From positions 2,976,001-3,040,000 of the forward strand of contig CBDFJF010000001.1 in NCBI GenBank assembly GCA_965248265.1: a DNA stretch of 64,000 nt, read 5' to 3'. A program made the translations under genes and the position numbers. The notes below the pieces were generated by a model that did no database searches, was not told where the DNA came from, and saw only the letters and a list, made by a program, of their open reading frames with translations. Positions 1 through 64,000 of this stretch are shown piece after piece. Every line of letters begins with the position of its first letter. Position 1 is the stretch's first letter. Source of the stretch: Candidatus Latescibacterota bacterium. Lineage in GTDB: Bacteria; Latescibacterota; UBA2968; UBA8231.

Positions 1-2
1 GA

Positions 3-1514
3 AGCGACTTCCTGGCCGACCAGGACGTGGTCGAGGTTTTTGTCAAGGAAGCTCGTGATGAGGCCTTTCAGCTGGAACATTGGGGATGTCCCTGGAGCCG
101 GGATGAAGATGGCCGGGTGAGTGTTCGGGCGTTCGGTGGTATGACGGTCAAGCGGACGCTCTACGCCTCCGACAAGACCGGGTTCCACATGCTCCATTCT
201 CTCTTTCAGACTTCGCTCAAGTACAGCCAAATTCACCGCTACGACGAGTGGTTCGTCGTTTCTCTCCTCGTCGACGAGGGAAGGGTGTGTGGCGTCGCCG
301 CTCTCAACCTGCACGAAGGTGGCATCCATGCCATCGCCGCCAAATCCGTGATCATGTGCACGGGCGGTGGCGGACGCATCTTCCCGTTCACGACGAACGC
401 GGCCATCAAGACCGGTGACGGCATGGCCATGGCCTACCGAGCCGGGTGTCCTCTCAAGGACATGGAGTTCGTGCAATACCATCCGACCGGTTTGCCCGGT
501 ACGGGTATCCTGATGACGGAAGCCTCGCGCGGTGAAGGGGGCTACCTAATCAATAGCGAGGGTGATCGCTACCTGAGCGAGTACGTCCCGGGAAAAATGG
601 AACTGGGCCCGCGCGACATTCTATCTCGCTCCTTCGTCCACGAAATGCGTGCTGGTAGGGTATTCGAGGGCAAGTACGGACATTACGTGCACCTGGATCT
701 GAGACATCTTGGGGAGTCCGTGATCGATGAGAAGCTGCCCTTCGTCCGCGAACTCACCCGCAATTACGTGGGCATTGACCCGGTGAATGAACCGATTCCC
801 GTACGCCCAGTCGTCCACTACATGATGGGCGGTGTCGACACGGACATAACGGGGAAGACGCCACTTGACGGACTGTACGCGGCAGGAGAAGTCGCCTGCG
901 TGAGTCTCAACGGGGCAAATCGCCTCGGTTCAAACTCTCTCACCGAGTGTCTCGTTTTTGGTGCTCGCGCCGGCGTGCACGCCGCTCGTGAAGCCTTGGA
1001 ACGAGAGCAACCCCTGATCAGCCCACTCGAACGGTTGGCCAGGGAAGAAGAGAAGCGCATCAACTCGCGCTTCGCTGGCTCCGAAAGCGATGACGGAGGG
1101 CGAGAAGGGGGAGAACGCATGGCCGATATCCGCAAGGATCTTCACGCCGCCATGGAGGAGGGAGCGGGCATTTACCGCACCGAGGAAAAGCTGACCATCG
1201 CCTGTGAACAGATAGCTGACCTGCGCGCGCGTTACGATCGCGTCCGCGTCGACGATCGCTCACGAGTCTTTAATACCGAGATAACGGCGGCCATGGAACT
1301 CGGATTCATGCTGGATGTGGCCGAAACGGTTGCCAACTCTGCCTTGAAACGGCAGGAGTCGAGGGGATCCCACTCACGCTCGGACTTCGAATCCAGAGAC
1401 GACGAGCGGTTCCTCCAACACAGCCTGGCCCATCATCAACAAGGGGCACCTCCCCGGATTGATTACCTGCCCGTGACCATTACCCGCTGGCAACCCGAGG
1501 AGAGGAAGTACTAG
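3..1514 (+). CDS. frdA: Fumarate reductase flavoprotein subunit (5'-truncated by the window edge)
   Basis: Frame open from base 3 (SDFLADQD). Contains [31 protein letters not shown] and ESRGSH motifs; followed by frdB/C/D-like genes. Confidence 0.93.
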
Positions 1515-2263
1515 TGAGCGATCCCACCATCACGTTGTCGGTCACCCGGTACAGGCCGGAACAAGAAGATGAGCCGGTGTTTCAGGAATACGAGATTCCG
1601 TATCATGACGACTGGGTAGTGTTGGATGCTCTCAACCATGTGAAGGATTATGTCGACGGATCTGTTTCCTATCGCTGGTCGTGTCGCATGGGCGTTTGTG
1701 GCAGCTGTGGCGTAATGGTCAATGGCGAACCCAAGCTGACCTGCTCGACTTTTCTGCGCGACTACTATCCTGGCACTATCAGGGTCGAGCCACTGGACAA
1801 TTTTCCCGTCGTCCGTGATCTGGTCATCGAAATGGATGACTTCATGGAAAAGCTCACGGCCGTAAAGCCATGGATTATCCGAGATGAAGAAAAACCAGTC
1901 TCGGAGGGGGAATACCTGCAGTCGCCGGAAGAGCTCGCCGAGTACAAGCAATTCAGCATGTGCATCAACTGTACCCTGTGTTACGCTGCTTGTCCGGTGT
2001 ATGGCCTCGAAGATGGCTTTATCGGTCCTGCCGCCCTTGCCCTGGCCCATCGTTACAATCTGGACTCGCGCGACAAGGGCCAGGATGAGCGAGCCCACGT
2101 CATTGCTTCCAGCGAGGGTATCTGGGAATGTACCTTCGTGGGAGAGTGCTCGGTTGTGTGTCCGAAGGACGTCGATCCAGCGGCAGCCATTCAACGCACC
2201 AAACTCGCCACGACCAAGGGCTGGTTCAAGTCTCTAATCATGCCATGGGGAAAGGGCAAATGA
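1514..2263 (+). CDS. frdB: Fumarate reductase iron-sulfur subunit
   Basis: YRWSCRMGVCGSC, CINCTLCYAACP and CTFVGECSVVCPK Fe-S motifs of E. coli FrdB type. Confidence 0.93.
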   Translation: MSDPTITLSVTRYRPEQEDEPVFQEYEIPYHDDWVVLDALNHVKDYVDGSVSYRWSCRMGVCGSCGVMVNGEPKLTCSTFLRDYYPGTIRVEPLDNFPVVRDLVIEMDDFMEKLTAVKPWIIRDEEKPVSEGEYLQSPEELAEYKQFSMCINCTLCYAACPVYGLEDGFIGPAALALAHRYNLDSRDKGQDERAHVIASSEGIWECTFVGECSVVCPKDVDPAAAIQRTKLATTKGWFKSLIMPWGKGK

Positions 2264-2676
2264 ACCATCACTCCCACGTGGCACCCGAACGCAAGGTTTA
2301 TCGCAAGGAAATCAAATCAACCTGGTGGCTGAAGAAGAAGAGTTACTTCTTTTTCATGATGCGCGAGCTGACGAGCGTTTTTGTGGCGGCCTTCGTTCTG
2401 CTGTACGCGTACGAAATCTTCCTGCTTTCGAAGGGGCCTCAGGTCTACGATCTGTTTCAGGAGTCACTTCGTCGACCTGTGTTCCTCCTGTTCTATGCCG
2501 TGGCTTTTCTGTTTGCGCTGTTCCACACCTTTACGTGGTTCGGAGTTCTGTCGAAGGTGCAGGTCGTCCGCATCGGCAAATGGACGGCGCCTGCCGCCCT
2601 GGTAACCGGGTCGGCTCTGGCGGGTTGGGTGGTAGTTTCGATCGGCGTTGGCTGGTTTTTCCTGACGCCGCACTAA
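2260..2676 (+). CDS. frdC: Fumarate reductase membrane anchor subunit C
   Basis: ATGA overlap with frdB; YRKEIKSTWW..FMMRELTS and HTFTWF motifs; 3 TM segments. Confidence 0.88.
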   Translation: MNHHSHVAPERKVYRKEIKSTWWLKKKSYFFFMMRELTSVFVAAFVLLYAYEIFLLSKGPQVYDLFQESLRRPVFLLFYAVAFLFALFHTFTWFGVLSKVQVVRIGKWTAPAALVTGSALAGWVVVSIGVGWFFLTPH

Positions 2677-2700
2677 GAAACAAGGATCGAATTAGAAGAA

Positions 2701-3060
2701 ATGTATAAGAAAAACCGAACAGAGCCCTTCTGGTGGGGTATGTTCTCTGCTGGGGGCATGGTGGCGGCTTTGCTGGTGCCCATTCACATTTTGATCGATG
2801 GTCTCGTCGTTCCGTTGGGCCTCGTCGATCGTGAAGTTCTGGGATACGAGCGCATGAGCGAATTGCTTGCCCATCCCCTGTTCAAGCTCTACTTGTTCGT
2901 GCTGATTGTTCCTCCTTTGTACCACGCCGCTCACCGCGTCCGGTTCTCCCTGTACGAACTGGGTATGCGTGAGTTCCGCGTTTCCATGGATGTACTCTGT
3001 TACGGCGGCGCCGTAGCAGGCACCATCGGCGTTGCCTACCTCCTTTTGGAGGTTTTCTGA
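2701..3060 (+). CDS. frdD: Fumarate reductase membrane anchor subunit D
   Basis: EPFWWGMFSAGGM, YHAAHR and CYG motifs typical of FrdD. Confidence 0.9.
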   Translation: MYKKNRTEPFWWGMFSAGGMVAALLVPIHILIDGLVVPLGLVDREVLGYERMSELLAHPLFKLYLFVLIVPPLYHAAHRVRFSLYELGMREFRVSMDVLCYGGAVAGTIGVAYLLLEVF

Positions 3061-3072
3061 GGGAGTCGAATC

Positions 3073-3576
3073 GTGGATGGGTTCGAATTGAAGAAACTGT
3101 CGCCGGAGGCGATCCCGCGCTCTCTGGAACGCGTAAACCGTTATCGCCTGATGAACCAGCCTTCTGTCGCGGAGAGCGTGTGCCGCGACATTCTGGCCAT
3201 TGATCCCCAGAACCAGGAAGCAGTGACAGGACTGGTTTTGGCACTCACGGACCAGTTCAGCCGCAACCACGGGCCAGGGTTACAGGATGTTCTCGATTTG
3301 GTCGGGGAGTTGGCCGAAGAGTACGACTGCGCCTACTACACGGGCATGGCCTACGAGCGGCAGGCCAAAGCGCGATTGGCCAGGGAGTATCCAGGCGCCA
3401 AATTTGACGCTTACGACCTGTTGCATGACGCCATGGGCTGGTACGAGAAAGCGGACGAGTTGCGTGCAACCGGCAACGAAGACGCGCGGCTACACTGGAA
3501 CACCTGTGTGCGGGTGATAGAAGCAGAAGATCTCCGGCCTCGTCCCATGGACGATACCGAGCCCGCCCATGATTAG
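3073..3576 (+). CDS. Hypothetical all-helical (TPR-like) protein
   Basis: 167-aa ORF with a GGGAG RBS, 12 nt after frdD; codon usage looks gene-like. Confidence 0.75.
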   Translation: MDGFELKKLSPEAIPRSLERVNRYRLMNQPSVAESVCRDILAIDPQNQEAVTGLVLALTDQFSRNHGPGLQDVLDLVGELAEEYDCAYYTGMAYERQAKARLAREYPGAKFDAYDLLHDAMGWYEKADELRATGNEDARLHWNTCVRVIEAEDLRPRPMDDTEPAHD

Positions 3577-3677
3577 ATTAACCCCAGCCACGTAGATCAA
3601 CCCCCCAAGAGCCCAGCCAGGCTAATCCGCGAGCAGGTCGTTCCTCGCAGGGTCGGGCCGGTTGGTCTCGACAGCGC

Positions 3678-4451
3678 CTATTCCTGTGTGATCAGTGGAC
3701 TGAAACCGGTGCGAGATACCATGCAGCGGATGAACTCGCGGTTCAAAAAAGAGATGTTGGCGACAGAGATCTCTTTCGGGCACACGGCCTCACACTCGTA
3801 CTCGTTGGTGCAGTTGCCGAACCCTTCACTCTGCATCGCCTGCAGCATGGCGGAGGTACGTTCGCGACGCTCGGGTTGACCCTGGGGTAGGATGTTGAGG
3901 TGTTTGACCTTCGCCGCCACGAACAACATGGCAGAGGCATTCTTGCAGGAAGCAACGCAGGCGCCGCAGCCAATGCAGGCGGCCGAATCCATGGCTTCTT
4001 CGGTTCTGTCTTGTGATATCAGGATGGAATTGCCATCCGGCGCTGACCCCGTATTAATGGAAGTATAGCCGCCGGCTTGAATCATGCGATCAAACGCGGA
4101 GCGGTCGACGCACAGATCCTTGATAACGGGGAAGGCCTGAGCCCTCCACGGCTCTACGTAAATCGAATCACCGTCCTTAAAATCCCGCATGTACAACTGG
4201 CACGTAGTCGTTCCTTTGCCCGGGCCATGAGCGACGCCGTTGATGACGAGCCCACACATGCCGCAAATGCCCTCGCGGCAGTCGCTGTCGAAGGCAATCG
4301 GCTCCTCTCCCTTGCGCATCAGCTCTTCGTTGAGGACGTCGAGCATCTCCAGAAAGGACATTTCCGGAACGACTCTCGTAACCTCATAGGTCGCAAAGGC
4401 GCCCTTCTCCGAGGCGTTCGACTGACGCCACACCTTGAGGGTGACACTCAT
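3678..4451 (-). CDS. sdhB: Succinate dehydrogenase iron-sulfur subunit (Bacillus/Bacteroides type)
   Basis: Start at [10 protein letters not shown]; [21 protein letters not shown] and [12 protein letters not shown] motifs. Confidence 0.93.
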
Positions 4452-4492
4452 GGTCCGTTGACGGCGTTCGGATGCCGCTGTGCCTTGTGTGC

Positions 4493-6403
4493 TCACTTGT
4501 AGCTCCTCTGAGCCAGGCTGACGTTCTCGAATTCGAGGGGCTCCTTGTGCTCTATGGCGGTACCCTCGCCAGCAAACTCCCAGGCCGCCACGTGGGCAAA
4601 GTTCACATCGTCGCGCAAGGCTTCGGCTTCCTCCGTCTGATGCTCCTCGCGGAAGTGTCCTCCGCATGACTCGTCCCTGGCCAGCGCGTCGTCGATCATG
4701 GTTTCGGCGAATTCCATGAAGTCGGATACGCGTCCGGCTCTTTCCAACACCTGGTTGAACTCCCCGTCGGATCCGGTGACCGTCACATCCTGCCAGAACT
4801 CCTCCCGGATCTGAGCAACACGATCCTTGGCTTGCATCAGGCCTGACTCATTGCGAGCCATGCCGCACTGGTCCCACATTAACAACCCCAACTCGCGGTG
4901 AAAATCGTCCACGGTGCGGCGGCCACTCACGGCGAGCAGGCGATCGATGCGGGCGGCGGCAGTCCCCTCGGCTTCCCTGAAGGCATCCGAATCCGTGGTC
5001 ACTCCTCCAAGTCTGGCGGCTGCGAGGTAGCCACCCAGCGTGTAGGGGATGACGAAATACCCGTCCGCCAGGCCCTGCATCAACGCCGATGCTCCCAGCC
5101 GGTTGGCGCCGTGATCGGAGAAATTGGCTTCGCCCAGTACGAACAGTCCGGGCAGGTTGCTCATTAGATTGTAGTCGACCCACAACCCGCCCATCGTATA
5201 GTGGACGGCCGGATAGATCCGCATCGGACGCTGGTACGGATCTTCCGCTGTGATTTCCTTGTACATGTCGAACAGATTGCCGTACTTCTGACGAATCACA
5301 TCGCTTCCGTCGCGCTCGATGGCCGAAGCAAAATCCAGGTACACGGAGCGTCCGCTACCACCGACCCCACGGCCTTCGTCGCACACGGCCTTGGCGGCCC
5401 TGGAGGCCACATCGCGAGGTACCAGGTTGCCGAAACTCGGATAGCGTCGCTCCAGGTAGTAGTCTCTCTCGGACTCCGGAATTTCACCGGGACGCCGCTG
5501 ATCTCCCCCCTGCTTTGGCACCCACACGCGGCCGTCATTGCGCAGGCTCTCACTCATCAGGGTCAGTTTCGCCTGATAGCCGCCGGAGACGGGAATGCAA
5601 GTGGGGTGAATCTGGGTGTAGCAGGGATTGGCGAAGTAAGCTCCTCGCTTATGGGCTCGCCATGTGGCCGTTACGTTCGACGCCTTCGCATTCGTTGACA
5701 GGTAGAACACATTGCCGTAACCGCCGGTCGCCAGCAGCACGGCGTCAGCCGACCAGGACTTGAGCTCTCCGGTAACCAGATCGCGAGTGACGATTCCCCT
5801 TGCGTGCCCGTCGACGACGACGACATCCAACATCTCGTGGCGCGGAAAAAGGCGGACCTTTCCAGCTTCCACTTGCCGCATGAGTGCCCCGTAGGCACCC
5901 AACAGCAACTGTTGGCCAGTCTGTCCGCGTGCGTAAAACGTGCGAGAAACCTGCGCCCCGCCGAACGATCGATTGGCGAGGACACCGCCGTACTCGCGGG
6001 CGAAGGGCACACCCTGAGCTACACATTGATCGATGATGTGGGTTGAAATCTGGGCCAACCGGTAAACATTGGCTTCACGAGCCCTGTAATCACCGCCCTT
6101 GATCGTGTCATAAAACAGGCGAAAGATGCTGTCACCATCATTCTGGTAGTTTTTGGCCGCATTGATGCCGCCCTGAGCCGCGATACTGTGTGCGCGACGC
6201 GGGCTGTCCTGCATGCAGAAGGACAACACATTGTAGCCAAGCTCACCCAGGGTAGCCGCGGCCGACGCCCCGGCCAGTCCGGTGCCGACGACGATGATGT
6301 CGTGTCGACGCTTGTTGGCCGGGTTGACGAGCTTGAGCTCGAACTGGTGACGCTCCCATTTCTCGGCAAGCGGGCCACCGGGGACGTGTGAATCCAGAGG
6401 CAT
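4493..6403 (-). CDS. sdhA: Succinate dehydrogenase flavoprotein subunit
   Basis: GTGLAG FAD-binding loop; [26 protein letters not shown] and ESCGGHFR motifs. Confidence 0.94.
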
Positions 6404-6435
6404 GGCTATCTCAACTCACCAATCATTATCTCAAA

Positions 6436-7077
6436 TCACTGACTAACAAATTGGGCCAGGAAGATCCAGGCAGGGATAACGGCAAAACCACCCGAGACGA
6501 TTACGCACAAAATGATGCTTACCGCTTTCAGTTTGGGTTTGGCATAAAGTCCCAAGGTCTGAAAAGCGCTGCGGAAGGCATGCCACAAATGGAATCCCAG
6601 CAACAGCATGGCGGCTACATACCAGGCAGCGTAGAGGCGATCGCGAAAGGTCTCGACGACGAGATCGTACAGACTGCCATCACCGAGTTCACCGTATTTG
6701 AATGTCTTCAGATGCAGGACCACGAACACGAGGATCAGAGACCCCGTCCAGATCATGGTCCGCGAGGCCCAACTGCGGCCACCGACGGCTGTAGTAACCT
6801 GGTAGCCGACCGGACGGGCGCGGCGATTATCCCGTTCGACACTGACGGCGAAGTATATGTGGAGGACGAAGATGGCCAGCAGTCCAAATTCAACCGGTAC
6901 CAGCAGGGGGTGATTCACCAAGAAATCGGAGTAGGCGTTGAAGGTCGCGCCACCGTCTTTACGTAAAAGCAGCAAGTTGCCACTCAAATGGCCCAGTAGA
7001 AAACCGTATAGCGCCAGCCCCGTGACGGCCATCGCCAGTTTCTTGCCGATAGAAGATGTAATGTAGGACTCAGCCAT
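6436..7077 (-). CDS. sdhC: Succinate dehydrogenase cytochrome b558 subunit
   Basis: SSIGKK..MAVTG start, five TM helices with heme-ligand His residues, HAFRSAFQTLG. Confidence 0.92.
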   Translation of the reverse strand: MAESYITSSIGKKLAMAVTGLALYGFLLGHLSGNLLLLRKDGGATFNAYSDFLVNHPLLVPVEFGLLAIFVLHIYFAVSVERDNRRARPVGYQVTTAVGGRSWASRTMIWTGSLILVFVVLHLKTFKYGELGDGSLYDLVVETFRDRLYAAWYVAAMLLLGFHLWHAFRSAFQTLGLYAKPKLKAVSIILCVIVSGGFAVIPAWIFLAQFVSQ

Positions 7078-7139
7078 GAGTGGTATGTGCTATTTATTAG
7101 CGATTATGAGCCAGCACTTGGCAGCTTAGAAGTGCGGCA

Positions 7140-7169
7140 AATATAGGACACCGCTTCAGGCGGGCGCAA
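7140..7169 (-). promoter_or_regulatory. Putative sigma70 promoter for sdhCAB
   Basis: Minus strand TTGCGC-N18-TATATT. Confidence 0.4.
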
Positions 7170-7211
7170 TCATTGCTTTGGTACGTCGAGCCATCGCCAA
7201 TCACGGTTATC

Positions 7212-7240
7212 TTGCCCACAGACTACCCTTTTCGTACCGT
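7212..7240 (+). promoter_or_regulatory. Putative sigma70 promoter for sucCD
   Basis: TTGCCC-N17-TACCGT. Confidence 0.35.
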
Positions 7241-7336
7241 TCACGCACCCTTGAGGTTTGCCGCACGTGCCTCTGGGCCAGTCGGATGCAAGATGTTAGC
7301 ACGCAGCGAACGCGAACGGAGAAACAACACTATATC

Positions 7337-8497
7337 ATGAAGATCCACGAGTTTCAAGCGAAGGAGCTGCTCCGCCGATTCGGCGTGTCCGTGCCTAAAG
7401 GCGAGGTGGCCCAGACCCCAGAGCGTGCGGAGGAAATCGCACGTGACCTAGGCAGCCGGGTCATCGTCAAGGCACAGATCCACGCTGGGGGGCGAGGTAA
7501 GGGAGGTGGTGTCAAGCTGGCAGAAACTCCGGCGGAGGCCCGCGAAGCAGCATCCGATATCCTGGGGATGCAGCTGGTGACTCATCAAACCGGACCTCAG
7601 GGGCAGCACGTCAAGCAGGTACTGGTGGAAGCCGCCAGCAACATCGAGCGCGAACTATATCTGGGTATGACCCTGGACCGCGCCAGCAGTACCGTCGTCG
7701 TCATGGGCAGTTCAGAAGGCGGTGTCGAGATAGAAGAGGTTGCTGCCCGCTCTCCGGAGAAAATTCTCAAGGAGCAGGTCGATCCGGCCACCGGGCTCTT
7801 GTCGTTCCAAGCAAGTCGCATGGCACTCGGATTGGGTCTGAGCGGGACCACAGCTCGGCAGGGCGCGAAGTTCATCCTCTCTCTGTACGAGGCCTACAAT
7901 CGCGCGGACTGCTCGCTGGCGGAGATCAATCCGCTCGTGGTTACGGACGAAGGCGAAGTCCTCGCGGTCGATGCCAAGATCAACTTCGACGACAACGCCC
8001 TGTTCAAGCATGACGATCTGGCTCAATGGCGCGACCTCGACGAGGAAGATGCACTGGAAGTCGAGGCTTCCAAGTACGATCTCAACTACATAAAACTGGA
8101 TGGCAACATCGGCTGCATGGTCAATGGCGCCGGCCTAGCCATGGCCACGATGGACATCATCAAACTCACGGGCGCCGAGCCGGCCAACTTTCTGGATGTA
8201 GGCGGCGGTGCGAGCGCGGAAACGGTCGAAAACGGTTTCCGGATTCTGCTTTCGGACCCTAATGTGAAAGCCATTCTGATCAACATCTTCGGCGGTATCG
8301 TTCGCTGTGACAGAGTCGCTGAGGGGGTGATCCAGGCGCGCCAGAACATCGATGTGTCAGTGCCAATCGTCGTTCGCCTGGCGGGTACAAACGCCGATGT
8401 GGCAGCCAAGATTCTGGAGGAATCCGATCTCGATTTCGCAGTCGGTCACGGTCTCAAGGACGCGGCGTCTCTGGTCGTTGAAGCTTTGAAGGGTTGA
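7337..8497 (+). CDS. sucC: Succinyl-CoA synthetase beta subunit
   Basis: MKIHEFQAK start; KAQIHAGGRGKGGGV, GCMVNGAGLAMATMD and NIFGGIVRCD motifs. Confidence 0.96.
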   Translation: MKIHEFQAKELLRRFGVSVPKGEVAQTPERAEEIARDLGSRVIVKAQIHAGGRGKGGGVKLAETPAEAREAASDILGMQLVTHQTGPQGQHVKQVLVEAASNIERELYLGMTLDRASSTVVVMGSSEGGVEIEEVAARSPEKILKEQVDPATGLLSFQASRMALGLGLSGTTARQGAKFILSLYEAYNRADCSLAEINPLVVTDEGEVLAVDAKINFDDNALFKHDDLAQWRDLDEEDALEVEASKYDLNYIKLDGNIGCMVNGAGLAMATMDIIKLTGAEPANFLDVGGGASAETVENGFRILLSDPNVKAILINIFGGIVRCDRVAEGVIQARQNIDVSVPIVVRLAGTNADVAAKILEESDLDFAVGHGLKDAASLVVEALKG

Positions 8498-8570
8498 ACA
8501 GACTTCCGTTCAACCCTTCAAAGCTTGCGGAGTTTCACCGTGGGCTCAAACTGCGAGCCCTCGGTGAAAC
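8481..8570. repeat. Two adjacent long inverted repeats between sucC and sucD
   Basis: Perfect 19-bp arms at 8481-8499/8508-8526; 16-bp arms with one mismatch at 8532-8547/8555-8570. Confidence 0.85.
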
Positions 8571-8634
8571 GTCCTGAAGCACACACACCGTTTCGTGGTA
8601 ACTCTGGCAGTTACTGATTAAGAAAGCGCGAAAG

Positions 8635-9507
8635 ATGACTATTCTGGTTGATGATAACACGCGGGTTGTGGTGCAGGGGATTACTGGGGGAGAGGGGTCG
8701 TTTCATACTCGGCAGATGGTGGAGTACGGGACGAATGTGGTGGCTGGGGTGACGCCCGGAAAGGGGGGGCAGGACTTTGAGGGGATTCCCGTGTACGACA
8801 CCGTGTCGGCGGCTGTTGAGCAGACGGGGGCTGATGTATCGGTAATCTTTGTGCCGCCTCCGTTCGCCGGTGATGCCATCATGGAATCGGCGGAGGCCGG
8901 GATCGGTCTTGTCGTCTGCATCACCGAGGGGATTCCGGTAACGGACATGGTGCGAGCCTACCAGTATATCGGACAACGCTCTACCCGCCTGATCGGGCCC
9001 AACTGTCCCGGCATCATCTCTCCGGGCAAGTGCAAGATCGGCATCATGCCCGGCTTCATTCACAAACCCGGGTCTGTCGGTGTGATTTCGCGCAGTGGAA
9101 CGCTCACCTATGAGGCGGTCGGACAACTCACCGAGCGCGGCCTGGGGCAATCGACCTGTATCGGTATCGGCGGTGATCCGGTAATCGGTACCCGTTTTCT
9201 CGATGCCTTCAAGTTGTTCGCACAGGATGATGGCACCGAGGCCGTCGTCATGATCGGAGAGATTGGCGGCACCGCTGAAGAGGAGGCGGCCGAGTACATC
9301 GCCTCCACTTCATTCGACAAACCAGTCGTCGGTTTCATCGCCGGCCGCACCGCGCCTCCGGGCCGTCGCATGGGTCACGCGGGAGCCATCGTTGCCGGTG
9401 GTAAGGGCACGGCCGAAGAGAAAATGAAATCGATGACGGCAGCCGGAATCCACGTGTGTGAATCTCCCGCCGACATCGGAGCGACTGTCGAGGGTCTCCT
9501 TAGATAG
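8635..9507 (+). CDS. sucD: Succinyl-CoA synthetase alpha subunit
   Basis: [21 protein letters not shown] and RMGHAGA (phospho-His) motifs. Confidence 0.96.
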
Positions 9508-9573
9508 ACCGATCGATATTGGCGCTACTGTCGAAGCCTGCTCGCCCAGAGCCGGCTTCGCTGCTGGAGCGAC

Positions 9574-10377
9574 TCAGCCACCGTCCATCCTCAACAACGG
9601 CATGACAGGATGTTGCCGGTGAACGATCCGCAATCCCGACCACAGAAGGACCACGGCACCAAGCAACAGGGCCAGCGGCAGATGATCCGAGGCTGCCAAC
9701 ACGTCCTGTCCCGTGTGCGCTCGCAGATTGACGCCCAGTACGGACAGACCATTGGTCACCATGTGCGCGACGATAGCGGGGTAGATGCTGTGAGTCACGT
9801 AAACGAGAACCCCCAGGAAGATGCCCAGTAGAACCAGAGCGGGAAACTGCCAGGGGTTGAAGTGGATGGCGGCGAAAAGGAACGCGGTACCCAGAATGGC
9901 CGCCGCGGCCCCGTAGCGCGACGCCAGGGCCGTGAACACGAAACCGCGAAAAAACACCTCCTCGCACACCGCTGGAGCCAGGACCAGGGTAGCGAACACG
10001 ATCAACGCATCGCTCACATTGTCTACCAGCTGAATGCCGATCACGTACCGTTGCTGGCCGACCGGAAGGCTGGAATGCAGGCTCGAGAACAGCTCGCTGA
10101 CATACACGTCGAGTTCAGCCACCAACAAGGCAGCCCCAATAGCAGCGAACAGACTCGCCAGGATCGTGCTGACTGATGTGGCGTTCAGCAACAGGACGTC
10201 TTCGGTTGAAAATCGCGACCGTCCGAGAAACACAGCCAGGAGCAGAACCAGGGTGAGTTCGGTAACAATCAGAGCAAGGCGCTCGGGATAAGAAAATCCG
10301 AGGCTGCCCAGCACGACCTGCACGACGACAAACAAAAACGACAGAAACAGGGCATGACGGGGCGAGGGATACGTCAT
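9574..10377 (-). CDS. CPBP (CAAX/Abi) family intramembrane metalloprotease
   Basis: EEVFFRG, FAAIH and HMVTN motifs; multi-TM. Confidence 0.88.
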   Translation of the reverse strand: MTYPSPRHALFLSFLFVVVQVVLGSLGFSYPERLALIVTELTLVLLLAVFLGRSRFSTEDVLLLNATSVSTILASLFAAIGAALLVAELDVYVSELFSSLHSSLPVGQQRYVIGIQLVDNVSDALIVFATLVLAPAVCEEVFFRGFVFTALASRYGAAAAILGTAFLFAAIHFNPWQFPALVLLGIFLGVLVYVTHSIYPAIVAHMVTNGLSVLGVNLRAHTGQDVLAASDHLPLALLLGAVVLLWSGLRIVHRQHPVMPLLRMDGG

Positions 10378-10427
10378 GGCGAGTGACGCCGGAAGGGGCG
10401 GGCGCCGGAAACGGTGGATGCCGGGGT

Positions 10428-10949
10428 TTAGTGGGAGTGGGTCATGAAGTGCAACACCTTGTTGTGGCACGTCATGCAACTGACCGTTTCACCCTTGGCG
10501 GGCAACGCAAGCACGGTTTCGAAGCTCTTTGGCGGGGTTTTGGCATCTTTGGGGCTTACGGTAGCACTCAGGTAGATACCAGGTTTTTCTCCACCCACCT
10601 TGTACTCGGCGACAATACTGGTCTCGTGTTCTTCTTCATCGATCACGAGTGCAACTTCTTTCTTGATGGCCAGACTATCCACGAACCCAGTTTTCATCAG
10701 GCGGGCGAACTGCTTGCGTTGTGTATCGGCCGGAAAGTTCGGCTTTCCCCCCTCCTTGATGTGGCAATAGAGGCACTTGCCCTGCTTGCTCACGCCAATG
10801 GACTTGACGATCAAGGCCATCGCCTTGAGCGTCTCTTTCTTGGTGTCGCCGAAAATCGTCTTGCCATCCTGCGCTGAGGCGGCAGAGCCCAACAGAGCCA
10901 TCATGAGCGTGGCAGGTAGAATCAGATTAGAGGCCTTGAGTAAAAACAA
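10428..10949 (-). CDS. Exported diheme c-type cytochrome
   Basis: GAAAGGAG RBS before a TTG start; signal peptide ending ASA-Q; CLYCH and CMTCH heme-binding motifs. Confidence 0.8.
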   Translation of the reverse strand: MFLLKASNLILPATLMMALLGSAASAQDGKTIFGDTKKETLKAMALIVKSIGVSKQGKCLYCHIKEGGKPNFPADTQRKQFARLMKTGFVDSLAIKKEVALVIDEEEHETSIVAEYKVGGEKPGIYLSATVSPKDAKTPPKSFETVLALPAKGETVSCMTCHNKVLHFMTHSH

Positions 10950-11095
10950 TACCGAACTCCTTTCATCGACTTCTGGTTGCGACCGATTGAGGTAAGTAAA
11001 CATACCGTCGTCGTTGAGCGCCTGCAAAGCGCCAATGGCTGGCACTGAATTGGCATCATTCTGACTGCGAGTGCCAGAAGCGAGTTCCGCCGGTC

Positions 11096-12037
11096 TCAGG
11101 CGTCGCCGGATGCACGGTTGTGTAGAAATCCCCGCGTCCGGTTATACCACCACAGATAGTCGATGAATATGGAGGGCAGCGTTCCGGATTGGCGCCAGTC
11201 GGCCCACATCGCGAGTGGAGCGTATATGAATCGCTGCAGCGCTAGCCGCAGCATCCACCGCCTCGGCGAAAACCAGCTGGCATGCAGGAAATCCAGGCGC
11301 AGAAGCTCGCACAGTTCAGGATGCTTCTCGAGCAGTAAGGGCAGCGAGTGCCTTCCGTAGGTGTACATCAACTCGCTCGTCTGTCTCAGTGGACGAACAC
11401 GGTGATGCAACGACCCCACCGCCGCGCACAGACGGAATCGAGCACCCGCCCCATGCAGTCGATAGCCCAATTCCAGATCTTCGCCGCCATACGCTTCAAA
11501 GCGTTCGTCGAAAAGGCCCACGCTCAACAAACGAGCTCGCTCCACGGAGGAGTTCCCGGTCACGAAGCACTTGAATGGCAAAGACGCGCCATCAGCGAAG
11601 CGCTGGGCACCCCGGCTCTCGATATATCGCGTAATCGCCGAAGGCACGATCTGCGGGCCAAAGCGGATGTCGCCGATGGCCACCTCACCGGGATGATCCC
11701 TGTGGAACTGAGCGTGGGCGGACAGAAAATCGGCGCTCACCGTCATGTCGTCGTCGAGGAAGACGACCAGACTGCCCTCAGCAGCGCGAATGCCGGCGTT
11801 GCGGGCACGAGCACGACCCCCGTGGGCCTCGAGCAGGATCGGCTTCAGCGGCAGCGAGCCTTCGTATTGCTGCAACGCCGCCTCAGAGCGGTCGGGCGAG
11901 CCGTCGTCAATGACGATGATTTCCGCACGGTCTCGCGGGTACAACTGTGTCCCAAGGCTGGCCAACACGGCGGGCAGCAGCAGGGGAGCGTCGTAGGTCG
12001 GGACGATGACGCTGATGGAGGGCAGGTGATCCGTCAC
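11096..12037 (-). CDS. Glycosyltransferase family 2
   Basis: ISVIVPTY, IDDGS, ARNAG, FLDDD and GGEDLELGYR motifs. Confidence 0.92.
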   Translation of the reverse strand: MTDHLPSISVIVPTYDAPLLLPAVLASLGTQLYPRDRAEIIVIDDGSPDRSEAALQQYEGSLPLKPILLEAHGGRARARNAGIRAAEGSLVVFLDDDMTVSADFLSAHAQFHRDHPGEVAIGDIRFGPQIVPSAITRYIESRGAQRFADGASLPFKCFVTGNSSVERARLLSVGLFDERFEAYGGEDLELGYRLHGAGARFRLCAAVGSLHHRVRPLRQTSELMYTYGRHSLPLLLEKHPELCELLRLDFLHASWFSPRRWMLRLALQRFIYAPLAMWADWRQSGTLPSIFIDYLWWYNRTRGFLHNRASGDA

Positions 12038-12038
12038 A

Positions 12039-13154
12039 TCAAAGTGCGGCGTAAAGATCGGTCAGTTTGGCGGATTCTTTCTCCCAGCAGAACCGCTGGG
12101 CGGCTTGGAGAGCGGCCTCGGCATATCTGACTCGCCCGGCAGGATCGGCGACCAGGCGCTGCAGTCGGTTGCGCAGCGAAGGCGGGTCCGTGAGATCGAT
12201 CACTTCCCCTGCGCCGGTCTCGGTCAGTGTTCGGCGGATTTCCGGTGCTTCACTGCCCACTACCGGCAGTCCTGCCATCATGTACTCGAAGAGCTTATTC
12301 GGTAGCGACCAGTGGAAGCTCTTACCGGTTGATTTGATCAGGCACAATCCAATATCGGCTGAGCAGGTAAACGCATGAAGTTGGGAAAATGGCACTGCTG
12401 GTAAGAAAAACACCCGATCGTCCAACCCGGAGACGGCCACCTGGCGCTCGAGCTGCGCCTTGATTGGTCCATCACCCAGCAAGACAAGGGCAGCGCCTTC
12501 GACGCCGGCCATCGCCTCGATCTGTTCTGACAGTCCGTTGTCGGTGAGCAATCCACCCTGGTAGAGGAGGATGACCCGATCACCTTCAAGGCCGATGCGC
12601 TCACGAATCAGGTCACCGGGTACGGGAGAACGAAACGGTGGCAGATTGCCAATTACGGTAACGTCGCGAAACCCGTATCGATTCTTCAGCTCCTCAGCGA
12701 TAGGCGGGCTGACGGTGATGACATGACTCACATACCGGCTCAGGCGCCTCTCCATCGTGGCCCAGACGCCACGTACGAGCGGTCTGGAAGCCAGTGAAGA
12801 TTGCTCCGTCCACAACTCGTGTGAATCGTAGACCAGGGGTACTCTGCGTGCTCGTGCAGCTCTCGATGCCGGCCATAGGGAATCGAGATCGTGCGCATGG
12901 TAGGCGTCAGCGGGGATTTCGCGCAGGATTCGATGCCCATTGCGCCACCACATCAAATAGGATAATCGCAGAGATCGTGCACGGTCGACTGGCCAGGCGT
13001 GGACGTCGAAGTCGTCCCAGGCACTATCCAGCTGTTGATTCCAGGTGCCAGCCACGATAGACACCTGGTGACCGGCATTCTTCAGGCTCGCCGCTTCCCG
13101 GTAAATGCGGAAATCGAAGTTGAGGTCGGTAAAGGCGACCATGCAGATGTGCAT
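12039..13154 (-). CDS. Glycosyltransferase family 4
   Basis: DFRIYREA, YDSHE and PNKLFEYMMAGLPVV motifs. Confidence 0.92.
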   Translation of the reverse strand: MHICMVAFTDLNFDFRIYREAASLKNAGHQVSIVAGTWNQQLDSAWDDFDVHAWPVDRARSLRLSYLMWWRNGHRILREIPADAYHAHDLDSLWPASRAARARRVPLVYDSHELWTEQSSLASRPLVRGVWATMERRLSRYVSHVITVSPPIAEELKNRYGFRDVTVIGNLPPFRSPVPGDLIRERIGLEGDRVILLYQGGLLTDNGLSEQIEAMAGVEGAALVLLGDGPIKAQLERQVAVSGLDDRVFFLPAVPFSQLHAFTCSADIGLCLIKSTGKSFHWSLPNKLFEYMMAGLPVVGSEAPEIRRTLTETGAGEVIDLTDPPSLRNRLQRLVADPAGRVRYAEAALQAAQRFCWEKESAKLTDLYAAL

Positions 13155-13202
13155 GAGTGTGTAGCGGAGCCGTCGAAAGAAGCCTGGTAGTGGAATGAGA
13201 TC

Positions 13203-13244
13203 AAAGAAAAAGAGCAGCCCGTCAGGTTGTTGACAGGCTGCTCT
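13203..13244 (-). terminator. Intrinsic terminator
   Basis: Minus-strand RNA AGAGCAGCCUGUCA-acaacc-UGACGGGCUGCUCU-UUUUCUUU: 14-bp stem with a G.U pair and a U tail. Confidence 0.85.
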
Positions 13245-13497
13245 CTTAATGAAAATGAGTGTGGCGATCCTGGGGTGCGCTCAACATCCAGAAACGAGAT
13301 CTTCGAACGAGGCGGCGTGGGGAGGTGTCTAAAAGATCTCCTCGGCCCGAAAAAGGGCATCCGAGCTGTCCGGAATCAGAACGTTCAGTCACGCTCAACA
13401 GACCGCCACACTCAACATCAAAACTACTGTTAATGATAGACTTATGAAACTTAACCCGAATGTCTAAGAAAGGTCGGGTAAGTGGCTGTCTCGCTGT
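13203..13497 (-). ncRNA. Putative structured non-coding RNA (about 290 nt), family not recognised
   Basis: Bounded by a near-consensus promoter and an intrinsic terminator; no credible ORF; 13-bp, 8-bp and other stems whose G.U pairs fit the minus strand. Confidence 0.6.
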
Positions 13498-13503
13498 AGG
13501 TTG

Positions 13504-13532
13504 AATCTAACGAGCGAAAGGGGCAATGTCAA
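13504..13532 (-). promoter_or_regulatory. Strong sigma70-type promoter
   Basis: Minus strand TTGACA-N17-TAGATT. Confidence 0.75.
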
Positions 13533-13592
13533 GAAAGATCGGCGCTCTCGACCGTTATCCTGCCGAGTTGGAGCACACCCTGGGCGGAGTTC

Positions 13593-14084
13593 CTAAGGAG
13601 TAATCTGAGCTGATAGCGGCGATCCTGGCAACGCGATACCTCCCCGCTCGCGGTTGGCGATCACGGTCAGAACCTCATTGCGGACGAAGGGGTGCGGATC
13701 TTTGAGAGCACTGATCAGGTACTTGTTCGCGTGCACGGCTTCCATCGCGCCCAGTTTCTGCACAACCTGAACTCTCAGGCCTGGATCGCGGTCCTTCATG
13801 GCCAAACCAAGAACCCGCGCGACTTCCTTCTTCAGTTTCTTGTCATCCTTCTGCCCTAGATCGCCCAACAGATCGACGGCCCCGGCACGAACAGCTCGAT
13901 CTCGGTCCTTGAGGAGCTGCAGCAACACATCGGTGGTCTCAATGGTCTTTTCCTTGCCCAGGATCGGCAGAAAGCGAATGGGCGGCACCGTGCGCAAGGC
14001 GCATCCCGAGCCCATACAGACCAGAACCCCAAGCATTGAGGCTAAAGCGTAATTCTTGAAGACGTGTTTGATTCGCATGGTCAT
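13593..14084 (-). CDS. HEAT-repeat lipoprotein
   Basis: Lipobox-like GSGC; three PBS-lyase/HEAT-like repeats (LKDRDRAVR, MKDRDPGLR, LKDPHPFVR). Confidence 0.8.
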   Translation of the reverse strand: MTMRIKHVFKNYALASMLGVLVCMGSGCALRTVPPIRFLPILGKEKTIETTDVLLQLLKDRDRAVRAGAVDLLGDLGQKDDKKLKKEVARVLGLAMKDRDPGLRVQVVQKLGAMEAVHANKYLISALKDPHPFVRNEVLTVIANRERGGIALPGSPLSAQITP

Positions 14085-14216
14085 TAATGGCCCTGATGGG
14101 CGTAACGGCTACAGAGCGTCCAAGTATTGAGTATATCGGAAGAATATCACATCCCTTCAACAACAGTACATACAAACCAGAGCTTTCTGGACAAGCCCCG
14201 CGCCAATATCCTGGTC

Positions 14217-14759
14217 TCAGTATCCTGGTAAAGTGAATTCACCCTCAGCGATAGCTCGCTCCAGCTCTTGGTGGAAGGTGCTGTCGAGGTAGGAAGTGAT
14301 CTTCCACCCATCGGAGTCGTGGATGAAGTAGAAAAATGGGGTCACCCTGGAAGAGGCCAGCGTGGTAGGATCGAAGCGGAGAAAGGCGATGCGATCGTTT
14401 ATCGGCCCCTCCTCGGCGATCTCCCGGCGCCGGGCAACTCGGGTCAACTCGGCAATTTCAGCGTCCCACCGATTCTGCCAATTGACGTAGTCGCCGCCGT
14501 ACTCGCTTTTTCGCAAGCTGCCGCTTAAGCAATCCCACACGGCGAGGGTGTCTTGCGCAAGCACGCCCTGCACGTAGGTCTCATAGGTGGCCACCGGAGA
14601 CGCGTATCGAGGGTCGTCGTCAGCGCAGGCTGTGCACAGCAACAACGACGCCAACAGTCCCCATCGCAAGATCGAGTCAGCAAAGTGTTGGGGGAGAGAG
14701 AAACGCACTGTGAGGGTGGTGGATAGGGTGTGGTCACTCGAGGAGCGACCGGCAATCAA
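14217..14759 (-). CDS. Hypothetical lipoprotein (start uncertain, possibly GTG near 14708)
   Basis: Lipobox-like CTAC; NTF2-like pattern (SPVATY...DGWKI); overlaps the upstream stop codon. Confidence 0.65.
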   Translation of the reverse strand: MIAGRSSSDHTLSTTLTVRFSLPQHFADSILRWGLLASLLLCTACADDDPRYASPVATYETYVQGVLAQDTLAVWDCLSGSLRKSEYGGDYVNWQNRWDAEIAELTRVARRREIAEEGPINDRIAFLRFDPTTLASSRVTPFFYFIHDSDGWKITSYLDSTFHQELERAIAEGEFTLPGY

Positions 14760-15496
14760 GGCTGGGTTTCGTTGGCGAGGCGCTCGATCTGGTCCCGCAA
14801 CAGGGCGGCCTCTTCATACTGCTCGCACATCACGGCCTGTTGCAACCGGTTCTGCAGCTGCAGGAGGGTGGCCTCATGGCTGTTCTTGGACGGTTGCTGA
14901 TTCTGGGACGTCGTAGACGTCTGGGGCAGCAGGGGTTGCTCCGTCGTTGCACCCTCTTCAGTGTTTCTGCCAGCATCAGCGAGCAACTCGGGGGTTTGCG
15001 GTTCCATCTCCCTGAAACGGGCAATGGCATCGTCCACATCACCACGGTCTTCCTCAGTTGAAAGTCCGGATTCTTCCAGGAGCTCTTCAGTGACGAACAC
15101 CGGGATGCCCAGCCTTAACGCCAGAGCGATACCATCACTTGGACGAGTGTCAATGTCGCGAAGCTCGCCCTCCCTCTCGATCAAGACGGAACCGAGGAAC
15201 ACCTGGCGGCGCACGGTATGGATGACCACGCGACGGACGGTAACGCCCAACTGCCGCACCATGGAGGCAAGCAAGTCGTAGGAGATAGGACGCAGTGACT
15301 TGTCTTCACCCAATGGCATCTGAATGGCCGCGGCCTCGAACTCACCGACCGCGATGGGAAGCAGCCTGGGGTGGCCTTCACTATCCTTTTCGCACAGCCA
15401 CACGAGTGGTTGTTCAGGTCGCAAGAACGGGGTTACCCTGGTGACGCTCATCTGCAGCAGGCGTCTCTTGCGGTTGGAATCTCGCTGTTTGTTCAT
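14756..15496 (-). CDS. Bifunctional nuclease (DUF151) protein with C-terminal UvrB/C motif, copy 2
   Basis: LPIAVGEFEAAAI, RPISYDL, DTRPSDGIALA; C-terminal LQQAVMCEQYEEAALLRDQI. Confidence 0.88.
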   Translation of the reverse strand: MNKQRDSNRKRRLLQMSVTRVTPFLRPEQPLVWLCEKDSEGHPRLLPIAVGEFEAAAIQMPLGEDKSLRPISYDLLASMVRQLGVTVRRVVIHTVRRQVFLGSVLIEREGELRDIDTRPSDGIALALRLGIPVFVTEELLEESGLSTEEDRGDVDDAIARFREMEPQTPELLADAGRNTEEGATTEQPLLPQTSTTSQNQQPSKNSHEATLLQLQNRLQQAVMCEQYEEAALLRDQIERLANETQP

Positions 15497-15506
15497 CGGC
15501 GAGGAC

Positions 15507-16145
15507 TTATCCCCCCTGCTGGGTAAGCTCGGTGATGAGATCGCGCAATCGGGCGGCCTCCTCAAAGACCTCCTCAGAAACTGCCTGGTCAAGCCGCTTC
15601 TTGAGCTGGTCTACCTCACTGAGTGGATTGTCTGTCGACGTCTTAGCCCGCTGCATGAGGTCTGCGATGGCGGCGTTGATGCCATCCGCCGTGGGCTCTT
15701 CCCCATCACTCTCCAGTACCAGTTCGTCTTCCTCACGGGCGGCGTCTTCGGCGGCTTCGGCCTCTTCTTGCAACACCGCTTCGGATGCAAAGATCGGCGC
15801 GTTGGCACGCAGGGCCAGGGCGATGGCATCGCTGGGCCTGGAATCGAGCGAGGTGGATGAATTGTCCGCGTTCTTTAGCTGCACCTCGGCGTAGTAAATG
15901 CCGTCCTGCAGGTCCGTGATTGACACCTGTTGGATCCTGCTACCCGACTCCTGAAGAAGCGAGCAGACCAGATCGTAGCTGAGGGGCCGAGCCGGCTTCT
16001 GTCCGTTGTGAGCAAGGGATATCGCCCTTGCTTCCGTGGGTCCGATGACGATGTGCAACGAGGCATCCCCATCCTTTTCCTTGAGAATAACTCGATGGTA
16101 GGAACGCGAGCTTACCTGCACCCGGTTCACTTCCATCTCAATCAT
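15507..16145 (-). CDS. Bifunctional nuclease (DUF151) protein with C-terminal UvrB/C motif, copy 1
   Basis: IVIGPTEARAI, RPLSYDL, DSRPSDAIALALR; C-terminal AVSEEVFEEAARLRDLI. Confidence 0.9.
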   Translation of the reverse strand: MIEMEVNRVQVSSRSYHRVILKEKDGDASLHIVIGPTEARAISLAHNGQKPARPLSYDLVCSLLQESGSRIQQVSITDLQDGIYYAEVQLKNADNSSTSLDSRPSDAIALALRANAPIFASEAVLQEEAEAAEDAAREEDELVLESDGEEPTADGINAAIADLMQRAKTSTDNPLSEVDQLKKRLDQAVSEEVFEEAARLRDLITELTQQGG

Positions 16146-16227
16146 CGTTTTCTTGCCGGCGGAAAGGGGCATGCTGTTCCTCAAGGAATCATCCTGCATC
16201 AGACAACCACCGCTTCATCCTCGGTTG

Positions 16228-16257
16228 AATATAACACGCTCAGAAAATCGCTGTCAA
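16228..16257 (-). promoter_or_regulatory. Putative sigma70 promoter for the DUF151 genes
   Basis: Minus strand TTGACA-N18-TATATT. Confidence 0.6.
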
Positions 16258-16271
16258 CAGCCCTTACGCGA

Positions 16272-16287
16272 CCACTATATGTAGTAT
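16272..16287. promoter_or_regulatory. NrdR-box-like palindrome
   Basis: CCACTATATGTAGTAT compared with the NrdR consensus acaCwAtATaTwGtg. Confidence 0.5.
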
Positions 16288-16313
16288 AACTCGTTTAAGA
16301 TCCACAACTTCCA

Positions 16314-16463
16314 TCATTCGCTCGTGGCTGAATTGGTGAGTCGCCTGACGACTTCTGACAGCTCTTGCTCTCGGCGTCGCAAGCGCACGAGGTAGCCAAA
16401 CAGGACAATCCAGATGAGGCTGTATGCAGCGAACAGATAGGTGAGATTCGGATCCTGGTCCAC
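16314..16463 (-). CDS. ccmD: Heme exporter protein CcmD (too short for the ORF track)
   Basis: 49 aa, MDQDPNLTYLFAAYSLIWIVLFGYLVRLRRREQEL: one TM plus a basic tail, directly after ccmC. Confidence 0.85.
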   Translation of the reverse strand: MDQDPNLTYLFAAYSLIWIVLFGYLVRLRRREQELSEVVRRLTNSATSE

Positions 16464-16519
16464 AACAAACACTCCCGTCCTTGTTTAATCGGCGTAAATG
16501 GTCGGTGACTTCAAACCCA

Positions 16520-17194
16520 TCAATCGAGACAGAGGTCCGTCTCCAACCTTTCGATGTGTCTTGCTAGCTTTTCCAACTCATAGCGGCGCTTCACCAAGTA
16601 ACAGAATAAGGCGATGATGGCGGCGAACGCCACGTAGCGAGTGTGCACCATGGCCGGCGCCAACACCACTTCTCTGGGATGCAATTGCTGTTCGGCCGAC
16701 CACAGGTTCACCGAATAATATACCATGGGCACGTTGACGAAGGCGACGATTCCAAGAACGGCGGCAAACCGACGAGTGCGATCAGGGGAGCCCGTGGTGT
16801 AGGAGCGCACGATGAGGTAGGCCACGTAGATGGTAAAGGCAATCAACATGGAAGTGAGACGCGGCTCCCAACGCCAGTACACACCCCATATGGGCTTGGC
16901 CCATATGGGTCCGGAGATCAAGACAATAAGCGAGAACACGACTCCGAGTTCGGCCCCGGCCAGCGCCAGACTGTCCCAATTCTCTCGCCGGGTACGCAGG
17001 TATTGAATGCTGGCGACGAAGACGACGGCGTACCCCAAAAAGGCGGCGATGGCGGAGGATACGTGGAAGTAGAAAATGCGCTGGACTACCCCCATCTCCC
17101 GCTCCGTGGGTACGTACACGAACACGGCGAACAGAGCCGCGATCATGAGCACGGCGAGGCCGGCTTCCAGCAATAGGTTCAGGCGACCGCTCAC
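16520..17194 (-). CDS. ccmC: Heme exporter protein CcmC
   Basis: RIFYFHV, GPIWAKPIWGVYWRWEPRLTS (WWD-type domain) and LHP. Confidence 0.92.
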   Translation of the reverse strand: MSGRLNLLLEAGLAVLMIAALFAVFVYVPTEREMGVVQRIFYFHVSSAIAAFLGYAVVFVASIQYLRTRRENWDSLALAGAELGVVFSLIVLISGPIWAKPIWGVYWRWEPRLTSMLIAFTIYVAYLIVRSYTTGSPDRTRRFAAVLGIVAFVNVPMVYYSVNLWSAEQQLHPREVVLAPAMVHTRYVAFAAIIALFCYLVKRRYELEKLARHIERLETDLCLD

Positions 17195-17214
17195 ATCGAT
17201 TCCTTTTCTTTTTG

Positions 17215-17934
17215 TTATTCCTCTACAATGTACTCGAAGAGCATCAATGCGAGCACGTTGAAGACGACGGCATAGGTACCCAGCATCTGCAAGTGGGCGA
17301 TGAGGCCAGCTGACAGCAGGTCGCCCTGCTCTCCGAACGCGAAGCGCTGGCTCTGCTCGAACACCTCCGCTGTTGCACCGATACAGGAAATCAGCGCCGG
17401 GACCATCATCGGCAGCACCAGCAGTGGCAGGAACTGCTCGCGCAGGCGTGAGTGTATGGACATGGCCGCGAACAGCGTGCCCACCGAGGCCAAACAAGCG
17501 GTCCCGAGTACGAGGACAGCCGGCAACACCAGTAAGGGTCGATCGAGCGAAAGGTTAAAGAACAGACCGAACAGTGGTAGACTCAACAGCTGCAAGGCCA
17601 GGAGGAAGACGAAATTGCCCAACATCTTGGCCAGGTAGAGGACGGAGCGGTTGACCGGCGCCAACAGCAGTGCATCCAACGTATCATTCTGTGTTTCAGA
17701 TGCGAAAGTCCGATGCAGGCTGAGTAGCCCGGCGAAAACAAACGCACTCCACAGTACGCCAGGGCCGATCTCTGACAGCGCTGATCCGCCCAACTCGAAC
17801 GAGAAATTGAACACCAGCAGAATCAGGAGCACGAACAGAACCATGGGAGTGATGCGCTCCTTGGTCCGCCACTCCAGGGACAGGTCTTTGCGCAGAATGG
17901 TGAAGGTCTGAGTTAGGAAATTCGTGGCGCCCAT
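17215..17934 (-). CDS. ccmB: Heme exporter permease CcmB
   Basis: KDLSLEWRTKE, PGVLW, LLLAP and LPLLVLP motifs. Confidence 0.9.
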   Translation of the reverse strand: MGATNFLTQTFTILRKDLSLEWRTKERITPMVLFVLLILLVFNFSFELGGSALSEIGPGVLWSAFVFAGLLSLHRTFASETQNDTLDALLLAPVNRSVLYLAKMLGNFVFLLALQLLSLPLFGLFFNLSLDRPLLVLPAVLVLGTACLASVGTLFAAMSIHSRLREQFLPLLVLPMMVPALISCIGATAEVFEQSQRFAFGEQGDLLSAGLIAHLQMLGTYAVVFNVLALMLFEYIVEE

Positions 17935-17946
17935 ACAGAAGTATTG

Positions 17947-18663
17947 TCAGGAATTGGCAACCGGCTCGGAAAAGCGGTCGCACAGCTGCTGCAGCTGTAC
18001 CCCCGATCCTCCTTCCCAGGCCTGGTCGAGGCATATCCGGCCGCGCCGCAGTATCGCGACCCGGTTGATGACATCGGCTGTCACCTCCACCATGTGAGAT
18101 ACGATGATGGCGGTCGTCGTGGTGCGGACATTGTCGAACGCCTTGAGGTACCGATTCAGAAGTCGAACCCCGTGTCGATCGAGGCTGGCGAATGGTTCGT
18201 CCAACAGCAGCAGGGTGGGTTCGTGCAACACGGCGCGAGCCAGCGAAAGTCGTTGTTTCAGTCCTCGCGACAGAGTTCCGGCGCGCTGATGGAGACGATC
18301 CCCCAGTTCCATCCACTCCAACACGGTGTCGATTCTCTCAGAGATCCTCGAGAGACCGTACAGACGGGCGAAGAACACGAGATTCTCCCCGACCGTGAGA
18401 TCGTCGTACAACAATGACTCATGGGAGAGAAATCCGACGCCGCGTTTGTCAGAGCCAATGGGATTGGAGCCGGCCAGCAACACCTTGCCCCGGCTCGGTC
18501 GGCCGAGGCCGGCAAACAGACGCAGAAGGGTGGTCTTGCCCGCGCCGTTGGCGCCGGCCAACAGCAGGCGATCACCGTTTCCCAGTTGCAGGTCGACACT
18601 GCGCAAAGCAGCGGCGGCACCAAACTGCTTGGACACCTGCTCCGCGACAACGACGGCGCTCAC
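17947..18663 (-). CDS. ccmA: Heme exporter ATP-binding protein CcmA
   Basis: GANGAGKTT Walker A, LSRGLKQR signature, LLLDEP; lies within the ccm cluster. Confidence 0.88.
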   Translation of the reverse strand: MSAVVVAEQVSKQFGAAAALRSVDLQLGNGDRLLLAGANGAGKTTLLRLFAGLGRPSRGKVLLAGSNPIGSDKRGVGFLSHESLLYDDLTVGENLVFFARLYGLSRISERIDTVLEWMELGDRLHQRAGTLSRGLKQRLSLARAVLHEPTLLLLDEPFASLDRHGVRLLNRYLKAFDNVRTTTTAIIVSHMVEVTADVINRVAILRRGRICLDQAWEGGSGVQLQQLCDRFSEPVANS

Positions 18664-18667
18664 GCCT

Positions 18668-19825
18668 TTAACCCTTTTTCAAGGCCAAGAGACGGTACAG
18701 TGCCACGGCGCGGTTTGTCAGTTGTTGGTGCTTTGCGCTTTGTCCTTCGCTGTCCGTACTGGCGAGGTCAACCAACAACCCATGCCTCACCCGCTCGAGT
18801 TCGCGAATGCCCGCATTGGCATCAACGCCGGCGGCGGCAGCCAGCAAGCTGGAGGTGGAGGTTTTATCGGGGGCCCCGGATGTAGTGTGGCGAGAGAGGA
18901 CCAGGGAAGCCAGCGAGGCGAAAAGCGCCAGGCCGAGGGCGACCCACTTGAGAATCCATCGGATCGGACCTGACATCGGCAACGGAATCGTCAGCGTCTG
19001 GGCCCGCGCCAGGTCGTCTACGTGATAGCGGCGATAGTTCTGGTCGTGCAGGGTTACCGGGCCCAAATCGTGAAAGGGAGGACCCAACTCGATGGACGCG
19101 GGCTGTAGGTAGATGTCCAGCCTCTCGGTGTCGTACGGGGCCACGTGGTGGTAGGTCCCGGTGAATTGCGCCAAATCGATTTGAAAGGTAAAGGTGATCA
19201 CTGTACGACCCGGCAGAATCGGGTCGGTGTGAAAGAAGCTGCCGTGCTCGTGAACGAAGGTGCCCGTTTCATTTTGCTGCTGGCCGGCAGTGCGGAAATT
19301 GAAAACACCGTCGGGCAGGCGCAGCTCGGTCACCAGGTTGGTTTCCCCACCTTCATGCACACCGACGAAGGTGGCGTCGCCGGAATTGTGCACCTGCATC
19401 AACTGGGCGACTTCGAGCAGCTCGGTACCTACCGTAAGGAAGAGGTGGTGAGCGGAAGCATCTACTCCTGTCGGGTCAACGGTCGAATCGAAGACCTCCA
19501 GAATCACCTGGCGTTGTTCGCCTACCTCCAGCGTTGAACTGGAGTACGGAGTATCCCGGTAGTAGGCCGTCAGGGAGTACGTGAAGCCGTTGGACAGGAA
19601 CGGACCGGAAAAGGAAAAACGACCTTCCGCATCCGCGGATTTGCGCATCATCTCGGAGAACGTGCCATCCGCGCCGGCTGTCGAAAACCCGATCTCGATG
19701 TTCCCTACACGCTCATCGGTGACCGGATTGACGACGTACCCATCGATGACCTCGGCCGCGCTCGAACCAGATGCAATACTGAGCCACACAACGACGCAAA
19801 GCAGCGCCCGGGCCGACACCCTCAT
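18668..19825 (-). CDS. Uncharacterised exported protein with a C-terminal membrane anchor (ccm cluster)
   Basis: Signal peptide, beta-rich domain (DAEGRFSF, resembling a carboxypeptidase regulatory-like domain), C-terminal TM. Confidence 0.75.
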   Translation of the reverse strand: MRVSARALLCVVVWLSIASGSSAAEVIDGYVVNPVTDERVGNIEIGFSTAGADGTFSEMMRKSADAEGRFSFSGPFLSNGFTYSLTAYYRDTPYSSSTLEVGEQRQVILEVFDSTVDPTGVDASAHHLFLTVGTELLEVAQLMQVHNSGDATFVGVHEGGETNLVTELRLPDGVFNFRTAGQQQNETGTFVHEHGSFFHTDPILPGRTVITFTFQIDLAQFTGTYHHVAPYDTERLDIYLQPASIELGPPFHDLGPVTLHDQNYRRYHVDDLARAQTLTIPLPMSGPIRWILKWVALGLALFASLASLVLSRHTTSGAPDKTSTSSLLAAAAGVDANAGIRELERVRHGLLVDLASTDSEGQSAKHQQLTNRAVALYRLLALKKG

Positions 19826-20274
19826 GCTGAAAACTCAGTACCACACTGGGGGCAGAAACGATGGTCTGCCGACCGCCGGGCTCCACAGCCTCTGCATGAT
19901 TCAGAATCGGCGTTCTCAGTATCAGCCGGCTCCCTGTCCGCCAACAAGGCGACGTCCTGGTCGATCTGCCGCTCTATGGCAGCGCGGTCCCTGTCGTCCC
20001 TGCTCTCGAGCTTGTGTAACAGCGTAACTGCGTCATCCTCCAGCAGACGGCGTTGCTCGGTGTAATCTTCGTCCGCGATCTTGCCGACGGCGCGGTCCAG
20101 TTCAAGCTCCTTGATTGCCGCGTAGACGAGTTCCTTCTGGTGCTGAAGTTCCAGATAGGCGTGCGCGGCAGCGTGCGCGGCTGGCCGGGGCCGCCGCGAC
20201 ACGATGGGTCGGGCAACGAGGTAGAAGAAAGCGAGCAGGAGGAGTGCACAGCTAGCAGAGATAAGAACGGACAT
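19822..20274 (-). CDS. Membrane-anchored zinc-ribbon protein (CcmI N-terminus-like)
   Basis: N-terminal TM, IKELELDRAVGKIADEDY, C-terminal CxxC...FCPQCG. Confidence 0.78.
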   Translation of the reverse strand: MSVLISASCALLLLAFFYLVARPIVSRRPRPAAHAAAHAYLELQHQKELVYAAIKELELDRAVGKIADEDYTEQRRLLEDDAVTLLHKLESRDDRDRAAIERQIDQDVALLADREPADTENADSESCRGCGARRSADHRFCPQCGTEFSA

Positions 20275-20291
20275 AATAATCTACCCTCGAC

Positions 20292-20816
20292 TCACTCGCG
20301 ATCGAACTCGTCGAGTTCTCGTTCCAGCCGCTGGCGGATGGGATTGGCGTCGACCTCCGGCGCGACGGAGCTGACATTCGGGTCCGCAACGGCTTCCCCT
20401 GCAGCGTGGCCCCGGCGCCAGCGCAGTAGCACCTGACGGACCACGAAGACGCCGAAAATCAGCCCGACAAAAGGACCGATCCAGGCCAACAGGGTGTACC
20501 CCCGAGCCGGTGGCGTGGCCAGTGCCCGAAGTCCGAAACGCTCAACGAAGGAATCGACGATCTGTTGATGGGTCTGTCCGGCAGCCAGGGCTTCCCCAAT
20601 TACTTCGCGCTCAGGTACAGCGAAATCGGTACAGATGCAGGTCGCGAGTGATTCACGGTTGCACGAACCACACAGACATACGAGGTCCTTGGCTACCTTT
20701 TTGATCTGCGCCGATGTAATGGGTGCGGGGGCGGCTTCGGCAAAGCCGGGTTGCAGCAAACAACACAATAGTAGCAACCCCGCAGTTCGGCAGATCGATC
20801 GAGCGCCTGTAGTCAT
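20292..20816 (-). CDS. ccmH: Cytochrome c biogenesis protein CcmH
   Basis: LVCLCGSC, IVDSFVERFG..LATPP, then a TM; follows ccmF. Confidence 0.82.
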   Translation of the reverse strand: MTTGARSICRTAGLLLLCCLLQPGFAEAAPAPITSAQIKKVAKDLVCLCGSCNRESLATCICTDFAVPEREVIGEALAAGQTHQQIVDSFVERFGLRALATPPARGYTLLAWIGPFVGLIFGVFVVRQVLLRWRRGHAAGEAVADPNVSSVAPEVDANPIRQRLERELDEFDRE

Positions 20817-22843
20817 CAGGCCGTCGCGGGAGGCAGGGACGCGGATCCCAGGTCCAGGGCCTCTACATCAGCCTGTTTGGACGAAGCCCGTTCCTCTTGG
20901 GCCAATCGGCGATCGCGCGAGGACGGCCACAGACACCAGAGGCTGCCTACGACGAAGAACAGACCGCCGCCCCAGACCCAGTTGATCAGCGGATTCACGT
21001 ACACCTGGAACTTGGCGCTGTTGTCGGTGGCAGCGCCAATCAGGATGAGGTAGAAATCCTCTCTCAGCGTCGAGTAGATGGAGACCTCGGTCGTGTTCTG
21101 ATCAGCGCGCTTGTAGAAATGACGCTCGGGCAGCAGGGTGCAGGCGAACTCGCCGTCGCGGTACAGACTCAAGGCGGCGGCTGATACCGCCACGTTGTCG
21201 TCTTCTCTTTGGGCCAGCGATTCAAACCGCACGGTGTACCCACCGATATGCTCAGATTCGCCATACCCGAGAACGAATTCCTGCTCCATCGTGAAGGCCT
21301 TACCGGCGAAGCCTACGAACAACATGATCATCGACAGGTGTACGAGGTACCCACCGTAACGGCGCCGGCTCTTGCTCAACAGGCCATAGATGCCCTGCAG
21401 GTAGGATTCGCCGGCGTTGCGTTGGCGGGCCGTCGTTCCCCGGTGGAATTCAAGCCCGATGGCAGCGACCACGAAGGCACACAGTGACAGGCAGATCACG
21501 GCGTAGACATCCCGGACCCCGCCAACGATCAGCAAGACGGCCGTTATAGCAGTCAGACTCACCGGCATGGCGAAATTCTGCTTCAGACTCTCCGGTGAGG
21601 TGCGGCGCCACGCGAAAAGGGGGCCCGCCCCAGTCAGAAACAGCAGCACCATGGCGATGGGAATGTTGATCTGATTGAAGAACGGCGCGGAGACGGTGAT
21701 CTTCTCGCCGGTAAACGCTTCGGAGATTACCGGGAACAGGGTGCCCCAAAACACGGCAAACAGCATCCCGATTAGGATCCAGTTGTTCAGCAGAAAAGCA
21801 CTCTCACGGGAGGCCACGGACTCGAGTTTGTGTTCCGCACCCAACAGTGGCCAACGACTGATGAGCAGCCCGACAGTGAGTACCCCCAGCAATACGAGCA
21901 AGGTGACGAAATAGAGTCCAATGTCGGACTGCGCGAACGAATGCACCGAACTCACCAGTCCCGAACGGGTGATGAAGGTGCCGAAGATGGTCAGTCCGTA
22001 GGTCATGAAAACGAGGACTATGTTCCAGACCTTGAGCATCCCCTTGCGTTCCTGGATCATGATTGAATGGAGCAGCGCAGTACCGGCCAACCAGGGCATC
22101 AGCGAGGAGTTCTCGACCGGGTCCCAGCCCCAGTAGCCACCCCACCCCAATTCGACGTAAGCCCACTTGCCGCCCAGCAACAGGCCGAAACCCAGCAACG
22201 CCCATGGGATCAGCAGCCATCGACGGGTGGCGCGCAGCCAGACCACATCGAGTTGCTTGGAGAGCAGGGCGGCGATGGCAAAAGCGAAGGGCACGGAAAG
22301 ACCGACCATGCCCAGGTACAGCAACGGAGGATGTATGGCCATCAACGGGTGCTGGAGTATTGGATTGAGACCGGTTCCGTCAGCGGGCGTGAAAGGCAGT
22401 CTGACGAACGGGTCAGACTCAAACAGGTTCAGTACGACAAAAAACAGATTGGTCCCTGCCATCGTGGCGACGACGTAGGGCATCAGGGTGCGATAGCGAT
22501 GCCGGTTTACGAGAATGACTGCGGCTCCGAACAGCGCGAGCAACCAGCTCCAGAAGAGAATGGAACCGCTCTGACCACCCCACAGCGCAGATATAGTGTA
22601 GAGGAGCGGCATGGCCCGGTTGCTGTTCGAGGCCACGAACTCAACCTGGAAATCATGGGTGAGCAGAGCGTGCCATAAGGCACACATGGACACGGAGAGC
22701 AGACCAAAGAGAAAAAGCGCGGCGTTTTCTCCACTGCGGATCAGCCCAGCATCATTCCTGCGCGCGCCGAGTACGCTGGTGAAAGCGGCGTACCCGGAAG
22801 CGGCCAACGCCAGGCACAGGGCGAAGTAACCGACGTCGATCAT
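20816..22843 (-). CDS. ccmF: Cytochrome c heme lyase CcmF
   Basis: GLNPILQHP, WAYVELGWGGYWGWDPVEN and SVHSF motifs. Confidence 0.96.
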   Translation of the reverse strand: MIDVGYFALCLALAASGYAAFTSVLGARRNDAGLIRSGENAALFLFGLLSVSMCALWHALLTHDFQVEFVASNSNRAMPLLYTISALWGGQSGSILFWSWLLALFGAAVILVNRHRYRTLMPYVVATMAGTNLFFVVLNLFESDPFVRLPFTPADGTGLNPILQHPLMAIHPPLLYLGMVGLSVPFAFAIAALLSKQLDVVWLRATRRWLLIPWALLGFGLLLGGKWAYVELGWGGYWGWDPVENSSLMPWLAGTALLHSIMIQERKGMLKVWNIVLVFMTYGLTIFGTFITRSGLVSSVHSFAQSDIGLYFVTLLVLLGVLTVGLLISRWPLLGAEHKLESVASRESAFLLNNWILIGMLFAVFWGTLFPVISEAFTGEKITVSAPFFNQINIPIAMVLLFLTGAGPLFAWRRTSPESLKQNFAMPVSLTAITAVLLIVGGVRDVYAVICLSLCAFVVAAIGLEFHRGTTARQRNAGESYLQGIYGLLSKSRRRYGGYLVHLSMIMLFVGFAGKAFTMEQEFVLGYGESEHIGGYTVRFESLAQREDDNVAVSAAALSLYRDGEFACTLLPERHFYKRADQNTTEVSIYSTLREDFYLILIGAATDNSAKFQVYVNPLINWVWGGGLFFVVGSLWCLWPSSRDRRLAQEERASSKQADVEALDLGSASLPPATA

Positions 22844-23274
22844 CGTTCCATTGCTTCGACGTGATCCTCGTAGTTTTGACCCTCGTACTTCGAGGGACAC
22901 TTGGCGAATACGACTTCAGCATCGAAGCGACTCTGGTCGGCGTCGAACTCACCCTCGAGTACCACCAGAGCGTTATCCTGGAAGGTGTCCGGGAGTACGG
23001 CGTTTCCCTTGTAGTGGACGGACAAGGTGCGCTCGCCATCCGAAACCTGGAACTGCGGCCGGTGGCGGTAGGTGTCCCATTGAATCGAGCCTTCAACGAC
23101 AGTACAGCCGCCCAACTGGATGCGTCCGGCCGCATTGGACGCCTCGACTTGCTCCAACAACATCGGCAGGGTCATATGACGGGCAGCAGACTGTTGAACG
23201 CTACTGACGAGAAGGAATACCAGACAGGCCACGATGACAAGGGATCCGGCTACGAAGCGATACTGTTTCATCAA
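22840..23274 (-). CDS. ccmE: Heme chaperone CcmE, Cys-type
   Basis: N-terminal TM, LPDTF, AKCPSKY (CxxxY rather than HxxxY). Confidence 0.9.
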   Translation of the reverse strand: MMKQYRFVAGSLVIVACLVFLLVSSVQQSAARHMTLPMLLEQVEASNAAGRIQLGGCTVVEGSIQWDTYRHRPQFQVSDGERTLSVHYKGNAVLPDTFQDNALVVLEGEFDADQSRFDAEVVFAKCPSKYEGQNYEDHVEAMER

Positions 23275-23332
23275 TAATTAGTCCATGGAAGAGATGGAGA
23301 GACCGTCAGAGGCTACACCGAGAATCTGCCTA

Positions 23333-24553
23333 TTAGGTGATCCGTTCGCAAACGAATGCATGAGGCCGTTGGGCGATACGTGTCAATATCAAGGTGACGG
23401 AGCGAGAGGCAGCACCGTCTCGTTCACGCTTGCGGGGTTTAACCCCAAGCAACCTTCGCATCTCCTCCGGCTCGATCGGAAAATGCCTTTTCTTGATTTC
23501 TTCAGCTCGCAGACCGTGCTGGGACAGGCTCCGCTTCAGGTTCTTGATGTTGAATGGCATGTCCCACAAAACGCGAAAGACCTGAGCGAACGGCGAGACG
23601 GCTCCACTGTCACTGGTCAGATAGGCAGTGCCCGGGTCCAACTTCCAGGCGTCGAGTTGGGTGGCAAGGCGATCGATCAATCCAGCCCGAACGACTGAAG
23701 GGTCAGGATCGTGAAGGTAGGCGCCCGGCGAGTCCACGACTGAAGCCGGCCCCCGCGTGGCATCCTCCTCGAGAAAATGGGGTCCGGGCAACACCGTCGC
23801 TCTCCGGTGGACGCGTGCCAGCGGTGGGAAGGACAGGAGGGCTTCACGGCATTGGCCATCGGAGGAGATGAATTCGACTTCGGCATCGCCCGGCAGGTCC
23901 CCCGAGCGGATTCCCGGAGCCAGCTTGACCGCAACCAAGGGGATTGTACGGCGCAGTTTCTCCAGGCTGGAGAGGGGCGGGCAATACGCCTCAGCGGCGC
24001 GTACGCGGCGCCCTGACTGCCTTCTGGCTGGATCGACGAAGGCTGCCTCGACCTGTGCACTGAAGCCGCCGGCATCGCCGCGAACGAACAAGACACGGTC
24101 GGTATCCAAGCCTATGGCGGCCCCATTCATGCGCGCCATTTCGAGCCGCAGCGGGTCCGTGTCCACGGCAATTACTCGACTGTGGGCGGCCAACGCCAGG
24201 GTGTCACCACCGATTCCGCAACACAAGTCCACCACGGAGTCACATCCGGCGAAACGGGTGGCTCGATAACGCGCCACCTCCTCGCGTGTGGCCATCTCCA
24301 GACCCTCACGATCGAAATACATGTGCATGGCATGGGAGAATTTCTCGCGCGCATGCAATCTCAGCTCGATCGTCGCGATGGCGGCCCGGCACATGGCGGC
24401 TGGAAACTCGGCGCGCAGTCGCTCCTGCAGTTGAAGTTGTGACTGCAGTCGTCCTCCCGGATCCGTTTCCCGCGCGGCCGCTTCGAGCAGGCGCTGACCT
24501 TGCGGTTGCCGGAAAAAGGCCAGGGCCGCTGAATCGACCGGGTCCGGATTCAC
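23333..24553 (-). CDS. SAM-dependent methyltransferase with a THUMP-like C-terminal domain
   Basis: DLCCGIGGD, FVDPARR and VKLAPG motifs. Confidence 0.82.
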   Translation of the reverse strand: MNPDPVDSAALAFFRQPQGQRLLEAAARETDPGGRLQSQLQLQERLRAEFPAAMCRAAIATIELRLHAREKFSHAMHMYFDREGLEMATREEVARYRATRFAGCDSVVDLCCGIGGDTLALAAHSRVIAVDTDPLRLEMARMNGAAIGLDTDRVLFVRGDAGGFSAQVEAAFVDPARRQSGRRVRAAEAYCPPLSSLEKLRRTIPLVAVKLAPGIRSGDLPGDAEVEFISSDGQCREALLSFPPLARVHRRATVLPGPHFLEEDATRGPASVVDSPGAYLHDPDPSVVRAGLIDRLATQLDAWKLDPGTAYLTSDSGAVSPFAQVFRVLWDMPFNIKNLKRSLSQHGLRAEEIKKRHFPIEPEEMRRLLGVKPRKRERDGAASRSVTLILTRIAQRPHAFVCERIT

Positions 24554-25698
24554 ACTTCGAGAAACTTTGGGTAGGTGGTCAGGTTGGTGCAGCCGTCGTC
24601 TTGTACGAGGACGACATCCTCGATGCGGACTCCGCCCTGATCGAGGTAGTAGAGCCCGGGCTCGACGGTGACAACATGCCCCGTTTCCAGGATTTCTTCT
24701 CGAGTGCCGATACTCGGCTCCTCGTGAATATCGAGTCCCAGGCCGTGCCCGGTGCCGTGAAAGAAGCCCTGGAAACGTCCCTCCTTCTCCCCTGTCTCAA
24801 AACCTCTCCTCGTGAACACGTCGGCGACAGCTCGATGAATCTGTTGGCCATCGGCTCCGGCGCGAATGGATGCCAATGCCTCCAGTTGGGCCTCGAGTAC
24901 TGCGTCGTACTGTCTCAGCAACCCGTCGGTGGGCTGGCCCTTGACCACGGTGCGGGTGATGTCGCCGAAGTAACCGCTGGTCGCGGATCGCGGAAAGATA
25001 TCGATGATGATGGGGAGCCGTTCGCGCAGCGGTCCGTACCCCTGTTGGTGGGGGTCGCATCCCTGTTCGCCGCAGGCCACGATCGTATGCTGAGCATTGT
25101 ATTCCAGCTCCAGCAAGGCGCGATGCATCAGAAACCGCACACGCTGTGAGGTGAGTACCTCGCCCTCGAGAACCAGCTGTCCGTCTGCGTCCACCCCGGC
25201 GGCTCGAATCGCATCCACAGCGATATCCATCGCGGCCTCGGATGCCTTCAGGGCAGAGCGGATGCTTTCGACCTCCGCAGGGCTTTTGCGGGCTCGCTGC
25301 GGCAGCGCTGGCGCCGGTACCACTCTCAAGTCGAATCCGTTGGAGCGCAGAAAGTCGGCAGCGCCGACAGGGAAATCCTCGGCAACCCGCACGGCGTGAA
25401 GCTCCAATTCCCGCAGCATCACGGCGACACCGGCGAATCGCCGCTGCTGTGAGTCGAGCTCGCCGAGTGTTGCCGCCGCCCGCTCGTTGTACTGGCGCTG
25501 GGACAGCACCTCGTCGACGTCGGCCTGAGTACGGGCCCGGTCGTACTCCAGGTCGCTGATCAACACCCGGCGTGTTTGCTGGGTGCAGACGAAGAAAAAC
25601 GGGTCAGGGGCGTGGAAGCGGGTAGCGTAAAACAGATCGGAGTTGCGCTCGGTGTCACCGTAGAGGAGCAGGCCTTCCCCATCATCCAGTTCGATCAT
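24550..25698 (-). CDS. Xaa-Pro aminopeptidase (M24 family)
   Basis: GYFGDITRT, HGTGHGLGLDIHE, TVEPGLY and GVRIED motifs. Confidence 0.93.
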   Translation of the reverse strand: MIELDDGEGLLLYGDTERNSDLFYATRFHAPDPFFFVCTQQTRRVLISDLEYDRARTQADVDEVLSQRQYNERAAATLGELDSQQRRFAGVAVMLRELELHAVRVAEDFPVGAADFLRSNGFDLRVVPAPALPQRARKSPAEVESIRSALKASEAAMDIAVDAIRAAGVDADGQLVLEGEVLTSQRVRFLMHRALLELEYNAQHTIVACGEQGCDPHQQGYGPLRERLPIIIDIFPRSATSGYFGDITRTVVKGQPTDGLLRQYDAVLEAQLEALASIRAGADGQQIHRAVADVFTRRGFETGEKEGRFQGFFHGTGHGLGLDIHEEPSIGTREEILETGHVVTVEPGLYYLDQGGVRIEDVVLVQDDGCTNLTTYPKFLEV

Positions 25699-27110
25699 TC
25701 ACCAACCTCGAAGGAGCGCACATCCACGCCCCCCTGTTGACGCCAGAGCCAAAAGAACGAGGACTTGCCACGCTCGAGTTGCGCCAGCACGCGCAGAAAA
25801 TGCTCCCGCGAAAAAATCAATTGCTCATCGACTTCGGTGATGACGTCGTTCACCTGGACACCCTTGGTCGCCGCCGGGCTCCCCGGGTGAACGGCTGTTA
25901 CGACCACGGCGTATTCTCCTTCCTCGAAGCCCATATCAGTGGCGATCTCATCGGTGAACCCGAGTCTGGTGCCGTGGTGCCCCGAGAGTGACCGGACATC
26001 CAAACCAAGGCCGGCAAGCATTTGCCGGCCCTGGTCAAGCAGTCTGTCTTCTTCACGCTCGCCCAGAACCACAGAGACTTCCAGCTGGGCGCTGTCTCGG
26101 AGTACGGTCAATCGCACCAGCTCACCCGGGTCCCGCGCATAGATGGCCGTCTGGACTTCATTGGGATGATCGACCCTGACATCCTCGACGCTGAGCACCA
26201 CGTCGCCGCGCTGAAGGCCGGCGCGCTCGGCTGGTGTTGAGGGAAAAATCTCCGTCAGAAAGACACCGGCGGGCACACTGGTCCCGGTCGACAGGGTTTT
26301 AGATCTACTGAGCGCCTCGGGGAGTGATTGAGTCGCGGATTCCGGAGCAAGATCGATGGGCACGGCAAAGCCGTAGCCGATGAACCAGTTCGCGTGAGTG
26401 GCAATGGCCGTGTTCACGCCTACGACCTGACCGCGAAGGTTGAGCAGCGGGCCACCGGAGTTGCCACGATTGATGGCTGCATTGGTCTGGATGAAACTCT
26501 CGATGCTGTACTCGGCTCGCAGGATGCTGGCCTCCCTGCCCAGGGCGCTGACAATTCCATGGGTCAGGGTAGATCCCATCCCCAGCGGGTGGCCGATAGC
26601 GAGGACCCAATCCCCGATCCGCAGCACGCTGGCATCCCCCAGCGGGGCTGCCGGTGGCAGGTTGGCGGCCTCAATCTTGAGAACGGCGATGTCGATGAGT
26701 GAATCGAAGCCGACGATTTCGGCCGCAAAACTGCGCTGGTCCGACAGCGTCACTCGAATCGAGTCGGATGAGGCGACGACATGGTAGTTACTCAAGATGT
26801 AGCCAGCCTCGTCAACGAGCGTGCCTGAGCCGATGAATTCGCTGCCGCCCCGCTCGGGGGGGAGATCATCGCCACGGGGACGAAACTGCTCCGGAATCGG
26901 CGGGTGAAAGGCAGGCAGGGCGTTGCGTCCAGGCCGGGCACGGACCAGGACCACGGCGGGAGCCACGCGCTCGTAGGCGTCGCGAAAGGCCGAACTGAGG
27001 TGCTCGAGGACTTCGATGTGGTCGGTGGTTTCGGTGACCGCAACGGATGGGTTGGCGAGGACGGGGAGCACTCCCGCGCCCACCAGGAGTTGCTTCAGGA
27101 GCGGTTTCAT
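25695..27110 (-). CDS. HtrA/DegP-family serine protease with two PDZ domains
   Basis: Catalytic triad motifs NYHVV, DIAVL and GNSGGPL; PDZ motifs TPAERAGLQRGD and SPAATKGVQVND. Confidence 0.9.
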   Translation of the reverse strand: MKPLLKQLLVGAGVLPVLANPSVAVTETTDHIEVLEHLSSAFRDAYERVAPAVVLVRARPGRNALPAFHPPIPEQFRPRGDDLPPERGGSEFIGSGTLVDEAGYILSNYHVVASSDSIRVTLSDQRSFAAEIVGFDSLIDIAVLKIEAANLPPAAPLGDASVLRIGDWVLAIGHPLGMGSTLTHGIVSALGREASILRAEYSIESFIQTNAAINRGNSGGPLLNLRGQVVGVNTAIATHANWFIGYGFAVPIDLAPESATQSLPEALSRSKTLSTGTSVPAGVFLTEIFPSTPAERAGLQRGDVVLSVEDVRVDHPNEVQTAIYARDPGELVRLTVLRDSAQLEVSVVLGEREEDRLLDQGRQMLAGLGLDVRSLSGHHGTRLGFTDEIATDMGFEEGEYAVVVTAVHPGSPAATKGVQVNDVITEVDEQLIFSREHFLRVLAQLERGKSSFFWLWRQQGGVDVRSFEVGE

Positions 27111-28624
27111 TTGAGTCCGTATTCGTCGAGTTTTCGATACAGCGTGCGCACGCCGATGCCGAGTTTTTTCGCCGCCATCTTGCGGTTGCCGTCGACCTGG
27201 TCCAGCGCCAGTTCAATTGCCTCCCGCTCCAGATCCTTGAGCGGTTTGACGCCATCCTCGGCCACGGCGAAGGCTTCTGCCTCGGTTGCCACGAACGGAG
27301 TTTCCCTTACTTCCTCCTCAGGCCGGTGCCAGACCGGACGAGGCGTGGAGGCGGGCACGCGTTGCTCGATCATCTGTTTCAGATCCGACACCTCCCGTTT
27401 CAAGTCGAGGAGGGCAAAGTAGATGAGCTCCCGTTCTGACTGGTCCGGTGTCTTCGACGTCGGCACCGGCAGATGTCTCTCGGAGTCGGGTGCCAGCTCT
27501 AGGTGCGGGATGAGGTCAGCCGGTTCGACTTCCACGTCCGGACCCAGGAAAACGAGGCTTTCCACCAGGTTGCGCAACTCGCGGACGTTGCCGGGCCAGT
27601 TGTAGTCTTCGAGCACCCGCATGGCCGCCGCCGAAAACCCCTTGAATCGGTGCCGGCCGTTCTGTCGAGGGATGGTGCTGTTGAAATGGTCGATGAGCGG
27701 TGCGATGTCCTCAGGATGTCGCCGCAACGGCGGGATACTCAACTCGACCACTTTGAGTCGGTGGTAGAGATCCCGGCGAAAGTGTCCTTCTGACACGGCT
27801 AGCTGCAAGTCGCGGTTGGTGGCGGCGATGACGCGCACATCGACAGGGGTTGGAGAAGAGCCCCCTACCCGGGTGACCTCACGCTGCTCGAGCACCCGCA
27901 ACAGGCGCACCTGGGCAGCCAGCGGCATCTCCCCGATTTCATCCAGAAACACCGTGCCTCCGTGAGCCTGCTCGAAGATCCCCAGGTGTTGGCTGCGGGC
28001 GTCGGTAAAGGCACCCTTCTCGTGTCCGAAGAGCTCGTTCTCGATAAGATTCTCCGGAATGGCGGCGCAGTTTACTGCCCGGAACGGTTTCTGATCGCGT
28101 TGCGAATAATGATGGAGCGCGAGAGCGGCGACGTCCTTTCCCGTGCCGCTCTCCCCACTGATAAGGACGGTCACCGGGGTGGGGGCAATCAGTAGAATGC
28201 GATCGCGCAATTCTTGAATGAGCTCGGAGTTGCCCACCAAGCGCTCGTGCAGAAACGCCGCCTTTTCCAGCAGCTCGTTCGCGGCCGAACTCACGGCAGG
28301 AACCGTGAAGGGAGATTCGACTACCGCCTCGAGAGGATTCCCGCGCGACAGCTGATCCCAATCGTCAGTCCGGGAAGCCAATACGACGACAGGGAGGTGG
28401 CGGCGTTCGCCGACGATGGCCGCAACCGCAGTGAGCATCTTGTCAGGCAATGAGAGGTCGATGACGACGAGATCGGCTCCCCGATCCAGAACCGGGGGCA
28501 GCAAGGCGGCCTCACGCACGTCAATGACCTGCCGGCCCCGACCGCTGTCGAGTGCCTCTCGAATCAGCTGAGTCAGCAGTGGATCCTGACTTAGCAATAC
28601 GAAACGAAGTTTTTTCTGTGGCAT
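27107..28624 (-). CDS. Sigma54-dependent enhancer-binding protein (degenerate receiver, AAA+, Fis HTH)
   Basis: GESGTGK, ELFGHEKGAFTDA, FLDEIGEM, WPGNVREL and LGIGVRTLYRKL motifs. Confidence 0.93.
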   Translation of the reverse strand: MPQKKLRFVLLSQDPLLTQLIREALDSGRGRQVIDVREAALLPPVLDRGADLVVIDLSLPDKMLTAVAAIVGERRHLPVVVLASRTDDWDQLSRGNPLEAVVESPFTVPAVSSAANELLEKAAFLHERLVGNSELIQELRDRILLIAPTPVTVLISGESGTGKDVAALALHHYSQRDQKPFRAVNCAAIPENLIENELFGHEKGAFTDARSQHLGIFEQAHGGTVFLDEIGEMPLAAQVRLLRVLEQREVTRVGGSSPTPVDVRVIAATNRDLQLAVSEGHFRRDLYHRLKVVELSIPPLRRHPEDIAPLIDHFNSTIPRQNGRHRFKGFSAAAMRVLEDYNWPGNVRELRNLVESLVFLGPDVEVEPADLIPHLELAPDSERHLPVPTSKTPDQSERELIYFALLDLKREVSDLKQMIEQRVPASTPRPVWHRPEEEVRETPFVATEAEAFAVAEDGVKPLKDLEREAIELALDQVDGNRKMAAKKLGIGVRTLYRKLDEYGLK

Positions 28625-28636
28625 GATAGTACTGAG

Positions 28637-29317
28637 CTACCCCTCATCCTCCTTGGCCCAATGCTCTTCCTTCAGGATCGTGATCGTGCGGCCCTTGGTG
28701 ACGATGTAGCCCTGGCTTTCCAGTCGTTTCAACACCCGGGATACGGTCTCACGTGTCGTGCCGGACATGTTGGCCAGCTGTTGATGGGTTGGACGAGTCG
28801 CCAGGTGTATGCCCTCTTCGCGTTGTTCGCCCTGGTCGGTGGCCAATTGCAGCAGGGTTTCCGAAATGCGACTTGTCACATCCAGCAGAGCCAGGCCCTC
28901 GATCTTGCGATCGGTTTTGCGCAGACGCGCCGCCAGCTCGGCCAGCAACGCGATGGCGATTTTAGGCACCTTGTAGATGAGCTGAAGGAAGTCGGCTCTT
29001 CGCACCATGTAGAGCCCCGTGTTCTCCGTCGCCACGACGTTGGCCGAACGCGGTTTGCCGTCCAACAGGGACAGCTCACCGAACACAGCTCCGTTGCCGA
29101 GCAAAGACAGAATGACCTCGCGACCGTCCTCGCTGACGATACTGACTTTGACTTGCCCCGATTCGATAATGAAACAGGCATCCCCTTCTTCTTCCGCCAG
29201 AATGATGATCTGGTCCTTGTCGTAGGTGCGGCTGATGGTAACCTTGGCGATGGCCTCGAGATCTTCATCCGTCAGTCCTTCGAACAGGGGCACCTTGCGC
29301 AGGAAAGAAGTATCCAT
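28637..29317 (-). CDS. Crp/Fnr family transcriptional regulator
   Basis: FGELSLLDGKPRSA cNMP-binding pocket; HTH GTTRETVSR. Confidence 0.93.
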   Translation of the reverse strand: MDTSFLRKVPLFEGLTDEDLEAIAKVTISRTYDKDQIIILAEEEGDACFIIESGQVKVSIVSEDGREVILSLLGNGAVFGELSLLDGKPRSANVVATENTGLYMVRRADFLQLIYKVPKIAIALLAELAARLRKTDRKIEGLALLDVTSRISETLLQLATDQGEQREEGIHLATRPTHQQLANMSGTTRETVSRVLKRLESQGYIVTKGRTITILKEEHWAKEDEG

Positions 29318-29395
29318 CCGTATCCTCTCTGTCAGTGTGCGGTACGAGGTGCGACGTGGCTCATCAGGTCAATGTCGCCCGCTTCCATGGTCGTG

Positions 29396-32300
29396 TTATT
29401 CCTCAAGTCGCTCCAACTGTTTGCGTGCGTCCTTGCCAAAATCGCTGTCGCTGCCTTCACGCTGAATGATTTCGTTGTAAATATTCTTCGCCGCCGAATT
29501 CTGACCGAGCTTTTCATGACACTGAGCGCGTTCATAGTCCGCCGTCGTAATCCACCCGGAAAACGCATCAGCGCCTTCGAAACGCACCCTGTAATAGGCC
29601 TCAACCGCTTTACTGTATTCGCCCATGTTCTGGAAAGCCTTGCCAATGTGAAAGCGGGCATTGGCAGCGTCGTTGCCTTGAGCCCAGGACAATACACCCG
29701 TGAAGTGCTCTATCGCCAGAGCGTATTGGCCCTGCTCGATCAACACGTTTCCGATTTCAAGCTGCGTTTCTTTCGTTTTCGGGTGATCGGGAAACTGCTC
29801 CAGCAAGCGTGCGGCGATCTCGTGTGCGTCGGCATACTCGTAGGCCTTCAGGTAGCAGTTCAACAACATCCAGATGGCGTCCTGCTTTTTGGTCAACGGA
29901 GCAGTAGGGGTCTGCAGAACCCGGCGAAAATCCGCAGCCGCCATCAGGTAATTCTTGAAGGTGTAGTTGAAGGTCCCAACGCGAAGACGGATATCGACCG
30001 CGTGCGGGCTGTCGACGTAGTCAGCCAGGAATCGCCGCTGGGCCTCGAGCGCCAGCACCAATCCCTCCTCGCTGGGATCCTTTTTGTTTTGCCGCCACTT
30101 TGAAGTAGCCAGGTAGTAACCGGCCGCGGCCGCAGGCGCTATGGCCATGTTGGCGAGGTCTGCGTCCCGTTCAGAAAAATCGCCCAATTCAATCATTTTT
30201 TTTCGGCTCTTCTTCTCCACCTGAGAGAACAGCTTCTGTGCGCGCTCGTGCTCACCACCGCGAAGATACAGGCGCCCTTCTTCCAGCTGCACCAGGACGT
30301 TCCATACGTCGTCGTCGATTCCCTTGCTGAGCTTGCGCCCCTCTTCGAGCCGGCTCAGCCGGTACAGGGCCACGGAGGCGCGCCCGATAAGGCGGGGTGA
30401 CGCCGCCTCTTTCAGCAACTTTGTGTAAATCTCATACGCCTGGTCATACCGACCAAGCTCAAAGAGCAGGTCGGCGGATTCAACTCGGGCTTGCACCAGA
30501 AGAGCGCTGGATGCGTAATCGCGTTGCAGGTCAGAGAATGCGTCAACGGCATCTTCGAGCCGGCCCAACTCAATCAACAAGGCTCCTCGATTGAATGCCA
30601 GACTGTCTGCCCCCGGGGCATGGGGTTCCTCCCTCAACATCGAGGCATAGAGCTCCAGGGCCTCGACGGGGTAACCGGCGGCACGGTAGGCCATCGCCAG
30701 ACGTCGACGCAGGTCGAAGACATGCTCGGGTCGGGGTTGTGATTCCAGCAGCCGCTGGTACTGGCCGATGGCGGTGCGGAATTCCCCAAGCTGGAAATTG
30801 GTCGCGGCCAGTTTCTCGCGCACCATTCGACGACGCGGATAGGCAGGGTAAGCCGCTAGCAGCTCACGAAAGCGAGAGACCGCGTGGCGGGGCTGATCCG
30901 CGGCGACCAGGGCATAGCCCAATTCGACAAGAATCTCGGGTACCAGGGCGCGGCCGGCGTGTTGGTTGAGCAGTGCCTGCAACGAGTCGACGACGCCTTC
31001 GCGGCCCAGGCCGGCAAAACACAGGGCCCGGCCAAAGCGGGCACGGACGGCCAGCTCAGGCTCTGGCGCCAGGTCCAAAAGCTGCTCGTATGCACTGAGT
31101 GCTGGCGCCAGTATCGCCACGTCGTCGGCGGCAAGTTGGCGCCTGGTATCACCCAACAACAACAGGGCCTGAACACGGGTCTCGGCAGCAACGGCATCGG
31201 CGGCGATTTGAGCGCTCAGGGAATCGCTCAAGAAGGAACTCAAACCACCCTCCAATACCCGCAGGCGAGTGGAGTCTGGCGCTCCTAAGGCCTCTACCTC
31301 AACCAGGCGAAGTTGCGCGCGCCGAGAAAACGGAGAGCCCTTCGTGGCCAGAATCCGGTGTTCTTCGAGGCCGAGCAATCTCAGGGAGTCTGCCTGGGCC
31401 TTCTCGCCTTCGATTTCCCGTTTCCGGCTCAGTCTCAACAGGCATTCGGCAAGCACGTATTGCGCTTGCGCGGCATCAGGGTCATCAGGATAGGATGCCA
31501 CGTAGGTCTCAAACGTGCGCACGGCATTGCCATAATCCTGATGTTGCCGCAGGGTGAGGGCGAGGTCGAACATCAGCGCCCGACGCGAACGTCCGTTGAT
31601 ATCATCTATCGTGATTTGGCGCAATGCACCGTCCAACCCGTCCTGATCCCGGATCGTGAATTCGCTCAGTAGTTCGATTCGTTCGCGCACCCGGCGAGCG
31701 TGGTTGTGGTCGGGGAAGCGCTCAAGGAAGACACGGTATTCGTGCAACGCCCGCCCGGTTTCACCGGCGGTCTCGAAGGCTGCAGCAAGGCTGCGCTGCA
31801 CCTCGGGTTGCAGCAGCGCTGACGCATTCTGCAGGCTCTCGAAGAGCTCGATCGCCCTGGCACTTTGCCCGGCTGAGTCGTACAGCTTGGCCATCTGCAG
31901 ACGGACCCACTCCTGCTGATGCTGTGACTCTGCGAACGTGGGACCTTGTCTGTCAGCTTCAGATAAGTACTCATCGTACCATACGGATGAGCGGGTGTAA
32001 TCACCCTGCTGACGGTACAGCGCAGCCAGTTCGCGCACAGCCATCGCCCAAATCAGGCGGGAGGTTGGAGAGGATGTTGCAGCCGTCGCATTGCCGTTGC
32101 TCTGAATCAGATTGAGGAACATCGGCACGGCCTCGCGAGCACGGCCCATTCGGCTATTGGTCGTGGCCAGGCCCAGTTTGGCCAGCCCCAACGTCGCGGC
32201 AGCAACTTCAGGTCGCGATATCACCTCGCCATACATCTCAACAGCGCGGTCGAATTCCCCAGACTCGCGAAGGGCGTCAGCCAGACCCAACTGAACGTGA

Positions 32301-33199
32301 TTCATCCAACCCGGAGTGCGCGATTTCCTGCCAAACGCTTTCTCATAGGCGACGACGGCCTCGCCGTAACGCGCCTGTGCGAAATGGAACCTGGCGAAGT
32401 CTACGAGGGCGCTGTCGGCGTGGGCGGAGGCGGTAAAACTCTTGAGCAGACGCGCCATGGCATGATCGGCCTCGGTGCTGCGGTTGAGAATCAGCAGAAT
32501 CCGTTCGGATAACAGCAGTGCATCCCGCGCCTGAGAGCTCTTCGGTGAGGCGGCGGCTATTTGCTCGAGCAGGGCCAGCGCCGCGCTCCAATCTCCTTGC
32601 GCAAAGCGGAGTTGAGCCAGATGGTATCGGGCATTGTGGGCGGCTTCGAGGGTCGAATACTCACCGATCACGCGGTCGTACACGCGTGCGGCGCTACCAA
32701 AGTCGTCCGCGCGGCGGTAGTTGGAGGCGGCCTTGAGCAAGACGCCCGGCGCGAAGGTGCTGGCGCTGAACAGCGTCTGAACCTCCTCCAGCGCCACTGC
32801 GGCCTGTCGAAACTGGCCAAGTTGAGAAAGGCAGTCGGCACGCTCTCGTCGTGCCTCGGAGACACTCAGGTGTTCCGGGTGATGTTCAAAGAAGGCGGCA
32901 TAGGCCCTGACCGCCTCCTCGCATCGGGCAGGGTCGCTGCGTGAATAGGAACGGGCCAACATCAACCGGGCCTCAGGTAAATTGGCGTCGGTCGGGTAGT
33001 CCAGGATGAACTCGGCGAACTTTCTGGCCGCGGTATCCCAGTCACCGGCGTCGCGAAACAGGTTGCGGGCAAAGGCGAAATCGTCATCTGCGGCCTCATC
33101 GCCGGCGACAGCCGCCGGGACACACAGGATGACGAAGACGACAAGGCAAACGGTCCGGTTCCCGGGTCCTTTTCCTTTGGGTTGTTCCAAAATCGACAC
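29396..33199 (-). CDS. Large exported tetratricopeptide-repeat protein (1267 aa)
   Basis: Signal peptide followed by many CpoB/BamD-style TPR units (e.g. FILDYPT, FLERFPD, LLEQFPD). Confidence 0.85.
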   Translation of the reverse strand: MSILEQPKGKGPGNRTVCLVVFVILCVPAAVAGDEAADDDFAFARNLFRDAGDWDTAARKFAEFILDYPTDANLPEARLMLARSYSRSDPARCEEAVRAYAAFFEHHPEHLSVSEARRERADCLSQLGQFRQAAVALEEVQTLFSASTFAPGVLLKAASNYRRADDFGSAARVYDRVIGEYSTLEAAHNARYHLAQLRFAQGDWSAALALLEQIAAASPKSSQARDALLLSERILLILNRSTEADHAMARLLKSFTASAHADSALVDFARFHFAQARYGEAVVAYEKAFGRKSRTPGWMNHVQLGLADALRESGEFDRAVEMYGEVISRPEVAAATLGLAKLGLATTNSRMGRAREAVPMFLNLIQSNGNATAATSSPTSRLIWAMAVRELAALYRQQGDYTRSSVWYDEYLSEADRQGPTFAESQHQQEWVRLQMAKLYDSAGQSARAIELFESLQNASALLQPEVQRSLAAAFETAGETGRALHEYRVFLERFPDHNHARRVRERIELLSEFTIRDQDGLDGALRQITIDDINGRSRRALMFDLALTLRQHQDYGNAVRTFETYVASYPDDPDAAQAQYVLAECLLRLSRKREIEGEKAQADSLRLLGLEEHRILATKGSPFSRRAQLRLVEVEALGAPDSTRLRVLEGGLSSFLSDSLSAQIAADAVAAETRVQALLLLGDTRRQLAADDVAILAPALSAYEQLLDLAPEPELAVRARFGRALCFAGLGREGVVDSLQALLNQHAGRALVPEILVELGYALVAADQPRHAVSRFRELLAAYPAYPRRRMVREKLAATNFQLGEFRTAIGQYQRLLESQPRPEHVFDLRRRLAMAYRAAGYPVEALELYASMLREEPHAPGADSLAFNRGALLIELGRLEDAVDAFSDLQRDYASSALLVQARVESADLLFELGRYDQAYEIYTKLLKEAASPRLIGRASVALYRLSRLEEGRKLSKGIDDDVWNVLVQLEEGRLYLRGGEHERAQKLFSQVEKKSRKKMIELGDFSERDADLANMAIAPAAAAGYYLATSKWRQNKKDPSEEGLVLALEAQRRFLADYVDSPHAVDIRLRVGTFNYTFKNYLMAAADFRRVLQTPTAPLTKKQDAIWMLLNCYLKAYEYADAHEIAARLLEQFPDHPKTKETQLEIGNVLIEQGQYALAIEHFTGVLSWAQGNDAANARFHIGKAFQNMGEYSKAVEAYYRVRFEGADAFSGWITTADYERAQCHEKLGQNSAAKNIYNEIIQREGSDSDFGKDARKQLERLEE

Positions 33200-33304
33200 G
33201 TTGTGTTTTCGTTCGACAACAGCACTGACATGGATCGCAAATACGCGGCTATATACCTGATATCATTATAAGTTATAGGCAACGGCACTAACGGGGTCAA
33301 GAGC

Positions 33305-34210
33305 ATGGAAAGGGAGTCGGAAAGCACCTATGGAGCGTCGCTGCATGTCGAATTGGCACACGCGAAGCTCAACCTGGGCCTGAGGGTTCTGGGGAAAAGG
33401 CAGGACGGCTATCACGACATACTCAGTGTCTTCCAGACCGTTAGTCTGGCGGACAGGCTCTCGTTTCATGAGTCCGCACATGCCGGATTCAGCTGCACCG
33501 ACGACTCGTTGTCGACCACGGCCGACAATCTTGTCGTCAAAGCGCTCGATCTGTTCTCGAGCGAGGTGGCCGAAACAACGGCAATCCCGATCCTACACCT
33601 GCATCTGGAGAAGACGATTCCGGTTGGCGCCGGGTTGGGCGGTGGCAGCGCAGACGCGGCGGCCACGCTCCGGGGACTCAACAAGCTTTGCGGATTCCCC
33701 CTGGATGAGCAGACGTTGCTACGTCTGGCGGCTGACATCGGCTCGGATGTGCCGTTCTGTCTGCGCGGGGGAACAGCCCTCGTCAGCGGTCGTGGAGAGA
33801 CTGTCGAAAAGCTGGAATGGCCACCCGTACGGTGGTATTTCGTAGTCGTCTTCCCAGGGGTCTTCGTGAGCACGAAATGGGCCTACGACAGCCTGGGTGA
33901 CAAGTTGACGACCTCCTCTCCTTACATTAGTTTTATCAGCTCTTTGCGCGGCGGGCGCGTTGACTTGACGGGGCTGCTGGAGGTGATCGAAAACGACTTC
34001 CAGACCGTCGTTGAACGAGCCAATCCCATCGTCGCTGAACTCGTGTCAGGGTTCGACCGCAGAGGAGCGCTGTGCAGCTCCATGACCGGTACGGGCTCTA
34101 CCGTGTACGGCATTTTCGACGACCGGATCGCCGCTTTGGCTGTTTGTGATGAGCTCGAGGCGGAGGGTCACCGGTCGTTTTTTTGTGAGCCCGTGTCGTC
34201 GACCGAATAA
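33305..34210 (+). CDS. ispE: 4-diphosphocytidyl-2-C-methyl-D-erythritol kinase
   Basis: AKLNLGL, DGYHDI, IPVGAGLGGGSADAA and GSDVPF motifs. Confidence 0.95.
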   Translation: MERESESTYGASLHVELAHAKLNLGLRVLGKRQDGYHDILSVFQTVSLADRLSFHESAHAGFSCTDDSLSTTADNLVVKALDLFSSEVAETTAIPILHLHLEKTIPVGAGLGGGSADAAATLRGLNKLCGFPLDEQTLLRLAADIGSDVPFCLRGGTALVSGRGETVEKLEWPPVRWYFVVVFPGVFVSTKWAYDSLGDKLTTSSPYISFISSLRGGRVDLTGLLEVIENDFQTVVERANPIVAELVSGFDRRGALCSSMTGTGSTVYGIFDDRIAALAVCDELEAEGHRSFFCEPVSSTE

Positions 34211-34249
34211 AGGCGGCTTGGAATACTGCGGGCCGCATCCAGGTTCGGT

Positions 34250-34324
34250 TGCCCGGTCGTTCAAGTGGTAGGACAACGGATTTTGGTTCCGTCTATCGAG
34301 GTTCGAGTCCTCGCCGGGCAGCCA
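34250..34324 (+). tRNA. tRNA-Gln(TTG)
   Basis: TGCCCGG/CCGGGCA acceptor stem, ACGGA-TTTTGGT-TCCGT anticodon arm, GGTTCGAGTCC T arm, encoded CCA. Confidence 0.96.
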
Positions 34325-34381
34325 TTTGAAAATTTCAATTTTGAAGCGTCAACTACATCAGGCAGAAAGAGGTCAGTCATC

Positions 34382-35131
34382 ATGCCGGCAGTGCAGATGA
34401 AGGTGTATCAGCGCGAGGAAATCGAGCTGCAGGTTTCCGAACGGTCAGAGAAGGGCAAGGGAGATGTTGGCCGCTTGCGGCGGGATCAATCCATGCTTCC
34501 AGGCATCGTCTACGGCCACAATCAGGAACCGGTCTGCTTCAAGGTTCCGCAGCGCACCCTTGAGCGCGCCTTGAGTCACGGGGGGGCCGACGCGGTCTTC
34601 CTGCTGAGTATGGAAGGTAGTGGAAAGGACACAGAAAGGACCGTCGTCCGCGAGATCCAGTACCACAAGGTGATGGACGAGATCGTCCATGTGGATATGT
34701 TGCGCATCGATCCCACCGAGACCCTGCGTGTCGAAGTGCCGATCGTTACGGAGGGGATTCCGGCCGGCGTGACCACGGGTGGCGGCGCCCTGCAGCAGAC
34801 GTTGGCCCGCATTGAGATGATCTGTTTGGCCTCGGAATTGCCGTCGAGGATAGAAGTGGATGTCACCGATCTGGAAATCGGTGACAGCATCCATGTGGCG
34901 GAGCTGCTGGAACAGGATGAGCGCATCAACACGGATCCGAGCGTGACGATCGTCTCCGTCCTGTCACCGCGCTTGACCATAGATGACGAGCTCGAGTTGG
35001 CAGCTGAAGCGGAAGAAGTGGAAGAAGGGGAAGAAGGCGAGGAAGTGGAAGAAGGGGCGGAGGGGGATGCCGAGGGCGCGGCCGAGGGCACGCCCGCCGA
35101 AGGCGAGCAGGGCGGAGAAGACGGCAGCTGA
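34382..35131 (+). CDS. rplY: 50S ribosomal protein L25 (Ctc form, acidic tail)
   Basis: PGIVYG, REIQYH..IVHVDM, GGGALQQ and LEIGDSIHV motifs. Confidence 0.92.
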   Translation: MPAVQMKVYQREEIELQVSERSEKGKGDVGRLRRDQSMLPGIVYGHNQEPVCFKVPQRTLERALSHGGADAVFLLSMEGSGKDTERTVVREIQYHKVMDEIVHVDMLRIDPTETLRVEVPIVTEGIPAGVTTGGGALQQTLARIEMICLASELPSRIEVDVTDLEIGDSIHVAELLEQDERINTDPSVTIVSVLSPRLTIDDELELAAEAEEVEEGEEGEEVEEGAEGDAEGAAEGTPAEGEQGGEDGS

Positions 35132-35150
35132 GCGGGGTGAACCGAACTCC

Positions 35151-35732
35151 GTGTGTGTGTCGATCGTCGTTGGTCTGGGCAATCCGGGTGATCACTACGC
35201 CCTCACGCGGCACAACATCGGATTCATGGCCCTGGACCGGTTGGCACAGCGCCGTGACCGTCCGTGGTCGCCATACGGCCCTTCCGAGATGACCAGTTTG
35301 GTCGCTTCGGCCGATATTGACGGCAAGCCGGTCCTGCTGGTGAAGCCGTATACCTTCATGAATGCCAGCGGCAAGGCGGTGACGGCTCTGTGCGCCAAAC
35401 AGGAGTTCGAGCCTTCGAACCTGCTCGTCGTGTTCGATGATTTTCACCTCGCGTTCGGCCGGCTACGTCTGCGCAGGAGTGGCACCGACGGCGGCCACAA
35501 CGGCCTGGCTTCCGTCATCGAGGAAGTTGGCAGTGACGACATTCCTCGCCTGCGCATGGGCATCGGACCTCTACCCGATGACGGCGAGGAAATCGATTAC
35601 GTGCTCTCGGAGTTTGGGCGCGACGAGAACGTGGAGGAGCTCGTTGACCGGGGATGTTCGGCTGTCGAGCACTGCATCGCCGACGGGATTTACGCAACGA
35701 TGAATCAATTCAACGGGTGTGCACCCCTGTGA
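35151..35732 (+). CDS. pth: Peptidyl-tRNA hydrolase
   Basis: [24 protein letters not shown] and GGHNGL motifs. Confidence 0.95.
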
Positions 35733-35778
35733 GCAGACAACGCACCCGTTCACTCAAGGCAGGAGATCAAAGTTCATA

Positions 35779-37836
35779 ATGGAGACGTGGACGACCAGTG
35801 CACCGTACTTGGGCATAGTCGGGCTCGTGATGGCCCTCTTGACCTATATCTACATCAAGAAGCAGGATGCTGGCACACCACAGATGACGGCTATTTCAGA
35901 CGCCATCCACGAGGGTGCCATGACGTTTTTGCGGCGGGAGTATTCCATTCTCCTGATTTTCGTCATCGTCGTATTCGCCCTCCTCTACATGGGAGTCGGT
36001 GACCGAACCGCGTGGGCTTTTCTGGCAGGTGCGGCCTGTTCGATCGTGGCCGGTTTCTCGGGAATGAAGGCCGCTACGCGTGCGAACGTGCGCACGACCC
36101 AGGCGGCGAACACTAAGGGCCAGGGCGCGGCTCTGGGCGTTTCGTTTGCCGGAGGAGCCGTGATGGGCCTGGCCGTGGCCAGCCTCGGCCTCGTCGGCAT
36201 CGGCTTTCTGTGCCAGCTGTTCGGCGTATGGGAGAACCATGCAAACGCCACGGTCGTCAACGGCTTCGCGATGGGAGCGTCTTCGATCGCCCTCTTCGCC
36301 CGTGTCGGTGGAGGCATTTTTACCAAGTCCGCCGATGTCGGCGCCGACCTGGTCGGCAAGGTCGAACAGGGCATTCCGGAGGATGACCCGCGCAATCCCG
36401 CGACCATAGCGGACAACGTCGGCGACAACGTCGGCGATGTCGCTGGCATGGGTGCCGACATCTTCGAATCCTACGTCGGCTCGGTGATCGCCACCATCGC
36501 CATCGCCGCCACCGCCTCGATGGCCCTGCTCAACAAGCTTGCTCCCGGCATGGAAGACACCCAAGCCCGGGCTGCGGCGATGAGTTTTCCGCTGCTCGTG
36601 ATCATGATCGGTATGGTAGCATCCATAGTCGGGATCGCCGCAGTGAAAATTCTGCAGAACATGAATCCAGCGGCCGCGTTGCGGTACTCCTCATGGCTGG
36701 CGGCCATCCTGATGATGGTTGGCGCCTACTGGGTCTGTGGCGAGCTCGGCCTTTCATACGGAACCTTCTGGGCGGTCTTCTACGGCAGTGCCGTCGGCAT
36801 CGCAATCGGTCTGCTGACCGAGTACTACACCGGAGGCAAGCCGATTCGGAGCATCGCCGAGGCCTCCAAAACGGGAGCGGCAACCAACATCATTACAGGG
36901 TTCGCCGTCGGTATGGAAAGCGTCGCGCTGCCGACGATCGCCATCGTCATAGCCATCGGCCTGGGTTTTCACTTCGCCGGACTCTACGGTATCGGCATCG
37001 CCGCCGTGGGCATGCTGTCGACGGTCGGAATCACCATGTCCGTTGATGCTTACGGACCGATCGCCGACAACGCCGGCGGTATCAGTGAGCAAGCGCAATT
37101 GGGAGAGGAGACTCGCAAGATCACCGATAGTCTGGATTCGCTGGGCAATACCACGGCTGCGATGGGTAAAGGCTTCGCCATCGGCTCAGCAGCACTAACC
37201 GCTCTGGCGCTGTTTTCCGCCTACACCTCCGCGGTGCGTGCCGCCAGCGGCGCGGAAGTCGTCGTCGACGTCACCACGCCAGGTGTTGTCATCGGCCTCT
37301 TCATCGGCGCCATGATTCCGTACCTGGGTGCGGCTTTCACGGTCACGTCGGTTGGCAAGGCGGCGTTCCAGATGGTCGAAGAAGTGCGGCGCCAGTTCCG
37401 GGAGATTCCAGGCCTGATGGAAGGCACGGGAGAGCCCGACACCAAGCGGTGTGTGGAGATCAGTACCAACGCAGCTCTGAAAGAGATGATCCTGCCGGGA
37501 CTGACGGCCGTGCTGGCCCCGGTCATCGTCGGTTTTCTGCTGGGGCCCGTGGCTCTGGGTGGCATGCTCGCGGGGGCTACCGTCAGCGGGGTTCTGGTCG
37601 CGTTGATGATGGCCAACAGCGGTGGCGCCTGGGACAATGCCAAGAAGTGGATCGAAGAAGGCAATCTGGGAGGCAAGGGCTCGGAACCGCACAAGGCCGC
37701 CGTTGTCGGTGACACGGTTGGCGATCCTTTCAAGGACACGTCGGGTCCTTCCATGAACATCCTCATCAAACTGATGTCGGTGGTTTCACTGGTCCTGGCA
37801 CCTCTGTTCGTCCAGTACGGGCTCAAGCTGTTTTAA
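35779..37836 (+). CDS. hppA: Membrane pyrophosphatase, K+-dependent, probably Na+-translocating
   Basis: [30 protein letters not shown] and [10 protein letters not shown] motifs. Confidence 0.93.
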
Positions 37837-37854
37837 AACACCATACGAGAGAGA

Positions 37855-38457
37855 ATGATGGATAAGAAATACGAACTCGTCTGCATCATCGACCCTCAAG
37901 TCGGCGACGGAGGCTTCGACCCGATCATCGAGAAGTATCAAGGCCAGCTCGAGGGACAGGGCGGACAGATGGTCAACCTAGACAAGTGGGGATTGCGCAA
38001 GCTGGCTTTCACCTCGGTCAGCATGAAGCGACGCCAGCAGGGCTACTATGTCTGCTACCAGTTCACGGCGCCTCCGGGTGACTTCGAAGCTGTCCAGCAC
38101 GAACTCAAGCTGGACGAAGACATCCTCAGGTACCTACTTGTCGCCGTACCTGGAGAGTTTACGAGGGTGCCGGTGTTGGCGCCCGACACGGTATACGTCA
38201 GGGAGCGCGAGGAGCGATTCTCACGCGGCCGGGGTGGACCGGGTGCCCGGCGACCTGATCGGCCGGAGAGACCGCCTCGACCAGTTGATGGTGAGGCGGC
38301 TGAGGGTGAAGGAAAAGCTGGCGCAGGAGCGGCTGAGGCTGGGACCGGGGCTGACGGGACAGGTTCCGCTGCCGAGCCGGTGGAGGTGACCGCAGAGGCT
38401 ACAACGACAGAAAGCGAAGCGGCTGACGAGAAGGCCAGCGAACAAGAAGAGAGTTGA
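37855..38457 (+). CDS. rpsF: 30S ribosomal protein S6 with a long C-terminal tail
   Basis: YELVCIIDP, WGLRKLAF, GYY and EDILRYL motifs. Confidence 0.9.
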   Translation: MMDKKYELVCIIDPQVGDGGFDPIIEKYQGQLEGQGGQMVNLDKWGLRKLAFTSVSMKRRQQGYYVCYQFTAPPGDFEAVQHELKLDEDILRYLLVAVPGEFTRVPVLAPDTVYVREREERFSRGRGGPGARRPDRPERPPRPVDGEAAEGEGKAGAGAAEAGTGADGTGSAAEPVEVTAEATTTESEAADEKASEQEES

Positions 38458-38520
38458 CATCGAAGTTTACGATTGGACTGAATCATCGATCGTGGATTTC
38501 TCCGCTCGCGAGGCGCAACG

Positions 38521-39381
38521 ATGCCGACGATAGTGAGCCTGCTGTTAGTGACGGCGACATTGCTGGCATGCCGACGGTACGGTGTGCGCAGCATCCTACC
38601 GTTCGCCGTGATCCCGGCGCTCGTCTACGTCAGCGGGATCTACGCGGGGCCGATTCTCAAACTATTGGTCGCGGCTCCCTTCATCGGTCTGCTCGCCGGA
38701 TACCAAATCGACCGCGGGAAGCCCTACGGGCAGGTAATCGCCGCGGCTGCCTTGCCGGGGTTGGCCATGGCGATCCCTTTTCTGGTGGATCTAGTGCTGG
38801 GCACAGGACAAGATCCGGAATCCGTGGATCAGGTCGCGTCCCAGCTGGAAGCGGCAGGTCTGGACATGATGGGGGAAGAATACGGGCCGGAGGCGGAGAA
38901 GCTGACGGTTCAGATTCTGCACCTCCAGCATCGTCTGCAGCCCGCCGTTCTCGTTGTTTCTGCGTTGTTGACTGCCGTTTTGGGATATCGGCTGGCGTGG
39001 TCCGTGGCGCCAAAGCTCAACGTAGGATTGCCGCAAGCGCCGTTCATTCACCTGTGGCGGCTATGGGACTCGCTGATTTGGGTACTGGTCGGGGCCACGG
39101 CAGCGGCCCTGTTGGGAACGGCTGCCATTCGCGATCTGGCCTTCAACACCATGTTCGTGATCGTGCTGTTGTATGGAGTGCAGGGATTTGCCCTGGCCAG
39201 GCACTTCGCCAAGCGAATGTCCGTGCCTGTGTACCTGGAGTTGCTATTCTACGGTTCGCTGATGCTGAGCCCCGGGTTCGGAGTCCTCGTCCTGGTCGGG
39301 GCCGGCCTCTTGGAGACCTGGTTCGACTGGCGACGACTATCGCATCGCCACGAGCCCGTTGAGGAGGAGAGCCAACATTGA
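38521..39381 (+). CDS. DUF2232/YybS-family membrane protein
   Basis: Multi-TM; QGFAL and GLLETWFDWR motifs; usual position just before rplI. Confidence 0.8.
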   Translation: MPTIVSLLLVTATLLACRRYGVRSILPFAVIPALVYVSGIYAGPILKLLVAAPFIGLLAGYQIDRGKPYGQVIAAAALPGLAMAIPFLVDLVLGTGQDPESVDQVASQLEAAGLDMMGEEYGPEAEKLTVQILHLQHRLQPAVLVVSALLTAVLGYRLAWSVAPKLNVGLPQAPFIHLWRLWDSLIWVLVGATAAALLGTAAIRDLAFNTMFVIVLLYGVQGFALARHFAKRMSVPVYLELLFYGSLMLSPGFGVLVLVGAGLLETWFDWRRLSHRHEPVEEESQH

Positions 39382-39821
39382 AAGTTATTCTACTCAGAGA
39401 CGTTGATCGTTTGGGCCAAGCCGGAGAGATCGTCAAAGTGGCTGACGGCTTCGCTCGCAACCATCTCATTCCCCAGGACCAGGCACTATTGGCAACCGAT
39501 GCCAACGTCGCCCAGTTCGAATCGCGCCGCCGGCAACATGCGGCTGCAGCCGACCGTGAAGCCCGCGCCGCGGCCCAGGTTGCACAGGAACTGGAAAAGG
39601 CATCCCTCACCATTCAGGTAAAGGTGGGAGAAGGGGACAGGCTATTCGGTTCGGTGACGTCCCAGAACATCGCCAACCTGCTCAAAGAGCAGGGCCACGA
39701 AGTCGATCGACGCACGATCGACCTCGAAGAACCCATTCGGTCGCTGGGCGTGTACAACGTTCCGGTCCGACTTCACTCAGAGGTCACGGCCACGGTCAAG
39801 CTCTGGGTCGTCAAGGAGTAG
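39378..39821 (+). CDS. rplI: 50S ribosomal protein L9
   Basis: MKVILL..LGQAGEIVKVADGFARNHLIP and RLFGSVT motifs. Confidence 0.96.
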   Translation: MKVILLRDVDRLGQAGEIVKVADGFARNHLIPQDQALLATDANVAQFESRRRQHAAAADREARAAAQVAQELEKASLTIQVKVGEGDRLFGSVTSQNIANLLKEQGHEVDRRTIDLEEPIRSLGVYNVPVRLHSEVTATVKLWVVKE

Positions 39822-39874
39822 CCGACCCCATTGCTGGTGGTCTGCGCAACCGGAGACCAGGCGGCAGGTTATCC

Positions 39875-40765
39875 ATGCTCCGTGTACTGGCAGCGGCTTC
39901 TGTAACCGTCGTAGTCGGGTCGTGTGCACCACAGGAACAGCCTGGGCCTTTCGAACAGGTTGAGGAAGCGGCCTGGCGGGTCGTCAACCGAAGCCACAGA
40001 GGCCAGGATGGAATCTTCGTGCAGGCGACGCTGCGAACCTTCGCCTACGAGATTGCCAGCATGTATGCGCGGGCCGAGAGCGAGGAGCTCGATCAGCAGC
40101 AACTGGAGAGCCGCTTCAGGCAGTTCGTCCACATGTTCATCGACGCACGATATCCCGACGACGACGGCACCGACATCAACAACCTGTTCTTCCAGTACCT
40201 CATCTACGTCAACCCGTCTTTCGACGCCTACAATCCGCTCCAGCGACAACTGTTCGATAACTGGCGCGGAGAATATGTACGCCGCCTCGTCGGCCTCGTA
40301 TACGATTCGAAGTATCCTCTGCTGCGTCACAAATACGACGAGCGCTGGGGGCTGACGCTCTACAGCAGACTGGTGTTCAATATCTACCTGGACAACACAG
40401 ACTCAGACATCAGGCCCCACGTCGCCGACATCGGCAGCCGTACCTTTCTCGTTGATGAGGATGGAAATCGTTACAGTCCCAGCGGTCTGGCCGGCCCGTA
40501 TCCGTATGAGTTCGACCGGCCACGCGACGATGTGCTGGAAGGAAAAGTAGTGTACCGGTTGTTTTTCCCTAACAAGAAGGCGGATCGTCTGACACCGATT
40601 GTTGGGCCTGATGCACTATTTGTTGAGTTGGTCATCGAGGGGCTGGGAGAAGAACCTGTAAGACGGTTGCGGTGGGACCTGCCTTTGAAGTACCCCGAGC
40701 CTCCGATACGGCGCATTCCCTCGCATATCGCGGAAACGCCTCTGATGACGGCGGGGTCTCAATAG
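39875..40765 (+). CDS. Hypothetical lipoprotein
   Basis: Lipobox VGSC; 296-aa ORF with gene-like codon usage. Confidence 0.72.
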   Translation: MLRVLAAASVTVVVGSCAPQEQPGPFEQVEEAAWRVVNRSHRGQDGIFVQATLRTFAYEIASMYARAESEELDQQQLESRFRQFVHMFIDARYPDDDGTDINNLFFQYLIYVNPSFDAYNPLQRQLFDNWRGEYVRRLVGLVYDSKYPLLRHKYDERWGLTLYSRLVFNIYLDNTDSDIRPHVADIGSRTFLVDEDGNRYSPSGLAGPYPYEFDRPRDDVLEGKVVYRLFFPNKKADRLTPIVGPDALFVELVIEGLGEEPVRRLRWDLPLKYPEPPIRRIPSHIAETPLMTAGSQ

Positions 40766-40779
40766 TCAAAGCCCTTCGA

Positions 40780-40878
40780 GGGAGCGGATGGGATCCTGGT
40801 GGTCTCCGCGGACTTCAAATCCGTTGCGGTGTCGCGACAGCGGCGCTGGGTGGGTTCGATTCCCACACGTTCCCGCCA
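40780..40878 (+). tRNA. selC: tRNA-Sec (TCA anticodon)
   Basis: CGGA-CTTCAAA-TCCG anticodon arm, extended D stem, 9-bp variable arm, GTGGG-TTCGATT-CCCAC T arm, G discriminator plus CCA. Confidence 0.93.
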
Positions 40879-40997
40879 CCTACGTTATCAGCCGACCTGG
40901 ATATATAGGCGTTTCTTGACGCGACAGGGCAGCCGAGGTAGTCTATCCCCTACTCCTTCCTCATCAAAGTGCTATATGCAACGCGGGTCGTTTCTCC

Positions 40998-41534
40998 ATG
41001 GTCTGGGTACTCGGCGTTATCGTTGTCGGACTGATCGCTGTGATAGCCGAGCTGTTCCTCAGTTATCAGAAGCGGGCAGCCGATCTACGTCTCAAGCAGG
41101 ACCCTATTCGTGCCAAAATACGAGCACATCAAAAAGCGATGCAGGAGTCGGTCGAACGGATAAAGGGGGCAGCAGAAGATCAGCTGCAGGAACTCGATCG
41201 GGAGTTGCCGCTGAGAGGGCAGCAGGTCGACGGCTTTGCCCGGAACCTGAGAGAGGCTGAGATCGAGATCTTCGGCGAGGACTACGACCCCAGGGATGCG
41301 GCCAGGGACACGACCGACTTCCTCTCGGATGGCGACGAGAAGGATGAAGAGAAGGAAGAGGAGAAGGATCCCAACATTGTGCGAGTGGAAAAGGCGCGGG
41401 ACCTGTTGAGCGAGATGGAAGGACACGCCGCCAGCCTGAAGCGTGACATCGAAGTCGTGAAGCAGACTCTCGGTATGCTGGAAAGCAAGCTTCGGCGCAG
41501 CTCCGCTGTGGCGGAAGCGGAAACGGGAAAATAA
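40998..41534 (+). CDS. Hypothetical single-TM coiled-coil protein
   Basis: N-terminal TM followed by heptad-rich helices and an acidic linker. Confidence 0.75.
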   Translation: MVWVLGVIVVGLIAVIAELFLSYQKRAADLRLKQDPIRAKIRAHQKAMQESVERIKGAAEDQLQELDRELPLRGQQVDGFARNLREAEIEIFGEDYDPRDAARDTTDFLSDGDEKDEEKEEEKDPNIVRVEKARDLLSEMEGHAASLKRDIEVVKQTLGMLESKLRRSSAVAEAETGK

Positions 41535-41540
41535 TCAGCC

Positions 41541-41861
41541 ATGGCGGGAGTGTTCGATTCGTTAAACGTCACGCTGATCATCGCCGGTGTGCTCTTGCTC
41601 ATCGCCGCACTCGTCGTCCGTGACCAAACCGAATTCCGAATCAGCCAGCTGCGCAGCGAACTGCTGGCATTGCGCAACGAAGAAAAACGGCTATCTGAGC
41701 GTCGTGACGAGATCGAGTTGATGGTGGCGCAAATCGGCGATGCCCTGATGCGGGCGGACCGTCGAACCAGCGCCTTCGACAAAGGACTCGAGCAGGTATC
41801 GGAAATCCTGGAGGCTCTTGGCTCGGGCGTCGCCGAGACCTCAGAGAACGCGGAGTCCTGA
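41541..41861 (+). CDS. Hypothetical single-TM coiled-coil protein
   Basis: N-terminal TM then coiled coil; starts 6 nt after the previous gene. Confidence 0.72.
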   Translation: MAGVFDSLNVTLIIAGVLLLIAALVVRDQTEFRISQLRSELLALRNEEKRLSERRDEIELMVAQIGDALMRADRRTSAFDKGLEQVSEILEALGSGVAETSENAES

Positions 41862-41886
41862 CCGCTCACTCCCTGAACAACCCCCC

Positions 41887-42954
41887 CTACAGCGCTTCGT
41901 TGTCCCAGGCCTCGTGGTCGAGGTCCAGCTTTCGGGCGACTTCACATAATAGATCCCAGGTGGCGTCGTCCACGGGAACGCCTTCTGCACGACGCTTTTT
42001 CTCGGTGCGGAACTCAAGCTCTCCAGGAAGCAAAATCTCACCGATTTTCGGATCGACCCGGCTGGACGTGACGTGACTGATCAAGCTTTCGATCTCACGG
42101 TCGTAGGTTTCCTCATCCGTGAAGAACGAGGGATCGCATACCGTAAAGAAGACGCCGTTGCTCTTGAACACGCGTTCCCCAGAAGCACATCCCTCACCAC
42201 TGAGTAATCCACCCAAAAGTTCCACAAGTATTCCCAGGCCGTAGCCCTTGTAACCAACCGCTCCACCCAATGGCAGTATGGCACCGGGGGGATCGCCCAG
42301 TTGATCGGCCGGGTCCGTGGTCGGGTTGCCCTCCGAGTCAATGATCCAACCTTCGGGTACCTTGTCTCCGCGGTGGTGAGCCAGACGGATTTTTCCCTCA
42401 GCTACCACCGAGGTGGTTATGTCGAGGAGGATTGGTTCACCGTTGCGCCGTGGAGCCGCAAAAGCGATGGGGTTGGTGCTGAGTTTGCCGTCGATGCCCC
42501 CGAAGGGCGCAATCTGCCGTCCCAAATGGCCAGCGTTGACGAAGGCCATCCCGATCAATCCCTGTCGGGCGGCGCTCAGGGGGTAGGCACCTGCTCTGCC
42601 CACGTGTCCGACATTGCGCAATCCCACGGCGCCCATGCCATGTTCCCGCGCTTTTTCAATGGCCAGGGAGATCGCCAATTGGGCGCCAACTTGACCGAAC
42701 CCTCCGCCGCCGTCGACGAGGGCCGTGCAGGCTCGATCCACGATCACTTTGGGCTCGCATTTCGGGTCGAAATTCCCCTCCCAAGTCTGCTTCGCGTACT
42801 CGTAAAACCTGATTAGTCCATGGCCCTCCTGGCCGAAAAGACAGGACTCGACGAGGTGTTCGGAAACCGCTTTCGCGGTTGTTTCCGAGCACCCGAGTGT
42901 TGTGAAGATGGTGATACCGAACCGTTCGAGGCTATCAGGGTTGAACCTGCGCAT
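41887..42954 (-). CDS. Ldh_2 family (malate/L-lactate/sulfolactate-type) oxidoreductase
   Basis: GHGL, HVGRAGAY, STNPIAF, GYKGYGL and ILLPGE motifs. Confidence 0.9.
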   Translation of the reverse strand: MRRFNPDSLERFGITIFTTLGCSETTAKAVSEHLVESCLFGQEGHGLIRFYEYAKQTWEGNFDPKCEPKVIVDRACTALVDGGGGFGQVGAQLAISLAIEKAREHGMGAVGLRNVGHVGRAGAYPLSAARQGLIGMAFVNAGHLGRQIAPFGGIDGKLSTNPIAFAAPRRNGEPILLDITTSVVAEGKIRLAHHRGDKVPEGWIIDSEGNPTTDPADQLGDPPGAILPLGGAVGYKGYGLGILVELLGGLLSGEGCASGERVFKSNGVFFTVCDPSFFTDEETYDREIESLISHVTSSRVDPKIGEILLPGELEFRTEKKRRAEGVPVDDATWDLLCEVARKLDLDHEAWDNEAL

Positions 42955-43243
42955 GTAGTGGACTCCTTATCAGTCTAATAATAAAGCGTGGAGACCGTCT
43001 GCATGCCGTCCTCACACGTGGGGAGACGAAAACCGTCTCAGAAGAAGCCAGTAGCGCCTCCGGAAAGACGGAAAGATATGAGCGCGTAGCGGTCTACCGC
43101 CAGCCAGGCAGGATCATCGCCGGTCAGGAGCATTCTTGCCCGTTGCTCTTGGCTTCATTATTGTAAAGGTAACTCCATGCTGTAGAAGTGAATATTTATT
43201 AGGGGTTAGGTGTCAATCTGACTCACCGCAGGAAAGGGTTGCT

Positions 43244-44191
43244 ATGGCTGACAGCTGGATGTGGTGGATAATGACCTGTGCCATCAGCCTGTACTTTGTC
43301 ATGCTGCTACTCGATTTCAACAAACCGTCGAAAAAATTGATGGAGCAGATCGACCACCAGGAGACCCGTCGCAGGGAAATGGAGATGCGCCTGGGCAAGA
43401 TCCAGGAGGATGTGGTCCAGATAAAGGGCCGTCAGGAAGATGTCGATTTGCAGATGGAGGAACTCGAGCAGGCGCGAGTCGAATTACTCCCCGAGGCCAA
43501 TAAAAGACGGATGATCCACATTCCAGGGGGACCATTCACGATGGGGGGCCGTGAGGAAGATTCACCCGACAACGAGCGTCCGGCACACCAAGTCCACATT
43601 TCCTCCTTCTACATGGACACCTACCCAGTGACGAACCAGGACTACCGCGAGTTCGTCAATTGCACCGGACAGACCACGCCCATACACTGGCAGAGAGGTA
43701 CCTATCCTACCGGTTTGGCGCGGCACCCCGTCGTCAATGTTTCCTACCACGATGCCAAAGCGTATGCGGACTGGATGGGCGCCCGGCTACCTACCGAAGC
43801 CGAATGGGAAAAGGCGGCGCGCGGCACCGATGAACGCCTGTATCCCTGGGGCAATCGATTCGTCGACGGTGAACGCTGCAACTCCAACAATATGATCGGA
43901 ACTACCCTTCCCGTTGATGAATTCCCTCTGGGTCGATCTCCCTTTGGGATCTGGGACATGTCTGGCAACACCTACGAGTGGTGTGGCGACTACTACGAGG
44001 GGAACTACTATCCGTTCAGCCCCGCCACCAATCCGAAGGGTCCCGAGGGAGGTCAGGAGCGGGTGATCCGAGGGGGGTTCTTCGCCGAGACCCGACCCAA
44101 CGTGCGCACGACTCACCGCAACAGCGCCCCCGAAACCCACACGCGGGAAAATGTCGGCTTTCGCCTCGCCATTTCGGACCAGGACGGCTGA
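43244..44191 (+). CDS. Membrane-anchored coiled-coil protein with an FGE-sulfatase (SUMF1-like) domain
   Basis: TM and coiled coil, then GGPFTMG, HPVVNVS, RLPTEAEWEKAARG, DMSGN and VGFR. Confidence 0.9.
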   Translation: MADSWMWWIMTCAISLYFVMLLLDFNKPSKKLMEQIDHQETRRREMEMRLGKIQEDVVQIKGRQEDVDLQMEELEQARVELLPEANKRRMIHIPGGPFTMGGREEDSPDNERPAHQVHISSFYMDTYPVTNQDYREFVNCTGQTTPIHWQRGTYPTGLARHPVVNVSYHDAKAYADWMGARLPTEAEWEKAARGTDERLYPWGNRFVDGERCNSNNMIGTTLPVDEFPLGRSPFGIWDMSGNTYEWCGDYYEGNYYPFSPATNPKGPEGGQERVIRGGFFAETRPNVRTTHRNSAPETHTRENVGFRLAISDQDG

Positions 44192-44194
44192 TCG

Positions 44195-44749
44195 ATGTTC
44201 GAAGACGTCTGGAAGAGCTATGACGAAAACGAGCTGACGCACAGTGCCGCACACCATCTAATGGCCGTGCACGAGTTGCGGACCGTTCACGGCTATGCCC
44301 GTGTGTCCGATATCGCCCAGCACCTGAAGATCACCAAGGGCAGCGTCTCCTCCGCCATGAAGCACCTGAAGGAACGGGGCTACGTGCGCGAAGATCACAA
44401 TCGTTTTCTCGAGTTGACCGATCACGGCATGAAGATCGTCTGGAACACGGAATCGACGCGCCTGGTCATGAAGAAATTCCTCAGTGAAGCGCTGGGAATG
44501 GACGAGGATGATGCCGAGATCGATGCCTGCAAGGTGGAACACCTGCTCAGTGCTGAAGCCCGCGAACGACTGGTAGGATTCCTGCGCTTCCTGTTGTCGC
44601 AGGACGGCAGGTCTCAGGGATTCCTCGATGCCTTCAGGGTGGCCTCCAAGGATCACACGTTGGAGTGCCGTGATGGCGACGTCGACGCCTGCCTTTTGTG
44701 CGACGATGTCTGTTTCGTCGCGCCCGTGCTCACGGCCATCGATCAGTGA
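44195..44749 (+). CDS. DtxR/MntR-family metal-dependent regulator
   Basis: ARVSDIA..ITKGSVS HTH, DACKVEH, Cys-rich C-terminus. Confidence 0.88.
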   Translation: MFEDVWKSYDENELTHSAAHHLMAVHELRTVHGYARVSDIAQHLKITKGSVSSAMKHLKERGYVREDHNRFLELTDHGMKIVWNTESTRLVMKKFLSEALGMDEDDAEIDACKVEHLLSAEARERLVGFLRFLLSQDGRSQGFLDAFRVASKDHTLECRDGDVDACLLCDDVCFVAPVLTAIDQ

Positions 44750-44786
44750 TAAGGATAGATGCCCGGGTTGTCTGGGCCATGATCCA

Positions 44787-45755
44787 TTGAGCGGATTTTT
44801 TTCCTTCCTACAGCGCCAACTTCTACCGATCGGCCTTCTCACCGTGGCCGTAATCGGCCTTGTGTTCCCGGAACCAGGACGCCTGCTCAACTCATCGCCG
44901 ATACCCAAGTACGCCGCGGTCAGCATCATCTTTATCTGCTCCGGGCTGCTCCTGCGTACGGACGAGATCTACGCCGCCTTGTCGGCCTGGCGGGCGAGCC
45001 TCTTCGGTACCATTTCGATTCTACTGCTGACACCGCTCATCGGGGTTGTTCTGGCGTTGCGCGTGCCAATCGATCCCAACCTGCAACTGGGACTCGCCTT
45101 GTTCTGTTGCATGCCGACGACGCTGTCGTCGGGGATTGCACTGACGACCCAGGCTCGAGGCAACGTCGCCCTGGCACTGTTGCTGACGGTGCTGACCAAC
45201 ACGGTTGGCATTTTTACCGTCCCCTTTGTTCTGGCGTGGCTGCTGCGAGAGGTTGGTGCCGTCGAGTTGTCGGCGCCCGAACTGCTGGTGAAGCTGTGTT
45301 TCACGATGCTGTTGCCGCTATCCATCGGACGCTACCTGAGCCGCTTTATCAAGAGCTGGTTGGATGCCAACCGCAAGCATGTGACGATGATTTCTAACCT
45401 GGCGCTGATTTCGATTCCGTGGATGAAGTTCAGCCAATCGTCGAATGAGCTGTCACAGATCGCCCTGCCGAGCCTCGGGATCCTGATCGCGGCCGGGTTA
45501 CTCATCCACATTCTTTTTCTGCTGCTGAATGACGGAGTCAGCCGCCTGCTCCGGTTGCAGCAGGAGGCGCGCAAGGCTGTGGTCCTGCTGGCAAGCCAGA
45601 AGACCCTCCCCGTGGCCGTAACCGTGCTGGAACTCATTCCGGAACAGGTACTCAGCGCGCAGGTCAAGGGCCTCGTCATCATTCCCTGCATCACCTTCCA
45701 TTTCGGTCAGATTTTCCTCGACGCTCTGCTCGCGACGCGTTGGAGTCACCGGTAG
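44787..45755 (+). CDS. Bile acid:sodium symporter family (SBF-like) transporter; start uncertain
   Basis: CMPTTLSSG and ASQKTLPVA motifs; about 10 TMs. Confidence 0.85.
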   Translation: MSGFFSFLQRQLLPIGLLTVAVIGLVFPEPGRLLNSSPIPKYAAVSIIFICSGLLLRTDEIYAALSAWRASLFGTISILLLTPLIGVVLALRVPIDPNLQLGLALFCCMPTTLSSGIALTTQARGNVALALLLTVLTNTVGIFTVPFVLAWLLREVGAVELSAPELLVKLCFTMLLPLSIGRYLSRFIKSWLDANRKHVTMISNLALISIPWMKFSQSSNELSQIALPSLGILIAAGLLIHILFLLLNDGVSRLLRLQQEARKAVVLLASQKTLPVAVTVLELIPEQVLSAQVKGLVIIPCITFHFGQIFLDALLATRWSHR

Positions 45756-45771
45756 ACGGCGTGAGTAGCTG

Positions 45772-46572
45772 ATGCCGTCCTCCTCCCACCACCGCCAGGT
45801 CGTATACGAAGGGCGCGACGAAGACGGAGTGATCGAAGTCATTGACGAAGCCTGCACCATGCGTTCGCTGCAGTTCGGTACGGAAGCGCGGCAATCGACC
45901 ATGCTCCTGAAGGACCCGGACGCACTCGCCCTCGTTTACACACACTGCCTGATGACCTGTCTGCTGTTTGCACCCCCCGATCCCGAAGCGGCACTGGTCC
46001 TGGGATTGGGCGGTGGTTCGGTGCCCAAGTTTCTGCTGCGCCAGTTTTCGAAATGCCGGGTGGATGCCGTGGAGAAGCGGCCCCGAATCATCGATGTGGC
46101 ACGGGACTATTTTTCCCTGCCGGACGATGCCCGCCTGCACGTTCACTTGGAGGACGGCCTCGCATTCCTGAACCAAAGCAAACCGGAACTGTATGACTTC
46201 ATTTTTGTCGATCTTCACGACAGTGCGGGGATGGCTCCGGTCGTTCGCCGCGCGGAATTTTTCCCCGCCTGCATCCGGGGGTTGAGGCCGCAGGGGGTCG
46301 TGGCTATCAACATGTGGTACGGCTATCGCGAGCGAGAGGAACGCGAGGTGCGTAGATTGCTGGAACTGACCTTCGACGACAGGCTTCTCTTCCTCCCCGT
46401 GGCCGGTAAACGCAACTGTGTCGTCCTGGCCTTTTGTTCGTCCCCCACGATCGAAGCAGGTCAAGTGAGCAAGCGGGCACGTGAATGGCAGCGCTTGACT
46501 GGGATCGATTTTCCGGATTTGGCACAGCAATTGGTGCGCGCAAATGAGCACAGCAAGCTGGTGTCGCTATGA
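45772..46572 (+). CDS. Spermidine synthase-like SAM-fold protein
   Basis: RSLQFGT..RQS, LVLGLGGGS and YDFIFVD motifs. Confidence 0.82.
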   Translation: MPSSSHHRQVVYEGRDEDGVIEVIDEACTMRSLQFGTEARQSTMLLKDPDALALVYTHCLMTCLLFAPPDPEAALVLGLGGGSVPKFLLRQFSKCRVDAVEKRPRIIDVARDYFSLPDDARLHVHLEDGLAFLNQSKPELYDFIFVDLHDSAGMAPVVRRAEFFPACIRGLRPQGVVAINMWYGYREREEREVRRLLELTFDDRLLFLPVAGKRNCVVLAFCSSPTIEAGQVSKRAREWQRLTGIDFPDLAQQLVRANEHSKLVSL

Positions 46573-47861
46573 GCTCACGCAGCGAACGTATCGTCGATAT
46601 GGCACTCGTCATGGTCGTGCTAATGTGCGCGAACCTCCACGCCCAACCGCGCCACGTCTACCTGACCTGGCAATCGGATCCCTCCACGACCATGACGGTC
46701 AATATCCAGACCGAAGACGTCTCCGATTTGCGGGTACTCTACGACACCCGGTCCGGCTCACCTGTCCCGTATCGGTACTCGGCAAACGGCAGCGCTGTCA
46801 GGCTCGAGCGCTTGCCGGCGCCGCGGGTCGTACACACGATCGAGCTGAGTGAACTCGAGCCGGCCACTACCTACTACTTCGTAGCTGGGGACTCGAGTGG
46901 CTATACCGCGGAGCGCACATTCGTCACCGCCCCTACTGACAACACACCCATCCGTTTTGTGGTTGGTGGAGACATGGGTGTGAGCGAGCGGGTATCCAGG
47001 CTCGAGGTGGAAGCGGCAAGAACAGAGCCATTGTTCTGCGTGCTGGGAGGCGACCTGGCTTACGTCGACGGCGATCCGCAGCGGTGGGAGACGTGGGATC
47101 GATGGTTGGACAGCTGGCAACACCACATGGTGACGCCCCTGGGCAGGACAATTCCGATCGTCGCCGCCATCGGCAACCATGAAGTCAGGGGCGGGTACAA
47201 CGGCACGGAACAAGACGCACTGTTCTACTCGCGCTACTTCGCCCAGCAACAGGGCCGAAGTTTTTTTTCCCGCACATTCGGTGAGAATATTGCGCTGATC
47301 GTCCTCGACAGCGGTCACCTCAGCGAGCACGGAGGAGACCAGGCGGACTGGCTGCGGTCACAGTTAGCTCTGCATCAAGACCGGCCGCACGTGTTTGCCG
47401 CCTACCACGTGCCCATGTTCCCGGCGTTTCGGTCCTATAATGGTAAGTACTCCAAACAAGGCCGTGAGAACTGGCTCAGCCTCTTCGATCGTTACCATCT
47501 GACGGTGGGTTTCGAACACCACGACCACGCGCTCAAGCGCACGAAACCGATCGCCGCTGGCAGGGTAGAAGAAACAGGCACAGTCTACGTGGGCGACGGT
47601 TGCTTCGGCCGCCGACCGCGTTGGGTGCGCACCCCACGCCGCGTCGGCCCGTCCCGTCGCTGGTACCTGGAGCGGCTGGAGCGGTCGGCGCATTTCTGGC
47701 AAGTCGACGTCGAGGCTAAACGAGTCGTGCTCACGGCGATCGATGAGGACGGCAAGGTGGTCGATCGCTTTGAGCGGCCGGCCAGGCGGATCGACGCCAG
47801 CCGGGCCGCAACGGAGGCTGCCGCCGCGTTCACCACCCTCGCAACACCACCGGATCAGTAA
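46569..47861 (+). CDS. Exported purple acid phosphatase-like metallophosphoesterase with an FN3 domain
   Basis: GGDMG, GGDLAY, GNHE, YHVP and EHHDH motifs. Confidence 0.88.
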   Translation: MSSRSERIVDMALVMVVLMCANLHAQPRHVYLTWQSDPSTTMTVNIQTEDVSDLRVLYDTRSGSPVPYRYSANGSAVRLERLPAPRVVHTIELSELEPATTYYFVAGDSSGYTAERTFVTAPTDNTPIRFVVGGDMGVSERVSRLEVEAARTEPLFCVLGGDLAYVDGDPQRWETWDRWLDSWQHHMVTPLGRTIPIVAAIGNHEVRGGYNGTEQDALFYSRYFAQQQGRSFFSRTFGENIALIVLDSGHLSEHGGDQADWLRSQLALHQDRPHVFAAYHVPMFPAFRSYNGKYSKQGRENWLSLFDRYHLTVGFEHHDHALKRTKPIAAGRVEETGTVYVGDGCFGRRPRWVRTPRRVGPSRRWYLERLERSAHFWQVDVEAKRVVLTAIDEDGKVVDRFERPARRIDASRAATEAAAAFTTLATPPDQ

Positions 47862-49335
47862 GTTCGAGTTCCTCATCGGCGGGAAAGTACGCCCCCTCCA
47901 CACGCTCGAAGGGGCAGTGTCGCAGCGTAGGCGGCGTCGGGCCCGGGGTATCCAGGACGTAGATGGCCGCGGCTATGTCACCGTAGGCGATGTGGTAGTT
48001 CATCGGATTCTTGACGACGACGAATTTGGCGGCGGCGGGATCCAGGTCGAGTGCCCTGAACTGCTCATCCGCCCAGTCATAGGTGGCATGAGTGGTGATG
48101 AGAATCTGGATGTTTCCGACCTCCACCACGGCGCAGGGTCCCATGTCTCCTTCGACGCCGTCCCAAATGCCGCCGGAGTAGCGAAAGCGTCCTTCAGCCA
48201 CCGTGCGAACAAACCCCGTTACTCGAAGCGGATCACCCCATTTGGGATCGAGCTGGTGTCCCAGCGTCAGCGTCACCGTTGTGGCTTCCCCGACGGCGCG
48301 ACAATCAATGACCGCCTGCGGGTCCACGACCGGTACCAGGGTCCGGGGGGAGGCAGGATCGGACAGTTCGAGCAGGGCCTTCAGTGTTGCCACGCTGTCA
48401 CCTGACGCACCACCACCGACGCAATCAGCGGTCTCGACCAGCAACACCGGGCCACCCTCGAGCTCTAGGCCTTTGCTGATGGCATCGGTTGGCGTGAACA
48501 CGACCGGCTCCAGTTCGCGCCGAGATTCCCAGTAGCGCCTGGCGAGATCGTCGGCCAACGCCAGCGCTGCCTCACTGTCGCCGTCGGCGACGACGAGACC
48601 GCCGGATCCCAGGCCCGGTTGATCCAGGTAGGGGTGCACCAGCAGGACACTCGTCGACAGTATGCCATTGCTGCCTTCACGAGACTTCGCATAACGCATC
48701 AGGCGCGCAAACGCTCCATCCCCGTCGGTGCTTCCATGCACTCCGGAAGTGATCACCGGCACCTTGACCATCGCCATGACAGGACGGCAGCGACCGGCCA
48801 CGGTATCAAGGAGCATTTGTGCGCCCCGCTCACCGGTGGAGTAGGCGTCGCGGTGAGGGTAGGTCTCCCACGCTAACATGGCGGAGGCGCCGCTGACCAT
48901 CGCCTGGGTGACATGGGCGTGAAGATCCAGGGTGACGACGACGGGGATATCAGGGCCGACCAGGGTTCGCACTGCGCTGATCAGGTCGCCCTCGACATCG
49001 TCTACCTCCTCAGCGGCGGCCGCCCCGTGCAGGAGCAACAGCACGCCATCCACCGGCAAGGCCCCGGCCAGACGTTGCAGGAGGTTCCCGCGCAGTTCGT
49101 CGTAGCACGATTGGGTGATGTATCCTCCCGGACATGTGCTCGCTGAAAGTAGCGGTACGATTTCAACCGCAGCCGGACGCAGGGTGTTGAGCGCTCCTCC
49201 CACGACGCCACCGTCGATTTCGAGCAGCTGTTCTCCGATATGCAGGTCGTAGCGCTTGAACCAGTCCATGTCAATTGGTGAGCCACCCAGTTGATTGCAC
49301 TCAGTCAGGATGGAAGCGACGGCAATTCGAGACAT
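47830..49335 (-). CDS. M81 (MlrC-like) metallopeptidase
   Basis: LHGAA, LDLHAH, TYPHRD and DCVGGG motifs. Confidence 0.9.
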   Translation of the reverse strand: MSRIAVASILTECNQLGGSPIDMDWFKRYDLHIGEQLLEIDGGVVGGALNTLRPAAVEIVPLLSASTCPGGYITQSCYDELRGNLLQRLAGALPVDGVLLLLHGAAAAEEVDDVEGDLISAVRTLVGPDIPVVVTLDLHAHVTQAMVSGASAMLAWETYPHRDAYSTGERGAQMLLDTVAGRCRPVMAMVKVPVITSGVHGSTDGDGAFARLMRYAKSREGSNGILSTSVLLVHPYLDQPGLGSGGLVVADGDSEAALALADDLARRYWESRRELEPVVFTPTDAISKGLELEGGPVLLVETADCVGGGASGDSVATLKALLELSDPASPRTLVPVVDPQAVIDCRAVGEATTVTLTLGHQLDPKWGDPLRVTGFVRTVAEGRFRYSGGIWDGVEGDMGPCAVVEVGNIQILITTHATYDWADEQFRALDLDPAAAKFVVVKNPMNYHIAYGDIAAAIYVLDTPGPTPPTLRHCPFERVEGAYFPADEELELTDPVVLRGW

Positions 49336-49397
49336 CCGGTTGGTTACTCCTATGGGTAGGTCAGTGAAACGCTCTGATCAACTTCAGGCGAATGTAG

Positions 49398-50372
<975 letters not shown>

Positions 50373-50447
50373 CTCGCCCCCGCTCCATGACGGAGTCGGA
50401 TCGACGATGAGGAGATAGCTCGACTCAATACCACAGAATGATCGGGC

Positions 50448-52118
50448 TCAGTGGTTGCAGAACTCCTTGTAGAAGCGCTTCTCTCCCTCGACGGTGCCGA
50501 TGAGGATGATCTCGGAATTGGCGGGCATCGGGGTGTGGGGATCCGGGTTGAGGTCGCTCTGGCCATTACTTTTCAGGGCGACGACGGTACAGCCGGTCGA
50601 ACGCCGAATGTCACTGTCGGCGATGCTCTTGCCTATCAGCGATTTCGGCGTCGGCGTTCGGAAGACGTCGAGGCCTTCGTCCACCATGAGTGCACTGCCC
50701 CGCTGAAGCAGGTTGACGATGGCGTTGGCCCCCATCGAGGCGTAGGACATGACGAAGTCGGCCCCGGCGCGGTGCAGGGGGTCGATGTTTCTCTCGGCAT
50801 TGGCTCGTGCGATGACCTGGATGTCAGCACGCAGGCGGCGGCAGTATATGGCCAGATAGAGGTTGGTCTCGTCGTCACTGGTCGTGATCACGACGGCCGG
50901 TGATTCCTCAATGCCAGCCTCCTGCAACACCTCTAGACTCGCGGCGGATCCGACGACATAGTGCTCAGGGGCACGGACGCGTTCCGGTAGCTCTTCGATG
51001 ATGCGGTAATCCAGGCCGCGGATGTCGAGCGCTCGCCCGACTGCTCGACCAACGCGGCCGCCGCCGATGATGATGACGGGCATTTTCGATTGTTCGTCAG
51101 CTGTCGATGCTTCGTTGAAGCGATCGATCTGTGCACGCGCACCGGCGATAACGAGAACAGTGTGGGCTCCCAGTTTTGTGCCTGGACGGGCCGTCTCGAA
51201 ACGGCCGCAATCCCAAACCCCGATGACGGAGATCCCGAGTTTTCTCCGCAAGCCAATATCATCGAGCGAGCTGCCGATCCAGTCGGTACTCAGTGTCGCC
51301 TCTGCGATGACGAGATCGTCGAAGCAGCCGATCTCCCGAGCCGCCGCATCACTGCCGCTCACCCGCCGGGCCAGCGATTGCCCGAGCATCTCAGCCAACT
51401 CTATGACCTGAGTGCACCCCGCCAGCTCCAATATGTCGACGGAAGCCGGGTCGCGGGCAGTGGCCAGGATCGGTACGTCCGGATCGATCTCCCTGATAGT
51501 GTGAGCGACACTCGTATTCGAGGCATCGCCTCCGGTCGCTGTCACGAAGGCCGCGTCGGCCACGCGCGCCTCGCGGTAGAACTCCGGATCATCCAACTGG
51601 CCGACAAGAGCACGATGCCCCTGGTCCTGGAGGGCCAAGGCTTCCTCTGCGTCAGCGACCAGGATGAGGTGAGGGGTGTTGTACTGGGCGAGACGGGAGA
51701 TCAGGGAGTGGGTGATGTCATCGACGTGTGTGAGCAGAACATGACCACTCAGATGCTCTGAAAGTCGCCGCGGCACCTGGGCCGCGGTCTGTGCCTCCAC
51801 CCATGGAGCCCAGAAAAACTGAATGAAGCTGAAAGGCAGCAGGACCATCATGAAGATGCCGCCCGATACCAGTACCCACATGGTAAAGGCACGCCCCAGG
51901 TCGCTGGTGAAGGTGATATCACCAAACCCGAGAGTGGACATCACCGTCAAGGTCCAGTAGACCCCCGTGAACCAGCTGAACTCGCGGCCCTCACGGGCCA
52001 TGAACACATGAAAGAGAACACTGTAAAGGGAGATCAGCAGCAATAGAGCGACAAAGAACCGGGCAAGTAATCGCAGGTTCTGCTTGGTCATGCGCTGAGC
52101 ATTCAAGGATTGCAGCAT
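50448..52118 (-). CDS. Potassium channel with tandem RCK (TrkA-N/C) domains
   Basis: TVMSTLGFGD selectivity filter; IIGGGRVG. Confidence 0.9.
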   Translation of the reverse strand: MLQSLNAQRMTKQNLRLLARFFVALLLLISLYSVLFHVFMAREGREFSWFTGVYWTLTVMSTLGFGDITFTSDLGRAFTMWVLVSGGIFMMVLLPFSFIQFFWAPWVEAQTAAQVPRRLSEHLSGHVLLTHVDDITHSLISRLAQYNTPHLILVADAEEALALQDQGHRALVGQLDDPEFYREARVADAAFVTATGGDASNTSVAHTIREIDPDVPILATARDPASVDILELAGCTQVIELAEMLGQSLARRVSGSDAAAREIGCFDDLVIAEATLSTDWIGSSLDDIGLRRKLGISVIGVWDCGRFETARPGTKLGAHTVLVIAGARAQIDRFNEASTADEQSKMPVIIIGGGRVGRAVGRALDIRGLDYRIIEELPERVRAPEHYVVGSAASLEVLQEAGIEESPAVVITTSDDETNLYLAIYCRRLRADIQVIARANAERNIDPLHRAGADFVMSYASMGANAIVNLLQRGSALMVDEGLDVFRTPTPKSLIGKSIADSDIRRSTGCTVVALKSNGQSDLNPDPHTPMPANSEIILIGTVEGEKRFYKEFCNH

Positions 52119-52136
52119 GATCAGGATACCTTCACG

Positions 52137-52973
52137 TCAACCCGCCACCAGGTCGTTTTTTCGCAAGAACTGCGCCATGTCCCGCCAAAATCGGTCCCAA
52201 TCCGCGGGGCAATCACCGTGGCCACACGGATAGCGGAGCATCTGACCGCGATCGGCAGCCTCGAACAGGGTTTCGGCCTGCGCTATGGGAATCAAACCGT
52301 CGTCGATGCCGTGGACGACGAGCACGGGGCCGGCGAAGTGCTCGACCACAGCCAAATTGTCGAAGGGATCCCGCACCAGGAACTGGGGAACCAGGTACCG
52401 ATAGGCCATGTCCCGAATGCTCGTAAACGTAGACAGTAATACCAGTGCCGCCACCGGTCGTTGGGCGGCAAGCGCGCATACGGCGCCACCACCGAGCGAG
52501 CGGCCGAACAGGACCACCCGGTGTGCATCGATTCCCTCCATGGCGACGAGCGCATCATAGGCAGTGGTGAGCGCTTCGGTGATCGAGTGCTGCGATGGTG
52601 AGCCCTCAGATCGACCGTAGCCCGGGTACTCGACGACGAGGACCGCCATGCCAAGATCGCCAAAGCCGTCGAATTCGCGGGCAAAGGTGTCGATGACCTC
52701 GGCATTTCCGTGGGCGAGGATGACGGCAGGAGATCCGGCATCAGAGGCACTGGACTGTGAAACGTGTGTGGCAGGTGGGTAGTACCAGCACTCCACTTTG
52801 CCAGAACTGGTTCTCAGCCAGATGACTTCGTGGCCGTCATCGCGGGTCTCACTGGGTTCGGTCGGCGGCCGGGGGAACAGCATCGAACGCTGGGCGAAGT
52901 ACAGTACGCCTACGTAGGCCGAGTACAAGGCAACGGCCCCGACGATGAGGCCAACTACCGTAGACAGTTTCAT
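52137..52973 (-). CDS. Alpha/beta hydrolase (membrane-anchored)
   Basis: HGNAE, YPGYG, GRSLGG and HGIDD motifs. Confidence 0.9.
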   Translation of the reverse strand: MKLSTVVGLIVGAVALYSAYVGVLYFAQRSMLFPRPPTEPSETRDDGHEVIWLRTSSGKVECWYYPPATHVSQSSASDAGSPAVILAHGNAEVIDTFAREFDGFGDLGMAVLVVEYPGYGRSEGSPSQHSITEALTTAYDALVAMEGIDAHRVVLFGRSLGGGAVCALAAQRPVAALVLLSTFTSIRDMAYRYLVPQFLVRDPFDNLAVVEHFAGPVLVVHGIDDGLIPIAQAETLFEAADRGQMLRYPCGHGDCPADWDRFWRDMAQFLRKNDLVAG

Positions 52974-53698
52974 TCCCCGTGCAGCTGTTTTTGCAACCAG
53001 GCCACAACGCCACTGACCATGGGTGCAGTGGCACTGTCGCTAAACACGTGATCGGCTCCCGGCAACTCCAGCAGTTGCACCTCCCCGGGCGCGGCGGCCA
53101 TGATGTCGTGCGTATCCTGCGGCGGAACCACGTCGTCTTCCGTGCCGTGGACGAAAAGCCAGGGCACTGTGATGCGCTCGGCCAGGCCGACGACGGAGTG
53201 GATCTGTGCCATGTCATCCATGTAGGCTTGCGAGAGCGGGCACTCCTCATCCTCCCACATCAGGCCGGCATCCGGAGTCTCCTCGCCAAACTCCCGTTTG
53301 GCAAAGGCCTCCGTGTGCACCATGCCGGCCAAAGACACCAGAAGACGGATGCGCTGATCGCTGCTGGCCCGCAACACCCCAACGGCACCCCCCATGCTGT
53401 GGCCGATGTAGCAGACGAAGCGCCCGCCCACGGCATCCAGGACCGCACCGAGGTCGTCGACTTCCTTGCTGATGGTGGCATCCTGAAACCGGCCTCCGGA
53501 GTCGCCGTTGCCGGCGAAGGAGAACCTGATTGTTCCGATGCCCGTCGCGCAGAGGCCTTCGGCCAGCGCCACGACGAAAGGGCGATCCTTGTTGCCGGTA
53601 ACGCCATGGCCGAGGATGGCCAGCCCGTCATCGTCCCGGCCGGGATGAAAGGTGTAATCGAGCCGCTCTCCCTGCCGGTTGAGGATCTCGCCGAACAT
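52970..53698 (-). CDS. Alpha/beta hydrolase
   Basis: GHSMGG nucleophile elbow; HGTEDDVV and GADHVF motifs. Confidence 0.9.
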   Translation of the reverse strand: MFGEILNRQGERLDYTFHPGRDDDGLAILGHGVTGNKDRPFVVALAEGLCATGIGTIRFSFAGNGDSGGRFQDATISKEVDDLGAVLDAVGGRFVCYIGHSMGGAVGVLRASSDQRIRLLVSLAGMVHTEAFAKREFGEETPDAGLMWEDEECPLSQAYMDDMAQIHSVVGLAERITVPWLFVHGTEDDVVPPQDTHDIMAAAPGEVQLLELPGADHVFSDSATAPMVSGVVAWLQKQLHGE

Positions 53699-53752
53699 TA
53701 ACAATCAGCTCCTGTTGATGATGATCGGGCCGCAGTTTCGGAACATGCTGTC

Positions 53753-54787
53753 TCAGCCGCTGTTGACGACGAGATCGCGATCTTCTGCTGCCAGAGGAAG
53801 GTCAACGAACCTTCCATTGCGACCGTGAGAGGCGTGGACGGCGGCGATGATCTCCAAGGTATGCACGGAGAGTTCGGCATCGTAGGAAAACGGCGCACCG
53901 TCGAGCGCTTCGACGATCTCAGTGACGGCGCGGTCCATCGGCAACTCGTCGATGCTGGGCCAGTGCTCGTGACCGCCATCGACCAGGTCCAGGTGGACGC
54001 CATCGGTGTCAACTCGAGCGATTCCCTCGATCCCATTGACCTGAATGGCGGGGGGCAGGCTGGCGTAGTCGGCGGCGTCGAAGGTGACCATGACGCCCTC
54101 TTCGAGCCGAATCATACCCCAACCTCCCGGATCCTGGAACGCCGGCCCTCGGCAGTCGGGTTTACCTGAAAGGTCGAGGTAACCAGACACCGCTTGGGCC
54201 CGTCGTGAGGTCAGCATGAGGATGGCGTCGAACATGTGGGTGCCGACATTGCCAAGACGGCCGGCACTCCACTGAGCAGACACCGAAGACAGGGCGCCAA
54301 GGCCTCCCTCACCGATGTAGTCTCGCAACCGGCGGTGATTGAGCTCGAAGCGCCGGTTGTGGTTAATGGCCAGCAGAACATCCTGTTGCCTGCAGACCTC
54401 GAGCATGCGGGCTGCGTCATTGACCGTCTGGGCGATCGGCTTCTCGCAGTAGATGGCACGCACACCCGCATCCACGCAACCGAGCACTACTTCGGCATGG
54501 ACGTCGGCGTAGGTGGCGACGCTGACGATATCGAGTTGTTGATCGAGCATTCGAGCCCAGTCGTCGAACACCGCTGCTTCCGTGCGTTGGGCAAAGCGCT
54601 CGCGCCGGCCAGAGTCGCGACTGCTGCCGGCAACCAGGTCGACGCGCGGATGATTGGACAGCGCTCCTAGATGGGTGCCACCCAGGTGTTCGACTCGCTG
54701 GCCGAGGGCATCACCGGAAACCTGGTCGGCACCGCCGATGAAGCCCAGCCCTATGATTCCAGCTCGATAGCGGTTGCTCTCAGCCAT
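53753..54787 (-). CDS. Gfo/Idh/MocA family oxidoreductase
   Basis: GIIGLGFIG, CEKP, NHNRRF and GTHMFD motifs. Confidence 0.9.
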   Translation of the reverse strand: MAESNRYRAGIIGLGFIGGADQVSGDALGQRVEHLGGTHLGALSNHPRVDLVAGSSRDSGRRERFAQRTEAAVFDDWARMLDQQLDIVSVATYADVHAEVVLGCVDAGVRAIYCEKPIAQTVNDAARMLEVCRQQDVLLAINHNRRFELNHRRLRDYIGEGGLGALSSVSAQWSAGRLGNVGTHMFDAILMLTSRRAQAVSGYLDLSGKPDCRGPAFQDPGGWGMIRLEEGVMVTFDAADYASLPPAIQVNGIEGIARVDTDGVHLDLVDGGHEHWPSIDELPMDRAVTEIVEALDGAPFSYDAELSVHTLEIIAAVHASHGRNGRFVDLPLAAEDRDLVVNSG

Positions 54788-55441
54788 GCGTATGGCCCTC
54801 CCGTGCCAAGCCTATTCTCCAGTTCGCCTTGCACCACAGAAGCAAGTGTGCAAGCCAGCAATACGGGCACATCGGAGGCGTGTAAATCTGCACTTTGGCC
54901 ACGCAGTCACAGTGTTGCCCCGCGGATGAATGAACTCGAAGATGAGCTAGAATACGACATAATTTCACTCCGACCAACGAATTCGAAGTCGAACGGCGAG
55001 CGCAGACAATCGGCTCTGGTCGCCAGGTCTGCAGGGAAAGGATTTGCGCGCAGGCCGAACGAATTTCCTCTGTGTCATTGAAGATGCAACAGTGTGTGGG
55101 CAATGGAACACCCCGTTGGGACCGAGATGAATTTTATTAGTCCACAAACCTACTCCCGCCGAGGGATCCAGGGGGAGGAAGCAAAATCGAGGCATCCAGG
55201 AGACTCATCCGCGCTCGAGGAGCATCATTCGTCACCAACCTATAAGTGCCTTGGCAACAGACAGTTGGATTGTAGAAAAATTCAGTCAAAGATCACGAAA
55301 TGAGATATGGCTCACGTTATTTCGCGAGATCCCGATATATCATTATAACAAGGGGGGAGCCGACCTTCGCGGGAACCAGGGCCCGGCTACCCCAGTCTGG
55401 GGAGAGGGAATTACTCAGAGTGCACGCGATCGGGGCCTGAA

Positions 55442-55457
55442 TGGCACGAAATTTGAT
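55442..55457 (+). promoter_or_regulatory. Putative sigma54 (-24/-12) promoter
   Basis: TGGCACG-AAAT-TTGAT, about 40 nt before the 78-aa ORF; -12 element is GA rather than GC. Confidence 0.55.
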
Positions 55458-55498
55458 GTGTTTTTGAAGGACCCGTAGCTGCGAGGAGGGTAGAGGAA

Positions 55499-55735
55499 AT
55501 GGCACACTATAGGTATAAGGATGCCCGGGGGAGCTCTGACGAGATCACCGTCATAGAAGACAAAAGCATGTTCACGAAGGATTCCCAAGGCAACTGGGCG
55601 CCGGGATTCGAGTTCATCGACCGTCAGACGGTCAAAGCCCACCCCTTCATCATCCAGGTTTTGCTCGAGGACGCAGAACGACTCTGGTCCATGGATGAGC
55701 TGCTGGACGAACTGGAGCCGCAGGTTTCTGAGTAG
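55499..55735 (+). CDS. Small hypothetical protein (78 aa)
   Basis: GAGGAGG and GAGGA RBS candidates; gene-like codon usage. Confidence 0.72.
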   Translation: MAHYRYKDARGSSDEITVIEDKSMFTKDSQGNWAPGFEFIDRQTVKAHPFIIQVLLEDAERLWSMDELLDELEPQVSE

Positions 55736-55850
55736 CTCGGACAAGCCACCTGTTCCCTGATGTCCCGAGGCGCTCGCGACTACCCAGTCCGCCTCAATAT
55801 TTGCTAGCAATATTTACTACTGCGGGCATTTCTGGCTAACCTTTACAGCT

Positions 55851-57989
55851 CTATGGATTCGATCCGTCTGGTCTGAGCGGTAGCCGCACGATCACGGTCG
55901 TACCCTGGCCAACCTCGCTGCGAATCTGGATTTCACCTCCGTGTTCGTGCACGATGCCGTGGGCTGTCGGCAAGCCAAACCCCATCTTTACCGTCTCGGC
56001 ACCGCGAGCGAACCCGAAGTCGAGTATGCGCTCCAGCCGTTCCTGAGGAATCCCTCTTCCCGAGTCGGCGAATGCCACTATAACCTCGCTGCCCTCCTGC
56101 TGGCTCGAAATAGCAATTTGACCGACTCCGTCGATCGCTGCGATAGCGTTTCTCAGCAAGCTCATGAACACCTGGTTGAGCTTGGCCGGGGAGCAATAGA
56201 GTCGGGGCAGGTTTCCGTAATCCCTGACCACCGTGATCGTCCCCCCAAACTGAGGTCGCAACAGCGTCAGCGCGCTGTCAATCCCCTCGTGCAGGTCGAC
56301 GAGCTGGTATTCTGCTTCATCCAGGCGCGCGAAATTGCGCAGGCTCTGCACCAGGGCAGCGATACGGCTGACGCCATCGGCGACCACACGCTCTGACTGA
56401 GCGATGACCGCGAGGGCCGATTCCAGCGACCGCCGCTCTCCGTCTGAGGTTTCCGACGTTTGGAAGGCAGTCCGCAGGCGTTCCAGTGCCCGGGCCATCG
56501 TGTCCCGCATGCTGTTAATGGCGCCAATCGGAGTATTGATCTCGTGCGCGAGACCGGCAACCAGATTGCCCAGGGATGCCATCTTGGCCTGGGTAATCAT
56601 CTCGTTCTGTGTCTCTCTCAGCTGCGTCAACACCTGCTCAAGCTGCTGATTCTTGTCACTCAGTTCCGTCGTTCGCTCCTCCACCCGTTTTTCCAACGTG
56701 TGGCTGTACTCGGTGAGTTCATCCGTCAGTTCCTCGACTTGTGCCAGTTGAGCCTGCAGGTTGCGGCTGGTACTGCCGGATTGACGCGCCAGGAACACAG
56801 ACATGGAGACGAGAAGGGCCAGAACTCCGTACACGTACACGTCGTTGCCCAGCAGCAGCGGCTCTACAACCTCGAGCATGCCCAGAAGCTGGTAGGTGCA
56901 GGCAAACACGAATAACAATCCACCTGCGCCGATAATCCATGCCCCTTCTCGCTTGCGGTAAAGGGCAAGCAATATGACACGCAGGCCTTCGGCCAGACAG
57001 ACAAGGCCGTAGATGTTGACGAGGAGCATCGGTGCCAGCGCGAAGGACAATGCCAACGGGACTCCAACCACGGCGAAGGCGTATAGGGTTTTCGGGATGT
57101 GATCATGAAACACTGAGTAGATGAACAAGAGACTGAAAAAACTCGTGCCCACGATCCCCAAGTGGACCATGTGGTTGTTGGCGATCACATCCAGCCGATC
57201 GTGCACAAAGTCGTGACGAAAGGCGGCGAAGTTGAGCAAGGTCAGCGCCAGGGTGAGAAGGAAGTAGTAGAGGTTCTGTCTGGATGCCGGATAAAACAGG
57301 AACAGCAGCAGGTGCAGGAGAGCGAACGCGGCAGGGATGGTCGTAAACACCGTTTGCTCGGTGGCGGCACGCCGGATGCCGGCCGCCAGCGTTTGTTCGC
57401 TGTCCGAACGGGGCGTCAACGCCATCTCAAATCCCAACATGCCGCCGTACTGGTGTAGCTGCTCGATCTCGTGGTCTGAGTAACGAACCGCGATCACGCT
57501 CACGGACTCGGAGGGCAACTCGAGTGGGAAGGCAGCAATGTCGGTGACGTGATAGGTGTCCTCCTCATCGGCTCCGGTGGCGCTAACCGTGCCGAATCCA
57601 TTCACCAGGGAACCGTTGACGTAGATCTGCGAGGCTCCCAGGTGATGGAAGTAGTAGCTTAGGGCTTGACCTGAAAGCGTCGAATCAGGGCGGAGGTGCA
57701 GACGGAACCAGCCGATGCCAGCCCAATCGGCAACAGCTGGATCGTCGGGTTTTACGAAGGATTCGATCGGAAGCCAGTCTGAGTCGTCGATTTGGGGATA
57801 TGCCCACGAAGGGTCGTCGCCAGCTCGGTAAAGCCAGCCAGCCTTCAGGGAAATGACGCCGAGCGGCGGGTTTGCCAGATCCCGGATCGAGATCTCCAGC
57901 GGTTCACCCGCTATGGCCGGCTCGGGTGCCGCGAGCGTGGCCGTGACGATGAAGATCGCCAGGAGTGATGGTGATGGTCGCGTCAGCAT
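55851..57989 (-). CDS. Sensor histidine kinase (periplasmic beta domain, multi-TM region, HisKA/HATPase)
   Basis: LAHEINTP H-box; QVFMSLLRNA, DSGRGI and GFGL motifs; W..GDD..W and GIGWFR in the periplasmic domain. Confidence 0.9.
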   Translation of the reverse strand: MLTRPSPSLLAIFIVTATLAAPEPAIAGEPLEISIRDLANPPLGVISLKAGWLYRAGDDPSWAYPQIDDSDWLPIESFVKPDDPAVADWAGIGWFRLHLRPDSTLSGQALSYYFHHLGASQIYVNGSLVNGFGTVSATGADEEDTYHVTDIAAFPLELPSESVSVIAVRYSDHEIEQLHQYGGMLGFEMALTPRSDSEQTLAAGIRRAATEQTVFTTIPAAFALLHLLLFLFYPASRQNLYYFLLTLALTLLNFAAFRHDFVHDRLDVIANNHMVHLGIVGTSFFSLLFIYSVFHDHIPKTLYAFAVVGVPLALSFALAPMLLVNIYGLVCLAEGLRVILLALYRKREGAWIIGAGGLLFVFACTYQLLGMLEVVEPLLLGNDVYVYGVLALLVSMSVFLARQSGSTSRNLQAQLAQVEELTDELTEYSHTLEKRVEERTTELSDKNQQLEQVLTQLRETQNEMITQAKMASLGNLVAGLAHEINTPIGAINSMRDTMARALERLRTAFQTSETSDGERRSLESALAVIAQSERVVADGVSRIAALVQSLRNFARLDEAEYQLVDLHEGIDSALTLLRPQFGGTITVVRDYGNLPRLYCSPAKLNQVFMSLLRNAIAAIDGVGQIAISSQQEGSEVIVAFADSGRGIPQERLERILDFGFARGAETVKMGFGLPTAHGIVHEHGGEIQIRSEVGQGTTVIVRLPLRPDGSNP

Positions 57990-58069
57990 TCCGCCCGGCG
58001 CCTTCACAACATCCGACGCATGGTCTCCAGGATGTAGTCGGTCGTCGACGAGCAATCGTCGACCGGCCT

Positions 58070-59827
58070 CTATCGCGTGTTCTGCAGCAGGCGGTTGACC
58101 ATCTCCACGATGGTGTTGCGCATCAGGATGCTGAAGGTGAGCCAATCATCCATCGGAACCTTCGTCCATTCGACGATATCGAGGACTTCCGGGTTCTGGG
58201 CCATCAGCGCTTCCGAATACTCGGTGCCCGTGTTCTGAGCAGCCGCACTGGCGGCGTTGACGAAGGCATCCAGCGACTCGCTGCGGTACTCTCCGGTGTC
58301 CAGCTCGTGCTGGCTCAGCTCAATCTCGTTCTCTTCGAGCTCAAAGGCGGACAGGTGCTGGCGCAGCAAATCAGGCAAGGGGTTGTTGAGCGGGTACTCG
58401 TCAGACGCCGGATAGAGGTGGGTTGAGCGGTAGTCCTCAGGTATGCTGATGAGACGGGGAAACGGATGCATGCCCTTGATCAGGCAGTTGGAGAGTGAGA
58501 TCAGAACGCTTTCAGGCAGGCTGAATTCCTCGATGCGATGGTGATCGCGGATCGGATCGATGAGCTTGGGGAAGATCTCCCAACGACTCAGCAGCGCGCC
58601 ACTGGTGAGTGGATGCTGCAGGTCACCGACAACGGCTGTTTCGCACTCCAGAAGCCGGTTGCGCCACTTGCTGCGTTCGATTTCGTAGAGAATGAGCGGA
58701 TAGGTGTCTTTATAGCAGACGGTATTCAAGATCTTACCGACATCGTGCAGGATTCCGGCGGTGAAGCTGTCGAAGTCGGGGTCGAGATCGAAGAGAGACC
58801 AGTACTTGAAGTGTTTGAGGGTGTCGATGATGAATGGCGGCAGGTCCAAGCTCTTGATGATCTCGCACTCTTTCTGCGAGGGCTCATCGAGGTTGAGACT
58901 CAGAATCTGAGCCATGTACCCGACGCTGACACTGTGCGCGAAGAAGTCTTTTGTGACGAACCCGGCCTGGTCCACCTTGCGGGCAAGATCACTCATGGCC
59001 TTGCTGGTGAGGATCTTGCGCGTTTCCTGCATGCCGATCATGGCCAGGGCATTGGGCAGGGTCTCAATCCGCTGCCGGGTTCCGTAACGCGCCAGGTTCG
59101 AGGTGCGGATGATGGAAGCCTGCAGAGCGCCGTCCGGTTCGATGATCTTGGCGACCACCGTATGGGACTTGTCGGCATCGATGGCCTGAATGGCCTTGCG
59201 ACACACGTGGGGGAACCCGGGCAGCAGGTCCATGGTCGCATGGTCTTTGGCCAGCACCTCGGTTACTTCTTCACCGCTGAGCATCTTGCCATGGGCGGCG
59301 ATGTCGTCCTCCGACATGCCCGTTTTGCGCTCGATCAGAGGTTTTAGGTCCTTGGTGAAAAAGCCAGCCCAAAAAGCTCCGGTTGCATCCTGATCAGCGG
59401 AGGACTGGTAGCCCCTCACGTTCAGATGCTGGCTCATCTCCTGCAGTCGTTCCCACGAGAACAGAGCGTTTTTCTGGTCGTGACAGACGACGACATACCG
59501 GTCTCTTCCAGAGGAAGCCCACAAGCGGATGGTGGCTTCGCTCAACCACGGAAAATTGGGTCCGAAGATGATGACGCAGGTCGCATGCGAGAGGTCCCAC
59601 AGCTTACGGGGTATCTCCGACGTGCGATCGATCATGACCAGGCGGATTTCCGTACTGAGACTGGCCTCCGAAAACAGCCGATTGAGCTCTTTCTGGGCCG
59701 AGTATATCGTGCGGAAATGACGATATTCCTCCGCCGTACGCAGCAGCTGCGTATTCTTGGGGATGGGCTCACCCAAGATGGCGTAGAAGATGTCGGAGGA
59801 ATCCGCTGTCGGCAGAGTCTGGGTCAT
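58070..59827 (-). CDS. HDOD domain signalling protein
   Basis: LPGFPHV, FFAHSVSV, AGILHDVGK and IRDHH motifs. Confidence 0.85.
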   Translation of the reverse strand: MTQTLPTADSSDIFYAILGEPIPKNTQLLRTAEEYRHFRTIYSAQKELNRLFSEASLSTEIRLVMIDRTSEIPRKLWDLSHATCVIIFGPNFPWLSEATIRLWASSGRDRYVVVCHDQKNALFSWERLQEMSQHLNVRGYQSSADQDATGAFWAGFFTKDLKPLIERKTGMSEDDIAAHGKMLSGEEVTEVLAKDHATMDLLPGFPHVCRKAIQAIDADKSHTVVAKIIEPDGALQASIIRTSNLARYGTRQRIETLPNALAMIGMQETRKILTSKAMSDLARKVDQAGFVTKDFFAHSVSVGYMAQILSLNLDEPSQKECEIIKSLDLPPFIIDTLKHFKYWSLFDLDPDFDSFTAGILHDVGKILNTVCYKDTYPLILYEIERSKWRNRLLECETAVVGDLQHPLTSGALLSRWEIFPKLIDPIRDHHRIEEFSLPESVLISLSNCLIKGMHPFPRLISIPEDYRSTHLYPASDEYPLNNPLPDLLRQHLSAFELEENEIELSQHELDTGEYRSESLDAFVNAASAAAQNTGTEYSEALMAQNPEVLDIVEWTKVPMDDWLTFSILMRNTIVEMVNRLLQNTR

Positions 59828-59945
59828 ATCGGTCGAGCCATCTGCTTTCGGCCCGCAGCATGAGAATTGGAGAGCAGCTTAATATTCTCATCGGCGGGGC
59901 CGTTGTCAAAGTAGTCCTTTGAGACACCAACCACGAGGCGTGCAC

Positions 59946-60533
59946 GTGGAGGAGCAACAGGCGATCAAACTCAAGTGGGACGCGCGTTACGCGGCCGAGG
60001 AGTTCGAAGAGATTCCGGAACCGGTACCTTTCGTGAGAGAGGTCTCGGAGGGTCTTCGACCATGCCGGGCGTTGTGCCTTGCCGCCGGCAGCGGGCGCAA
60101 CGCCGTCTTCCTGGCGCAACAGGGCTTCCAGGTGACGGCCATCGACATCTCTCCGGTCGGACTGGATCGTTGCCGTGCGCTGGCTCGAAGTCGCGGAGTG
60201 GAGGTGGAACTGATCGAGGCAGACTTGCTCACCTATCCGTTCCCCGACCAGTTTGGCCTGTTGACGATGGTCTATTACAACGAACCCAGTCTGTTCCCCA
60301 AACTGCAGCATGCTGTCAGACCTGGAGGCTGCTTCCTTTTTCAGACATTCTCCATCCATCACGCGAAGCAGGACTGGGGTCCCAGCAATCCCGCTTTCCT
60401 GGCAGATCCAAAGGCAGTTCTGGAAGCCTTCCAACAACACTGGCGTATTCGCCGATTCGAGGATGGCGATTTTCCAGTCGCCGGAGCTGACACGCGAACA
60501 GAGTCCATCGTGCGACTGGTGGCTCAAAAATGA
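59946..60533 (+). CDS. Class I SAM-dependent methyltransferase (TehB-like)
   Basis: WDARY and LAAGSGRNAVFLA..GFQVTAIDIS motifs. Confidence 0.88.
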   Translation: MEEQQAIKLKWDARYAAEEFEEIPEPVPFVREVSEGLRPCRALCLAAGSGRNAVFLAQQGFQVTAIDISPVGLDRCRALARSRGVEVELIEADLLTYPFPDQFGLLTMVYYNEPSLFPKLQHAVRPGGCFLFQTFSIHHAKQDWGPSNPAFLADPKAVLEAFQQHWRIRRFEDGDFPVAGADTRTESIVRLVAQK

Positions 60534-61741
60534 GGCTCCCTCGACACACTACATCGCGGGGCTCTGCTCTAATCTTTTTGGTGATCTGTCTCGCTGTTCT
60601 CAGCGGGGCGGAATCGAGGTCACGGCAAAGTGCAGGATTCGTCGCCGGTAGTATCCGCGGGCGCACGGATGTCGCTTCAGAGGCCGGCGAACAGGCACGA
60701 CTTTTCCTGCGTCGAGATCTTGGTTCCAAATGGTCTGCCGAAGCTGGCGGAGGCTTTGGTAGACTCAACGGCAGGGCGTTTGCCACCGACATGGGATTGA
60801 TTGACATCAAGCTGCTGTTTGTGCCCCTGCGCTACTCGTCCTGGCAGGCACACACCGGCATCGGAATCGGCATGGTCGCGCACAGCATCGAGCAGGTACC
60901 GACCACGACAACGACCGGATTCGACAGGGAGGGTTTGGGCGTTGCCATCCCCTCGAGTTTGGGGCTGCAATTGCGCTTGCGCGACAGTCTGGCGCTGGAG
61001 TTCGCCGCCGGTTACTCCTACACGCTTCGTGACGATCTCGAAGGTGCTGCAATAGAGAAGGGGAACGACGGTTTTTGGAGTGCCGGCATTGGTCTGGTGA
61101 TCGGAGATTTCGCTCGTCGACCAGCCGTCCACCTCCCCGTTGAGCGGTTTGAACCCACAAACGTGAGGGGAGCGATTGCACCTGCACAAGTCAGTGACCG
61201 AGACGGCGATGGACTGACCGACTATGAAGAGACCCGTCAGTATTTCACCAACCCGGTCATGGCCGACAGCGACGCCGATGGCATTGAAGATCTAGCAGAA
61301 GTGCGGGCAGGCACCGATCCCAACCAGTCAGACGGTCCAAATGGGGCAGCGGCGATGATAACGGAGCAAGAACAACCTGCCTCGGAAGAAGCTCCAGCAA
61401 CAGCCATCGAACTCCCCTTCGAACCGGTGCGTTTTCCGAATGGTGGTTACGCACTGACTCAGGATGCCCAGGCCTATCTACGTCGGGTCGCGGTTCATTT
61501 AGACCGCACCCGTGGTCTCACGTTGCTATTGAGGGGGTACTCAGACAGCGTCGGTAGCGCTCGGTCCAACTGGCGTTTATCAGGACAGCGCTGCAGCGCT
61601 GTCGCCGACTATCTGGTCGGCCAAGGCATCGCACCCAAGCGTCTGATTCTAGAGGCACTCGGTGAGCAGGATCCCACCGCACCCAACACCACGCGACTGG
61701 GTCGAGCGCAGAATCGCCGCGTTGAGCTGATTCCCCGGTAG
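60530..61741 (+). CDS. OmpA-family protein (beta-barrel, DxDxDG repeats, OmpA_C)
   Basis: DRDGDGLTD and DSDADGIED repeats; GYSDSVGS..N..LS..R; NRRVE. Confidence 0.88.
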   Translation: MRLPRHTTSRGSALIFLVICLAVLSGAESRSRQSAGFVAGSIRGRTDVASEAGEQARLFLRRDLGSKWSAEAGGGFGRLNGRAFATDMGLIDIKLLFVPLRYSSWQAHTGIGIGMVAHSIEQVPTTTTTGFDREGLGVAIPSSLGLQLRLRDSLALEFAAGYSYTLRDDLEGAAIEKGNDGFWSAGIGLVIGDFARRPAVHLPVERFEPTNVRGAIAPAQVSDRDGDGLTDYEETRQYFTNPVMADSDADGIEDLAEVRAGTDPNQSDGPNGAAAMITEQEQPASEEAPATAIELPFEPVRFPNGGYALTQDAQAYLRRVAVHLDRTRGLTLLLRGYSDSVGSARSNWRLSGQRCSAVADYLVGQGIAPKRLILEALGEQDPTAPNTTRLGRAQNRRVELIPR

Positions 61742-61897
61742 AGGTCAAAGTCCACCTTTCTCACCCGGATATATCGCGAGGGTCCCGAAATCTCATGAGG
61801 TTCGGCTCACATAGGATCCAGCAGTGCAGCTTGTGCTATCTGATTAACTTATTGTCCCACAACATGATACGCTGTATGGGCCGGATCGATGCCGCCC

Positions 61898-61913
61898 TGG
61901 CATGGGATTTGAC
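61898..61913 (+). promoter_or_regulatory. Putative sigma54 (-24/-12) promoter
   Basis: TGGCATG-GGAT-TTGAC upstream of the ECF sigma gene; same GA variant as at 55442. Confidence 0.55.
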
Positions 61914-61986
61914 ATGTCTCTTCTCCGAGCACGACGATCTAGTCAGTTATGAGAGGACGACGAGAGGATCAAATAAGGAGAGAGCC

Positions 61987-62595
61987 ATGCCACTCGAGAC
62001 AGAAGCCGCCCTGATATCGCGGGCGAAACACGGGGATCGTCAGGCCATCGGCCAAATCCTCACACAACACCGCACCAGAATACAACGGCTTGCCCATTCG
62101 ATCGTGCGCAATCCGATGAATGCCGAAGAGGTAGTGCAGGATGTGATGATGGCGATCACCAACAAGATTGATCGCTTTCGAGGCGAGGCCAACCTGACAA
62201 CCTGGGTACACCGGATCACGGTCAATGCGGCCCTCATGCACCGGCGCAAGGATCGCTCTTCCAGCGTCGTTTCCCTGGACACGACGTCATCAGACGAGGC
62301 TCTGTACGAGACTCTGTTACCACAGAATCCACCCGTCGACCGAACTCTCAGGAAAGAGTTTTGGACGATCGTCTGGGATGCTGTGGACGCGCTGGACTCG
62401 AAGTACCGAACCGTTTTTGTCCTACGAGAGGTGGATGGACTGTCGACGGAAGAGACGGCACAAGCTCTCGGCCTCAAGGTTCCGGCGGTAAAGTCGAGGT
62501 TGCACCGCGCCCGCGAAGCGCTCAAGGAGCAGCTGGCGTGGTATGTCGACGGCAGTTCCCGCGAACAACAAACCCGGTCAACAGGCACAGCGTGA
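61987..62595 (+). CDS. ECF sigma factor
   Basis: AAGGAG RBS; AEEVVQD, FRGEANLTTWVHRITVN and VKSRLHRAR motifs. Confidence 0.92.
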   Translation: MPLETEAALISRAKHGDRQAIGQILTQHRTRIQRLAHSIVRNPMNAEEVVQDVMMAITNKIDRFRGEANLTTWVHRITVNAALMHRRKDRSSSVVSLDTTSSDEALYETLLPQNPPVDRTLRKEFWTIVWDAVDALDSKYRTVFVLREVDGLSTEETAQALGLKVPAVKSRLHRAREALKEQLAWYVDGSSREQQTRSTGTA

Positions 62596-62596
62596 T

Positions 62597-62719
62597 CACT
62601 GACGCGCACTGCGCCAGCCAGAATAGGACGAAATCACCCGCGGCCCGGCGCGCGGCAAAATTCCACGCCGCGTGACATACTGACGAGGTCAGTACTAAAA
62701 GAAAAAGCTCAGTACTCAC
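62597..62719 (-). pseudogene. 5' remnant of an EamA/DMT transporter gene
   Basis: GTGA-coupled to the cupin gene; VSTELFLLVLTSSVCHAAWNFAARR resembles an EamA N-terminus, then the frame runs into the sigma gene. Confidence 0.6.
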
Positions 62720-63051
62720 GTGTTGGGCGCGTAGTGCAATGCCAGCCAAACGGTCTCACCCTGAGGGTCCGTCCATTCTACTCGATGCCGGCAATGGGCG
62801 GGAATATTCACATAGTCTCCCGGGTTGAGTTGCACCGGGCCGGCGTCGTGGAATGTGAGGGTGGCTCTGCCGAGGACGACGAGAACCCACTCATCTCTGT
62901 CCTGGTCATACCACACTCCTTCGGGAGTGGTGTTTCCTCGCGAGACGATACGTTCAAGCTCGAAGGCAGGTTGATCCAGCAGAGTGTCGGTCTGTTCCGC
63001 CGTCGACGCCTCAGAGCGGTTGATGTCGGCTAGAATGTTGTTGACGGTCAT
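62716..63051 (-). CDS. Cupin domain protein
   Basis: LERIVSRG, WYDQDRDEWV, IPAHCRHRVEWT and TVWLALHY motifs. Confidence 0.88.
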   Translation of the reverse strand: MTVNNILADINRSEASTAEQTDTLLDQPAFELERIVSRGNTTPEGVWYDQDRDEWVLVVLGRATLTFHDAGPVQLNPGDYVNIPAHCRHRVEWTDPQGETVWLALHYAPNT

Positions 63052-63283
63052 TGGCGCGCTCGAGTGTTGGGGGAAGGCAGGGATCAAGTGTACACCGCTG
63101 TCCGGGCGCGGGCCATCGGCTGGCAACGCCGATTGTCGCAGTCGTCGTCCGCCGTTACCTTAACGCTCAATGAAGCTCAATTCGGTTCAGCCGACACGGC
63201 GGGCAGTTTCTGTCGCCACGTCCGAATTTCCAATCCGGCACAACTCCTAACATGCCTTTGTCATCCTCCTCGTCTTCGCTGAT

Positions 63284-64000
63284 ATGCATCATCTACGACT
63301 TCCCGATATCACTGAGCACGGCACGGTAAAGCCTCTGTTGGGAGCTGCTGCATTCGCCACGCCCTGGGATGCCCTCGACTGTCTCCACATCGCCCCAGCA
63401 TCGGAGCATCGGTGGAATGCTGAGCACCGAGCGGCCGTCGAGTACGGGTACCTGGTACTGCAAGGAGAAGTCGAACTGCGCACCGGCACCAAACGCACCC
63501 ATGCGAGTGCTCCCGCCGTCGTGCGCACGCTGGACCCAGACCACTCGCTGGCAAACGGTGGATCCGTGACGGCTGGCGTGTTGGCGCACAGGGTAACGGT
63601 ACCGGACGATGCGCCGTGGGTGGAGGAAAACGGCCACCACCAGCACACGGCCGTCGCCGCCGTCGACCCCGAGCAACTGCAATGGCGACAAGCCATCCAC
63701 GGGGGGGTGGGTCGCATCGCCACTCGCCACATCTGGGGACCGGAGGATCTGGCATCCACCTGGACGTTCTTGGACCACGCGATCCTCGCGGCGCGCAGTT
63801 CAGTGGGATACCACCACCATGACGGTCTGGAAGAGTCATTCATCATTCTTGAGGGCACGGGATACGTGACCATCGATGAATCCTGCTTCGAGGTGGCACC
63901 CGGGTCGGTGACCTTCCAAGGGATCCGGCAAAGCCACGGTATTTACAACCCGACCGACGAAGAGCTGAACTTCCTCCGCGTTGCAGTTGCTGGGGAGGAC
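63284..64000 (+). CDS. Cupin (probably bicupin) protein, 3'-truncated by the window edge
   Basis: Frame open from ATG 63284 to the end; GYHHHDGLEESFIILEG and HGIYNP motifs. Confidence 0.82.
   Translation, partial: MHHLRLPDITEHGTVKPLLGAAAFATPWDALDCLHIAPASEHRWNAEHRAAVEYGYLVLQGEVELRTGTKRTHASAPAVVRTLDPDHSLANGGSVTAGVLAHRVTVPDDAPWVEENGHHQHTAVAAVDPEQLQWRQAIHGGVGRIATRHIWGPEDLASTWTFLDHAILAARSSVGYHHHDGLEESFIILEGTGYVTIDESCFEVAPGSVTFQGIRQSHGIYNPTDEELNFLRVAVAGED

Follow-up and report, generated by a model that had tools for sequence, protein, structure and literature searches.

Several kinds of bacterial RNA share features with the gene described here. A gene for a regulatory small RNA (sRNA) may lie divergently to that of a regulator, as in the pairs OxyR-OxyS, GcvA-GcvB, and SgrR-SgrS, while EAR and put are RNAs of processive antitermination. 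The 6S RNA of Escherichia coli is co-transcribed with the gene downstream of it and processed from the longer transcript, and new structured RNA motifs of unknown function turn up by the hundred. Another system to be considered is the cyanobacterial sRNA Yfr1. Published work describes an unpaired and ultraconserved ACUCCUCACAC in Yfr1 (PMC2190773), repression of its targets by sequestering the ribosome-binding site (PMC2796815), and control of cell-wall genes in Nostoc (PMC6974561).

The window analyzed here, a 64-kb stretch of a Latescibacterota genome, encodes a small structured RNA that is real, conserved, and expressed. Its gene is composed of a near-consensus sigma-70 promoter, a core of about 160 nt, and an intrinsic terminator. 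The gene is located on the minus strand, and all coordinates are positions in the window (Table 1). An earlier note on this DNA had described an unannotated structured RNA of about 290 nt. The RNA is indeed unannotated and structured and possesses a promoter and a terminator of its own, but the conserved unit comprises only about 160 nt (13415-13256), and blastn matches in 12 of 24 family genomes spanned just this core.

Table 1. Features of the RNA gene and of the two glycosyltransferase genes, in the direction of transcription
Feature	Position	Strand	Basis or remark
Promoter TTGACA-N17-TAGATT	13504..13532	-	Predicted start near 13497
5' leader, ~80 nt, lineage-specific, with ACCCGA/UCGGGU hairpin (13479-13454)	13417..13497	-	Not alignable among genera
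Conserved structured RNA core, ~160 nt	13256..13415	-	Model R1 match of 152.7 bits at G000:C1:2989256-2989415; alignments A1 and A3
P1, 5' strand GAGUGUGGCGGUC, pairs with 13269-13257; GUGUG invariant	13401..13413	-	13 pairs, 96-99% of cells paired
P2, 5' strand CCGGAC, pairs with 13293-13288	13368..13373	-	6 pairs, 3 changed on both sides, 83.5% of cells paired
P3 hairpin (13366-13360 with 13351-13345), C/U-rich loop	13345..13366	-	7 pairs, 2 changed on both sides, 91.7% paired
P4 hairpin: stem 13340-13332 with 13304-13296, 27-nt loop 13331-13305	13296..13340	-	12 pairs, 10 changed on both sides, 94.5% paired
P1, 3' strand GAUCGCCACACUC	13257..13269	-	Covariation table; RNA-library contigs end inside at 13262/13263
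Intrinsic terminator: 17-bp hairpin 13247-13208 and U tail	13203..13247	-	Sequence fold
GT4-family glycosyltransferase gene	12039..13154	-	Pfam matches; presumably reached only via terminator read-through
GT2-family glycosyltransferase gene, directly after GT4	11096..12037	-	Pfam matches

The promoter was the sole sigma-70-like site between positions 11000 and 16000. The match alone is not significant because shuffled sequences yield 1.4 such sites, and the assignment gains its weight from conservation across related loci. A TTGACN-N16-18-TANNNT site was present 32 to 153 nt 5' of the core in 49 of the 50 related loci, which confirms the TTGACA-N17-TAGATT promoter proposed before for 13532-13504. 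The leader is nearly absent from about 23 of the 50 loci (20 belong to genus g14), where the promoter was located 31 to 41 nt ahead of the core. The 5' ACCCGA/UCGGGU hairpin claimed for the leader exists at 13479-13454 but is not conserved in the relatives. A second promoter candidate in the window genome, TTCATA-N17-TAGTTT beside the core, cannot be the only start, since contigs from RNA libraries run past it upstream to 13476.

At the other end of the gene, a 14-bp U-tailed terminator about 50 nt before the GT4 gene had been predicted. The hairpin with its U tail is there (13247-13208), with 17 pairs instead of 14, and the distance from the end of the U tail to the ATG of GT4 is 48 to 52 nt, as predicted. 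Scripted detection found a hairpin terminator 3' of the core in 44 of the 50 loci; three of the six loci missed by the script (L047, L049, and L052) still show a strong hairpin, and the divergent loci L050, L051, and L053 are devoid of any terminator. Core and terminator do not overlap and are connected by a linker of 11 to 18 nt.

P1, a stem of 13 bp, closes the core, which further folds into the short P1b, into P2, and into the hairpins P3 and P4, with three to four inner helices. A large internal loop separates P1 from P2, and a three-way junction carrying two hairpins makes up the distal domain. Covariation was measured on a MAFFT alignment of 50 homologues. In this alignment, 92.6% of the cells were paired and 23 of the 43 pairs contained changes on both sides, a level reached by none of 500 shuffles, and slid controls were paired at 36 to 50%. 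The stems are conserved with compensatory changes. The 13-bp stem 13413-13401/13269-13257, already named in the earlier note, appeared in the RNAalifold consensus of 13 homologues as well as in that of 50 and covaries, with double-sided changes at three pairs and no variation at two U-A pairs among the 50 homologues; overall, the sequence of P1 is near-invariant. The 8-bp stem GAGAUCUU/AAGAUCUC of the same note was likewise found in both consensuses and covaries, but it extends to 9 pairs in the window genome (13340-13332/13304-13296). The lengths of the core among the 50 homologues were 150, 155 to 162, 166 to 170, or 175 nt. A pseudoknot search by all-against-all column covariation on alignment A3 was noisy and gave no run of stacked pairs. 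As a side observation, the single-sequence minimum free energy structure of the window genome folds the P3 part differently.

Folding energy alone does not set the strand because the z-score of the core was -3.7 and that of its reverse complement -3.0, with -6.2 for the region 13497-13203. The model scores were between 31.8 and 170 bits on the RNA strand versus 23.5 to 26.1 bits for three matches on the opposite strand. The RNA was assigned to the minus strand because of these higher scores and the many G.U pairs on that strand, in agreement with the wobble argument put forward before. A protein-coding small open reading frame was rejected as an explanation: the longest sense frame drops to 9 to 29 amino acids in 10 of the 50 homologues (L004, L007-L010, and L022-L024 among these), no open frame is kept across all 50, and the lengths of the core given above do not differ by multiples of three.

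Expression is indicated by contigs of 199 to 223 nt from the RNA libraries of four studies. They consist wholly of this RNA and span 13262/3 to 13458-13476, and transcription starts upstream of 13476 because the contigs reach this position. Contigs from all four studies stop at 13262/13263 within the 3' strand of P1, and one of them continues past this site with adapter-like letters, which we take to be sequencing adapter. Exact ends cannot be fixed from contigs, and the 3' end at 13262/3 is a weak hint; 3' trimming may leave an abundant form that ends in ...GCCA (13262/3). Two stretches were without contigs from the four RNA runs, namely 13488-13598 and 12600-13228, the latter covering the first 555 nt of GT4, the 48-nt gap from the U tail to its ATG, and the larger part of the terminator. 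This observation carries no weight: contig cover does not bear on silence of GT4, on the relative abundance of the RNA, or on freedom from DNA.

The RNA gene is confined to one Latescibacterota family, with one copy per genome. The covariance model found a single copy each in 57 of the 76 genomes of this family, none in 56 genomes of three other families of the same class, and none in 87 genomes from 13 other families sampled from the phylum. Among complete or near-complete genomes of the family, the RNA is missing from G015, G017, G043, G089, and G091, with G015, G017, and G089 being complete. The exact 20-mer of the P4 loop gave 40 records in species genomes, all of them metagenome-assembled genomes labeled as Latescibacterota, Latescibacteria, Gemmatimonadetes/Gemmatimonadota, or "uncultured bacterium," and added no new lineage. 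In metagenomes, the pattern GTGTGGCG-N125-155-CGCCACAC was present in at least 119 stretches. This pattern is loose, with 16 fixed bases and an estimated thousands of chance matches; among the matches listed, model R1 matched none of 80 (E <=0.001), and the listed loci were unrelated by eye.

The family is listed in no catalogue as judged by Rfam 15 and the full-text literature, and supplementary catalogues of candidate motifs may hold it. At gathering thresholds, Rfam 15 identified only tRNA-Sec and one tRNA in the whole window, both elsewhere, so that no family reaches its gathering score in the region of the RNA. In E-value mode, the segment 13100-13650 gave only four matches with E values of 0.44 to 5.9, all to eukaryotic snoRNA or miRNA models. 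Rfam upholds the earlier view that the RNA is not 6S, SRP, RNase P, tmRNA, or a known riboswitch; the SRP, RNase P, and tmRNA genes were found elsewhere in the genome. Full-text literature searches found no RNA regulator for Latescibacterota, and none of the papers pairing "Latescibacter" with "riboswitch" was relevant by title.

A divergent gene for an XRE-type (HTH_3) regulator, the C-terminal half of which is uncharacterised, adjoins the RNA in 37 of the 50 loci. Palindromes of the form ACACA-N7-8-GTGTG were present in the promoter spacer of 34 of the 37 loci with the HTH_3 gene versus 2 of the 13 loci without it. In most relatives, the regulator may control the RNA promoter via these putative sites. 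The window genome is without the XRE-type regulator and without the promoter palindromes, and has probably lost both.

To assign a function to the RNA, we tentatively prefer a trans-acting regulatory sRNA that pairs via the C-rich loop of P4, with the terminator also gating read-through into GT4-GT2, a reading for which we see slightly less than even chances. The P4 loop holds a near-invariant ACCUCCCCACRCCGCCUCG in the 50 homologues on a stem that covaries at 10 of its 12 pairs, is unpaired in the fold, and contains the anti-Shine-Dalgarno core CCUCC. By analogy with Yfr1 and its ACUCCUCACAC, target mRNAs would pair with this loop via their G-rich ribosome-binding regions. The RNA gene may have been inserted within an older gene string composed of BFN, hyp180, GT4, and GT2. 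Its terminator would in addition act passively in cis, with GT4-GT2 being transcribed only by read-through, because there is too little room for a separate GT4 promoter.

The evidence leans to an action in trans but does not settle the matter. The promoter in 49 and the terminator in 44 of the 50 loci, together with contigs in four studies that contain the RNA as a whole, point to a transcription unit of its own. RNA and GT4 appear to be separable in both directions, as indicated by G010 and G018 versus G017 and G089. A near-invariant loop on a covarying stem looks like a seed, and the organism has a canonical anti-Shine-Dalgarno sequence in its 16S tail, with Shine-Dalgarno-like motifs ahead of 33% of the crude frame starts versus 16% in the controls. 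The pairing of regulator and RNA in 37 of the 50 loci without a conserved riboswitch-type switch also argues for trans. Against this stands that scans of the own genome with the P4 loop found no target: a crude search for antisense matches, made without gene calls, gave none of at least 16 nt outside the RNA gene itself, and an equally crude seed-and-duplex scan without gene calls no outstanding start-codon site. The only long matches were the RNA gene itself; the others were 11 to 15 nt long, at chance level (E 0.09 to 23), and not at start codons. A 160-nt multi-helix fold with an invariant closing stem is, moreover, more elaborate than that of most base-pairing sRNAs and suits a protein- or ligand-binding RNA. 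The linkage to GT4-GT2 in 48 of the 50 loci, the short gap between U tail and ATG, and the terminator-less loci L050, L051, and L053 resemble a leader acting in cis. Finally, the synteny is that of a narrow family, the regulator is absent from the window genome, and the 3' end deduced from contigs is weak.

As counted in the earlier note, UGUUGAG occurs three times (13417-13411, 13400-13394, and 13286-13280) and UUAGACA twice, but the third UGUUGAG and both copies of UUAGACA are not conserved in relatives, and as functional units these repeats had to be dropped as lineage-specific.

Alternatively, the RNA may be the 5' untranslated region (UTR) of GT4-GT2 and act in cis by setting passage through the terminator via a ligand, a protein, or RNA polymerase in the manner of EAR or put; this is possible, but we regard it as rather doubtful. 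The GT4 orthologue was found on the same strand 59 to 276 nt 3' of the core in 48 of the 50 loci, so that the linkage to the glycosyltransferase genes extends to the relatives, while the upstream neighbor varies and is a HEAT gene, an XRE gene, or hyp180. The gap between U tail and ATG was 16 to 56 nt in 33 of the 35 loci measured, with no promoter-like site in between in these loci. In the loci L050, L051, and L053, which have no terminator, the RNA is therefore a plain 5' UTR of GT4. Aptamers typically combine a complex fold with bases that do not vary in loops and junctions. In genus g14, a GT4 promoter was sought in the gap from the terminator to the ATG and rejected, as only weak 3-of-6 hexamers were seen by eye. 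The synteny of the whole neighborhood is conserved in this narrow family, the members of which are not independent of each other.

An alternative pairing between core and terminator, which could serve as a switch, was not conserved. When duplexes of the core with the 5' arm and loop of the terminator were compared to 60 shuffles in the 44 loci where a terminator was detected, the z-scores had a median of -0.13 and none of the 44 was below -2; with the 3' arm, 3 of the 44 loci were below -2. The attenuator pairing of UGUUGA with UCAACA of the terminator, suggested in the earlier note, fell with this result: it is not conserved and, with a z-score of +0.39 in the window genome, no better than shuffles. 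The 11- to 18-nt linker that separates core and terminator and the near-invariant sequence of P1, unusual for a riboswitch P1, also argue against the 5' UTR reading. Moreover, the RNA persists without an adjacent GT4. In G010, the top-scoring RNA (170 bits) and the regulator are kept and other genes take the place of the GT4 orthologue; among them is again one for a GT4-type enzyme, which would suit action in cis. In G018, the RNA is kept, with a transposase fragment of an insertion element in between and GT4 1.6 kb off. Conversely, GT4-GT2 directly follow hyp180 without the RNA in G017 and G089, and the separability of RNA and GT4 rests on these four genomes. The downstream operon is short and contains GT4, GT2, a gene for a 205-amino-acid protein, and a CPBP protease gene, so that processive antitermination is not obviously needed.

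It is improbable that the RNA serves a housekeeping role while bound to protein, in the manner of 6S or otherwise, as an abundant and stable molecule that is cut from a longer transcript and binds RNA polymerase or another protein. It has the single copy, the strong promoter, the size of about 160 to 215 nt, the ends paired in a long closing stem, and the large internal loop between P1 and P2 that would be expected, and the contig ends suggest removal of the terminator. The 6S slot is, in addition, unfilled because the 6S model (RF00013) gave no match in the own genome at E <=10 and none in 132 genomes of the class. The distributions are not complementary, however, because 6S is also undetected in families without this RNA, and the 6S scan of the class neither supports nor refutes this reading. 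The RNA itself is not matched by the 6S model either, its distal part appears to be branched into P3 and P4 instead of forming a rod, and conservation is strongest in the hairpin loops and not in a central bubble. It is limited to one family and missing there from G015, G017, G043, G089, and G091, and a dedicated regulator with putative operators argues for regulated and not for housekeeping expression.

About equally unlikely is the view that the glycosyltransferase operon is governed by a glmS-like RNA of a new class, one that senses a ligand or processes itself. The invariant loops and the sequence-fixed P1 would then serve for binding or catalysis, the stable core would be freed from the GT4-GT2 mRNA by cleavage or other processing at the invariant A (13262), and terminator and XRE regulator would be added layers of control. 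Self-cleavage in the narrow sense, with a glmS-like cut at 13262/3 at an invariant A in P1 that splits the core from the GT4-GT2 mRNA, is very improbable: the contigs of four studies all end at 13262/13263, the extension that we take to be adapter points to a preferred molecular end, A154 and its neighboring bases are invariant or nearly so, and the placement before sugar-metabolism genes parallels that of glmS, but none of the ribozyme families in Rfam matches, a catalytic-core motif was not seen, the contig ends may reflect strain variants, with 13261 being C or U among relatives, and the same end would result from an endonuclease cut in the A/U-rich linker with subsequent trimming by an exonuclease.

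To our knowledge, the Latescibacterota, formerly WS3, have no cultured member. For this group, the gene would be a first lineage-specific RNA gene with good support, accompanied by covariation, promoter conservation, a dedicated candidate regulator, and expression in the environment. A strongly promoted RNA gene with a terminator wedged in an older operon would make two glycosyltransferase genes dependent on read-through, and the balance of this read-through is a testable question on cell-surface control in an uncultured lineage of seawater and sponge samples. The covariance model may be used as a family marker in metatranscriptomes, within the limit of the narrow phylogenetic range.

Compared to known systems, the RNA resembles 6S in size class, single copy, strong promoter, end-to-end closing stem, internal loop, likely 3' processing, and a protein gene downstream on the same strand, but differs by the missing model match, the apparently branched distal domain, the loop-centered conservation, the restriction to one family with absence from complete genomes even there, and the dedicated regulator. 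With EAR and put it shares a structured RNA upstream of intrinsic terminators at a polysaccharide or glycosyltransferase locus; unlike them, it has no Rfam match, is followed by a short operon only, and accumulates as a discrete small RNA. As in terminating riboswitches and leaders, including the glmS ribozyme, a conserved structured RNA is located before sugar genes, with a terminator and a start codon some tens of nucleotides further on. Unlike in riboswitches, there is no antiterminator pairing, P1 is invariant, core and terminator do not overlap, RNA and genes are also found apart, and no Rfam riboswitch matches. The arrangement of a factor gene divergent from the sRNA gene, with palindromic (here putative) sites in the sRNA promoter, is that of OxyR-OxyS, GcvA-GcvB, and SgrR-SgrS, although here the factor is an XRE/HTH_3 protein with an uncharacterised C-terminal half and is absent from the window genome. 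Yfr1 comes from a different phylum, and no Rfam family matches the RNA described here. Yfr1 is also smaller, with 54 to 69 nt and the motif between two stem-loops, whereas here the motif is placed in a 27-nt hairpin loop of a 160-nt core with a long-range closing stem. The likeness to Yfr1, which is one of working principle and not of descent, consists of an own promoter with a Rho-independent terminator and of an ultraconserved, unpaired C/U-rich motif ending in CACAC, which is ACUCCUCACAC in Yfr1, CCUCCCCACAC here, and CCUCCUCACAC in L002.

The 438-nt gap between the genes for a small HEAT-repeat protein and a GT4 glycosyltransferase, which are transcribed like the following GT2 gene from the minus strand, harbors a promoter, a terminator and, between them on this strand, no conserved reading frame. 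The RNA encoded there is genuine, conserved, and expressed, with existence and structure demonstrated, and is single-copy in the 7.3-Mb genome. As the earlier note recognized no common RNA class here, so Rfam 15 gave no match in the region at the gathering thresholds, and chance-level matches to eukaryotic models had E values of 0.44 or worse. The family was found neither in Rfam 15 nor in the full-text literature searched. The only Rfam matches in the window were a selenocysteine tRNA at 40780-40874(+) (68.9 bits) and one ordinary tRNA at 34250-34321(+). A family-less 180-aa ORF ("hyp180") at 14217-14759 and two adjacent ORFs, each with a bifunctional-nuclease (BFN) domain and a UVR motif, at 14756-15592(-) and 15507-16199(-) with an overlap of 86 nt as called, keep their synteny with the RNA locus throughout the family.

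Genes, signals, and helices of the RNA locus
Feature	Position	Strand	Remark
HEAT-repeat gene, small	13593-14084	minus	
Promoter TTGACA-N17-TAGATT	13532-13504	minus	in the 438-nt gap
P1, 13 bp	13413-13401 with 13269-13257	minus	closes the whole domain; RNAalifold
P1b, short			GUG/CGC in the window genome, commonly GUG/CAC in the family; RNAalifold
P2, 6 bp			encloses the two hairpins P3 and P4; RNAalifold
P3 hairpin			C/U-rich loop, inside P2; RNAalifold
P4 hairpin	13340-13332 with 13304-13296	minus	27-nt loop, inside P2; RNAalifold
Terminator, 17-bp G+C-rich hairpin and U tail	13247-13208	minus	in the 438-nt gap
GT4 glycosyltransferase gene	12039-13154	minus	
GT2 gene	11096-12037	minus	after GT4

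Among 40 relatives, blastn matched 12 of the 24 genomes of the same family and none of the 16 from other families, always spanning positions ~126-290 of the query (window 13415-13251). In an alignment of 13 loci, the conserved block starts with GAGUGUGGCGG and ends with CCGCCACACUC, the flanks being unalignable except for the promoter upstream and the terminator downstream. R1, the covariance model of this core, gave exactly one match in each of 57 of the 76 family genomes (16 of 18 genera) and none in the remaining three families of the class (56 genomes) or in a phylum-wide sample of 87 genomes from 13 other families. The distribution of the RNA is restricted to a single family, in a phylum without cultured members. 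Records with an exact match to the P4 loop are titled Candidatus Latescibacterota in some cases and Gemmatimonadetes or Gemmatimonadota in others, indicating that the deposited taxonomic labels of these MAGs are inconsistent.

The region 13497-13203 folds with a z value of −6.2 against shuffled sequences, to which the terminator contributes much; the core alone reaches −3.7 and its reverse complement −3.0. RNAalifold returned the same architecture from 13 and from 50 sequences, including the two stems named in the earlier note (P1 and P4), which are conserved in the relatives. Homologues with covarying pairs, which that note had proposed to collect, do exist. In a MAFFT alignment of 50 homologues that was not fitted to the covariance model, standard pairs occupied 92.6% of the cells and both sides changed in 23 of 43 pairs; none of 500 shuffles, which ignore relatedness, reached any of the five measures for this consensus structure, itself derived from the sequences used to test it. 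With the 3' partners slid by 1-3 columns, pairing was 36-50%, and the covariation score was 0.07-0.11 instead of 0.31. Most covariation resides in P4 (10 of 12 pairs). The P1 sequence is almost constant, with few changes in GUGUG/CACAC and none in two U-A pairs. The minus strand proposed earlier was confirmed, because G.U pairs are frequent on it and R1 scores 31.8-170 bits there versus 23.5-26.1 bits for three opposite-strand matches. In two species of the genus g14 (L055 and L056, from G074 and G079), the 3' strand of P1 is tandemly duplicated, GGCCGCCACAU then GGCCGCCACACUCU, which provides two alternative closing strands.

Of the loop features, those of P3 (C-rich) and P4 (ACCUCCCCACRCCGCCUCG) are conserved. 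The UGUUGAG repeats, the UUAGACA copies, and the 5' ACCCGA/UCGGGU hairpin pointed out before are present here, but the third UGUUGAG, both UUAGACA motifs, and the hairpin are not conserved. TGTTGAG occurs 19 times on both strands of the whole window versus 7.5 expected, a number reached by none of 100 shuffles, so that it is over-represented in the window generally, beyond the RNA alone.

The promoter and terminator recognized in the earlier note are both conserved. Of 50 loci, 49 have a TTGACN-N16-18-TANNNT motif, whose start is 32-153 nt upstream of the core; in the largest genus the distance is ~40 nt, and the RNA should consequently begin almost at P1 there. Scripted detection found a hairpin terminator 11-18 nt past P1 in 44 of 50 loci. 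Plain folds gave a strong hairpin in L047, L049, and L052, three of the six scripted misses, a hairpin without U tail in L048, and no hairpin with U tail in L050, L051, and L053. A 1101-nt query had 13-16% of its words in each of six RNA-library runs, four of which, each of a different study (seawater, sponge, and marine metatranscriptomes), were mapped to the locus. Each yielded one 199-223-nt contig made of the RNA, from 13262/13263 to 13458-13476, at an identity of 95-99% or more; a fifth contig represents the RNA of a relative. Since the upstream ends are staggered, one with strain divergence, they do not map the start, and transcription originates upstream of 13476, in agreement with the promoter. 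All four contigs end at 13262/3, an invariant A within the 3' strand of P1, and one continues for eight letters, which we take to be the start of an Illumina adapter; many fragments would then end at this position. Strain variants could equally have produced the shared end, position 13261 being either C or U in the relatives. The coincident ends are a weak hint of a molecular 3' end, and the RNA may be processed near 13262/3.

In 48 of 50 loci, the core is followed after 59-276 nt by a GT4 orthologue (46-60% identity) in the same orientation, usually with GT2 next; the upstream neighbor varies. In one exception, G018, a 173-aa transposase fragment with HTH_21 and partial rve (L116:5374-5895(-)) lies between GT4 and the RNA, which is intact at 122 bits. 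In the other, G010, the GT4 orthologue is gone and the RNA has the highest score of all, 170 bits. Downstream of it (L115:631-7180(-)) are encoded a 567-aa protein that matches no Pfam family, a distantly related GT4-type enzyme (28% identity), and a protein of 1218 aa in which beta-helix, FlgD-Ig, and M6-peptidase-like parts occur. GT4-GT2 directly follow hyp180 in G017 and G089 across a G+C-rich gap of 70-105 nt, in which no sigma-70-like site and, even with filters off, no RNA was found. G015 is without both the RNA and GT4-GT2. Because G017 and G089 keep GT4-GT2 after hyp180, the string BFN, hyp180, GT4, GT2 should be the older arrangement. In genomes that have the RNA, its gene is embedded in this string together with a strong promoter and the terminator, which suggests that GT4-GT2 of these genomes are transcribed solely by terminator read-through. 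In 33 of the 35 loci in which both positions are measurable, 16-56 nt separate the end of the U tail from the GT4 start, with no convincing promoter between them. The sequence CACACUCAU is shared by the P1 3' end (13261-13253) and the GT4 start codon (13160-13152) on the minus strand, and the nucleotide sequence of the first GT4 codons (AUGCRCAUNUGYAUGG) is conserved between genera.

A cis leader of GT4-GT2 is only slightly less likely than the trans-acting role preferred below, since the RNA lies close before GT4 in almost every locus and three loci have no terminator; the RNA and GT4 also occur without each other. A cis and a trans function are compatible, and in any case the terminator gates GT4-GT2.

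A divergent gene 150-250 nt from the core is present in 37 of 50 loci (for example L003:1865-2461(+), L028, L005); its product of ~199 aa carries an HTH_3 (XRE) domain at the N terminus and matches no Pfam family in the C-terminal half. These loci carry ACACA-N7-8-GTGTG palindromes, one being located in the promoter spacer of the RNA in 34 of the 37 loci with the XRE gene versus 2 of the 13 without. A second copy is located upstream of the promoter in some loci and in the leader in others, which is more consistent with a DNA site than with an RNA element. The XRE protein may thus regulate the RNA via the palindromes. In G010, regulator and RNA stay together though the downstream genes changed; the window genome contains neither an XRE homologue nor the palindromes.

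A 6S-like role would meet no rival 6S RNA, the Rfam 6S model being without a match in the window genome and in all 132 genomes of the class, but four features make it improbable: a branched distal domain, loop-centered conservation, a narrow and patchy distribution, and a dedicated regulator. A classical terminator riboswitch is not supported, and the UGUUGA:UCAACA attenuator of the earlier note was rejected, because the terminator 5' arm and loop showed no more pairing with the core than shuffles did (median z −0.13, 0 of 44 loci below −2, +0.39 in the window genome); the 3' arm beat shuffles in only 3 of 44 loci. SRP RNA, RNase P RNA, and tmRNA are encoded elsewhere in the genome with strong scores. 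A protein-coding role is excluded, in line with the lack of a credible ORF in the earlier note: the longest sense ORF shrinks to 9-29 aa in 10 homologues out of 50, and the lengths of the core differ by non-multiples of three.

The RNA is tentatively assigned to the trans-acting regulatory small RNAs, because it forms a self-contained promoter-RNA-terminator unit, coupled in most genomes to a divergent regulator, because it and GT4 occur independently, and because the strongest constraint falls on an exposed loop, which is C-rich and contains the anti-Shine-Dalgarno (SD) core. Against this stand a target search that found none and a fold more elaborate than a seed-presenting scaffold needs. 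The 16S rRNA tail of the organism has the canonical anti-SD, and SD usage is moderate (SD-like motifs at 33% of crudely called ORF starts versus 16% of controls). The divergent layout of regulator and small RNA is the same as that known for OxyR-OxyS, GcvA-GcvB, and SgrR-SgrS. By a trans mechanism, the C-rich loop with its anti-SD core may act on ribosome-binding sites in the manner of Yfr1. Yfr1 possesses an unpaired ultraconserved ACUCCUCACAC (PMC2190773) and sequesters ribosome-binding sites (PMC2796815); on this basis, it is the closest working analogue of the RNA, the loop of which reads CCUCCCCACAC here and CCUCCUCACAC in the related locus L002.
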